Below are positions 1 through 64,000 of a DNA stretch of 64,000 nucleotides, piece after piece. Numbering within the stretch: position 1 is the first letter of the stretch; each line of letters starts with the position of its first letter. The position numbers and the translations under genes are program-made. The stretch lies in assembly GCF_044704955.1 (NCBI RefSeq), contig NC_091999.1:16864001-16928000 (forward strand), read 5' to 3'. Below the pieces are notes generated by a model, which was given only the letters and a program-made list of their open reading frames with translations, searched no databases and was not told the origin of the DNA. The stretch is from Pristiophorus japonicus (lineage: Eukaryota).

Positions 1-755
1 TAAAGCTCCCTCTACATTGTCCCATCAAACATGCCCAGAGCAGGTACAGAATGGGTCAGATACAGAGTAAAGCTCCCTCTACATTGTCCCATCAAACACA
101 TAGAAACATAGAAACATAGAAACATAGAAAATAGGTGCAGGAGTAGGCCATTCGGCCCTTCTAGCCTGCACCGCCATTCAATGAGTTCATGGCTGAACAT
201 TCAACTTCAGTACCCCATTCCTGCTTTCTCGCCATACCCCTTGATCCCCGTAGCAGTAAGGACCTCATCTAACTCCTTTTTGAATATATTTAGTGAATTG
301 GCCTCAACAACTTTCTGTGGTAGAGAATTCCACAGGTTCACCACTCTCTGGGTGAAGAAGTTCCTCCGCATCTCGGTCCTAAATGGCTTACCCCTTATCC
401 TTAGACTGTGACCCCTGGTTCTGGACTTCCCCAACATTGGGAACATTCTTCCTGCATCTAACCTGTCTAACCCCGTCAGAATTTTATATGTTTCTATGAG
501 GTCCCCTCTCATTCTTCTGAACTCCAGTGAATACAAGCCCAGTTGATCCAGTCTTTCGCCCACGCCCAGAGCACGTACAGCATGGGGTTAGATACAGAGT
601 AAAGCCCCCTCTACACTGTCCATTCAAACACTCCCAGGGCACGTACAGCATGGGCTAGATACAGAGTACAGCTCCTTCTGCACTGTCCCATCAAACACTC
701 CCAGGGCATGTACAACTGGGTTAGAAACTGATTAAAGCTCCTTCTACTGTCCCCC
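1..755 (+). repeat. 67-bp minisatellite (CCATCAAACACTCCCAGGGCAGGTACAG...), interrupted by a CR1 insertion
   Basis: TAAAGCTCCC recurs at 1 and 68; the units resume after ~560. Confidence 0.9.
99..558 (-). mobile_element. CR1 LINE 3' end (young, 5'-truncated)
   Basis: ORF 207..563 is the CR1 ORF2 C-terminus (LEFRRMRGDLIE...FFTQRVVNLWNSLP); (ATAGAAAC)n tail at 99-130. Confidence 0.92.
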
Positions 756-2734
756 CATGGTGTTTCGGAACTGTTCCTTCTGACTGTCACACTCTGGGTA
801 ACTGATCTCATTTCTGCGGCGACTCATCAACTTTAAAGTCAAACTTTTACGTTTCTCACATATACCAGTTTCTTAAATAACTGAGTTAAATGACACTCCC
901 CGCAATACAGAATCACAATCCAGAAGGTTTACAACCGGTCAGGAGGACTCCTGATTCTCACACAGTGAGCAGGCGCACAGAAACAGAACAGACACAAACG
1001 GTGCTCCAGGCAGAGAGACCAGTTAAATCTGTTAATTTCAATGAAGCTGCTTGATTTCTAATTTATTTCTTGTCAATTTCCAACCACCTCAACTCCGCAG
1101 ATTCTTTGAAATTAAACTGATATTAATTTGAGAGACTCTTCAGAATCCAGCCATTTTTCCATCTCTGTCAACTTTCTTGGAAACCGTGTAAAAATTAACT
1201 CCCCTGAAAGCAAGTATCTGGAAATAATTCACATTCCACGGGAATTTGCTGCCGTCACGGGACTCGGTGACAGAATAAGAATGTCACAATCCAGGAGACA
1301 TCTACATTGAAATCTGACCACCCACTGATTTGATATATTTTCATCAGTAAATATAACCTGTAAAATCATCGAGGCAAAACAGGAAGTTAATTCACCAAAA
1401 TCTGCAGCGGCACCTTATCGAACTCAGCACAGCCGGGTTATAAATGCATTGATTTATAAATTAATTTTGGAATTAATTAAACATTCTCTCCAACCATTGA
1501 GGTTTTGCAATAACTATAATACGGACCAGTATGCAACGCAATTGTAAGGGATCGTTTGTGTTTAATAAATGATCACTGATGTTACATTCTAATTAATGTT
1601 CATGTTAGATGATTATTGAAAATAATCTGAGTGCCTGTCTGGCCCTTCCTCCTCAGAAGCACACTTACCTGGAACATTTGAAATTAACTTAATGTGCCTG
1701 AATTTCAGCCTTACTAATACAGCGAAATTTGTTATTGATAGACAGGTTTTGGTCTTGCAAAGTGTTCAAGATTAGTTTAGTGAAAGTTTTAACAAACAAC
1801 ACCCAATATTTATTAAACATTGTAGAAACGCCAAACGGTTTCACAAATTCTAGGTATTCTGAGTGACACAGGCACAAACTCTCCTCAGCAGATCAACACT
1901 AAATCACATCACTGAGGGGCCGAATCCCTCGACAGAACCTTTCATGGAGCAGACCCTTCACTCTATAAACACTTCCAGCAGAATCAAATGTATCCTTGCA
2001 AAAAATCTCATTACAGAATCACCGAACCCGCCTAACACTGAAATAACTAATGATTGAATTCAACAGAAATTTAAAATACGTTCAGCAGAATTGTGTTTAG
2101 ACTGTTAAATACATTAATGTTGATATTATAGCATATTTAATAATAATTGGTGATATTACTGCATTATAATAATGTTAGTAATATTAATTTAAATCTGTTC
2201 CGGCTGGAAATGTGTTAATTGTTCAGTTCTTAATTACAGTAACGCGTCACATATTGAATCTAAACTTTCGGGAACATTCGCTCAGTAGATGACAATGTAA
2301 TTTTCAATAAAAAGCATTCAATTCCTTAAGATTATTTATTGATCGCTAAGCTTTCTGTTTTGTGCCTGCAATGTTCCTTTAAATAGATTTAAACACAATG
2401 TTTGCATTCGATCAGAAAAACTGCAACAATCATAGGTCACCGAGATTAAACATTGCAGAAACGTCAAAGAGTGTAACAACCATAAAGTATTTAAAGTAAC
2501 CAGGCACACAGTCGTCAGCGAATAAACACCAAATCACATCAACAACATTTTCTGTGGAGAAACTGTTGATTTCTATAATCTTTTTGAAGCAGAATCACAT
2601 TGAGCATTGCAAAAAATCTCAAAACAAAATCCACCGGACCCAAGTTTCAGTGAACGAAATAATTATTAAAATGAACAGAAATATAAAATAAAGACACAAA
2701 TACAACAGTTTTTGAATGAGTGAATGTTCCTTAC

Positions 2735-2782
2735 CTGCAGTCACCGTCACCATGGTCCCTTGTCCCCAGTAGCCCGTAGCGT
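2735..2782 (-). CDS. IGHJ: JH segment, probably a D-J fusion (xATGYWGQGTMVTVTA)
   Basis: WGQGT-MVTVT motif; phase-1 donor G|GTAAG at 2734-2730. The 5' end ACGCTACGGG lacks the usual YFDY-type J start. Confidence 0.92.
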
Positions 2783-2810
2783 CACAGTGAGATATGTCAT
2801 GTCAAATACT
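2783..2810 (+). other. Recombination signal sequence, 12-bp spacer, 5' of the (D)J segment
   Basis: Perfect heptamer CACAGTG 2783-2789, 12-nt spacer, nonamer TCAAATACT 2802-2810 (6/9 match). No nonamer-like sequence at a 22- or 23-nt spacing. Confidence 0.75.
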
Positions 2811-3123
2811 CCGGTGGACTGTAAACTATAAAATACAGAGATTAAATTGCACTCAGCTCTAAAAACATGATTCCGACACCCCTAAGAGTGAATCAGTGAG
2901 ATATTTCAGTTTGTACCGTTCATTATATTTATAACAATGATTGGAATACTTCTGAAGCCTCTGTGCAGATTCAGCATGGCAATCACCATTAATAAAGCAG
3001 ACAAATGTAATACATTTAAATATATATATATATCTTACTTCCACTCATTATTTTTATTTAAGCTTCAGTTCCTTCGACGCTCCTGGTGTGGTAGCGATCA
3101 CAGTTTTGAGCAAACTCCCTTGG

Positions 3124-3161
3124 GGTTTTTGTATGGAGAGCTCGGTCTGGATAGCACCGTG
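3124..3161 (-). other. Recombination signal sequence, 23-class (22-bp spacer), 3' of the VD
   Basis: Heptamer CACGGTG (3161-3155), 22-nt spacer, perfect nonamer ACAAAAACC (3132-3124). Confidence 0.93.
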
Positions 3162-3177
3162 ATCCATTGCTGTAGTC
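3162..3177 (-). CDS. IGHD: D-derived segment fused in the germline to VH (GACTACAGCAATGGAT; DYSNG)
   Basis: 16 nt lie between the CAR codons and the next heptamer, and there is no RSS directly after the V. An unjoined VH normally ends only a few nt past CAR. Confidence 0.8.
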
Positions 3178-3479
3178 CCTTGCACAGAAATAGATGGCGT
3201 TGTCTTCGCTCCTCAGATTCTTCATGTCCAACGTGAAGATGTTGTTTGAAGTGTCTTTGGACGCAGTAAATTGGCTCTCAATCCCTGAGGCATAATACTT
3301 GCTCGATGGACTGTAATAGGTAACCAGCCACTCCAGCCCCTGTCTGGGAACCTGGCGGATCCAGTACATGTAGCTACCACCAAGATCGAAGCCGCTGGAT
3401 TGACAGGTCAGTCTCAGGGAGCCTCCGGGAATCCTGGTCTCTGCCTCGGGCTGAATCAACACCACATCCGAGTGGACAC
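3178..3479 (-). CDS. IGHV: IgM-type VH exon, open frame: (R)[25 protein letters not shown]...[13 protein letters not shown]...YFCAR
   Basis: Acceptor TTTTTACAG ends at 3480. Both domain cysteines, the WIRQ/GLEWL motifs and D-x-A-x-Y-F-C-A-R are present, with no stop codons. The framework resembles elasmobranch IgM VH. Confidence 0.95.
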
Positions 3480-3606
3480 CTGTAAAAATAATCAAAAACC
3501 CCAGAGGATCAATCCTGGTGAAATGATTCCTGACGCTGTAACATTCCAGAGAGAAACTAATACTGAGACAGTAACAGTGAGAGATTGCACAATAAAAACT
3601 ACTCAC

Positions 3607-3652
3607 GGGAAAAGAAAGCCAGCAACAGACTGAGAGAAATCGCCAACCTCAT
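3607..3652 (-). CDS. IGHV: IgH variable gene leader exon ([15 protein letters not shown] + 1 nt)
   Basis: ATG at 3652-3650; hydrophobic signal peptide; phase-1 donor GTGAGT at 3606-3601; 127-bp intron to the V exon. Confidence 0.93.
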
Positions 3653-3744
3653 CCTCCTGGCAATGTGTGGTGAATGGTTCCGGCAAGAACTCACTGAGCA
3701 AACACACTCCCAGACTGTTATATTGCAGTCCCAGTGACCGGCAG

Positions 3745-3841
3745 TTAAATACCCGGGAGATGGGGGCGAGGTCACTGGCGCCGCCCATTGATGCCCAGAT
3801 AGGGGCGGTTTCTGTATCCACATCACTCCTTCCGCATCACC
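3745..3841 (-). promoter_or_regulatory. VH promoter: TATA-like box, CRE/TCR-Vbeta-like decamers and GC boxes, no octamer
   Basis: TATTTAA 3751-3745; AGTGACCTCG 3776-3767 and AGTGATGTGG 3827-3818 (each 8/10 to AGTGAYRTCA); GC boxes near 3781 and 3802; no ATGCAAAT. Confidence 0.65.
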
Positions 3842-5368
3842 AACAGAATGGACTCACATCTGGACTGTAAATTAAATCCCTTTATTTACTCACTGTTTCA
3901 CAGGGGTTGTGAATCTCTGAGATTGAATTATATTATCAGGGTCCAAAGACACTGCCAGTTTGTGTTTCTCGATCTCCCGCTAACTATCCATGCATCTGTA
4001 CCAATAAAGTATCCCCTATAATCTGAATTGTTATCACTCTATTTAACCGAGTGCGAGAGATGGGTAATGTGATTCGATTTACGGTGTACGTGGCTAAAGC
4101 TACACTTTTGGTCTGGAGATGAGATCTTGCTCCTCACATTACGCAATTGTCTCTCATTGCATTTCACTAACTGCCCCTGAGTCTGTGACCCTAAGACAGC
4201 TGTTTGTAAAATTAGCTTTAAAATAAGTCCGCTTGACTGATGATAAAGGAGTGAGTTGACGGAGACACATAATAATATGGGGCCCGTCCGCTTCAGACCT
4301 GCGTTTTATGAGAGAAGCTTGTGAATCAGAACCGATAATGTGATCAGCAAACCTCGACATCCAAATCCTTGCAGCTAACTTTAATAGCGACCGACTGTGT
4401 AACAGACACGGGTAACAGGAATTCGGTGTATCAGGACATAACGGTATGTTACAGAATATCACAGGAATAAATGCTTCATCTCCAGCAGAAACAAATCACA
4501 ATCTGGGCATTGCACCACCCAATGGTAACCGGGCTATGAGAGGGGGTGTTCAGGGATCCAAATCAGCGCAAATTACACCGCACACTGCGCGGCTACCAAT
4601 CAGGAATAATAGAGACATTAGTTTAGACCAGGCGCAAAATTCTGTGAGAATATTAAAGAAGTGCAGCTGGCACTTCTCTGTGAGAATATTCAAGGCAATT
4701 CAACCTGTTTTATTTACTTTGCGAATCCCACTCATCTCATTACAGTGTGGGGTGAGGCCATTAAACCTCTCTCCAGCACTTCATACTGTACTGAATAAAG
4801 TGACTGAATGGTCTAGAATGGTCTTTATTTGGAAATAGTTTTCCTTAGATACCGTGTGGATCAATTCATTATTTCCGATCTTATCTTATTATATGGCGAG
4901 AATGGAATTTATGGAAAATCATTCTTGAGATGTTATACCATGTAAAATGCTTCTTATTTTAAAAGTTCGACTGAATAATTTAATGTTCAAATAGTTAAAT
5001 ACCATCTTTCTCCCATTCTTGTTCACGCTAATCTGACCCACACAATATTTGGCAGTAACCTAACTGACTACCGTCAGCGAGCCTCGAACACCAGTGTCAT
5101 TTACAGGAAGCATGTGGGTTTCTGTGCAGTCCATCAAAGGACAGTTTTCTCACTACTGACCGCATGCCGGGAAGCCAACTTCAAAACCTTCACATTGTCA
5201 AAATACTTATTTATATACACATCTACCCAGTAACAGTACTGGAGTTAAGTTTAATTTTTTCGTTGTGTAAATGTTCCCATATCCCAGGAAAGGAAATATA
5301 TCCAATGTCTCAGAAACCATGTCAATAGCAGCAGTCAGCTGGAGTATCAGTACCGCACATAACCCTGC

Positions 5369-6550
5369 AATAGATAGATAGATAGATAGATAGATAGACA
5401 GATAGATAGATAGATAGATAGATAGATTCATAGCTAGCTAGCTAGATAGATTGATATATAGCTAGATAGATAGATAGCTAGATAGATAGATAGATAGAGA
5501 GAGAGGGAGAGAANNNNNNNNNNNNNNNNNNNNNNNNNNNNNNNNNNNNNNNNNNNNNNNNNNNNNNNNNNNNNNNNNNNNNNNNNNNNNNNNNNNNNNN
5601 NNNNNNNNNNNNNNNNNNNNNNNNNNNNNNNNNNNNNNNNNNNNNNNNNNNNNNNNNNNNNNNNNNNNNNNNNNNNNNNNNNNNNNNNNNNNNNNNNNNN
5701 NNNNNNNNNNNNNNNNNNNNNNNNNNNNNNNNNNNNNNNNNNNNNNNNNNNNNNNNNNNNNNNNNNNNNNNNNNNNNNNNNNNNNNNNNNNNNNNNNNNN
5801 NNNNNNNNNNNNNNNNNNNNGATAGATTGATATATAGCTATATAGATAGATAGCTAGATAGATAGATAGAGAGAGAGGGAGAGAAAGAGATAGATACATA
5901 AANNNNNNNNNNNNNNNNNNNNNNNNNNNNNNNNNNNNNNNNNNNNNNNNNNNNNNNNNNNNNNNNNNNNNNNNNNNNNNNNNNNNNNNNNNNNNNNNNN
6001 NNNNNNNNNNNNNNNNNNNNNNNNNNNNNNNNNNNNNNNNNNNNNNNNNNNNNNNNNNNNNNNNNNNNNNNNNNNNNNNNNNNNNNNNNNNNNNNNNNNN
6101 NNNNNNNNNNNNNNNNNNNNNNNNNNNNNNNNNNNNNNNNNNNNNNNNNNNNNNNNNNNNNNNNNNNNNNNNNNNNNNNNNNNNNNNNNNNNNNNNNNNN
6201 NNNNNNNNNNNNNNNNNNNNNNNNNNNNNNNNNNNNNNTAGATTGATATATAGCTAGATAGATAGATAGCTAGATAGATAGATAGATAGAGAGAGAGGGA
6301 GAGAAAGAGATAGATAAATAAATNNNNNNNNNNNNNNNNNNNNNNNNNNNNNNNNNNNNNNNNNNNNNNNNNNNNNNNNNNNNNNNNNNNNNNNNNNNNN
6401 NNNNNNNNNNNNNNNNNNNNNNNNNNNNNNNNNNNNNNNNNNNNNNNNNNNNNNNNNNNNNNNNNNNNNNNNNNNNNNNNNNNNNNNNNNNNNNNNNNNN
6501 NNNNNNNNNNNNNNNNNNNNNNNNNNNNNNNNNNNNNNNNNNNNNNNNNC
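5369..6550. repeat. (GATA)n/(GA)n microsatellite array with three N runs
   Basis: Direct reading; a near-identical ~75-bp block recurs at ~5440, ~5821 and ~6239. Confidence 0.9.
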
Positions 6551-6569
6551 GATCGATGGACCGATCGAT

Positions 6570-8035
6570 TCCACAAGGATCAGTGCTGGGTCCACTATTG
6601 TTCACAACTTATATTAACAATTTAGATTTTGGAGTCAAAAACACAACTTCTACATTTCCGAATGCACGTGGGGCCGGCGTGTCGGGGTGTAAATACTGTG
6701 GAACACTTCAACGAATTACAAGAATACATGAATTGACTAATTAATTTCAACACAGAAAATAATGGGGTATTACATTTTGGTAAGAAAAATAAAGAGGTCA
6801 CTTATCACGTTTAAAATAAGAATCTAAGTAGGATGGAGGAACAAAGGTCTCTGAGAGTGCAAATACACACATCACTAAAACTTGCGACGCAGGTTAATAA
6901 TTCCATAAAAAGAAGAATACCTGAACTCGGGTTTATTTCGAGAGGGATAGAAAACTAAAAGTGCAAAACTTATGCTAAACTTGGTTAGACCACACTTGAA
7001 GTACTTTGTATAATTGACCCAATTCCCCGCCCTTTCCCCGAAGCCCTGCATTTGTTTCCATTCAGATATGTGGATAGTGCAGGGAAGTGCAGTTGAGGCA
7101 GAAGATCAGCCATGATCTCGTTGAATGACAGAACAGGCTCGAGGCACCGTATGGCCTAATCCTGCTCCCAATTCTTATGTTCTTATGTTCTGATTTTCTC
7201 GTAAATATGGACATTACATACTCAATCTCTCCTCACAGGTCAGCACCACCCCCCCACCCCCGCACCCCCTCCACCCCCGCCGCCGACCCAGGAATTAGGT
7301 CAGTCTGATGAACCTTAGATGCACTCCCTCCAAGGCAAGTGTATCCTTCTTTCGGTAAGGAGAACACAACTGTACACAATAAACCAGGTGTAGTCTCAGC
7401 AGGGCCCTATATATGTGCATGAAGGCTTCTTTGCTCTAATACTCCAATCCTTTTGCAATAAAATGTTGCTTACCATTTGCGTTCCTAATTGCTCACTTTG
7501 GCTCTATTTTAGCTTTCTGTGATTCGTGTACAAGGCCATCCAGGTCTTTCTGAACAACAACATTACCCAGTTTCTCAGCATTCAAAAAATATTCTTGTTT
7601 CTATTTGTCCTACAAAAATGCGTAACTTCACACTTCTCCACATTATACTCAAGCTGTCATGTTCTTGCCCACTCACTTAACCTGTCAATATCCCTTTGCA
7701 GCCTCCTTACTTCTTCCTCACTGTTTACTGTCCCACCTAACTTTGTATTGTACAGTACGGTAATTTAACTGATTTTCTATACACGTGTAGAAGCTCTAAC
7801 AATCTGTTTTTAGGTTTTTGATAGCTTATTTAATTTTATATTTTCTCCCATATTCTCAGTTGCATGTGCATCTTTTGCAGAATTCTAAAATCTTCTCAAT
7901 TGTCGGGCTTACTACTCTTTTTGTCAACATTCTAAGTTGTTCATTTAATGCACTACTATCTTTAACTTCCCTTGTTAGCCATGGTTGTACCATTTTTCCT
8001 GTGAGGTTTTTATTCATTATGGAAGTTTATCTAAT
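6570..8035. mobile_element. Old CR1 fragments (+ strand ~6570-7190; - strand ~7290-8035)
   Basis: PQGSVLGPLLF motif, TTCTTATG tail near 7172-7190, and reverse-strand RT C-terminal remnants. Confidence 0.75.
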
Positions 8036-8439
8036 CTGACGGCTCTGTGTGATGGCTTGAAGGTGAATTTGCAACAATAATTTTGATATTCCGCCCTTGA
8101 TACTTTCTGATCATCTGCACCTCTAGTGGTTTGCTCTAAAAAAAAATCCTCTGGGTAAACGTTCAAGCAAGTTATTGTGGTTGGAATTATGAATCATGTT
8201 TCAAGTAAGCTCTGGGGCTTGCAGTAGATATCGTTTATCAGCAGGTGGCGACAGTGATCATATTGATACATGAGTCATGTGGAGACGGATGTTGCTGAGC
8301 ATTTCAGTCACCGTCTGCATTGTCAAAACAAGTAAAACAATATAATTAATGCTTCTCAGTCAGTCAAATTTGAAGGGAGCATGTATCCTTAGAAATAATC
8401 TGAAGGGCAAATAATGATTGCATTTATTTCAATCCATAT

Positions 8440-8810
8440 TTTAGGAAGATTGTCAGGCTCTTGCTAAGGATGCAGAGGAGATTGCTACAAGGCATGAGGG
8501 AGTTCAGTTATGTGGAGACGAGAGAGGATGGGATTATTCTTATTATAGGAGGGAATGCTTCGGGGGGAATTAAAATTGTGAAGGGGTTTCATAGAGTTGA
8601 TATTAAAGTAGGGTTTCCATCGGCAGGTCTATCGGTAAGCAGAGGACAAATATTAAGGTGATTGATAAAATAAATAAAAGAAGGGAGATAAGGAGATTTT
8701 TTATGCAGCGAGTTGTAATAACCTGGAATGTAGTGCTTGAAAGGGTTATGGCAGCAGATTCAATCATAACTTTCAAATAGGGAAATCAATATGTATTTGA
8801 AAAGGAAAGA
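8440..8810 (+). mobile_element. Degenerate CR1-group LINE 3' fragment
   Basis: Remnants such as TTTTTTATGCAGCGAGTTG...TGGAAT (F-x-QRV...WN). Confidence 0.6.
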
Positions 8811-8814
8811 TGAT

Positions 8815-9715
8815 CTGGTGTAATAAAATGAGAGAGAGTGTCGAGGATAATATAAACAGAGACAGTGCCTGGCGTAATATAAAAAGAGACAGGGTTTCCT
8901 GTAATATAAACTGAGACAGAATCTACTGTAATGTAAACAGAGACAGGGTCGAGTGTAAAATAAACAGGGATAGTGTCTGGAAGAATATATAGAGAGACAG
9001 GGTCTAGTGTAATATAAACAGAGACAGGGTCCAGTGTAATATAAACAGAGACAGGGTCTAGTGTAATATAAACAGGGATAGTGTCTGAAAGAATATAAAC
9101 AGAGACAGGGTCTACTGTAATATAAACAGAGCATGGTCTAGTTTAATATAAACAGAGGCAGGGTCTAGTGTAATATAAACAGAGATAGGTTATAATTTAA
9201 TATAAACAGAGACACTGTCCAGTGTAATATAAGCAGATACAGGGTCTCGTGCAATATAAACAGAGACAGGGTCTAGTGTAATATAAACTGGGACAGGGTC
9301 TAGTGTAGTATAAACAGAGACAGGGTCTAGTGTAATATAAACTGGGACAGGGTCTAGTGTACTATAAACAGGGACAGGGTCTACTGTAATATAAACAGAG
9401 ACTGGGTCTAGTACAATATAAACAGAGACAGGGTCTTGTGTAATATAAACAGAGACACGGACTCGGGTAATATAAACAGAGACTGGCTCTAGTGTAATAT
9501 AAACAGAGACAGGGTCTAGTGTAATATAAACTGGGACAGGGTCTAGTGTAATATAAACAGAGGCTGGGTCTAGTACAATATAAACAGAGACAGAGTCTTG
9601 TGTAATATAAACAGAGACAGGGACTCGGGTAATTTATACAGAGACAGGCTCTGGTGTAATATAAACAGAGACTGAGTCCAGTTTAATATAAACAGAGACA
9701 GGGTCCAGTGTAATA
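8815..9715 (-). repeat. 27-bp minisatellite, reverse orientation
   Basis: Tandem GTAATATAAACAGAGACAGGGTCTAGT. Confidence 0.92.
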
Positions 9716-9864
9716 TTAGATAGAAGTACAGATAGATGGATAGAAGTACGAATCGACGGACGGAAAGACGGATGGACCGATCAACCGAACGACAGACAGA
9801 CAGACAGACAGATAGACAGTCAGACAGACATGAAAATTTGCATGGCTGGAATGTTGCTATCAAA

Positions 9865-10830
9865 TTACTCTAGACATTCTATATGTTTAAATTACTCTAG
9901 ACCCTGGTTAATTATAACTGCACTCGACCATCTCTCTATTCAGATTGCCCAAGGCCCTGTCTCAGCTATTACTGCACTCGTCTTGGGCTCTATTTTATTA
10001 CTGTAGATCTTGTCTCAGTTACACTGCACTAGACATGGTCTCTGTTTTTATTATGCTAGGCTCTGTATCAGTTATCACATTTCTAGACCCTCCGTTATAA
10101 TACATTAGAACCTGTCTCAGTTACTACTGAACTAGACGCTGTCTCTGTTTATATTACCGTACCCCTTGTTTCTGTCAATATTTCACTAGTCCCTGTCTCT
10201 CCTTATATTACACTAGACTCTGTCTCAGTTTATATTGCACTAGAAAATGTCAATGTTTCTAATACAATAGATCATGTATTAGTTATTATTAGAGCACGAT
10301 ATCCTTTATTATATTATGTTAGACACTGTCACTCTTTATATTATACTATCTCCTGTCTCTTTATAATAGATTGGTAGATTGGTCCTTTCTCTGTTTATAT
10401 TACACTAGACCTTGTCTCTATTTATATTACACTAGACCCTGTCTCTATTTATATTGCACTCGAACCTGCCTCTGTTTCTATTATACTAGACCCTGTATTT
10501 TTTATATTACACTAGACACTGTCTCTATTTATATTACACTAGAGACTGTCTCTGTTTATATTACACTAGACCCTGTATTTTTTATACTACACTAGACCCT
10601 GTCTCTGTTTATATTACACGAGACCCTGTATTTTCTATATTACACTAGACACGGTCTCTGTTTATATTACACTAGACCCTGTCTCTGTTTAAGTTACGCT
10701 AGACACTGTCTCTCTTTATATTACACTAGACGCTGTGTCTGTTTATTTTACACTAGACCTTGTCACTATATCCTCACTCTGTCTATGTTACAATTGGACC
10801 TGTCTCGGTTATTACTGCACTGGACCCTGG
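9865..10830 (+). repeat. 27-bp minisatellite (ATTACACTAGACCCTGTCTCTGTTTAT)
   Basis: 9-aa periodicity in the translated ORFs (ITLDPVSVY). Confidence 0.9.
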
Positions 10831-11063
10831 GGTATAGATGTGTCCATAGAGATCAAATCGACCAATCCGTGTGGCTGAGGGTCAGAGATCGCACTGATTT
10901 AGCTATGGCGACCAAGTCACATTGATGACGCTGCATTGTTGTGAATAATGACGTCGCCCATTGTTTACGTGTTGCTGACGTGATGATGTCAAACAGGTAA
11001 AAACGAAATGCAATATACAGGAAGTTGCACTGATAATAACATTTTTCTGGGATAGTGATGTCA

Positions 11064-11620
11064 CACTGTGCCATCAAACATTCCCAGGGCAGGTACAGCG
11101 CGAATCTATACAGAGAAAAGCTCCCTTGATTCTGTCCCATCAAACACTCCCAGCTCAGGTATAGCACGATTCGAGAAACAGTAAACGTCCCTCAACACCG
11201 TCACATCAAACACTCCCAGGGCAGGTACAGCACGGTTTAGATAGAGAGTAAAGCTTGCTCTACACCGTCCCATCAAACTCTCCCAGGGCAAGTACAGCAC
11301 TGGTCTATACAGAGTAAAGCTCCCTCCACACCGTCCCATCAAACTCTCCCAGGGCAAGTACAGCACTGGTCTATACAGAGTAAAGCTCCCTCCACACTGT
11401 CCCAGCAAACACTCCCAGGGCAGATATAGCATGTGTTAGCTACAGAGTAAAGCCCGCTCTACACTGTCCCATTAAACTCTCTCAAGGCAGGTACATCACT
11501 GGTCTATGCAGAGCAAAGCTACCTCGAAACCGTCCCATCAATCACTTCCAGGGCAGGTACTGCACGGGGTTAGATGCAGAGTAAAGTTCCCTTTACAGAG
11601 TCCCATCAAACACTCAGGAT
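11064..11620 (+). repeat. 67-bp minisatellite
   Basis: About 8 tandem units. Confidence 0.9.
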
Positions 11621-11699
11621 CTTTGAGTTCACACGACATATTTTATTATAAAACTGCCTCTCCGCACACCCACCAATTTGGTTTGAAGCCTGGAAATAG

Positions 11700-13290
11700 A
11701 CCTTAGGGAACATTTTTGGTAGACATTGACTTCTTATTGTGAGGTGAAGATAATGAGGCATTCTTTAGAGGCAAGGCAGAAGGTGTGGATAGCAGAGAGA
11801 GGCAGAGAGGGAGGGAATACAGGGAATTGTCACGAATAAATTTGAGCTGTCACTAAATACGTTGACTAGCATCTTTCCCATTCTGACTGTGGATATCATT
11901 ATTGATTTGTTCACCAATACGTGAAAGAAATATCTGAAACATCAATTGTTGCTGGTATCCGTTGAGACATTAACATTTCTCTCTCTGTTTATTTCTATTC
12001 TGTATTGATGAGGAAACATTGTTTGTGTTTCTGTCGTTCAATATTCTAATCTGGGATTTCTATTTCTGTGTTTATTTACATAAACATCTCACTGGTTTCC
12101 ATGAAGTGTGTTCATGGCAGCAAAAGCAGATCCACAAAGTCACTTACTGATTCGTTTTAACTAACAGCACGGGTTTATTTTATGAATATTGATAGGTGGT
12201 ACAAAGAAATGGAAATATATCCAGCAGTGACATCGGTTTTTGGTTTGTTCAACTAGAAGAGATGTGATTTTTATCAAAGGGAAAATATTAAAATTAAAAA
12301 TTCATTTCTGAAAATTCTGCTACCAAAGTCAGTGGAACTTCTCTGAACAGATCAGTGATTCACTGGATGTCCATTTAGCGTAAGATTCCAGCCATTTAAA
12401 CTAAAGAAGTTAGAACAGCGACAAAAAGGAATGAAGCATTGCAACGTGTATTTTAAATGTTGACATTTAGAAATAACTTTCACGACTTTCACATCCTCGG
12501 AATGTCCAAAAGCACTTTACAATGAAGTACGTTTGAAGTGTAGTCACTGTTGTAATGTAGGAAACGTGGAGTCAAATTGCGCACAGCAAGCTCCCGCAAA
12601 CGTAATGTGATAATAACCACAGAATCTGTTCTTTAGTGATGCTGGTTAATGGATAAATATGTGTAATGGACACCGGGTTGAACTGCCCTGCTATTTAAAA
12701 TAGTGCCATTCAATCTCTTACATCCAACTGTGAGGGGAGACTCAGCAGATGTAACGTCTTATCCGAAACACTGCACCACTGTCAATATAGCGCCCCCCCT
12801 TCCCCTTCGGTACTGGTACCGGGCGTGCCAGCCGAGATTATGTGCTCAGTCTCTGGAGAGGGGTTTGAACGCACAGCCTTCTCAGTCAGAGGCTAGATAG
12901 ATCCCATTGTACCTGGGCTTTCGCACATCACAGCTTTATTTTTTAGATGTTGTCATTTAGTTCAGAGTGTCCAAAGTTCAGTGCCTGAGACGAGTCTTAC
13001 ACAGTCGGTTTAATTCCTGTGAATAATGCTCTTATCTTGCCTGGGATGATATTCTGGCACTGTTGTAAAGTGGGATTTCCATATCAAATCTTAGGAACTC
13101 CGCATCTGGGATGTTCATGAGATGCATCAGTAGAGCAGCTGGAAACTGGGACGGTGCTCCTTAGATCCGAGAATGTTAAGGGCGATTTAATAGAGGCGAT
13201 CAAAATTATGAGGAGTTTTAATCGAGTAAATAGTTATGAACCATTTCCACTTGTAGGATGTTCAGTAACCACAAGCCAGAGATTTAAAAT
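11700..13290 (+). repeat. Segmental-duplication unit, divergent partial copy 0
   Basis: Homologous to ~23250-24840 (shared TCTATTTCTGTGTTTATTTACATAAAC...TTCATGGCAGCAAAA block, SINE and following sequence). Confidence 0.8.
12475..12920 (-). mobile_element. tRNA-headed DeuSINE (SacSINE1/AmnSINE-like); paralogous copies at ~24025-24480, ~40545-40985, ~50880-51160 (truncated) and ~59640-60090
   Basis: Deu-domain-like GAAGTGTAGTCACTGTTGTAATGTAGGAAAC...GCACAGCAAG; B-box-like GTTCAAAC on the minus strand near 12863-12870. Confidence 0.7.
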
Positions 13291-13299
13291 GTTTTACTT

Positions 13300-15505
13300 C
13301 ACTAGACCCTGTCTCTGCTGAGATTACACTAGACCCTGTCCCTGCTTACATCACACTAGACCCTGTCTCTGTGTATATTACACGAGACCCTGTCCCTGTT
13401 TACATTACACTAGACCCTGTCTCTGTTTATATTACACGAGACCCTGTCTCTCTTTATATTACACTAGGCCCTGTTTCTGTTTATATTACACGAGACCCTG
13501 TCTCTCTTTATATTACACTCGACGCTGTCTCTGTTTATATTACACTAGACCCAGTCACTGTTTAGAATACACTCGACACTGTCTCTGATTATATTACACT
13601 AGACCCTATGTCTCTTTATATTATACTAGACATTGCCTCTGTTTATTGTAAAGCAGGCCCTGTTTCTGTTTATATTGCACTAGAACATGTCTCTGTTTAT
13701 ATTACACTAGACCCTGTCTCCGTTTATATTACACTAGATCCTGTCTCTGTTTACATTACACTCGACTCTGTCGCTGTTTATATTAACATAGACCCTGTCT
13801 CTGTTTACATTACACTAGACCCTGTCTCAGTTTATATTACACTAGATCCTGTCTCTGTTTATATTACACTCGACCCTGTCTCTGTTTACATTACACTCGA
13901 CCCTGTCTCAGTTTATATTACACTAGATCCTGTCTCAGTTTATATTGCACGACCCTATCTCTGTTTATATTAAACTAGACCCTGTCATTGTTTATGTTAC
14001 ACTCGTCCATATCTCACTTTATATTACACTGGAACCTATCTCTTTATATGTTACACAGGAGCCTATCACTGTTTATCTTGCACTAGACCCAGTCTCTATT
14101 TAAATCACTCTAGACGCTGGCTCAGTTATTAATCTGTTGCAACTTATATCTGCTTATATTTGGCCTTAGATTTCACATGGAATATTATGGACAATTTTGG
14201 GCACCACATTTCCATAACGATGTACAGACACTAGAAAGGGTACGGAAGAGGTTTAACGTGTTGTTACCAGGGATGAGAGGCTTCAATTAGAGCGTTCAAA
14301 AGTTAGAACTTTTCTCCTTGTAACAGAGAAGTTTAATTAGCGACCTAATAGATGTCTTCAACATGCTAACTTGTTTTTATAATGTAGAGGAGATATAAGG
14401 GGACATGTCTTCACCGAGAGGGTGGTGGGTGTCTGAAACGCACTGCATGAAATATTGATTGAGGCAGGAATCCTCACCATATTTAAACGATACTTGGATG
14501 TTCAATTAACGTGTCGTAACCTACAGGCTACAGAACATGAGCTCGAAAGTGGAATTAGGCAGGATAGCTCTTGGTCGGCTGGCGCTGTACAAAGGACTGA
14601 AATGGCTTCCTTCCGTACTGTAAATTTCTAAGATTCTATGATATAGTGTATCGGCTCTCACTAAGCAGAGGTCCTATATTTAAAAGCATTAGCAGGAGAA
14701 GAGCAGAATTTGTTTTCACTCAGAGCCAGCAGAGGCGTGATGGAACGAATGGCTTTCTTTATGCCATAATTGTCTGTGACACTATGAAATCACAGCAGAT
14801 TGTTTCTCAGTTATTACTCCACTACACTATGTCTCTGTTTATATTACACTAGACCCTGTCACTATTAATATTACATTAGCCCTCTCTCTGTTTATATCAC
14901 ACTCGATACTGTCACTGTTTATATTGCACCAGACGCTGGTTCTGTTTATATTGCACTATACCCTATCTCTGTTTATATTACACTAGACCCTGTCTCTGCT
15001 TATTCTACACTAGACCCTCTCTCTGTATATAATATACTAGACCCTAACTCTATTTATATATCATGTCTCTGTATACATTACATTAGACCCTATCTCTGTT
15101 TATATTACACTAGACCGTGTCTCTATTTATATCAGACTAGACCATGTCTCTGTTTATATTACACTAGATCGTGTCTCTATTTATATCAGGCTAGACCATG
15201 TCTCTGTTTATATTATCCTAAACCATGTCTCGTTATATATTACACTAGACCCTGTCTCTATTTATATTACACTAGACTCTGTATCTGTTATATTAGACGA
15301 GACCATCTGTCTTTATATATTACACGAGACCCTGTCTCTGTTTATTATACACCAGATCCTGTCTGTGTTTATATTGCACTAGATCCTGTCTCGGTTTATA
15401 TTACACTGGACCCTGTTTCTGTTTATATTACACGAGACATTGTCACCGTTTAATTTACCCAATACGCTATCTCTGTTTTAATTACACGAGATCCTGTCCC
15501 GATTT
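13300..15505 (+). repeat. 27-bp minisatellite arrays (13300-14130 and 14805-15505) flanking an old CR1 fragment (~14180-14640)
   Basis: Direct periodicity; ATTCTATG tail near 14633. Confidence 0.88.
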
Positions 15506-15509
15506 TATA

Positions 15510-16925
15510 AAGGAGAAAGGCAAAAATTGGAAACTATAGACAAGTTAGCCTAACATCTGTCGTTGGGAAAATGCTGGACTCCATTATTAAGGAAGCAGTA
15601 GCGGGATATTTGGATATGCATAATTAAATCAAGCAAAGGTTTTATTAAAAAGAACTCATGTTTGACAAATTTGCTTGTGTTTGTTGAGGATGTAACGATC
15701 AGGGTGGATAATGGAGAACCAGTGGATGTGGTATATGTGGATTTCCAATCGATTAGGTGCCACACAAAAGGTCCCTGCACAAGATAAAAGTTCACGGGGT
15801 TGGGGCTAATGTATTAGCATGGATAGAGCTTTGGCTAACTGACAGAAAACAGAGAGTCGGGATAAATGTGTCATTTTCCGGTTGGCAAACAGTGACTAGT
15901 GTGGTGCCGCAAGGATCGGTGCTGTGTCCTCAAATTTTACAATCTATGTTAATGACATGGATGAAGGGACAGCGTGTAATGTAGCCAAGTTTGCTGATGA
16001 TAAAAAGATTGACAGAAAGCAAATTGTGAGGAGGACACAAAATAGCTGCAAAGGGACATAGACAGGCTAAATGAGTGTGCAAAAATTTGGCAGATGGAGT
16101 ATAATGTGGGAAAATGTGAGGTTATCCACTTTGGCAGAAAAAGTAGAAAAGCAAATTTGAATTTAAATGGAAAAAATTGCAAAGTGCTGCAAGACAGAGA
16201 GACCTGTATGTCCTTGTGCATGAAACACAAAAAGTTAGTTTGCAGGTGCTACAATTAATCAGGAAGGCAAATGGAATTCTTGCCTTTATTGCAAGGGGGA
16301 AAAAGTATAAAAGCAAAGAAGGCTCGTACGTGGTATTGGTGAGGCCACACCTGGTGCACTGCGTACATTTTTGGTCTCCATATTTAAGAAAGGATATACG
16401 TGCATTGGAGGCTGTTGAGAGAAGGCTCACTAAGTTGATTCCGGACATGAGGGGGATGAATTATGAAGATAAGTTGACTATATTGGACCTATACGTATTG
16501 GGGTTAAGAACAATGAGAGGGGATCTTATCGAAACGTATAAGGTAATGTGGGGCTCGCAAGGTGGATGCCGAGAGTATATTTGCACTCATCAGGGAAAAT
16601 AAAACTTGGGGACATAGTCCTAGAATAAGGAGCTGCCCATTTTAAACTGAGATGAGGAGGAATTTCTTCCCTCAGAGGATTGTAAATCTGTGGAATTCGC
16701 TGTCCTAGCGAGCTGTGGAGGCCGGGTCATTGAATACATTTAAGGCGGAGATACACATATTTTTGAGTGATAAGGGAATGAATGGTTATGGGAGCGGGCA
16801 GGGAAATAGAGCTCAGTCTATGATCAGATCAGCTATGATGTCGTTAAATGATGGAGCAGGCTCGAAGGGCCAGCTAGCCTGAACCTGCTCCTATTTCTTA
16901 TGTGCTTATGTTCCTACGATTCTAT
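15510..16925 (+). mobile_element. CR1 LINE, RT domain to 3' tail, disrupted
   Basis: VPQGSVL, KFADD, LVRPHL and RGDLIE motifs; TTCTTATG/TTCTATG tail. Confidence 0.92.
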
Positions 16926-17189
16926 GAAAATGTTTATACTGGCAGGAGGGCCATTATCTAGAGGGCACAGCTATTACTGCACAAGACCATGTATCAGTTA
17001 ATATTACACTAGGCACTGTCTCTGTTTATATTGCATGAGGCCATATCTCTCCTTATATTATACTAGATCCTCTCTCGGTTTAAGTTATTTTGACCTGCCT
17101 CTGTTTCTATTAAACTCGATCCTGTCTCTGTTTATCTTGCAGTAGATCCTGTCTCTGCTTATATTACACCATGTCTCTGTTTATATTAC

Positions 17190-18927
17190 ATGGGGCCCTT
17201 CACAGTGGAAGACACAAAAGTCACAGTGGAAGACACAAAAACCATCCCAAAAATTGCTGGTCACGGGAATGTGGGAAGGGAGGACCTTGAGACAATCACT
17301 ATCATGAGGGGAGTAGTGCTGGACAGGCTAATGGATCTCAAGGTAGACACGTCCACTGGTCCTGATGAAATACATCCCAGGGTATTAAAAGAGATGGCGG
17401 ATGTTATAGCAGATGCATTCGTTAAAATCTACCAAAATTCTCTGGACTATGGGGAGGTACCATCGGATTTGAAAGCAGCTAATGTAACGCTTCTGTTTTA
17501 AAAAGGGGGCAGACAAAAGGCAGGTAACTATAGGCCGGTTAGTTTAACATCTGTAGTGGGGAAAATGCTTGAAGCTAACATTAAGGAAGAAATAGCGGGA
17601 CATCTAGATAGGAATAGTGCAATCAAGCAGACGCAATATGGATTCAGGAAGAGGAAATGAAGTTTAACTAATTTACTGGAATTCTTTGAGGATATAACGA
17701 GCATGGTGGATAGAGGTGTACCGATGGATGTGGTGTATTTACATTTCCAAAAGGCATTCGATAAGGTACCACACAAAAGGTTACTGCAGAATATAATGGT
17801 AGACAGAGTCAGAGGAAATGTATTTGCATGGATTGAGAATTGGAAGGCTGGCAGAAAGCAGAGAGTCGGGATAAATGGATCCTTTTTGGGTTGGAAATCG
17901 ATGGTTAGTGTTGTGCCACAGGATCGGTGCTGCGACAACAACTGTGTACAATATACATAGATGACCTGAAAAAGGGGACAGACTGTAGTGTAACAACATT
18001 TGCAGATGACACAAAGATTAGTAGGAAAGCGGGTTGTGTATAGGACACAGGGATGCTGCAAAGAGATTTAGATAGGTTAAGCGAATGGGCTCAGGTTTGG
18101 CAGATGGATTACAATGTCGGAAAATGTGAGGTCATCCACCTTGAAAAAAAAACAGTAAAAGGGAATATTATTTGAAAGGGGAGAAATTACAACATGCTGC
18201 GGTGCAGAGGGACCTGGGGGTCCTTGTGCATGAATCCCAAAAAGTTAGTTTGCATTTGCAGTAGCATTCAGGAAGGCGAATGGAATGTTGGCCTTCATTG
18301 CGAGAGGGATGGAGTACAAAAGCAGGGAGGTCCTGCTGAAACTTAACAGGGTATTGGTGAGGCCGCACCTGGAGTACTGCATGCAGTTTTGGTCACCTTA
18401 CTTAAGGAAGGATATACTAGCTTTGGAGGGTTACAGAGACGATTCACTAGGCTGATTCCGGAGATGAGGGGGTTACCTTATGAAGATAGATTGAGTAGAC
18501 TGCGTCTTTACTCATTGGAGTTCAGAAGGATGAGTGGTGATCTTATAGAAACATTTAAAATAATGAAAGTGATAGACAAGATAGAGGCAGAGAGGTTGTT
18601 TCCACTGGTCGGGGGGACCAGAACTAGGGGGCACAGCCTCAAAATACAGGGGAGCCAATTTCAAACCGAGTTGAGAAGGAATTTCTTCTCCCAGAGGGTT
18701 GTGAATCTGTGGAATTCTCTACCCAGGGAAGCAGTTGAGGCTAGCTCATTGAATGTATACAAGTCACAGATAGATTTTTAACCAATAAGGGAATTAATGG
18801 TTATGGGGAGCGGGCGGGTAAGTGGAGCTGAGTCCACGGCCAAATCAGCCATGATCTTGTTGAGTGGCTGAGCAGGCTCGAGGGGCTTTATGGCCTACTC
18901 CTGTTCCTAATTCTTATGTTCTTATGA
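17190..18927 (+). mobile_element. CR1 LINE, RT domain to 3' tail
   Basis: GPDEIHPRVLKE, FQKAFDKVPH, FADD and FFSQRVVNLWNSLP; (TTCTTATG)2 tail. Confidence 0.93.
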
Positions 18928-18929
18928 AC

Positions 18930-20167
18930 ACTACACCCTGTCTCTGTTTATGTTACACTAGGCCCTGTCTCTGTTTACAGTACACTCGACCATGTCCTTT
19001 TTCATATTACACTCGAATCTGTCTCTGCTTATATTAAATTAGACCCTGTCTTTGGTTAAAGGCCTCTAGGCCCTGACTCAGTTATCATTCTGCTAAACCA
19101 TGTTTCCCTTTACATTACATTCAATGGTATCTCTGTCTATATAAAGTACGGCCCTGTCTTATTTATTCCTGCACTAGATCCTGCCTTTTTTTATATATTA
19201 CTCTAGCCCATGTCTCTGTTTATATTACATTAGACCCTGTCTATGTTTATATATTAGACTAGACCTGTCTCTATTTATATTACAATAGGCCCTGCCTATA
19301 TTTATATTACACAGACCCTGTCTCTGTTTATATTGCACTCGACCCTCTTGCTGTTTAAATTACAGTGGACGTTGTCACTGTTTATATCATACCAGACGCT
19401 GTTACTGTTTATATTGCACTAGATCCTGTCCCCATCTAAAAAAGCAGTAAACTATAGGCGAGTTTGTCTAAAATCTGTCGTTGGGAAAATGCTGGAGTCT
19501 AAGTATCAGTACCGGGACAATTACAAAAGCATAATTCAATCAGACAGTGTCTGCATGGTTTTATGAAAGGGAAATCATGTTTGACAAATTTGATGGATTT
19601 CTTTAAGTAAGGATGCAACGCGCAGGGTGGATGAAGTAGATTGGTAGATTGGCCCTGTCTCTGTTTATATTACACTAGACCACGTCTCTGTTTATATTAC
19701 ACGAGACCCTGTCCCTGTTTATATTACACTCGACCCTGTTGCTGTTTAAATTACACTAGGCCATGTATCTGTTTATATTACACTCGATCCTGTCTCGGTT
19801 TATAATACAATAGACCCTGTCTCAGTTTATATTACAGTAGACCCTGTCTCAGTTTATTTTGCACTAGACCCTGTCCCTGTTTACGTTATGTTAGGCCTGT
19901 CTCTCTTTATGTTCTACTAGACCTTGTCTATTTTCATATTACACTAGACCCTGTCTTTGTTTAAATTACACTAGACCCCGGCCCTGTTTATATTGCACTC
20001 GACCCTGTCTCTGTTTATATCACTCAAGGCCCTGTCCCTGTTTATATTACACTAGACCCTGCTGCTGTTTACATTAAACTAGGCTCTGTCCCTGCTTATA
20101 TTATATTATACCTTGTCTCTCTTTATATTGCACTAGACCCTGTCTATGTAATATTACACTAGACTCT
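18930..20167 (+). repeat. 27-bp minisatellite with a small CR1 fragment (~19435-19640)
   Basis: Direct periodicity. Confidence 0.88.
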
Positions 20168-21159
20168 GTGAGGATGCAATACTTTTTTTGGTTTGAAGTA
20201 TATGTTTAGTTTTGTTAACAGCTATCAAGAGCTGTCTGCAATTTCTGCTTGATTTGGTATTGTTTCGTTAATATTTGTGTTGAGAAGATGTGGTGAATTT
20301 TGTAACAATGTCCAAGAGGTGGACTGGGATTGAGGGACAGGAGTGAATGTGTGCAATAGTGCACTGCACTTTGTACTACTTAGTGGCAATCTGTGTGTTA
20401 AAGGTTACTAATTTGCACGTGTGTTGTCCTGTGCCAATTACTCCAAGTTCTTTAATGTTAAGGATTGTTTTTCCTGCAGTATTTGCTAGTTCGCTGTCAC
20501 GTGACCCACTGATTATGTCAGACAGAGCCTGGAAACTTGACCGAACAGCACCGCCGGATGGGCGGCCGCGTGGTCCTAATATCCACCTGAAAAAATGTTC
20601 TCATCTCGTTAAGATGAACAACTGAAAAGAGCACACACGAAGTTTTTCCGATATGTGTATGTGTATGTGTATGTGTGTGTGTACAAAACACATCATTCAT
20701 TATGTGTGCATTAAACAAAGATAAATGATTAGCTTCAACCATTATTTTTAAGCATTTTATTGTATTCAAAATGCAATTGCATGTCGTTTAATAACTTTAA
20801 AATTTATTGATAACCCATTGTCCTGTATGCTCTTGTATAGGAAGTGATGTCGCACTGACCATTCCGTTACCAAGGTGAGCATGTCTGTCGTTGTATTCAG
20901 TGGGAAAGGCGATTGAATCCCACCGAGTATAATCAGCAGCCCCCCGCTTTATTGTCTAGTGATAAACTCACCGTCACACAGAAGTTCCTGAGATTTATCT
21001 CCACTGTGGATGATTAGTGTAAGTGTTGGTAAAAATGAAAATGCACCTGTACCTGACATGAGGTTAATAAATCTGTAATTGTCTGATGTGTTGTTTCTCT
21101 CGTTACACCAGACCCCGTCGCAGTTTTTACTGCACCAATACCCAGTCTCAGTTTATATG

Positions 21160-22260
21160 GTTGATGTGGTCCACTTCCAAAAGGCGTTAGATAAAGTGTC
21201 TTGATAATATCCTTGCCGGCAAAGTTGAAGCCCATAAAAGAAAAAGAACAGTGGCAGCATGGATATGAAATTGGCTGAGTGACAGAAATCAAGAGTAATG
21301 TTTTTATTTGGACTGGAGGAAGGTACACAGTGGTGTTCCGCAGCGGTAGGTAATTGGAACTCTGCTTATCTTGATTTATATTCATGGCGTAGATGTTGGT
21401 GTACGGGGCACAATTTAAAATGTTCATATCATTCATGGCTTGGAAGCATAGTGAACAGTGAGGAGGATAGTGCAGACTGCAAGAGGACATAGATATTCTG
21501 GTGGAATGGGTGGACACGTGGCAAATGAAACGGAGAACATTTTCAAGTGATACATTTTTGTAGCATGAACGCGGAGAGGGAAAATAAACGAAAGAGTACA
21601 ATTCTAAAAGGTGTGATGAACAGAGAAACCTGGGGGTATGTTTGCACAAATTATCGAAGATGGCAGGAAAGGTTGAGAAATTGTTTTAAAAGCATACGGA
21701 ATCCTGGGCTTCATAAATAGAGTCATAGAATACAAAAGGAAGGAAATTATGATGAACATGTATAAAACATTGGTTAGGCCTCAACTGGAGTATTGTGTCC
21801 AATTCTGGACACCACACTTTAGCAAGGATGTGAAGCTCTTCCAGAGGGGGCAGAAAGGATTTACGTGTTGTTCCAGGGATAAGACACTTCAGTTTTGTGG
21901 ATAGACTGGAGAAGCTGGGATTGTTTGCCCTAGAGCAGAGAAGTTTGAGATCAGATTTGAGAGAGGTGTTCAGAATCATAAGGGGTCGAGACAGAGTAGC
22001 TGGAGAGAAACTGTTCCCATGAGGAAAACGTTTTTACACAGCTAGAGGTTAGGATCTGTAATGCACTGCCTGAAAGGATGGAAGAGGCTGAGTCATTCAT
22101 GGCATTACAAAGGGAATTCGATAAGTACCTCAATTAAGAAAATTCACAGGGCTATGGGAAAGGGCGGGCGAGTGGACTAGCTGAAATACTCTTGCAGAGA
22201 GCGGCACGGGCTATATGGGCCAACTGGCCCTCTTCTGTGCTGTAACCATTCTATGATTCT
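21160..22260 (+). mobile_element. Old CR1-group LINE inside the duplicated unit (paralogues ~37025-37915, ~47610-48750, ~56520-57680)
   Basis: RT and C-terminal remnants; ATTCTATGATTCTAT tail. Confidence 0.85.
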
Positions 22261-22324
22261 ATAATACACCAGAACCTGTCTCAGTTATTATTACACTAGA
22301 CTCTATTCCTGTTTATATTACTCA

Positions 22325-22730
22325 ATTCACCACGTTAAATATTCACTACCTCCACCACCGGCGCACTATGTCTGCAGTGAGTACTATCTACAAGATGCAT
22401 TGCAGCAACTCGCCAAGACTTCTTCGACAGCACTTTCCAAACCTACGACCTCTTCCACCTAGAAGGACAAGGACTCCGGGCTCATGGGAGCACCATACCC
22501 TCCACATAACCCTCCAAATCACACACCATCTTAACTTGGAAAGTTATTACCGATCCTTCATAATCGCTGGGTCAATTTCGTGGAACACCCTCCCTAACAC
22601 TGTGGGAGTACCTTCACCACACGGGCTGCAGCGGTTCAAGGTGGCAGTTCACCACATGCTTTTCAAGGCCAATTAGGGATAGACAATCAATGTTGGCCTT
22701 GCCAGCGACACCCACACGCACATGCCAGCA
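22325..22730 (+). mobile_element. 3' end of a second LINE family (L2/CR1 group); paralogues ~38550-38950, ~48812-49190, ~57745-58150
   Basis: LHHRRT-x-SAV-x-TIYKMHCSNSPR...WN-x-LP translation, typical of a LINE ORF2 C-terminus. Confidence 0.7.
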
Positions 22731-24844
22731 ACCAATAAACAATGTCCCAGTATCAGTACTTACTGCACGAGCCACTACTTCAGTTATTACTGCACTAGAA
22801 ACACTAATATTGTATTAGGCCCTGTTTCAGATATTACTGGAGTATGCCATGCCTTTGTTCCTATTACTGAAGACCCTGTCTCTGCTTATAGTAAATTAGA
22901 CAAAGACACTCTTTATATTACACGAGCCCAATTCTTTCATAATAAACTAGACCATGCCTCTGTTTATATTAAACTAGACCCTGTCTCAGTTATTACTGCA
23001 CTAAGCTATGTAACTTACAGGGCAGGTACAGCATGTGTCAGATACAGAGTAAAGCTGTCTCTACACTGTCCCATCAAAAACGCCCAGAGCTGGGAAAGCA
23101 CGGGTTAGATACTGTTTAAAGATCCCTCCACATTGTCCCATCAAAAACTGCCAGATAATTAAATGCACATGTCACATTTTGGATTAAAGCTCCTTCTGCG
23201 TTTCTGATCAATTTGGTTCGAGGCATATGATTAGGGCTCAAGGAAAACGTTTGTTGGATGTTGACATCTCGTTGTGGGGGAAAGCCAATTATCCATTCTT
23301 GAGAGACAAGACGGAAAGTGGAAATAGGAGAGGGAGAGGATACAGGAAGTCTCCACTGACACATTTGTGATGTCACTATATACGGTGATTAGAATCTTTC
23401 CCCTTTCTGTCTGTGGGGATCATCTTTACTTTATTCACCTATAATTTAGAGAAATGTACCAAAAACAGTTGTTGTTGGAATCTGCTGAGAGATTTGCATT
23501 TCTCCCTATCTTTATTTCTCTGCTGTGTTGATGAGGAAACATTTATTGTCTTTCTGTCGCTCAATACTCTAATCTGAGACTGCTATTTCTGTGTTTATTT
23601 ACATAAACGCCTCACTGGTTCCGATGAAATATTCATGGCAGCAAAATAAGATCAACAGACTCACTTATTGATTCTTTTCAACTCAAAACAAGGGCTTATT
23701 TTAAGAATATTGACAGTTGGTACACAAAAATATACATATCTCGAACAGTGACGTTGGCTTTAGTTTTGTTCAATTAGAACAGATGTGATTTATATCAAAG
23801 GAAATAAATTTAAAAATGAATAATTCAGTTCTGAAAGTTCTGCTGCCAAACTCAGTGGAACATCTCTGAACAGGCTGCTATTCCACTGGATCTCCATTTA
23901 GTGGAATACTTAATCAATTGAAACTTAATAGGTTAAAGCAGTGAGCAGAGGAGTGTCGGCCAATCACAGTAATATCTGAGCTTTTCACATATCACAACAT
24001 GTATTTTCCAATGTTGACATTTAGAAACACCTTGCATTTATATAGCACCTTTAATGACCTCCAGTTGTCCCAAAGTGCTTTACAGCCAATGAATTATTTC
24101 GGAAGTGTGGTCACCGTTGTAATGTAGGAAACGTGGCAGCAAATTTGTGCACAGCAAGATCCCATAAACAGCAATGGAATAATGATCAGGTAATCAATTT
24201 TTCAGATGTTGGCTGAGGGATAAATGTTTCTGCTGGAAACCCTGGAGAACTCCTCTGCTCTTTAACATAGTGCCATGAGTCCTTTAAATCCACCTGAGTG
24301 GGAAGACGGGGCCTCAGTTTAATATCTGCCACGAAAGACAGCACCTCTGATCATGCAGCACTCCCAAAGTACTGACATCAGGCGTGTCGGTTTAGATTAT
24401 GGGCTCAGATGTCTCGAGCGGGGTTTGGTATCTGTGTCCTTCTGAGTCAGAGGCGAGAGAGATCCTGCTGAGCCGAGTCTTGAACATATCACCGCTTGTA
24501 TTTTAAAATGCTGCCATTCAGCTCATCATGTCTGAGGTTCAAGGTCTGAGCCCAGTCTTACACCGCTCCGTTTATCATCAGGCGCGAGTTCTCTTATCTT
24601 GCCTGAGATGTCATTACCACACTGTGATTTCCACTGGGTCCGTAAACAAGTGTCAGTGATTCCGCAGCGAACATTTGAAGTGCTCGAGGCAGAAGGACCC
24701 ACGGAACTTGATATTTACATTGTGTGAGCTGCACCATCAGAGCAGCTGGAAGCTGGAACTGTTCTCCTTAGAGCCGAGCAAGTTCTGGGCCACTTAATAG
24801 AGCTGTTCAAAATCATGAAAAGTTTTGATCGGGTAAATTGGAAG

Positions 24845-25170
24845 ATACACCATCATTCCCTCCGATCATCCCTCCCATCCTCCACCCGTCTCTCCTTCCC
24901 TCCATCCCTTCATCCCTCCCTCTCTCTATCCCGCCCACCCGCCATACCTGCCTCCATCAATTGCTCCCTCCCTGGACCCACCTCTCCCTCCCTCCAGCCG
25001 GACTCCACCCGTCTAATACACTACACCTCCCTTGCTCCACTCCTCCATTCCTCCATCGCCCCCTCGATCAATTGCTCACTCCGTGCACCCATTCCTACCT
25101 CCGTCCATCCCGCCACCCCTCCACCTCTCCATCCATCCCTTGTTCCATTCCTAACTCCCTCCCTCCCTCT
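24845..25170 (+). repeat. Degenerate (CCCT/CCAT)n polypyrimidine tract; paralogues ~41360-41615 and ~60460-60730
   Basis: Strong C/T strand bias read directly. Confidence 0.85.
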
Positions 25171-26144
25171 GTCAGCCCAAACGTGTCTTTTTTCCCCTTT
25201 GCAGTGTTTCTGCTTCCATTGATGAGGATTCCTCAGCTGGAATTTTCTGCAGCCAATTCCTTCACTGGGCTTTCATATATATTAACAAATGAGAGAGAGA
25301 GCAATGGCAATTATATATATATTTAACCCCCCTACCCCCACCTAAAAAAGCTGACAGAAATTAAAATGTTGACCTTTCCGGAGAGGGACTTGGTTGGTGA
25401 ACTGTCACAGGGTAGAAATTCTAGTTGGCACAGTCAGGATATTTTTCCTGTTTATAAAAAAAAGTAAGCGTAACAATTTTAAAAATTGTTTTAAGTCATC
25501 GGTCGACTTTCAGCTGCTGTTTTTTCCTTCCCTTTCTCGCTGTTGTGGACAGGCCAGTGCTCGCCTGGAGCTCGCTGTCAATGTGTGTACGGGACAGTAG
25601 GACGTAAGCTCTCGCTGCGGGGACAGAGTTGGAGAAGCTGGGGCTGTTCTCCTTACAGCAGAGAAGGCTGAGGGGAGATTTACCAGAATAGTACCAAGGA
25701 TGAATGGTGAGAAACACTAGTTCTGCCCCAGCTGGAGTATTTTGTCCAATTCTGGGCACCACATTGTAGGAAGGACGTGAAGTCTTTCCAGAGGGTGCAG
25801 AATAAATTTACTGGAAACGCATCAGGTATGGGGGTTACAATTATGTGGAGAGACTTGCGAAGCTGGGGTTGCTCCCCTTCGAGCAGAGAAGGTTAAAATA
25901 AGATTTAGTAGATTGGTACCTAGATGAGGGATTTCAGTTAATGTGGAGAGACCGGAGAAGATGGGTTTGTTCTTCGAGTAGAAAAGGTTAAGAGGAGATT
26001 TAGTAGATTAGTGTCTGGCATGTGATACTTCAGTTAACGTGGAGTTGAGGTCAGAGACCAGCCATGCTCTTATTAAAATGTGGAGCAGGCTTGAGGGGCC
26101 GAATGGCCTACTCTTGCTCCGAATTGTTATTTTCTTTTGTTCTT

Positions 26145-26726
26145 AAACAGGGACAGTGTGTATAACTCAGACAGGGCCGAGTGTAATATGAATCAGGTCC
26201 TGAGTTATGTAAACAGAGAAAAGATCTGTTTCAGTAATAAGTTATATAGGGACTTATGTAACATAAACAAAAATATGCTAAGATATAATTTAAATAAAAT
26301 TTGTTCTGGTGCAGGAATAACTGAGAATGGGTCATGTGTAATATAAACATGGATATGGTCGAGTATAATATAAACTGAGGCTAGCTTGAGTACACTAATA
26401 AATTTGAAAGCGGCATCCTGCTTCAGTTATACTCATCTAGACAATGTCTCTGTTTAAAGTACAGTAGGACATGTCTTGGTTTTTGCTGCAATCGACCTTG
26501 TCTCTCTTTATATAACACTAGACACTGTCTCTGTTTAAATTACACTAGACCCTGTCTCTGTTTATATTGCACTAGACAATGTCTCTGTTTACATTACACT
26601 AGACAATGTCTCAGTTTATATTGCACTATACAATGTCTCTGTTTATTTTACATTAGACAATGTCGCTGTTTACATTACACTAGCCAATGTCTCCGTTAAT
26701 ATTACACTTGACAATGTCCCTGTCTA
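26145..26726. repeat. 27-bp minisatellite: degenerate minus-orientation units, then plus-orientation units
   Basis: Orientation switches near 26400. Confidence 0.75.
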
Positions 26727-27390
26727 TTTTGAATGAAGAGAGTACTCGAGTAATTTTGACTGTGGAATGAATGAAAGCCTGTTTTAAGAAGGTGTGGAGC
26801 TGCCTGCCTGTTTTAGCTCCATCCACTCTTTCCAAACAGAGTGAAATGTTTTTTTTTAACCCTTCGTAGTGCTGTCCTGTTTGTGGGAAATTTAAGAAAC
26901 TGTGAACCTTATGGTATTACATTTTAAGTTGGAAACGAAGGTGTGGATATAAGTTACGGAGCTAGGAAATGCACAAAGGATAGGTTTGTTGAGTAAAAGA
27001 TAAAAATACATGGTCCCGGTAGTAAAGAAAAAAAAAGAATTTGACACGCTCACTTACTTGTCAAAAGAAAACATGCAATTGGGTTGAAATACATAAATTT
27101 AGTCTAGGAATGAGATAAAGAATGCCTTTCAAAACGCTCCCATTTTCCTTTGTGTAAATCCTTGACATGAAAGCTTCTAGCTCAGCAAAAAAAAAGAGTT
27201 TTAAATGTCGAAATACTTCAGGGATCAGGTCTAGCTCCTGGGCGAGTGGTGAGCTATCTGTGAAGGTGTAAAAGGGACTTTTGAAAAAGGCTAAAACAGT
27301 AAGCTTTAGCAGTTTAGAAAAGAAAAAAATAAAGCAGGAAAAGGTCTCTGCGACGGGAACAGGAGGAGGGCAGAAAAGGGGGACTTGCCA

Positions 27391-29610
27391 CAATACCCTA
27401 TAAGACCTGAAGCTAGAACAGCGGTTGTAGAAATAGTAAAAGGGCTAGTGGAAAAGGGTATCTGTAAAGAAAGAGTTAGCACCACTAACTCCCCAAAAAG
27501 GCCCAGGTAGGGAAATCCCAGGTCCTGTACCTAGGGTACTGCCTCTCAAGGGGTTGAAAGAAACGCCCACGGATAGGAAAAAGGCTGTCAAGGACATGCC
27601 TAGACCAGTAACGGTAAGGGGGGTGAGGAAGGTACTGGGCCTCTTTAATTACAGCCGGAACTTTATCCCTGATAAAAGGAGACCTATAGCCTATTACTCT
27701 ACCACCGAAAGCCCGGTGGTGACTGGGTTATCCAGATGTATAGCCGCGCTAGATTGCGCAGCTTGGGCGGTAAAAATTAAGCGAGCTTGTGGTGATGACT
27801 GGAAACATCATTCTCCACACTAAACACACATTGGTAGAAATGTTAAACACAGGAAAACTGAGAACCGTATCTAATATGAGACATGCAAAGTGGGAAGCAG
27901 TCCTCTTAACACCCAACAAAGCGGTAACCATAATTAGTGATGTAGGAAACAACCCCACAGAAGGTATGATGGGTGAGGGGGAACCCCACTTTTGCGAAGA
28001 GGTATGTGAGGATATGGAAGAGGATAGAATAAAAGACGCCCCCCTTCAAACCGCAGAACAAACCTTGTTTGTGGACGGCTCACGAAAATACGTAGAGGGA
28101 CTACCTCGTACCGGATGGGCCGTAGTTAACCAGGATCTAGAGACAGTTGAATCAGGGCGAATTAATGGGGGGTCGTCAGTTCAAGTGGCAGAACTGGTAG
28201 CCCTCACCTGGGCACTGGAATTATCGGAAAATATGATTGTTAATATTTATACGGACAGTAGATATGCATTCGGGGTAGTACATGATTATATGACAGCATG
28301 GGGGAGAAGGGATGTTTGCGATGGATAAAGACATAACTTACGAAATACCAGTTGATATCAGCTGTGAAAAAGATATTGGTTTCATTGAAAAAAAAATAAT
28401 TTGAAGAGGTAAAAAACACTCTCCATTTATAATGATTTTAAATGATTAAAATTAAGTCAGTGCCGCTGGGGCCCAAGACGAAGAGATAAGTATTGAGAAA
28501 CTACACCAGGACACTTCTGAGGAGGAAATAGGTATGTGGACAAAGCAGGGCGCAACGCAAGGGAAGGATAACGTTTGGAGACGAAACGACAAGGTAATGG
28601 CGCCTGAAAGCATACTGAATACCTTATTGGAGTTGCATCATGGCTTGTCTTATTCAGGATGAGAGGCCATGACCGGGAGTCTTGGAAGAGATTGGTGGTG
28701 GAAAGAGATGGGGAGAGATATCACCAAACATTGCCATCGATGCGTTACGTGCGCACAATATAATCCAGGCAGGCCCATTAAAATTAAAATGGGACACTAG
28801 CCCCGTCCACGTGGGCCATGGGAACACGTACAAATTGATTTCACAGGTCCTTTGCCCCCATCCCATGGAAAAAGATATTGCCTAGTGATTATAGATCAAT
28901 TTACCCGGTGGGTAGAAGCTTTCCCACACGTGATTGCACTGCCTCAACAGTGGTAAGTATATTGACCGCGCAGGTGATTCCCCGATGGGCAGTGCCTCTT
29001 CAAATAGATTCCGACCAAGGCACCCACTTCACCGGAAAAATTGTAAAAACAATATGCCAGCTGATCGGCATAAAACAAAAATTCCACATCCCCTACCACC
29101 CGCAGAGTTCTGGTATGGTAGAGCGCATGAACCATACCCTTAAGAACGCCCTGGCAAAGGCCATGCAAACGTCAGGAAAAACGTGGACAGAAGTATTACT
29201 CATTATATTGATGAAGTTAAGAGCCACGACAAACCGGACAACCGGATTAACCCCTTGTGAACTAATGACAGGAAGGGCGATGCAATTACCCGAGAACATC
29301 ATAACAGGGTGGGCCGATGTAGGCCCATTAAAAGACAAAATAAAACGGTATGTTTTGGAACTAAGTACTCAATTAAAAGGGATGCATAAATTAGTTCGGT
29401 ACAATCAGGAAGAAAGAGACTCGGAAGCAGAGCCTACAAAACTCCCTGAAGTCCCGTAGGCAGGAAGTCGCATTATGGTAAGGGTCCTCCCGGGAAAAAC
29501 CGGGGTTTGCCTCAAAAATGGATATGACCATATGAGGTTATACTCAGTGGGGACACTTGTGCCTGCATCGATGTTAAAGGGAACGGACAATGGAAGCATC
29601 GGACCCAGCT
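27391..29610 (+). pseudogene. pol: ERV pol remnant (RT ends, RNase H, integrase), with frameshifts and deletions
   Basis: QYPIRPEA...NSP; KKAQ...VLYLG; LGLFNYSRNFIP; RPIAYYS; RNase H LFVDGS / AELVAL / IYTDSRYAF; integrase CHRCVTC, QIDFTG, SDQGTHF, YHPQSSGMVERMN. Confidence 0.92.
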
Positions 29611-29699
29611 TAAGGTTTTTGAACCAGCCGTTTAGCACACATATTAGTTGTTGTTGTTTGTCTATTTAAAGATTGACAGCGAGAGATTCTTCAAGCAAG

Positions 29700-31070
29700 C
29701 CATATGGCCATTTTGCCTTTGACTATTTGTTAATTATAGAGTAATAAGAAGAAACTATATATTGCGATCAGTGCGATTATCATAGTTCGTGTTCGGTCCG
29801 GCCTGCTAGCTAGACCGAAACGAGAGTTACTTGTGAATACCTTTTTGTACATGTCTTATGTTTATGCACAAAATGAGAACTTTTCTAGTTGCTGGGTATG
29901 TTCGCACATCCCCATACATAGCAAAGGAGGCATCCCTTTGAGGTCAATCTCCCTTAACAGTTCAGAAGTAGCAGAGTGAGTAATGCGACAAAACGGTACA
30001 GGGGAAGTAAATGATACTTGGAACCACAGTGGGAATAAAGAAACGTGGAGATCGGGGGATTACCTTTTGGATGCATTGACAGATGGTACCAGCCGGAATA
30101 TAATAGGTCGGCACGACCGCCGTTCCTGGTTTTGACCAACACCTCAAAAGTTGGAAGGCCCACCGCTGACATTTGTTTCACTAGAGACCTGACCGGTGAG
30201 GAAACAGGTTTTGTAGCAGGATATAGTTTAACCTCACCAGATGGAACATAATAGCCAGCGAAACAACAAACCAAGGCTTCTTCGAAATAGAGGGTTTGAA
30301 GAATCAGACAAGTAGCCAGGACTGGGACGCTAAGATTAGGTGGCGACGGGGGCTGAGAGAGAGATTGGGATCGAATCTAACAGCATATAATGGCACTTAT
30401 TTTGTGTGCGGGCATAAGGCCTACCCCTGGTTGCCTCAGAACTGGAGGGGGTCTTGTTATTTGGGATATGTGGTCACCTTTGTCAGACGGGTACGTACTT
30501 TAGCAGAAGTACAGACACCAGGTCGACTAAGACGAGATCTTACCGCGGTAGAGAGGCTATTTGGGGTCATGATGCTTCCATTCGAGATAGGACGCACCAT
30601 GGATGAATTACATAACCTAGAGAGGGTACTGGAACAGATAGTTAACGGCACTGCTGAAGCAATGTAGGGCATAACGGCTGAAATGGTAGCCATATGCACA
30701 ATGTGCCTTAATTGGAGCTGAATGTTGCACTTACATTCCTGATAATTCAGAAAACAAAACCAACCTCGCTGATCACATAAGAAGGGAGGTAAAGAAGTTA
30801 TACATAACAGCAGGAGGATCTGGCTGGTTTGACTGTCTGTTAGGGGGATCCTGGGGGTCCTATCTTATGCATGGAGTAATTATTCTGGTTGTAATAATAA
30901 TTACTTGCTGTCTGATTATCGGGTGTTTTAATATCTGCTGTAATGTTACGATGGCTCGACTGAAGCCAGTAGCCAGTGTAATCGCTGAAGAATAAGCACA
31001 TCTGATGGAAATACCTGAAGACACCAAGAATGAAGAAACAGACGACAATGACTCCGACCACTATCTTTGA
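29700..31070 (+). pseudogene. env: ERV env remnant, gamma-type
   Basis: CWVC 29890-29901; GTYFVCG...WLP...GSCYLG; furin site RLRR; CX6CC (CALIGAECC) 30702-30728; hydrophobic TM at ~30873-30940; several stop codons. Confidence 0.88.
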
Positions 31071-31208
31071 AGGGTAGCCTAGAGCTACAGGCAAGGTGGA
31101 CATACGGAACATCTGGGAAGTAACATACCCCAAAGGACGAATATATGCTACTATCATTGTGGTCATCTGGATTTCGTAAACATCATCCAGGACCAAAAGG
31201 GGGAATAT

Positions 31209-31706
31209 TGTTGGAGCGGATTTTTGGACATATACTGGACTAATATACGGGTTCAAACATTTGTTTTATTTTCCCCTTTAAATGAATTTTGTAAGGGACA
31301 ATACTGATGCATTATGCTCGATATAAAAAAAAACAGTTAGACTTTAAGGTATGCTGGCCTTGAGTTAATGCAGATAGGAAAGTGAGATAATGAACACTGG
31401 AGAGTTAAGTGCTGGATATGTTTGTTTATACCGGTGTCAAAAGCCTGCACTTGTTTATACTGCCCTGTCACAATGCAGGATGGGTTATATCAAAAGCTTA
31501 GCCTTCGATAGTCAAAGCTTTGTAGTGCTAAAGCATTTGTTGTAAAGTGACGTAATTTGTAAGATAAAAGAACTTCACTACAGATATCAATTTGAGAAGA
31601 TGGTTCAAAGACAGGGGTCTTTTACACTTCTCCCAAAGCTTTGACTCCAATTTAATAAACCTCTCTTTATATATATTATGCAGTCTCAGAAAAAATTTCC
31701 ACAACA
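31209..31706 (+). mobile_element. ERV 3' LTR (~498 bp)
   Basis: Starts TGTTG 3 nt after the PPT and ends CAACA; AATAAA at 31654-31659; the satellite resumes at 31707. Confidence 0.85.
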
Positions 31707-32750
31707 TATTACACGAGACAATGTCTCATTTTATATTACACTAGACTCTTCCCCTGTTTATATTACACTAGACAGTGTCACTGTTTATATTATACGAGAC
31801 AATGTCGCTGTTTACATTACACGAGCCAATGTCTCCGTTAATATTACACTTGACAATGTCCCTGTTTATAGTACACTAGCCAATGTCTCAGTTTATATTA
31901 CACTAGACTCTTTCCCTGTTTATATTACACAAGACAGTGTCACTGTTTATATTACACGAGACAATGTCTCTGCTTATATTACACAATAGCCTTTTTCTTT
32001 TTTATTACATCAGACAATGTCTCAATTTATACTACACTGGACTCTGTCTCAGTTATTACTGCACTAGACCATGTCGGTGGCATATTACATTAGGTTCTCT
32101 CTCCGTTAGTACTGTACTAGAGTCTGTTTATGTTAGTATTGTACAATGCCCTGCCTCATTTATTATTGCACTAGATCCGGTGACTAGTTATATTACACTA
32201 GGCCCTGCATCTGTTCATATTACACTGGGCCATGCCTCAGTTATTACTGCACTAAGCCATGTCTCTGTTTATATTACACAATGCTCCCTCTGTTATACTG
32301 CATGAGAACACGTCTCTCTTTATATTACACTAGGCCTTGTCTCAGTTATCACTGCACTAGACCATGCCTGTGATTAGATTTCACTCAGCCTTGTCTCAAT
32401 TATTACTGCACTGGACCGTGCCCCTTTTCATATAGTCTTATATTAAATACTGTCTCATTTATTGCTGCCCTCTGGTATGTATCTCTCATATTACACGAAA
32501 CCTTGCCTCAGTTATAAAGCACTAAGCAATGTCTATGTTTATAATACACTGGGCACTCTCCGTTATTATAATCTATACCATGTCTCTATTTATATTACAC
32601 AGGCACTGTTGCAGTTATTACTACACTAGACGACGTCTCCTCTTTATATTGCTCTAGGTCTTGTCTCTGTTATTAATGGATTCGACCAGTCTTCTGTTTA
32701 AATTACACGATACGCTTTCTCAATTAGTACTGAACTATATCATGCCTCTA
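31707..32750 (+). repeat. 27-bp minisatellite, increasingly degenerate
   Basis: Direct periodicity. Confidence 0.85.
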
Positions 32751-32899
32751 TTCAATTAGATGACGGATGATCGGCATCTTAACTCCATCGACCAGCTTTG
32801 GTTCCGTCGCCCGTAATCTCCTAACCGAACCAAAATCTACCAATCAATCTCTGGCAGCAATCAGAAAATAATGCCTCTGCCTGTCATAGGCTTCCTTTT

Positions 32900-33700
32900 A
32901 TGAAGGGATTTGATACGGTTAAAAGTGAGTTAATGTTTACACTGAGAGTGTCGGTAACCAGAGGATACATATTTAAGATCATTTGCAAAAAAAAAACAAA
33001 ATGGAGATGTGGAGATGTTTTAATGTAACAAGTGGTTCTGATCTGGAATGCAAAAGGTATACACTATCTTTAGTTTTCATAAATAGAGATATAGGGTTCA
33101 AATGCGAGGAACTTATTGGTAAGCATCTGTAAAACATTGGTTATACTCCAGTATTGTTTTTAATTCTGAGCGCCACATTTAGGAAAGATTGAACGGCTTT
33201 GGAAAGTGTGCTTGTGGAATTTACTAGAATAGTACCTTGGATAAAAGACTTCAATTAAGTGAATACACTCGGGGCATTGAGATTGTTGTCATTAGAGCAG
33301 AGAAGGTTAAAAGGAGCTTTTACAAACATGCTCAAGACCGTGAATGGTTCTGACACCTTAAATAAGAAGATCATTTTCCAGTGGCTGATGAGTCTGTCAC
33401 CATATGACACACATTTAAGGAACTTGGCAAAAGAGCCCGAGGCGAAATGAGGAAAAAGAAATACACAACTAGCTGTTATGATCTGGAATACACTATCTGA
33501 CAGGGTGCTGGAAGCAATTCCAGTAATAAATTTCAAAAGTGAATTGGGTAAATAATTGAATTGGAAATAATGCAGGGTTATTGGGAAAAAGCAGGGATAG
33601 TGGGACCAATTGGTTAGCTGTTTCAACTCAGTGCAGGCACAGGCACCAGAGGGCTTAATGTGCACGTTATGTGCTGTATCATTCTTCCATTCTGTGATTT
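32900..33700 (+). mobile_element. Old CR1-group 3' fragments
   Basis: LEQRRL-x-G motif and 3' UTR remnants. Confidence 0.65.
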
Positions 33701-33826
33701 TATATCGACATCATGTCTCGGTTCATATTACACTAAGACCCGTCTCGGTTTATACAACACTAGTTCCTGCCGCAGCTATTATTGCACTGGTCACGGCATG
33801 TTTTTATATCACGCGAAGACCTTCGA

Positions 33827-34750
33827 ACACAAGAACATAAGAATATATGAAATAGGAGCAGGAGTAGGCCATTTGGCCCCTCGAGCCTGCTCTGCCATTT
33901 AATAAGTTCATGGCTGGTCTGATCATGGACTCAGCTCCAATGCCCTGCCCGCTCCCCCTAACCCTTTATTCCCTTATCGCTCAAAAATCTGCCCATCTCT
34001 GCCTTACATATATTCAATGACCCAGCCTCCACAGCTCTCTGTTGCAGATACTTCCACAGAATTACAACCCTCTGAGAGAAGAAATTCCTCCTCATCTCAG
34101 TTTTAAATAGCAGCCCCTTATTCTGAGATTAAGCCTCCTAGTTTTAGTTTCCCCTGTGAATGAAAATGTCCTCTCTGCATTCACTTTCTCGAGCCCCCTC
34201 ATTATTTTATATGTTTCGATAAGATCTTCTCACATTCTTTGAACTCCAACATGTATAGGCCCAAACTACTCAACTTTTCTTCATACATCAACCTCCTCTT
34301 CTCCGGAATCAACCCAATGAACCTTCTCTGAAAAGTCGCCAATGCAAGTATAACCTTTCTTAAATCCGGAGAACAAAACTTTATGCAGTACTCCAGGTGT
34401 GGCCTCACCAATACCCTGTAGGGTTGTAGCAGGACTTCTCTGCTTTTGTACTCCATCCCCTTTGCAATAAATGGCAACATTCCATTTGCCTTCCTGATTA
34501 CTTGCTGTACCTGCATAGTAACATTTTGTGTTTCATGCACAAGTACAACCAGGTCCCTCTGTACCGCAGCATTTTGCAATTTTTCTCCATTTAAATTATA
34601 ACTTGCTTTACTTTTTTTTCTGCCAAAGTGGATAATCTGAGATTTTCACGATTATAATTCATCTGTCAAAGTTTTGTCCACTCACTTAGCCTGTCTATAT
34701 CTCCTTGCATAATTTTTTAGTGTCTTCCTCACAATTTGCTTTTGCACCCA
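33827..34750 (-). mobile_element. CR1 LINE 3' portion
   Basis: ORF 34202..34579 (QRDL...LVRPHLEYC); AAGAACAT tail. Confidence 0.9.
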
Positions 34751-36384
34751 ACATTTATTTTTACACAACCACTTGAATGTCCCCATTAACTCCGTGTTGT
34801 AGTCAGTTTACTAATCTTCTCAGCAGTCCCTCTCTTGTTTATCGATGCCCTGGACCCAGTCACAGTTATAACTGCAATAGACCCAGTCTCTGTTCATATT
34901 ACATTGGACTCTGTCTCTGTTTAATTTACATTCTTCCTTGTCTCTATTTATATTACACTAGACCTTGTCTCTGTTTATATAACATTAGACCCTGTCCCTG
35001 TTTATATTACACTACACACTGTCTCTGCTTATATTACACTAGACCCAGTCAGTGTTTATAATACACTAGCCCCTGTCTCTGTTTATGTTACACTAGACCC
35101 TGTCTCTATTTATATTACACTCGTCCCTGTCTCAGTGTATATTACACTATACTCGGTCCTTGTGTATATTATACTGGACCCTGTCTCAGTTTATATTACA
35201 CTACACCATGTCTCTGTTTATAATACACTAGGCACTGTCTCAGTTATTCCTGCCATAGACCATTGCTGAAATATATTATAATAAATGCCTGTCTCTCTTC
35301 ATATTACACTAGATCTTGTCTAAACTATTAGTGCGCTGGATCCTGTATCTATTTCTTGTAGCATAGACCCTGCCTCAGTTATTTCTCCACTTGCACATGC
35401 GTCTATTACATAGGCAGACGATATAAAGAGAGATCGACAGATATTAATATAAATAAAGATGTATATATGTGTGGCTGTGAGGATGCAATACTTTTTTGGT
35501 TGGAAATATAGGTTTAGATTTGTTAACAGCTATCAACACGTGTGTGTAATCTTAAATTAATCTGGTATTATGACGGTAATATTTGTGTTGAGAGGATGGG
35601 GTGAATCTTTTAACAATCTTCCAGTAATGGACTGGGATTGAAGGACAGGACGGAAGGTGAGCAATAGTGCACTGCACTTTGAACTACTGGCAAAATCTGT
35701 GTGTTTGTGATTACTAAATCACACTTGTGTTGTCCTGTGCCTATTTCTCCAAGTTCTTTAACGTTAAGGATTGTTTTTGGTCCAGTATTTTCTATTTAGC
35801 TGTGACGTGGCCCACTGATTATGTAAGACAGAGCCTGGAACCGTGAGCTCAGAGCACCGCCGGATGGGCAGCCGCAGGGTCCGAATATCCACCAGAATAA
35901 ATGTTCTCACCTTGTAAAATGAACAACTGAAAAGAGGACACAGAATGTGTTTGCTATATGTGTATGCGTGTTTGTGTGTATGTGCGTTTGTGTGTTTATG
36001 TATGTGTGTGTGTGTGTGTGTGTGTGAATGTATGTGTGTGTGTACAAAACACTTGCTCACATTCATAATGTGTACATGTGCATTCCAGAAAGATAAATGA
36101 TTAGCTTCAGCCAATATTTTTCAGCATTCTACTTTATTCAAAATGCAATTACAGGTCGTTTAATAGCTTTAACATTTATTGATAACCCATTCTCTTGCGT
36201 GCTCTTGTTTAGAAAATGATGTCACTCTGACGATTCTGTTACAGGTGACCATTTCTGTCCGCAGTTTCAGTGTGAAACGGGATTAAATCACATCGAGGAT
36301 AATGAGCAGCCAGACGCCAGTCTCTGCGCTTTATCGTCTAGTGATCACCTCAGCATCACCCAGAAAACACTGATATACACCTTG

Positions 36385-36886
36385 AGGGAATGCAGCCAAA
36401 GTTCACCAGACTGATTCGCGGGATGGCAGGACTGACATATGAAGAAAGATTGGATTGACTAGCCTTATATCCACTGGAATTTAGAGGAATGAGAGGGGAT
36501 CTCATAGAAGCATATGAAATCTCACGGGATTGGACAGGTTAGATGTAGGAAGAATGTTCCCGATATTGAGGAAGTCCAGAACCAGGATTCACAATCTAAG
36601 GATAAGGGGTAAGCCATTTAGAACAGATATGAGGAGAAACTTCTTCACCCAGAGAAATGTGAACCTATGTAATTCTCTACCACAGAAAGTTGTTGAGTCC
36701 AGTTCGTTGGATATATTCAAAAGGGAGTTAGATTTGGCCCTTACTGCTAAAGGGATCATGGAGAGAAGACAGGAGTGGGGTATTTACGTTGTATGATCAG
36801 CCATGATCATATTGAATGGTGCTGCAGGCTCGGAGGGCCGAATGGCCTGCTCCTGCACATATTTTCTATGTTTCTATGTTTCTATG
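36385..36886 (+). mobile_element. Young CR1 3' end, specific to copy 2
   Basis: Same family as 99-558; (TTTCTATG)3 tail; empty site in copy 4 near 56385. Confidence 0.9.
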
Positions 36887-37914
36887 ATTAGTGCCCATGA
36901 TGGTAAAAATGAAACTGCACCTGTACCTGTCAGGAGGTTAATAAATCTGCAATTATCTGGCATTATTTCTCTCATTACACCAGACCCCGTCGCAGTTTTT
37001 ACCGCGCTAGATCCAGTCTCAGTTTATAAGGTTGATGTGGTGGCCTTCTAAAAGGTGTTTGATAAAGTGCCTTAATAATAACCTTGCCATAAAAATTTAA
37101 CCACATAGAATAAAGAGGACAGTGCCAGCATGGGTATGACATTGGCTGAGTGACAGGAACCACAGAGTAGTGGTGACCAGTTATTTTTTGTTGGACTGGG
37201 GTAAGGTATATTGTGGTATTCTGCAGCGGTTGGTACGAGGAACACTGCGTTTCTTCATTTATATTCATGACTTAGACTTAGGAGTACAGGGTACAATTTC
37301 GAAATTTTCAGATGATACAAAACTTGGAAGTAGAGGGAACAGTGAGGAGGATAGTGATGACTTCATGAGGACATAGACATGCTGATGGAAGGGGTGCACT
37401 CGGGGCAAATGAAATGGAGAAAAGTGTGAAATGAATCATTTTTATAAGACGAATGAGGAGAGGAAAAATAAACTCAATGTACAATGCTAAAGGAGCTGCA
37501 TGAACACAGTGACCTGAAGGTAAATGTGCACAAATCATTGAAGGTGGCAGGGCCGGTTGAGATAATGGTCAAAAAAGCTTACATAATCCTGGGCTTCATA
37601 AATACACGCATAGAGTACAAAAGAAAGGAAGTTATGATGAACTTCACCTGGAGTATTGTGTCCAATTCTTTAGGAAGGATGTAAGGCTTGAGAGAGGATT
37701 CAGAAAAGATTTACAATTATGGTTCCAGGGATATGGTACTTCGGTTACGTGGATAGTCTGGAGAAGCTGGAATTGTTCTCCTTAGAGCAGAAAGGTTGAG
37801 ATGAGATTTCATAGAGGTGTTCAGAATCATAATGGGTCTAGACAGAGTAGATAGAGAGAAATTGTTCCGATTAGTGGAAAGATCGAGAACAAAGGACACA
37901 GATATAAGGTGATT

Positions 37915-38500
37915 AACAGATTGGAAAACTGCAAATTTAATGCCCCTATTTACGAAAGGTTGCAGGCAAAAAGCAGGAAACTATAAACCAGTTAGTCTAA
38001 CATCTGTGCTTGGGAAAATGTTGGAGCCCATTATTAAAGAAGCAGTGGCAGGATATTTGGAAAAGCAAAATTTGGTCAGGCAGAGTCAGCATGGATTTAT
38101 GAAGGGGAAGACATGTTTGACAAATTTTCTGGAATTCTTTGAGGATGTAACACACAGGGTGGATACAGAGGAACCAGTGGATGTGATGTATTTGGGCTTC
38201 CAGAAGGCATGTGACAAGGTGCCAAATAAAAGGTTGCTGCACAAGATAAACATTCACGGGGTTAGGGCTGATATTTTAACATGGATAGAGGATTAGCTAA
38301 CTAACAGAAAATAGAGATTCAGGATCAATGGATCATTCTAGGGTTGGCAATCAGTAAATAGTGGGGTGCTGCAGGGATCAGTGCTGGGATACAATCTATA
38401 TACAATCTACCGACTTTAAAGAAAGGATCGAGAGTAACATAGCCAAGTTTTCTGATGAAGCAAAGATGGGAGAAAAAGCAATGTGTGACGAGGACACAAA
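37915..38500 (+). mobile_element. CR1 RT fragment
   Basis: ORF 37940..38296 (NYKPVSLTS...QHGF...FQKA-x-DKV). Confidence 0.88.
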
Positions 38501-39862
38501 AATACTCCACTACACTACAGTAGACCATTCTCAAGTTTATTTTACCCCATCCACCGCGTTAAATATTCCCTCCCTCCCCCAACGGTGCACCATGCCTGCA
38601 GTGATTAACATCCCCAAGATGCTTTGCAGCAACTCCCCAAGACATCCTCAACAGCCCTTTCCAGACCAGCGACCTCTTCCACCTAGAAGGACAAGGGCAG
38701 CGTGCTCATGGGAACACCATCACCTCCATGTATCCCTCCAAATCACACATCACCCTGACTTGGAAACTTATTACCGTTCCTTCATAGTCGCTGGGTCAAA
38801 TTCGTGGAACCCCTTCCGAACAATTTGGGGGTTCCATCACCACATGGACTGCAGCGGTTCAAGGTGGCAGCTCGCCACCTGTTTTTCAAGGCCAATTAGG
38901 GCTAGACCATCAATGTTTGCCTTGCCAGCGACACCCATTCCCCATATGCCAGGAGACAATAAAGAAATGTCCCTGCATCAGTAATTACCGCACAGGGCCC
39001 TATCTCAGTTATTACTGCACTAGAACTATTAATATTGTACTAGGCCCGGTATCAGATATTACTGGAATATGTCATGCCTTTGTTCCTATTGCACAAGACC
39101 CTGTCTCTGTTTATATTAAACTAGACCAGGACATAGATTATATTACACTAGCCACAACCTTTTACATTACTAAACTAGAACATGTCTCTGTTTATATTCC
39201 ACTGGACCCTGTCTCAGTTATTACTGCACTAAACTCTGCAACTTCCAGGCCAGGTTCAGCATGTGTTAGCTACAGAGTAAAACGCCCTCTACACCGCACT
39301 ATCCTACATTCCCAGGCCAGGTACAGCATGTGTCAGGTACAGAGTAAAGTGCCCTCTATACTACGACATTACATACTCCCAGGGCAGGTAGAGTACGAGT
39401 TAGACACAGAGAAAAGCTCCCTCTACACTGCCCCATCAAACACTCCCAGGGCAGGTACATCATATGTCAGATACAGAGTAAAACTCCCTCTACAATGTCC
39501 CATCATACACTCCCAGGGCAGGTACAACTTTAAGCATAAACCTCCACTATCACATTAGTGATATTGCTGTACATGCTGACGAGAAGGAGTATTTCCTCAT
39601 TCTGTCCGTGGGTATCATATTTCCTTTATTATAATAAAATTTAGTGAAATGTACCAAAAAACAATTGTTGCTGGAGTCTGTTGAGAGATTTGCATTTCTG
39701 TCTATCTTTATTTCTATGCTGTGTTGGTGGGGAAACATTTATTGTGTCTCTGACGCTCAATACTCTAATCTGGGACATCTATTTCTGTGATTATTTACAA
39801 AAAGGTCTCAATGGTTCCTATGAAGTGTTCATGGCAGCAAAATCATGCCAACTGAGTCACTT

Positions 39863-40243
39863 ACATAGAAACATAGAAAATAGGTGCAGGGGCAGGCCAT
39901 TTAGCCCTTCTAGCCTGCACCGCCATTCAATGAGTTCATGGCTGAACATGAAACTTCAGTACCCCCTTCCTGCTTTCTCGCCATAACCCTTGATCCCCCG
40001 AGTAGTAAGGACTTCATCTAACTCCCTTTTGAATATATTTAGTGAATTGGTCTCAACTACTTTCTGTGGTAGAGAATTCCACAGGTTTACCACTCTCTGG
40101 GTGAATAAGTTTCTCCTCATCTCGGTCCTAAATGGCTTACCCATTATCCTCAGACTGTGACCCCTGGTTCTGGACTTCCCCAACATTGGGAACATTCTTC
40201 CTGCATCTAACCTGTCGAAACCCGTCAGAATCTTAAACGTTTC
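39863..40243 (-). mobile_element. Young CR1 3' end, specific to copy 2
   Basis: Highly similar to 115-495; interrupts the octamer block. Confidence 0.92.
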
Positions 40244-42644
40244 TATTCTAAACTCACAGCAAGAGCTTATTTTAAGAATATTGACAGTGGGTACACAGAA
40301 GTAGCAATATGTCGGACAGTGACGTTGGCTTCAGTTTTGTTTAATTAGAACAGATGTGATTTATATCAAAGGGAATAAGTATAAAAAAAAATAATTCAGC
40401 TGTGAAAGTTCTGTATTCCACTGGATCTCCACTTCGTGGAAGATTTAACCCAGTGAAATTAAATAAGTTCAACCAGCGACCATCAGTAATATCTGAGCGT
40501 TTCACAAATCGCAACGTGTATTTTAAAATGTTGACATTTAGAAACAACTAGCATTTATATAGCGCCCTTCATGACCTCATGATGTCCCAAATGCTTTACA
40601 GGCAATGAATTACTTTGGAAGTGTTGCAACGTAGGAAATGTGGCAGCCAATTTGTGCAGAGCAAGATCCCATACACAGCAATGAAATAATGACCAGATAA
40701 TCTGTATTTCAGATGTTGTTTGAGGGACAAATGTTTTCCGTGGAAACCCTGGAGAACTCCTCAGCTGTTTAAGATAGTGCAACGAATCCTTTAAATCCAC
40801 CTGAGTGGGAAGATGTGGTCTCAGTTTAATGTTTTCCCCGAAAGACGGCAGTTCTGATCGTGCAGCACTCCCTCAGCACTGGCACCGTGCATGTCGGCAT
40901 CGATTATGGGCTCAGGTCTCTGGAGTGGGGTTAATATCTGCGACCTTCTAAGTCAGAGGCGAGAGTGATCCCACTGAGCCGAGGCTTGAACATATCACAG
41001 CTTTATTTTAAAATGTTGCCATTCAGTTCATCCTGCCTGAAGTTCAGGGCCTGAAGTTCAGGGCCTGAACCCAGCCTTACTCCGATCCGTTTATTATCAC
41101 GGGCGAGTTCTCTTATCTTGTCCGGGATGTCATTCCCACACTAGGGTTTCCACTGGGTCTAGATAAAAGCGATTCCACAAGGAACGTCTGGAAGTGCCCG
41201 AGGCAGAAGGACTCACGGAACTTGAGTTTTACACTGTGTGAGCTGCACCATAAGAGCAGCTGGAACCTGGGATTTTTCTCCTTCGAGCCGAGCAGGTTAT
41301 GGGGCACTTATTAGAGGTGCTCAAGAAGATGAAGAGTTTTGATCTTGTAAAATGGGAGATACTCCATCACTCCCTCCAACTATCCTTCCCTCCGACCACA
41401 CGTCTCTCCTTCCCTCCCACCATCAACCCTCCATCACTCCCTCCCACCATCCCCTGCCACCCTCCTTCCATTTCCAGCCCTCCATACCTCCATACCTCCC
41501 TCCATCAATCTCTCCCTTCCCGCAACCATCCCTCCCACCCTCCGACCATCCCTCCACCCCTCCATCACAGCACCCCTTCCTTGCTCCACTCCTCCCTACC
41601 TCCATCCCTCCCTCAGCTCAGCCGATTCGTATTTTCCCTTTGCAGTGTTTCTGCTTCCATCGATGAGGATTCCTCAGCTGGAATATTCTGCACACAATTC
41701 CTTCACCGGGCTTTCATATATATTAACAAATAAGAGAGTGAGCGACAGCAAATGTATATATTTAACCCCCCTGCCTAAAATAATACTGATGATAAATAAA
41801 ATGGTGACCTTTCCAGAGAGGGAGTTGGCTGGGGAACTGGCACTGGGTAGAAATTCTAGTTGGTACAGTCGGGGTATTTTTCCTTTTCATGAATAAAAAA
41901 AAGAAGGGTAACTTCTTTAAAAATTGTTTTAAGTCATCGTCAACTTTCAACTTCTCGTTTTCCCTCCCCATTCTGGCTGTTGAGGATGGGCCAGTGCCCG
42001 CCTGGAGCTTGTTGCCATTGTGTGTACGGTATGTTAGCTCACAAGCTCTTGCTACATGGACAGACTTGGAGAAGCTGGGGCTGTTCTCCATACAGCAGAG
42101 AATGGTGAGGGGAGATTCAGTACATTGGTACCTGCATGAGGGACTTCAGTTAAAGCGGAGACTGGAGAAGATGGGTTTGCTCTCCTTGGAGGAGGCAAGG
42201 TTGAGGGCATGTCTAATAGAATGGTACCAGGGATGAGGGACTTCAGTTAATGTGGAGAGACAGGAGAAGATGGGATTCTCCTCTTCAGAGGAGAGAAGTC
42301 GAAGAGAAGATTTGATGGACGTTTTGGAAAATATCAATCATTTGACAGAGTAAATAAACAGAAACTGTTTCAGATGGGTGGTGATTGACAAAAGAACAAG
42401 AAGCGATATGTAGATAAAATTTCTATGCAACCACTGGTTAGAATTTAGAGTGTACTGCATAATAGGGTGGTAGATACAGATTCAATAGTAGCCTTCAAAA
42501 AGGAAATTGTGCAAGTATTTGAAGGAGCAAAAATGCAGGGATATAGGGAAGGAGCGGGGGATTGACATTAATGGGCTTGCTCTTCGAAAGAGCCGGAACA
42601 GACTCTATGGGCTGAATGGCCACCCTGTGTGCCGTACCAATCTA

Positions 42645-44660
42645 TGAATGACCATAACATAGTTGAATTTCAAATTCAGTTGGCGGTGGGGGAGGTGGTG
42701 GGGTAGAGTTGGTTCACAATCCAGTATCCTAAGTTTAAATGAAGGATACTATGAGGGCAGAGTTGGCTAAAGTGGACTGCGAAAATAGATAAAAGGATGG
42801 GACAGCTGATGAGCAGTGGCCGACATTTAAGGAGATATTTCATAACTCGAAACAAAAATATATCCCAATGAGAAGGCAACACTGCATGAGAAGGGATAAC
42901 CATCCGGGGCTAACTAAGGAAATAAGGGAAGGTATCAAATTGCAAACAAATGCATACATTGTGGCCAAGACGAGTGGGAGGTCAGAGGATTGGGAAACTT
43001 TTAAAAGCTAGAAAAGAAACAATAAATGATAAAGAGAGGGAAGATAGATTATGAAAGTAAACAAGCACGAAATATAAAAAACAGATAGTAAGAGTTTCTA
43101 CAGGTGCATAAAAAGGAAAGGTTTGGCTAAAGTAAATATTGGTCACCTAGAGGATGAGATTGGGCAATTAATAATGGAGACCAAGGAAATGGAAAAATCG
43201 TTGAATAAATATTTTGTATTTGTCTTCACGGTAGAATACATTAAAAAAAATCCAATAGTCGAACATCAAGGGGCTATAGGGAGGGAGGAACTTATTACAA
43301 TCACGATCACTAATGAAGTAGTACTCGGTAAAATAATGGTAATCAAGACGAACAAGTCCCCTGGACCTGACGGCTTACATCCTAGGGTCCTAAAAGAAGT
43401 GGCTGCAGAGATAGTGGATGCGTTGGCTGTAATCTACCAAAATTCCCTGGATTCTGGGGCGGACCCAGCAGATTGGAAAACTGCAAATATAACGCCCCTA
43501 TTTAAAAAAGAAGGCAGACAAAAAGCAAGAAACTATAGATCAATGAGCCGAACGTCAGCCATTGTAAAAAAGCTGGATTCCATTCAGGTAGCGGGACATT
43601 TGGAAAAGCATCATTCACTCAAGCAGAATCAGCATGGTTTAATGAAAGGGAAATCATGTTTGACAAATTTGATGGAGTTCTTTGAAGATGTAACGAGCAG
43701 GGTGGATAGTGGGGGACCAGTGGATGTGGTGTATTTGGATTTCCAGAATGCATTCGATATAAAAGGTTACTGCACAAGATAAAAGTTCACGGGATTGGGG
43801 TTAATATATTAGCATGGGTAGCGTATTGGCTAACTAGCAGATCGGCGAGTCGGGATATTTGGGTCATTTCCCGATTGGCAAACAGTGACTAGTGGGGTGC
43901 CGCAGGGATCGGTGCTTGGTCCTCAACTATTTATAATTTATAGTCATGACTTTGGATGAAGGCACTGAGTGTAATGTAGCCAAGTTTGCTGATGATATAA
44001 AGATGGGTGAGAACGCAAATTGTGCGGAGGACACAAAAAATCTGCAAAGGGATATAGACAGGCTAAGTGAGTGGGCAGAACTGTACAGGATATTGTAGTA
44101 CACTACTGCGTAAGGTTTTGGTCTCCGTATTTAAGGAAGGATATACTTACATTGAAGGTTGTCCAGAGAAGGTTTACTAGAATGAGTCCGGAGATGAGGT
44201 CGTTGACTTATGAAGATAGGTTGAGTAGGTTGGGACGAGACAGATTGGAGTTCAGAACAATGAGGTGATTTTACTGAAACATAGGATAACGAGAGAGCTC
44301 AACAAGGTGAATGCAGAGAGGATATTTCCACTCAAAGGGGAGAAAGAAACTAGGGGACATAGTCTCAGAATAAGGGGCAGCACATTTAAAACTGAAATGA
44401 GGAGGAATCTCTTCTCTGCGAGGTTTGTATATCTATGGAACTCTATGCCCCAGAGAGCTGTGGAGGCTAGACATGCAATATATTTAAGGCGGAGACAGAC
44501 AGATATTTGAGCGATAAGGGAATAAAGAATTGTGGCCAGCGGGCAGGGAAGTGAGGCTGAGTCCATGATCAGATCAGCCATGACATTCCTATATGACGGA
44601 GCAGGTTCGAGCGGCCAGTTGGCCTACTCCTGCTCCTATTTCTTATGTACTTATGTTTTT
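42645..44660 (+). mobile_element. CR1 LINE (~2 kb) with an internal deletion
   Basis: ORF 43123..43782 RT N-terminus; VPQGSVLGP; KFADD; 3' tail. Confidence 0.92.
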
Positions 44661-44838
44661 ATATTTATATTGCACTAGGCACTGTAGCTATTTCTATTAC
44701 ACAAGACCTTGTCTCTGTTTATAATACACTAGACCCTGTCTCTGTGTATATTACACTAGGCCCTGCCTCTGTTTATATTACTCTAGACCCGGTCTCCCTT
44801 TATGATGGACGAGGTCATGTATCATTGCACTTCACAAG

Positions 44839-46235
44839 AAGACCCAGCAGATTGGAAAACTGCAAATGTAAGACCTCTATTTAAAAAAGGAGGCAGCCAG
44901 AAAGCAGGAAATCATAGATCAGATAGCCGAAAATCTGTGTTTGGGAAATTGTTGGAGTTCATTATTAAGAAGCTATAGCAGGATATGAAGGAAAGCATAA
45001 TTCGGTCAGGCAGAGTCAGCATAGATTTATGGAGAGGAAGTCATGTTTCCCAAATTTGCTGGAAATCTTTGAGGATGTAACGAACAGGGTGAAGAAAGGG
45101 GAACCAGTTAATGTGGTGTACTTGGACTTCCAGAAGGCATTTGACATGGTGCCACATAAAAGGTTACATCACAAGATAAACCTTCAAGGGGTTGGAGGTA
45201 ATATATTAGCATTGATAGAGGATTGTCTAATTAACAGAAAACAGAGAGTCGGGCAAAATTGTTCATTCTCGGTTTGGCAATCAGTAAATGGTGGCGTGTC
45301 ACAGGGATAAGTGCTGGGGCCCCAGCTATTTACAATCGATACTAACGACTTGAATGAAGGGACCGAGTATAACACAGAGAAGTTTGTTGACGATACAAAG
45401 ATGAGACGAAAAGCAATGTGTAAGGAGGACACACATAATCTGCTAAAGGACAGACAGGCCATGTGTGTGGGAAAAAAATTGACAGCTGGAATATAATGTA
45501 AGAAAGTGTCAGATCATGCACTTTGGCAGAATAATTGCAAAGTGCTGCAGTACAGCGGGACCTGGGGGTATTTGTGCAGGTAAAGGAAGTGATCATGAAG
45601 GCCAATGGAATTTTGGCCTTTATTGCAAAGGGGATGGAGTATAAAAGCAGGTTGATCTTGCTACAGTTATACAGAGTATTGGTGAGGTCACAGCTGGAAA
45701 ACTGCGTACTGCTTTGTTTTCCACATTTACGAAATATTATACTTGCTTTGTAGGCAGTACAGGGAATGTTCACTAGGTTGATTGCGGAGATGAGTGCCTT
45801 GACTTACGAGGAAGGGTTGAGGAGTTTGGGCATCTACTCATTGGAATTCAGAAGAATGAGTGGTGATCTTATCGTAAAGGTGGATACATAGACGATGTTT
45901 CCACTGATAGGGTAGACTAGAACTAGGGGCATAATCTTAATATAAGAGCCGCCCATTTAACATTGAGATGAGGAGGAACTTCTTTTCTCAGAGGGTTGTA
46001 AATCTGTGGAATTCACTGCCTCAGGGAGCTGTGGATGCCGGAAAATCGAATACATTTAAGACAGAGATAGACAGTTTCTTATGCGATAAGGGATTAATGG
46101 GTTACGGCGCGCGCACAAAGAAGTGGATCTGACTCCATGATCGGATCATCCATGATCATATTGAATGACGCAGCAGGCTCGAGGGGCCGTATGGCCTACT
46201 CATGCTTCTATTTCTTATATCCTTACGGTCTTCTA
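44839..46235 (+). mobile_element. CR1 LINE, RT to 3' end
   Basis: FQKAFD-x-VPH and LGPQLF motifs; empty site near 55170. Confidence 0.9.
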
Positions 46236-49200
46236 ATGTTACAATGTCTGTTTGTGTCAGCCGAGGCACAGTGTGTCTCACTTCGCCCCGTCTAAGACAG
46301 TTTTGGGATAAACTCCCACTCCAAGGAATATGTCTCTAGTTATTGTACTATAGACCCTGTCACCGTTATTTCTGCACTTGACCATGCGTCTGTTAGATTG
46401 ACAGAAGATATATAGACGCTGGATAGATATTGATATAAATAAAGATATTTATATGTGTGGTTAGGAGGATTCAATACTTTTTTGGTTAGAACATACGTTT
46501 AGTTTCAATAATAGGTAACAAGAGTTGTGTGCAAAGTCTAATTGATCTGGTATTGTGTCGGTAATATTTGTGTTGAGGGGATGGGGTTAATCTTGTAACA
46601 ATCTCCCAGAGATGGACTGGGATTGAGGGACAGGACTGAAGGTGAGCAATTCACTGCACTTTACACTACTTAGTGGCACTGTGTGTTAAAGGTTACTAAC
46701 TCACACTGGTGTTGTCCTGCGCCAATTGCTCTCGGTTCTTTCATGTAAACGATTGTTTTTCTCGCAGTATTTTCACGTGTCCCACTGATTGTGTCAGAAA
46801 GAGCCTGGAACCGTGACCTCACAGCACCGCCGGATGGACGGCCGCATGGTCCAAACATCCACCGGACTAATAACGCATCTGCTTAAGCCGAACAACTGAA
46901 AAGAGCACNNNNNNNNNNNNNNNNNNNNNNNNNNNNNNNNNNNNNNNNNNNNNNNNNNNNNNNNNNNNNNNNNNNNNNNNNNNNNNNNNNNNNNNNNNNN
47001 NNNNNNNNNNNNNNNNNNNNNNNNNNNNNNNNNNNNNNNNNNNNNNNNNNNNNNNNNNNNNNNNNNNNNNNNNNNNNNNNNNNNNNNNNNNNNNNNNNNN
47101 NNNNNNNNNNNNNNNNNNNNNNNNNNNNNNNNNNNNNNNNNNNNNNNNNNNNNNNCATAAGGTGTGCAAGTGCATTCCACAAAGATAAATTATTAGCTCC
47201 AAACATTATTTTTCAGCATTTTATTTTATTCAACAGCTAATTGCAGATCGTTTAATACCTTTAACATTTATTGATAACACATTGTCTTGCATGCTCTTCT
47301 TTAGAAAGTGATGTCACACTGACAATTCCATTACCAAGGTGACCATGTCTGTCCGCATTATTCAGTGGGCAAGTGGATTAAATCACTCCGAGAATAATGA
47401 GCAGCCAGTCACCAGTCCCTGCGCTTTATTGTCCAGTGATCATCTCACCATCACACAGAATCCGCTGATATATACCTCAAGTGATGGTAAACATGAAACT
47501 GCACCTGTATCTGGCATGAGGTTAATAAATCTGTAAATATCTGACTTACTGTCTCTCTCATTACACCAGACCCCATCGCGGTTTTTGCTGCAGTAGACCC
47601 AGTTTCAGTTTATGATGGACTTCCAAAAGGCATTTGATAAAATGCTTTGATAATATCATTTCCAGCAAAGTTAAAGCCCATAGAATATAAGGGACAGTGG
47701 CATCATGGATATGAAATTGGCTGAGTGACAGGAATCAGAGAGCTGTGTTTTATTTAGGACTGGAGGGAGGTATACAGTGGTGTTTCGCAGCGGTTGGTAC
47801 TAGGAACGCTGCTTTTTTTGATTTATATTCATGACCTAGATTCGGGTGTACTGGGCACAATTTCAAAATGTTTAAACTATTCAAGTCTGGGAAGTTTAGT
47901 GAACAGTGAGGAGAGGAGGATAGTGATGACTTCAAGAGGACAGCGACATGCTGGTGGAATAGACGGACACTTGGCAAATGAAACGCAGAAAAGTGTGAAG
48001 TTATACATTTTGGAAGGAAGAACGAGGAGAGGAAAAGTAACCAAAGGGTACAAAACTAAAAGCTGTGATGAACGCAGGGACCTGGGGGTCGAAATGCAAA
48101 AGTCTTTGAAGGTGGCAGGGTAGGTTCATAAAGTGTTTTAAAAAACATATGGGATCCTGGGCTTCATAAATAGAGGCATATAATATATAAGCAAGGAAAT
48201 TATGATGAACCTGTGTAAAACACGGTTTCGGCCACAAGCTATTACTGTGTCCAATTCTGGGCACCTTACTTTAGGAAGGATGTAAACGCCTTCGAGAGGG
48301 TGCAGAAAAGATTTCCCTGTGGTTCCAGGGATAAGGTACTTCAGTTATGTGGATAGACTGGAGTAGCTGGGGATGTTCTCCTTAGAGCAGAGAAGTTTGA
48401 GATGAGACTTGATAGAGGTATTCAGATTCATAAGGGGTCGAGACAGAGTAGCTGGAGAGAAACAGTTCCCATTGGCGGAAGGGTCGAGAACAGAGGATAC
48501 AGATTTAGCGCAATTGGCAGAACAACCTAAATCGACACGAGGAAAAATTAGGATCTGGAATGCACTGCCTGAAAGAGTGGTGGTGACAGATTCAATCATG
48601 GCATGGAATTGGATAAGTTCCTGAAGGAAGAACAATCATAGGGCTTCGGGAAATGGCAAGGGAGTGGACTAGCTGAAATACTCTTGCAGAGAGCGGCATG
48701 GTCTATATAGGTCGAATGACTCTTTTCTGTGCTGTAATTCTGAAGTTCTATAATACACCAGGAACTGTCTCAGTTATTACTATACTCGACCCTGTTCCAG
48801 TTTATATTACCGCAGCCACCACGTTAAATATTCCATCCCCCCACCACCAGCGCTCCATGTCTGCAGTGATTACTATCCACAAGATGCATTGCAGCAACTC
48901 GCCAAGACATCTTCGACAGCACTTTCCAAACCTACGACCTCTTTCACCTAGAAGAACAAAGGCAGCAGGCTCCTGGAAACGCCATCACTTCCAAGTTCGC
49001 CTCCAAATCAAATACCATCCTGACTTGGAAATTTATTACCATTGCTTCATAGTCGCTGGTTCAAATTCGTGGAACCCGCTCCCTAACACTGTGAGAGTGC
49101 CTTCACCACACGGTCGACAGCGGGACAAGGCGGCAGCTCACCACCTGCTTCTCAAGATCAATTAGGGATAGACAATTAATGTTGGCCTTGATTGCACTGC

Positions 49201-51274
49201 CTGAAGGATTGGTGGAGACAGATTCAATCATGGCACGGAATTGGATAAGTTCCTGAAGGAAGAACAATCACAGGGCTACGGAAAAGGGCGGGGGAGTGGA
49301 CTAGCTGAAATACTCTTGCTGAGAGCGGCATGGTCTGTATGGGCCGAATGACTCTCACACCCGCATGACAGGAACGAATAAAACAATGTCCCTGTATCAG
49401 TAATTACTGCACTAAGTCCTGCCTCAGTTATTACAGTACTAGAACTATTAATATTGTACTACGCCCTGGCTCATATAATACTGGAATAGTATGTGCCTTT
49501 GTTCCTATTACACAAGTCCCTGTCTCTGTTTATATTAAACTAGACAAGGACGGTGTTTACATTACTCTAGCCCCATCATTTCACTTTACTAAACTAGACA
49601 ATGCCTCAGTTTATGTTAAATTAGACCCTGTCACCGTTATTAATGCACTAAACACTGTAAATCACAGGTCAGGTACAACATGTGTCAGATACAGAGTAAA
49701 CCGACCTCTACATTTTCTAATTAAACATTCCCAGGACAGGTACAGTACGGGTTAGATACAGCAAAATGGACTCTATACACTGTCCCATCAAACACTTCCA
49801 AGGTAGGTACAGTACGGGTTAGATACAGTGCAAAGCTCCCTCGACTCTGTCCCATCAAACACTCCCAGGACAGGTGCAGCATGTGTCAGATCCAGAGTAA
49901 AACGAGCTCTACAGTGTCCTATCAAACACTCCCAGGGACACTGTAGAGCACAGTTTAAATACAGAGTAAAGCTCTCCCTACACTGTCCAATCAAACGCTC
50001 CCAGATCGTTTAATTCACAGGTCATATCTTGGATTAAAGCTCCCTCTGCGCATTCCAATGAAGTTGGTTCGAGACGTATCATTAGGGTTCAAGAAAAACA
50101 TTTGTTAGATTTTAATATCTAGTTGTGGGAGATGGCTAATTATCCATTCTTGAGAGACAATACACAAATTGGAAATAGGAGAGGGAGAGGGTACAGGAAA
50201 TCTCCACTGACAATTTGTGATGTTACTATATACGGTGAATAGAATCTTTCCCCATTCTGTCCCTGGGTATCATCTTTACTTTATTCTCTTTTGTTTAGAA
50301 AAATGTCCCGCAAAACAATTGCTACTGGAATCCGTTGGGAAATTTGCATTTCTTTCTCTGCTTATTTCTATTCTGTGTTGGTGGGGAAACATTTAACTTG
50401 TTTCTGTCACTCAATACTCTAATCGAGAACTTCTATTTCTGTGTTTATTTACATAACCGCCTCACCGGTTCCCATGAAGTGTTCATGGCAGCAAAATCAG
50501 ATCAACATAGTCACTTATTGATTAGTCTCCTCTCACAACAAGTGTCATTTGTAAAAATATTGACAGTTGGTACAACTTTAATAGAAAAATCTCCAACAGT
50601 GAGGTTTGCTTCAGTTTTGTTCAATTAGAACAGATGTCATTTATGTCAAAGGAATACATAGTAAAATGAATAATTCAGTTCTGAAAGAACTACTGCCGAA
50701 ATTAATAGAACATCTCTCAACAGGCTGCTATTCTACTGGATCTCCATTTCGTGGAAGATTTAACCCATTGAAACTAAACATTGAAAGTAAAACCAGTGAC
50801 CAGAGGAGTGTCCTACAATCACATTAATATCTGAGCTTTTCACATATCTCAACTTTTATTTACAAGTGTTGACATTTAGAAACACCATGCACTTATATAA
50901 TGCCTTTCTTGACCTCATGATATCCCAAAGTGCTTTACAGCCAATGAATTACTTTGGAAGTGTGCTCACTGTTGTAATGTAGGAAACGTTGCAGACAATG
51001 TGTGCACAGCAAGCTCTCACAAAGAGCATGAAATATTGATCAGATAATTTGTTTTTCAGATGTTGGTTGAAGTATAAATATTTGCGCTGGAAACCCTGGA
51101 GAACTCATCAGCTCTTCAGTATAGTGCCATGAATCCCTTACAACCAACTGAGCAGAAAGATGCAGTGATATAGGGAAAGTGCACAGGAGTGGGACTAACT
51201 GGGTTGTTCTTCGAAAGAGCCGGCACAGACTCTATGGGCTGAATTATCACCTTCTGTGCCGTACTAATCTATGA

Positions 51275-53297
51275 ATGACCATAACACGGTTAAATTTCAA
51301 ATTCAGTTGGAGAGTGCGAGAATTGGTTTTCAAACCACTGTCCAAAGCTTAAATAAACGAGCCTACAAAGGTATAAGGGCATTGGTGGCTAAAGCGGACT
51401 AGGAAAAAATATAAAAGTATGGGATGGTTGATGAGCAGTGGCAGACATTAAAGTAGATAATTCATAACTCGCAACAAAAAAATATCCCAATTAGAAGGCA
51501 ATACTGTAAGAGAGGGGATAACCATCCGTGGTTAACTCAGGAAATAGGGATGGTATCAAATTGGAAACAAAGGCATACAATGTGGCCAAGACTAGTGGGA
51601 GGCCAGAGGATTGGGAAACTTTTAAAAGCCAGCAAAGAACAACTAAACAAATGATAAAGAGAGGGAAGATAGATTATGAAAGTAAACTAGCGCGAAATAT
51701 AAAAACAGATAGTAAGAGTTTCTACAGGTACATAACAAGCAAAAGAGAGGTTAAAGTAAATGTTGGTCATCAAGCGGATGAGACTGGGGAATGAATAATG
51801 GAGAACAGGGAAATGACAGAGACGTTGAACAAATATTTTGTATCGGTCTTCATGGTAGCAGACACTAAAAACATCCAAATTATGCAAAATCAAGGGGCTA
51901 TAGGGAGGGAGGAATTTATTACAATCACTATCACTATTGAAGTCGTACTCGGTAAAATGATGGGACTAAAGGCGGACAAGTCCCCAGGGCCTGATGGGTT
52001 ACATCCTATGGTATTAAAGAAGTGGCTGCAGAGATAGTTGATGCATTGGTTGTAATCTACCAAAATTCCTTGAATTCTGGGGCTGGCCCAGCGGATTGGA
52101 AAACTGCAAATGTAGTGCCCCTATTTAAAAAAATAAGCAGACAAAAAGCAAGAAACTATAGACCAGTGAGCTGAACATCTGTCATTGGGACAATGCTGGA
52201 GTCCATTAAGGAAGCAGTAGCGGGAGATTTGGAAAAGCAAAATTCAATCAAGCAGAATCAGCATGGTTTCATGAACGGAACGACATGATTGACAAATTTG
52301 CTGAAGATCTTTGAGGATGAAACGAACAGGGTGGATTAGGGGAATCCAGTGGATGTGGTGTATTTGAATTTCCAGAAGGCATTCGATATGGTGCCGCATA
52401 AAGGTTACTGCACAAGATAAAAGTTCTCGGGGTTGAGGGCAATATATTGGCATGGATAGTGGATTGGCTAACTAACAGATCGGAGGGTCGGGATAAATGG
52501 GTCAATTTCCGGTTGGGAAACAGTATCTCGTGGTGTGCCGCAGGGATCGGTGGGGGAACCTGAACTATTTACAATCGATAGTAATGACTTGGATGAAGGG
52601 ACCCAGTGTAATGTAGCCAAGTTTTCAGATGATAAAAAGAAGAGTGGGAAAAAAAATTGTGAGGAGGACACCAATAATCTGTAAAGGGATATGGACAGAC
52701 TAAGTGAATGGGCAAAACGCTAGAGGATATTGGTGAAGCCACATCTAGAGTACTGCGTCCAGTGTTGGCCCCTGTATTTAAGGAAGGATATACCTGCATT
52801 GGAGGCTTTCCAGCGAAGGTTGATTCCGGAGATGAGGGTGTTGAATTATGAAGATATTGTGAGTAGGTTGGGCCTATACACATTGGAGTTCGGAAGAATG
52901 AGAGGTGAACTTATTGCAAATTATAAGATAATGAGGGCACTCGACAATGTGGATGCAGAGAGGATACTTCCACTCATAGGGAACATTAAAACTAGGGGAC
53001 ATAGTCTCAGAAAAACAAGCTGCACAGTTAAAACTGAGCTAACGGGGAATTTCTTCGCTCAGAGAGATGTAAATCTATGGAATTCTCAGCCTAAGAGAGT
53101 TGTGCAGTCTTGGTCATGGAATATATTTAATGCGGAGATAGAAAGATGTTTGAGTGATAAGAGAATAAAGGGTTATGGGGATCGGGAAGGGAAATGGAGC
53201 TGAGTCCATGATCAGATCAGCCATGATCTTATTAAATGGCGAGCAGGCTCGAGGGGCCAGGTGGCCTACTACTGTTCCTATTTCTTATGTTCTTTTG
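51275..53297 (+). mobile_element. CR1 LINE (~2 kb), duplicated paralogue of 42645-44660
   Basis: Same 5' junction (TCTATGAATGACCATAACA) and the same internal deletion. Confidence 0.9.
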
Positions 53298-55150
53298 TTT
53301 ACATTACATTAGGCACTGTCTCTCTTATATTACACGAGACGCTGTATCTGTTTATATTACCCTAGACCCTGTCTCTTTTAAATTACACTAGACCCTGTAT
53401 CTGTTTATATTACACTAGACCCTGTCTCTGTTTGTATTACACAAGACCCTGCCTCTGTTTACATTACACGAGACTATGTCTCTTTTTATATTTCACTAGA
53501 TCCTGTCTCTGTTTGTATTACACTAGAACCTGTCTCTCTTTCTGTTATACTAGACCCTGTCTCTCTTTATATTACACTAGACCCTTTCTCTGTTTATATT
53601 ACAGTCGACCCTATCTCTTTATATAACACTAGACCCTGTCTGTGTTTATATTACACTAGACCCGCTCTCTCTTTCTATTATACTAGACCCTGTCTCTCTT
53701 TATATTACACTAGACCCTGTCTCTGTTTATATTACACTAGACTTTGTCTCTGTTTATATTACACGACACCCTGTCTCTGTTTATATCACACGGCACCCTG
53801 TCTCTGTTTATATCACACTAGACCCTGTCTCTGTTTATGTTACACTAGACCCTGTCTCTGTTTATGTTACACTAGACCCTGTATCTCTTTATGTTACACT
53901 AGACCCTGTCTCTCTTTATATTACACTAGACCCTGTCTCTGTTTATATTACACTAGACCATGTCTCTGTTTATATTACACTAGACCTTGTCTCTGTGTAT
54001 ATTACACTCGGCCCTTTCTCTGTTTATATTACAGTCGACCCTGTATCTTTATAGTACACTACACCTTGTCTCTGTTGATATTACCCTGGACCCCGTCTCT
54101 CTTTCTATTATACTAGACCCTGTCTCTCTTTATATTACACTAGACCCTGTCTCTGTTTATATTACACGAGACCCTGTCTCTGTTTATATTCCACAAGACC
54201 CTGTCTCTGTTTATATTACACTAGCCCCTGTCTCTGTTAATACTACACTCGATCATTTCTCCGTTTATATTACACTAGACATTGTCTCTGTTAATATTAC
54301 ACTAGACCATGTCTCTGTATATATTACACTAGACCCTGTCTCCGTTTGTATTACACTAGACCTTGTCTATGTTTATTTTACACTAGGCCCGGTCTCTCTT
54401 TACATTAAACTAGACCCTGTCTCTGTTTATATTACACCAGACCATGTCTCTGTTTATATTACACGAGACTATGTCTCTGTTTATATTACACTAGACTCTG
54501 GCTCTGTGTATATTACACTAGGTAACCTGTCTCTGTTTATATTACACTAGACCCTGTCTCTGTTTATATTACACGAGACCCTGTCTCTGTTTATATTCCA
54601 CAAGACACTGTCTCTGTTGATATTACACTAGACCCTGTCTCTGTTTATATTACACTAGACCCATGTCTCTGTTTATATTACACTAGACCTTGTCTATATT
54701 TATATTACACTAGACCATGTCTCTGTTTATATTACACAAGACCCTGTCTCTCTTTGTATTACACTAGACCATGTCTGTGTTTATATTACACTAGACCCTG
54801 TCTCTGTTTAGATTACACTAGACCCGGTCTATGTTTGTATTACACTAGACCCTGTCTCTGTTTATATTACACTAGAACATGTCTCTGTTTATATTACACT
54901 AGACTGGGTTTCTGTTTGTGTTACACTAGACCATGTCTCTGTTTATATTACACTAGCTCCGGTCTCTGTTTGTATTATACTGGACCTTGTTTCTGTTTAT
55001 ATTACACTAGACCCGGTCTCTGTTTATATTACACTAGACCCTGTCTCTGTTTATATTACACTAGACCATGTCTCTGTTTATATTACACTAGACCTTGTCC
55101 CTCATCCTGGAACACTGGGCCCTGTCTGCCTTTATGTTAGACTGGGCCAT
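53298..55150 (+). repeat. Large 27-bp minisatellite array (~1.85 kb)
   Basis: Direct periodicity. Confidence 0.95.
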
Positions 55151-55169
55151 GTATCCATTGACTTCACAA

Positions 55170-58100
55170 GACAATGCCTGTTTGTGTCAACCGAGGCTCA
55201 GGGTGTCTCACTTTCTCCTCGGTCTGAGATAGTTTTGGATGAACTCCCTCTCCAGGGACTATATCTCTATTTATTGTACAACAGACACTGTTGTCAGTTA
55301 TTTCTGCCATGCGTCTGTTAGGGAGACAGAAGATATATAGACGGTGGATAGATATTAATATAAATAAAGATTTTTATGCGTGTGGGTAGGAAGATGCAAT
55401 ACTTCTTTTTGGTTGGAACATACGTTTAATTTCGTTACTAGCTATCAAATGTTGTGGGCAATGTCGAATTGATCTGGTATTGTGTCTGTAATACTTGTGT
55501 TGAGAAGATGGGGTGAATCTTGTAACAATCTCCCAGAGATGCACTGGGAGTGAGGGACAGGACTGAAGGTGAGCAATTCACTGCATTTTGCACTACTTAA
55601 TGGCACCCTGTGTTTTAATTTTCAATAATTCACACTTGTGTTGTCCTGTGTCAATTGCTCCCAGTTCTTTAATGTTAAGGATTGTTTTTCCTGCAGTATT
55701 TTCTGTTGAGCATTCACTTGACCCACTGATTGCGTCAGACAGAGCCTGGAATCGTGATCTCAAAGCACCGCCGGATGGGCGGCCACAGGGTCCCAATATC
55801 CACTGGAGTTCATTCCCTTACGACGATCAACTGAAAAGAGAACANNNNNNNNNNNNNNNNNNNNNNNNNNNNNNNNNNNNNNNNNNNNNNNNNNNNNNNN
55901 NNNNNNNNNNNNNNNNNNNNNNNNNNNNNNNNNNNNNNNNNNNNNNNNNNNNNNNNNNNNNNNNNNNNNNNNNNNNNNNNNNNNNNNNNNNNNNNNNNNN
56001 NNNNNNNNNNNNNNNNNNNNNNNNNNNNNNNNNNNNNNNNNNNNNNNNNGTATGTGAGTGTGTGTGTACAAATTATAATGTGTGCAAGTACATTCAACAA
56101 AGATAAATGATTAGCTTCAACCATCATTTTTCAGCATTTTATTTTATTCAACAGCTAATTGCAGATCGTTTAATAATTTTAACATTTATTGATAACACAT
56201 TGTCTTGCACGCTCTACTTTAAAAAGTGATGTCACGCTGACGATTCCATTACCAAGGTGACCATGTCTGTCCGCAGTATTCAGTGGGAAAGGGGATTAAA
56301 TTACACCGAGGATAATGAGCAGCCAGCCACTTTATTTTCCAGCATTCACCTCACCATCACACCGAGTCTCCTGATATACACCTCAAGTGTATGATGATTG
56401 GTGCAAGTGATGGTAAACATGAAACTGCACTTGTACCTGGCATGTAGTTAATAAATATGTAATTACCTGACTTATTGTTTCTCTCATTACTGCACTAGAC
56501 CCAGGCTCAGTTTAAATCGTTGATGTGGTGGACTTACAAAAGGTGTTTGATAAAGTGGTTTGATAATATCCGTGCCAGCAAAGTTGAAACCCATAGAATA
56601 AAAGGGACAGTGGCAGCCTGGATGTGAAATTGACTGAATGACAGGAATCAGAGAGTAGTGTTTTTTTTGTACTGGAGGAAGGTATACAGTGGTGTTCTGC
56701 AGCAGTTGGTGCCAGGAACACTGCTTTTCTTGATTTATATTCATAACTTACATTGGGTTTAAGGGCACAATTTCAATATATACAGACGACTCAAAATTTG
56801 GAAGTATAGTGAACAGTGAGGAGGGTTGGTATAGACTTCAAAAGCATATAGGCTTGCTGGTAGAATAGACGGACACATGGAAAATGAAACACAGAAAACT
56901 TTGAAGTGATACATTTTGGTAGGAAGAACGAGGAGAGTCAAAGTGAACCAAAGGGTACAATTCTAAAGGGTATGATGAACACAGAGAATTCAGGCTATCT
57001 GTACATACATCATTGAATGAGGCAGGGCAGATTGAGAAAGTGGTTTAAAAAGCATAATGGATCATGGGCTTCATAAATAGTGCATAGAATAAAAGCAAGG
57101 AACTTATGATGAACTTGTATAAAACACTGATTAGGCCTCAACTGGAGTATTGTGTCTAATTCTGGGCACCGCACTTTAGGAAGGATCTGAAGGCCTTAGA
57201 GAGGTGCAGAAAAGATTTACGTGTGTTTCCAGGGATAAGGGACTTCGGTTATGTGGTCTAGTCTGGAGAAGCTGGGGTTGTTCTCCTTAGAGCAAAGAAG
57301 TTTGAGATGAGATTTGATCGAGGCGTTCAGAAACATAAGTGGTCTAAACAGAGTAGCTGGAGAGAAACTTTTCCCATTGGCAGAAGGGTCGAGAACAGAG
57401 GACAAGGATTAAAAGTGATTGACACAACCAAAGCTACATGAGAAAAACTTTTTTATGCAGCGAGTGGTTATGATCTGAAATGCATTGCCTGAAAGGGACG
57501 TGGGCGAAGATTCAATCATTGCATTCTAAAGGGAATTGGATAAGTACTTGAAGGAAAAAATTCACAGGGCTACGGGGAAGGGCGGAGGACTGGACTAGTT
57601 GAAATACTCTTGCAGAGAGCGGCACGGGCTATATGGGCCGAATGGCCCTCTTCTGTGCTGTAACCATTCTATGATTCTATAATACACCAGAACCTGTCTC
57701 AGTTATAACTACACAAGACACTATTCCAGTTTATATAACCCCACACACCACGTTAAATATTCACTCCCTCCACCACTGGCGTACTATGTCTGCAGTGATT
57801 ACTATCTACAAGATGCATTGCAGTAACTCGCCAAGACATCTTCAACAGAACTTTCCAAATCTACGACCTTTTCCAACTAGAAGGACAAGGGCAGCAGGCT
57901 CATGCAAACACCATCATCTCCACGTACCCCTCCAAATTACACACCAATCTGGCGTTGAAATTTATTGTCTTTCCTTCATAAACACTGGGCCAAATTCTTC
58001 AACTCTCTCCCTAACACTTTGTGAGTACCTTCCCCACACAGTCTGCAGCGGTTCAAGGTGGCAGCTCACCAATTGCTTCTCAAGGCCAATTAGGAAAAGA

Positions 58101-61100
58101 CAATCAATGTTGGCCTTGCCAGCCACACGCACACCCACATGTCAGGAACCAATAAAACAATGTCCCTGTATCAATCGTTACAGTACTAGCCACTACCTCT
58201 GTTCGTACTGCACTTGAACTACTAATATTGTACTAGGCCCTGTCTCAGATATTAATGGAATATGCCATGCTTTTGTTCCTATTACAAAAGACCCTGTCTC
58301 TGTTTATATTAAGCTAGACAATGGCATTGCTTATATTACAGTAGCCCCATCCTCTCACATTACTGTCTTATACCATGTCTCTTTTTTATATTAGACTAGA
58401 CCCTGTCACCGTTATTACTGCACTAGACCATGTCTCTCTTTATATTACACTACACGCGATGTCAGTTCTTACTTCTCTAGATCCTATAACTCCCAGGGCA
58501 GGTACAGCATGTGTCAGATACAGAGTGGAGCTCCCACTATACTCTCCCATCACACATTCACAGAACAGTAACAGCACGATTTAGATACAGAGTGATGCTC
58601 CCTCTATACTGTCCCATCACACACTGCCAGGACAGGTACAGCACGGTTTAGGTACAGAACAATGCGCCCTCCATAACATCCCATCAAACAATTCCCAGGA
58701 CAGGTAAAGCACGTGTTGGATACAGAGTAAAGATCCCTTCAAACTTTCCCATCAAAAACTCCCATGCCATTTAATGCACAGGTCACATTTTTGAATAAAG
58801 CTCCCTCTGTGCACTCCAATCAATTTGGTCCGAGGCATATCCTTATGGCTGAGGGAAATATTTTGTTAGATGTTGACATCTAGTTGTGGGGGAATGTCAA
58901 TGATCCATTCTTGAGATATAGGAGGAAAATGGAAAATTGAGAGGCAGAGGATACACAAATCTCCACTATCACCTTTGTGATGTTGCTGTACATGCTGACG
59001 AGAAGCAATCTTTCGCCTTTCTGTCCGTGGGTATCATCTTTATTTTATTCTCCTATAATGTAGAGGAATGTACGAAAAACAATTGTTCCTGGAATTTGTT
59101 GAGAGATTTGCATTTCTCTCTGTCTTTATTTCTATGCTTTGCTGGTGGGGAAACGGTTATTGTGTCTCTGTCGCTCAATGATCTAATCTGGGACTTCTAT
59201 TTCTGTGTTTATTTACATAAACGCCTCACTGCTGGCCATGAAGTGTTCATGGCAGGAAAATCAGATTAACAGAATCACTTATTGATCAGCCTCAACTCAC
59301 AACAATGGCTTATTTTAAGAATATTGACAGTGGGTATACAGAAGTAGAAATATGTCGAACAGCGACGTTAGCTGCAGTTTTGTTCAATTGCAACAGATGT
59401 GATTTATATCAAAGGGAATAAATATTAAAATGAATAATTCAGTTCTGAAAATTCTGCTGCTGAAATCAGTGGAACATCTCTGAACAGACTGTTATTCCAC
59501 TGGATCTCCATTTAATGGAATATTTAACTAACTGAAACTAAGCAATTTAAACCAGTGACCAGAGGAGTACCGGCAATCACAGCATTATCTGAGCATTTCA
59601 CATATCGCAACTTGTATTTTGAAATGTTGACATTTAGAAACACTTTGCATTTATATAGCGCATTTCATGATCTCATGATGTCCCAAAATGATTTACAGAC
59701 AATGAATTACTTTAGAAGTGTGGTCACTGTTGTAATGTAGGCAACGTGGCAGCCAATTGGTGCACATCAAGATCACGCAAAGAGCAATGAAATAATAATC
59801 AGGTCATCTATTTTTCAGAAGTTCGTTAAGGGATAAATATTTGCGCTGTAAACCCTGGAGAACTCCTCTGCACTTCAATATAGTGCCATGAGTCCTTTAA
59901 ATCCACCTGAGCGGAAAGATGGGGCTCAATTTAATGTCTGCCCCGAAAGACGGCACCTCTGACCGTGCAGCATTCCCTCAGTACTGGCACCGGGCGTGTC
60001 GGTATAGATTATGTGCTCAGGTCTCTGGAGTGGGGTTTAGTATCTGTGACCTTCTGAATCAGAGGCGAGAGTGATCCCACTGAGCCAAGGCTTGAACATG
60101 TCACAGCTTGTATTTTAAAATGTTGCCATTCAGCTCATCGTGTCTGAAGTTCAAGGACTGAGTTCAGTCTGACTCCGATTGGTTTATTATCAGGAGCGAG
60201 TTCGCTTATCTTGCTTGGGATGTCATTCCCTCACTGGTATTTCCACTGGGTCCATGTAAAAGTGTCAGCGATTCCGCAAGGAACATCTGGAAGTGCCCGA
60301 AGCACAAGGACTCACGGAACCTGAATGTTACACTGTGTCAGATGCACTATCAGTGCAGCTGGAAGCTGGGACTGTTCTGCTTAGAGCCGAGCAGGTTATG
60401 GGCCACTTAATAGAGGTGTTCAAAATCAGTCAGAATTTTGTTCGGGTAAATTGACATATACTCCATCACTCCGTTCCTCCATCCCCATCACGCTCCACCC
60501 ATCTCCACTTCACTCCCTCCCTTCATCGCTCCCTCCCACCATCTCTTACACCCTCCACCCGTCTCTCCTTCCCTCCCTCCGTCCATCCCTCCCGCCCTCC
60601 ATACCTCCATATGTCGCTCCGTCAATCTCTCCCTCCCTGCACACTTCCCTCCCTGTCTCCGTCCATTCCTCACCACTCCATCACTCCACCGCTCCCTTGC
60701 TCCACTCCTCCCTCCCGCCATCCCTCCCTCAGGCCAACCGATTATTATTATTTCCCTTTGCAGTTTATCTGCTCCCATCGATGAGGATTCATCAGATGGA
60801 ATTTTCTGCACCCAATTCCTTCAGCGAGCTTTAATATATATTATCAAATAAGAGAGAGAGCGATGGCTAATATATATATATATTTAATCCCCCTGCCTAA
60901 AAACACTGACACGTAATAAAATGGCGACCTTTCTGGAGAGGGAGTTGGCTGGGGAACTGGCACTGGGTAGAAATTCTAGTTGGGGCAGTCAGGATATTTT
61001 CCGTTATTTAAATAAAAAAGATAAAGGTAAGAATTAAAGAAATTATTTTAAGACATCGTCGACTTCAGAAGCTCATTTTTCCTCCCCCTTCTCGCTGTTG

Positions 61101-61475
61101 AGGACGGGCCATTGCCCGCCTGGAGCTCGCTGCCATTCTGTGTACGGGATGGTAGGATTCAAACTCTCTCTACGCGGACAGATTTAGAGAAGCTGGGGTT
61201 GTTTTCCTTACAACACAGAAGGTTTCAGGGGAGATTTTCCAGATTGATACCAGGGATAAATGACTAGAAATACTAGTTCAGCCCTAGCTGGAGTACTGTG
61301 TCCAATTCTGCGCAGCACACTTTAGGAAGGACGTGAAGACTTTCGAGAGGATGCAGAAGAGATTTAATGGAAATGCATCCAGTATGGGCGATTAAAATTA
61401 TTTGGAGAGACTGGAGAATTCTCGGGCTGCTCTCCTTAGAGCAGAGAAGGTGAAGAGGAGATTTAGTAGATTATA
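55170..61475 (+). repeat. Segmental-duplication unit, copy 4
   Basis: Collinear blocks as in copies 1-3. Confidence 0.88.
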
Positions 61476-62835
61476 AGAACACAAGAACATAAGAAAGAGG
61501 AGCAGGAGTGGGCCATACGGCCCCTCGAGTCTGCTGCAACATTCAATACGATCATGGCTGATCTGATCATGGACTCAGGTCCACTTACCCGCCCGTTCCC
61601 GCTAAACCCATATCCCCTTATCGTTTAAGGAACTGTCTATTTCTGTCAACGTCCAAGCTTCCACAGCTCTCTGAGGCAGCGAATTCCACAGATTTACAAC
61701 CCTCTGAGAGAAGAAATTTCTCCTCATCACTGCTTTTAATGGGCGGCCCCTGCTCTAAGTTTGTACCCTCTAGTTCTAGTCTCCCGCATCAGTCGAAACA
61801 TCCTCTCTGCATCCACTTTTTCAAGCCCCTTCATAAACATATACCTTTTGACAAGATCACCTCTCATTCTTCTGAATTCCAATGAGTAGAGGGCCAACCG
61901 ACTCAACTTTTCCTCAAAAGTCAACCCCCTCATTCGCGGAATCATCTGAGTGAACATTCTCTGAATTGCCTCCAAAGCAAGTTTATCCTTTCGTAAATAT
62001 GGAAACCAAAACTGCACGAAGTATTCCAGGTGTGATCACAACAATACCTTATATAGCTGTAGCAAGACTTCCCTGCTTTTATACTCCATCTCTTTGCAAT
62101 AAAGGCCAAGTTACCATTGGCCTTCCTGATCACTTGCTGTACCTGCATACTATCCTTTTGTGTTTCATGCATAAGTACCCCCACGTCCCACTACGTGGTG
62201 GCATGTTGCAATATTTCTCCATTTAAATAATAAATTGCTGTTTGATTTTTTTTCTGCAAAGTGCATGACTTCACACATTCCAACATTGTGCTCCATCTGC
62301 CAAGTTTTTCCCCACTCACATAACCTGTCTATGTCCTTTTGCAGATCGTGTGTGTCCTCCTCACACATTGCTTTTCCTCTCATCTTTGGATTGTCAGCAA
62401 ACTTTGCCACGTTACACTCAGTCCCATCTTCCAAGTCGTTAATGTAGATAGTAAATAGTTGGGGTCCCGGCACTGATCCCTGCACACCCCATAATTTCCG
62501 GTTGCCAACCAGAGAATGACCCATTTATACCGAATCTCTGTTCTCTGTTAATTAACCAATCCTCTATCCATGCTAATATATTACCCGCAACCCCGTGAAC
62601 TTTTATCTTGTGCAGTAACCTTTTACGTGGCACCTTGTTAAATGCCTTCTGGAAGACAAAATACACCACACCCACTGGTTCCCTTTTATCAACCCTGTTC
62701 ACTACATACTCAAATAAATCCAGCAAATTATTCAAACATTACTTCACCTTCATAAATCCATGCTGCCTCTGCCAGACCGAATTTTGCTTTTCCAAATGTC
62801 CTGCTACTGCTTCGTTAATAATGGACTCCAACATT
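61476..62835 (-). mobile_element. CR1 LINE, RT to 3' tail
   Basis: ORFs 61736..62735 (FQKAF-x-KV, QGSV-x-GPQLF, KFAD); AAGAACAT tail. Confidence 0.92.
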
Positions 62836-62976
62836 TTTACAAGCAAGATTAGTTCTAGGCATTAGGGGCTTCAATTAATGTGCAGAAACTGGAGAAGATG
62901 GCATTATTCTACTTAGGAGGAGAGAAGTTAAAGTGGAGATTTGATAGACGTGTTTAAACTCATCAAGGGTTTAGAT

Positions 62977-63060
62977 CAGTGGTTCTCAACCAGTGTTCCG
63001 CGGCACATTGGTGTGCCGTGAACCCTTCACAGGTGTGCCACCAAATTGTGTAAAAGTATG
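62977..63060. mobile_element. hAT (Charlie/Buster-like) DNA transposon terminus; other end not seen
   Basis: CAGTGGTTCTCAACC terminus; subterminal CGGCAC..GTGCCG palindrome; preceding 8-mer GTTTAGAT fits an NNNTANNN target site; interrupts a CR1 fragment. Confidence 0.7.
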
Positions 63061-64000
63061 GTGGACTTTAGCTAATTTTACAATGAAACACAAACCACTT
63101 AACTCTGAAACAGAAGGTTAGGGGGAGAGAGAGAGATAGGCAGACACTTATGCACATATGTCATCTACCTATATGTATGACGCCACTGCTGTAATAAACA
63201 TTGCCAATATTGACAAATAACTATCTATTTATCTATACTATTGTCAAGACACTATGTTCTAGAGTTGTACAAGTAATAATGACAAGAGACAACACACACA
63301 AACAACTTATATGACCATACTCAGAACAAAATCCTTTGGAAAATGTGTTTCCCTTTAGTACTGAACACCGCCATCCACCACCCTCCCTCTCTCATTCCCT
63401 TACTCCCTCCCATTGATAATAGAGAAGTGTGAGTGCCTCCCATCGAATGAGACTGTGTGTGTGTGTGTGTGTATGTATAAGCATGTATATTTATGTTTGT
63501 GTGTGTAAGTGGGTCTGTACCAAGGGCGTAGCCAGGGGGCAGTTGGGTCATGGCCACACCCAATCCAAAATAATAGTATTAAATTGTTCATGTGAAAAGC
63601 TTACAATGTCATTATTATATAGGATGAAAGAAATGACAGACGAGTCTAACACATATGCAGTAAAAGGTGTAGTTTTTATAATAAAATGTTAAAAACTATT
63701 TAATTACATTTAACCACATTCTACTTTCTATTTTGTTATTGTTGTTTATTGATCTGCAGCTTGATGTGTGGCCGGGACTGGCGACATCTTTGATGCTTTG
63801 ACCTGATACAGCGCCAATAAATGGCTCCTTTGATGTAGGCGACATCCAATTTGAACAGGCCTCGCAACCCTAGCGGTTACTTTGATTTCTGAGAGTTGGC
63901 TTTTAGCATATTTTGATCATAGTCAAATTCAAAATTTCCTGTTCAACTCAAGGTTCGTTTCTGTCTGGACTCTCTGGAGTTTGGAAATTGGAAGTCTCAG

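What the first reader, a model, noticed from the sequence alone, without database searches (positions are those of the whole stretch)
2735..3652. Germline half-joined VD-DJ IgM cluster that needs only one RAG step
Seen: the VH runs into 16 nt of D-like sequence and then a 22-spacer RSS. The J is preceded by a 12-spacer RSS and ~10 atypical nt. No free D segment is visible in the 379 bp between the coding ends. Established: unjoined elasmobranch IgM clusters are V-23 / 12-D1-23 / 12-D2-12 / 23-J, and germline-joined genes (VD-J, VDJ, and VD-DJ in skate) are known. Inference: two RAG joins (V-D1 and D2-J) were fixed in the germline, leaving a convergent 12/23-compatible pair. With intact leader, splice sites and frame, this could be a working gene whose diversity is limited to a single junction.
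Basis: partly seen in the sequence, partly recalled or inferred. Interest (0 to 1): 0.88.

Follow-up and report, generated by a model that had tools for sequence, protein, structure and literature searches.

The report
Partly pre-joined shark IgM gene
This is a shark- or ray-type antibody heavy-chain gene whose V-D and D-J pieces are already fused in inherited DNA, so one cut-and-join step would complete it. Reviews already list this arrangement, and this genome holds many such genes, so it is a further example, not a new kind.

Summary
On the minus strand lie an intact split leader, a VH exon running 14-17 nt past the usual CAR(D) end, a CACGGTG-22-ACAAAAACC RSS, 379 bp with no D segment, a 12-spacer RSS and a 48-nt J with a splice donor.

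The 17-nt V tail resembles D-like elements seen in two paralogs in public runs (joint chance about 1e-4). The first 10 nt of J contain the exact 7-nt core of that D family (chance about 0.002-0.006). Both junctions therefore look D-derived, which supports VD-DJ.

Contigs from a DNA sample with small allelic differences cross the 12-RSS/J boundary and the interval at single-copy depth. That argues for germline rather than somatic origin. A second sample, which behaves as RNA, holds an unrearranged transcript across RSS/J.

The J-side junction is shared with at least one paralog. Scan notes, which I did not check, list at least seven more VD-DJ clusters and several V-DJ clusters in this genome. 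The joins are therefore probably old and spread by cluster duplication.

Function is not shown. The Cmu exons lie outside the window, and no rearranged transcript of this copy was seen.

This is a new member of a known kind, and the scan found it before on other DNA of this genome.

The parts
3607..3652 (-). Leader exon (ATG at 3652; [15 protein letters not shown] + 1 nt)
   Evidence: Sequence read. The leader resembles those of Heterodontus and other shark VH. The splice 3476->3604 (cut +3) is seen in an X5 contig.
3480..3606 (-). Leader intron, 127 nt, GT..AG
   Evidence: An X5 contig skips exactly 127 nt.
3179..3479 (-). VH proper (FR1 to Cys-Ala-Arg), open frame, with the conserved Cys, Trp and YFC
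   Evidence: Pfam V-set E=8e-16. 68% identical to Heterodontus francisci Ig heavy chain V region HV01. The best PDB matches are all antibody VH domains.
3162..3178 (-). D-like 17-mer GGACTACAGCAATGGAT fused to V (encodes D-Y-S-N-G)
   Evidence: Homologous VHs end at CAR(D). It matches the 17 nt a paralog carries between a heptamer and J at 10/17, and the D part of a paralog VDJ transcript at 11/17. Joint chance is about 1e-4.
3124..3161 (-). 22-spacer RSS: CACGGTG / 22 nt / ACAAAAACC
   Evidence: 1 match in the window, 0.02 expected by chance.
2811..3123 (-). Interval with no D segment. It holds (TA)n at 3020-3035 and two partial copies of the J-side RSS/coding boundary (2894-2908, 3091-3104).
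   Evidence: X1/X3 contigs cover 2746-2934 and 2905-3120 at single-copy depth.
2783..2810 (-). 12-spacer RSS: AGTATTTGA / 12 nt / CACTGTG
   Evidence: perfect heptamer, nonamer 6/9, flush with the J coding end.
2773..2782 (-). First 10 nt of the J-side coding block (ACGCTACGGG), probably D2-derived
   Evidence: It contains CTACGGG, the exact majority core of the three D-like elements. Chance is 0.0016-0.0056. A paralog transcript reads GACTAC before TGGGG and departs from the window exactly upstream of CTAC.
2735..2772 (-). J proper (CTAC TGG GGA CAA GGG ... ACT GCA G), followed by the GT donor at 2734-2733
   Evidence: An X5 contig shows J spliced at 2736 to Cmu1-like letters, but it cannot be assigned to a copy.

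Best explanation
This is a germline, partly pre-joined IgM-type heavy-chain minilocus of a cartilaginous fish, in the VD-DJ state.

- The VH exon carries a fused D element and that D's 3' 22-spacer RSS.
- 379 bp downstream, the J carries about 10 nt of a second D and that D's 5' 12-spacer RSS.
- The two RSSs converge and obey the 12/23 rule. One RAG-mediated deletion would therefore make the complete V region, with diversity at a single junction. A flush join is in frame and gives [14 protein letters not shown].
- The joins are probably old germline RAG events spread by duplication of clusters. The J-side junction is shared with a paralog, and many clusters of this genome are noted with the same or complementary states.

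Shown: the anatomy, the D-likeness of both junctions, presence at single-copy depth in DNA of a sample with small allelic differences, and transcription of the unrearranged RSS/J.

Inferred: RAG origin of the joins, that the gene rearranges and is used, and that intact Cmu exons follow.
For: - Anatomy and RSS statistics.
- No D in the interval.
- VH identity.
- V tail: it aligns 10/17 with the 17 nt that a paralog DNA contig carries between heptamer CACTGTG and the same J start. It aligns 11/17 with the D part of a paralog VDJ transcript. Joint chance is about 1e-4.
- J start: it contains the exact 7-nt core of that D family.
- Spacing: the interval of 379 bp fits one inter-segment distance of about 400 bp. 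Cmu1 is expected 6.3-6.8 kb from J, which is outside the window (PMC2435157).
- DNA: X1/X3 contigs 2746-2934 and 2905-3120 have depth 46-52, like the single-copy flanks. They differ from the window at 2853, 3272 and by a GTC indel at 3120, so they come from an allele other than the assembled one.
- RNA: X5 contig 2743-2847 is an unrearranged transcript across the 12-RSS/J boundary.
- Literature: reviews list VD-J and VD-DJ germline clusters (PMC5192425; PMC4279169).
Against: - No unjoined cluster of the same genome could be aligned, so the D1/D2 identities rest on two short paralog fragments and on post hoc statistics.
- The J is 48 nt, an ordinary J length. A follow-up note on another cluster reads the 12-RSS as sitting on a full-length J (s1-876492, unchecked).
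- The VD junction itself (3155-3180) lies in sequence shared by about 3-7 copies. The listed contigs do not tie it to this copy independently of the assembly.
- No rearranged transcript of this copy was seen in the one small RNA-like run.
- The Cmu exons were not seen.
Confidence: 0.75

Rival explanations
1. VD-J on a rewired family baseline. In this species the ordinary cluster is V-23 / 12-D-22 / 12-J, with a full-length J that carries its own 12-RSS. Only one join (V to the single D) separates this cluster from its unjoined relatives. The J-side is not a DJ fusion.
For: Scan notes s1-876492 (followed up) and s1-877846 describe such clusters in this genome. The J is 48 nt, an ordinary length. 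The J start is shared with a paralog.
Against: The J start holds the exact D-family core CTACGGG. It departs from the GACTAC-TGGGG seen in a paralog transcript exactly where a trimmed J would begin. Putting a 12-RSS flush on an untrimmed J needs an unusual event, such as complete loss of D2 or a hybrid joint.
Confidence: 0.15
2. No join at all. This is a D-less heavy-chain cluster in which this V family simply has a long 3' end and J naturally has a 12-RSS.
For: The RSS and its flank (about 3100-3135) are present in about 7 copies, similar to the V copy number. Scan note s1-877411 reads another cluster as D-less.
Against: A paralog transcript with 97.7% identical V leaves the window at TGTGCAAGG. 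It carries 6 other letters before its own D-like 17-mer, so the D is a separate element there. The same element is fused to J in another paralog. Shark VHs end at CAR(D).
Confidence: 0.05
3. Somatic intermediate or assembly artefact. A lymphocyte VD-DJ intermediate of the kind known in nurse shark, or a chimera of paralogs, entered the assembly.
For: VD-DJ occurs as a somatic 2R intermediate in nurse shark (PMC2435157). V, J and their flanks are multi-copy.
Against: The interval and the 12-RSS/J boundary are at full single-copy depth (46-52) in DNA of a sample with small allelic differences. Overlapping contigs run from J to the 22-RSS nonamer. There are no N-like additions. Many similar clusters are noted in this genome.
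Confidence: 0.03

Closest known systems
Partly germline-joined IgM clusters of cartilaginous fishes (VD-J, VD-DJ), as listed in reviews (PMC5192425; PMC4279169; primary work Kokubu et al. 1988 on Heterodontus, cited in PMC2193156, not readable here)
   Same: Cluster-type IgH. V and D are fused in inherited DNA and an RSS is retained. One or two RAG steps are saved. A RAG origin in germ cells has been proposed.
   Different: Here both junctions can be tied to one D family, and the J-side junction is shared with a paralog. The genome appears to hold many copies in complementary states (VD-DJ, V-D(D)J); that rests on unchecked notes.
Somatic VD-DJ '2R' intermediates of nurse shark IgM loci (PMC2435157)
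   Same: The same product: VD with the D1 3' RSS facing DJ with the D2 5' RSS, separated by about 400 bp of D-D intergenic DNA.
   Different: Those arise in single lymphocytes or thymocytes. This one is at single-copy depth in bulk DNA and present in more than one allele.
Fully germline-joined VDJ genes (nurse shark IgM1gj; ratfish joined IgM V)
   Same: Pre-made CDR3 sequence, and a possible early-life or innate-like role.
   Different: Those need no RAG step and have no RSS. This one still needs one join and keeps one diversifiable junction.
Light-chain V-J clusters, and the partly germline-joined VH of the opossum (Wang and Miller 2012, cited in PMC8355894)
   Same: One-step recombination between a 22/23-RSS and a 12-RSS. 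The opossum case is a VD-joined VH that still recombines.
   Different: Different loci and lineages. In this case both partners carry D-derived ends.

Membership tests
Elasmobranch cluster-type IgM heavy-chain gene | Split leader plus a VH-type V-set exon with the conserved Cys/Trp/YxC | tested here: met
   68% identical to Heterodontus HV01.
Elasmobranch cluster-type IgM heavy-chain gene | J segment within about 1-1.5 kb of V, with the WGQG motif and a splice donor | tested here: met
   J at 2782-2735, 379 bp from the V coding end, followed by a GT donor.
Elasmobranch cluster-type IgM heavy-chain gene | Its own Cmu exons a few kb downstream of J | not testable with these tools
   Only 2.7 kb follow J in the window, and Cmu1 is expected at about 6.5 kb (PMC2435157). 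An X5 contig splices a J of this family to letters reading TPPPPTLYA. That looks like a Cmu1 start from memory, and the contig cannot be assigned to this copy.
Germline partly joined VD-DJ cluster | V coding end extended by D-derived letters and followed by a 22/23-spacer RSS | tested here: met
   The 17-mer matches D-like elements of two paralogs with joint chance about 1e-4.
Germline partly joined VD-DJ cluster | J preceded by D-derived letters and a 12-spacer RSS in place of the 23-spacer RSS of free JH | tested here: inconclusive
   The 12-RSS is clear. The D-core CTACGGG lies in the first 10 nt. No free J of this genome was available for comparison.
Germline partly joined VD-DJ cluster | No free D between the two coding ends | tested here: met
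Germline partly joined VD-DJ cluster | The configuration is present in germline or non-lymphoid DNA | tested here: inconclusive
   It is at single-copy depth in DNA contigs of a sample carrying a different allele. The tissue is not known, and the listed contigs do not bridge the VD junction.
Germline partly joined VD-DJ cluster | Flanks match the D1 3' and D2 5' flanks of unjoined clusters of the same genome | not testable with these tools

The most novel reading that the evidence does not exclude
In this species most of the IgM heavy-chain family has been converted to one-step, light-chain-like recombination. An old D2-J fusion put a 12-RSS on J across the family. Later germline joins then produced complementary VD-DJ and V-DDJ clusters that were amplified by duplication. 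Heavy-chain CDR3 diversity would then be made largely at one junction with pre-encoded D-derived ends, possibly as a semi-invariant early-life repertoire.
Probability: 0.25. Interest if true: 0.55.

Novelty: new member of a known kind. Interest (0 to 1): 0.3.

Why it matters
Germline-joined antibody genes are the main evidence that RAG has acted in germ cells and reshaped antigen-receptor loci. A genome with many clusters in complementary half-joined states would allow three things: counting independent germline RAG events on a tree, dating them, and testing whether one-junction heavy chains are used, for instance early in life. This single cluster adds one well-described example and no new principle.

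Tried and rejected
- Kokubu et al. 1988 is not held, and only the abstract of Hinds-Frey 1993 is held. Published D and J sequences could therefore not be compared.
- A look-up of scan findings by sequence came back blank, which means nothing.
- Paper searches for 12-RSS on shark J found nothing.
- A search for a hidden D or a further RSS in the interval found none.
- A search for other V or Ig-type domains in the window found none. The large ORFs elsewhere are retroelement remnants or have no Pfam match.
- The X5 VDJ contig was considered as a product of this gene and rejected. It has 7 differences in V. Its 36 letters between V and J do not contain this gene's tail or J start. As laid it is out of frame.
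Only the V exon was searched, by reference. The in-frame CDR3 of a flush join was read from the two frames.
- The species could not be named because run labels are coded.

Full report
**Observation.** The gene lies on the minus strand.
- The leader exon runs 3652-3607. A 127-nt GT..AG intron occupies 3606-3480.
- The V exon runs 3479-3162 and is open throughout. It is a V-set domain (Pfam E=8e-16).
- Its closest database protein is the Heterodontus francisci Ig heavy chain V region HV01 at 68% identity. Catshark and whale shark VHs follow.
- All best matches among solved structures are antibody VH domains.
- Aligned shark VHs end at CAR or CARD. This exon continues to TGTGCAAGG-GACTACAGCAATGGAT.
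- The V-side RSS follows directly: CACGGTG, a 22-nt spacer and a perfect nonamer ACAAAAACC (3161-3124). It is the only such site in 64 kb, with 0.02 expected by chance.
- The J coding block is 2782-2735 (ATGYWGQGTMVTVTA, then GT). A perfect heptamer CACTGTG, a 12-nt spacer and a 6/9 nonamer precede it (2789-2802-2810).
- A dedicated scan for a D framed by two RSSs, or for any further RSS in the interval, found nothing credible.
- The window holds no other V or Ig-type domain.

**Is the V tail a D?** The rest of the genome could not be read directly, but laying public runs on 2000-5000 gave two paralog fragments.
- One DNA contig matches the window's J up to 2783. In gene orientation it then reads heptamer CACTGTG, 16 further letters and the J start. 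That paralog therefore carries 17 extra coding letters, GGACCACGGGAATAAGG, between a heptamer and the same J start.
- They align flush with the last 17 letters of the V exon here, GGACTACAGCAATGGAT, at 10 of 17. Most mismatches are transitions.
- A spliced contig of run X5 has a V that differs at 7 of 299 places, so it comes from a paralog. It leaves the window at TGTGCAAGG and carries 36 letters before CTACTGGGG. At offset 6 these hold CGACTGCGGGAGTGGGT, which matches at 11 of 17.
- The joint chance of both matches is about 1e-4 by shuffling, and 7e-5 for random window 17-mers.
- The same element is thus fused to V here, fused to J in one paralog, and separated from V by six other letters in another. 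That is how a D segment behaves, so I take the V-D join as real. These are post hoc tests on short strings.

**Is the J a DJ?**
- Free JH segments carry a 23-spacer RSS in the standard layout (PMC2435157). Here the spacer is 12.
- The paralog transcript reads ...GGACTACTGGGG, the usual D-Y-W-G. The window reads ...GGGCTACTGGGG and departs exactly upstream of CTAC.
- The ten letters before that, ACGCTACGGG, contain CTACGGG. This is the exact majority core of the three D-like elements. The chance is 0.0056 by shuffling and 0.0016 for window 10-mers.
- This supports a D2-J fusion.
- The DNA paralog above carries the same J start behind its own D-like 17-mer. It therefore looks like a D-D-J, and the D2-J junction predates the split of these two clusters.

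**Germline or somatic?**
- X1 and X3 are one sample and behave as DNA. They give contigs 2746-2934 and 2905-3120 at depth 46-52. Single-copy flanks have the same depth (2114-2325 at 53, 4013-4187 at 55).
- The two contigs overlap. Together they run from J across the 12-RSS and the whole interval to the 22-RSS nonamer.
- At 2853 and 3272 every contig differs from the window. The interval contig carries a GTC insertion after 3120.
- The sample therefore holds another allele, or a near-identical copy, of the same arrangement.
- A somatic intermediate of the nurse shark kind (PMC2435157) would not reach full depth.
- V, its promoter, J and the J-C intron are present in about 4-12 copies at 90% likeness. 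The listed contigs therefore do not tie the VD junction to this copy. For that junction I rely on the assembly.

**Expression.**
- X5 comes from another sample and study. It behaves as RNA: the leader intron is spliced out, and a J of this family is spliced at 2736 to letters reading TPPPPTLYA. From memory that looks like the start of shark Cmu1.
- One X5 contig (2743-2847, one difference) crosses the 12-RSS/J boundary in sequence that is single-copy in DNA. The unrearranged locus is therefore transcribed.
- No transcript with this gene's VD tail was found. The run is small, so this says little.

**Mechanism.**
- The 22- and 12-spacer RSSs converge. One RAG deletion of the 379 bp would join VD to DJ.
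- A flush join is in frame and gives [14 protein letters not shown], a 12-residue CDR3, as read from the two frames.
- Diversity would come from trimming and additions at one junction, and later from hypermutation.
- The interval length fits one inter-segment distance of about 400 bp. Cmu1 is expected 6.3-6.8 kb beyond J, outside this window (PMC2435157). Completeness of the cluster is therefore unknown.

**Context in this genome.** Scan notes, which are unchecked leads, list the following in this genome:
- at least seven other VD-DJ clusters;
- several V-D(D)J clusters;
- one-D clusters read as V-23 / 12-D-22 / 12-J.

One follow-up (s1-874495) reached the same verdict as mine on another cluster. 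One note on another piece spans 921 letters against 918 here. That would fit the GTC indel, so it may be the other allele or a twin copy. These notes changed my reading. The 12-RSS on J is a family trait, and the joins were probably inherited by duplication and did not happen in this cluster. The paralog that shares the J start is my only independent evidence for this.

**What is known.**
- Reviews state that shark and skate IgM clusters can be partly (VD-J, VD-DJ) or fully (VDJ) joined in the germline (PMC5192425; PMC4279169; PMC8355894).
- RAG activity in germ cells is the proposed cause (PMC2193156).
- The finding is therefore a new member of a known kind.
- The more interesting possibility is a heavy-chain family largely converted to one-step recombination. 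That needs the whole-genome comparison named under next steps.

**Limits.**
- The primary Heterodontus paper is not held.
- Read laying allows a single call.

Noticed in passing
window 2894-2908 and 3091-3104 (minus strand): Two partial copies of the J-side RSS/coding boundary lie inside the interval. TGAAATATCTCACTG matches the spacer plus heptamer at 14/15 (3 of 2000 shuffles reach it). ACTGTGATCGCTAC matches the heptamer plus J start with one extra T (35 of 2000). They may be relics of older 12-RSS or D2-like elements. Unexplained.
   Followed up: partly
window 3272: The window has T (gene strand CAA, Gln). Every DNA and RNA contig of X1, X3 and X5 has C (CGA, Arg), the conserved FR3 Arg of the RFT motif. 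This is either an allele of the assembled haplotype or a consensus error.
   Followed up: partly
window 2853 and 3120/3121: The copy-specific contigs of X1/X3 carry T>C at 2853 and a GTC insertion after 3120, just beyond the 22-RSS nonamer. Scan note s1-877839, on another piece, spans 921 letters against 918 here. It may be the other allele or a twin copy.
   Followed up: no
window 2000-5000, depth table: V, the promoter region, J and the J-C intron are present in about 4-12 copies at 90% likeness. Only 2808-3009 of the interval is single-copy. Close paralogs therefore lack this stretch or have diverged in it.
   Followed up: partly
window 27789-29456 (+) and 207-563 (-): Retroelement remnants: RNase H and integrase ORFs of an LTR element (Pfam), and a CR1-like LINE tail ORF downstream of J.
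   Followed up: partly
window 1996-2078 vs 2607-2690: An 84-bp stretch of the J-C intron is repeated at 77% identity about 600 bp further downstream.
   Followed up: no
window 3653-3900 (minus strand, upstream of the ATG): By eye there is no ATGCAAAT/ATTTGCAT octamer in the 250 bp upstream of the leader, only TATA-like AATATAA and GTATTTAA. Paralogs share this region (loose end at 3741).
   Followed up: no
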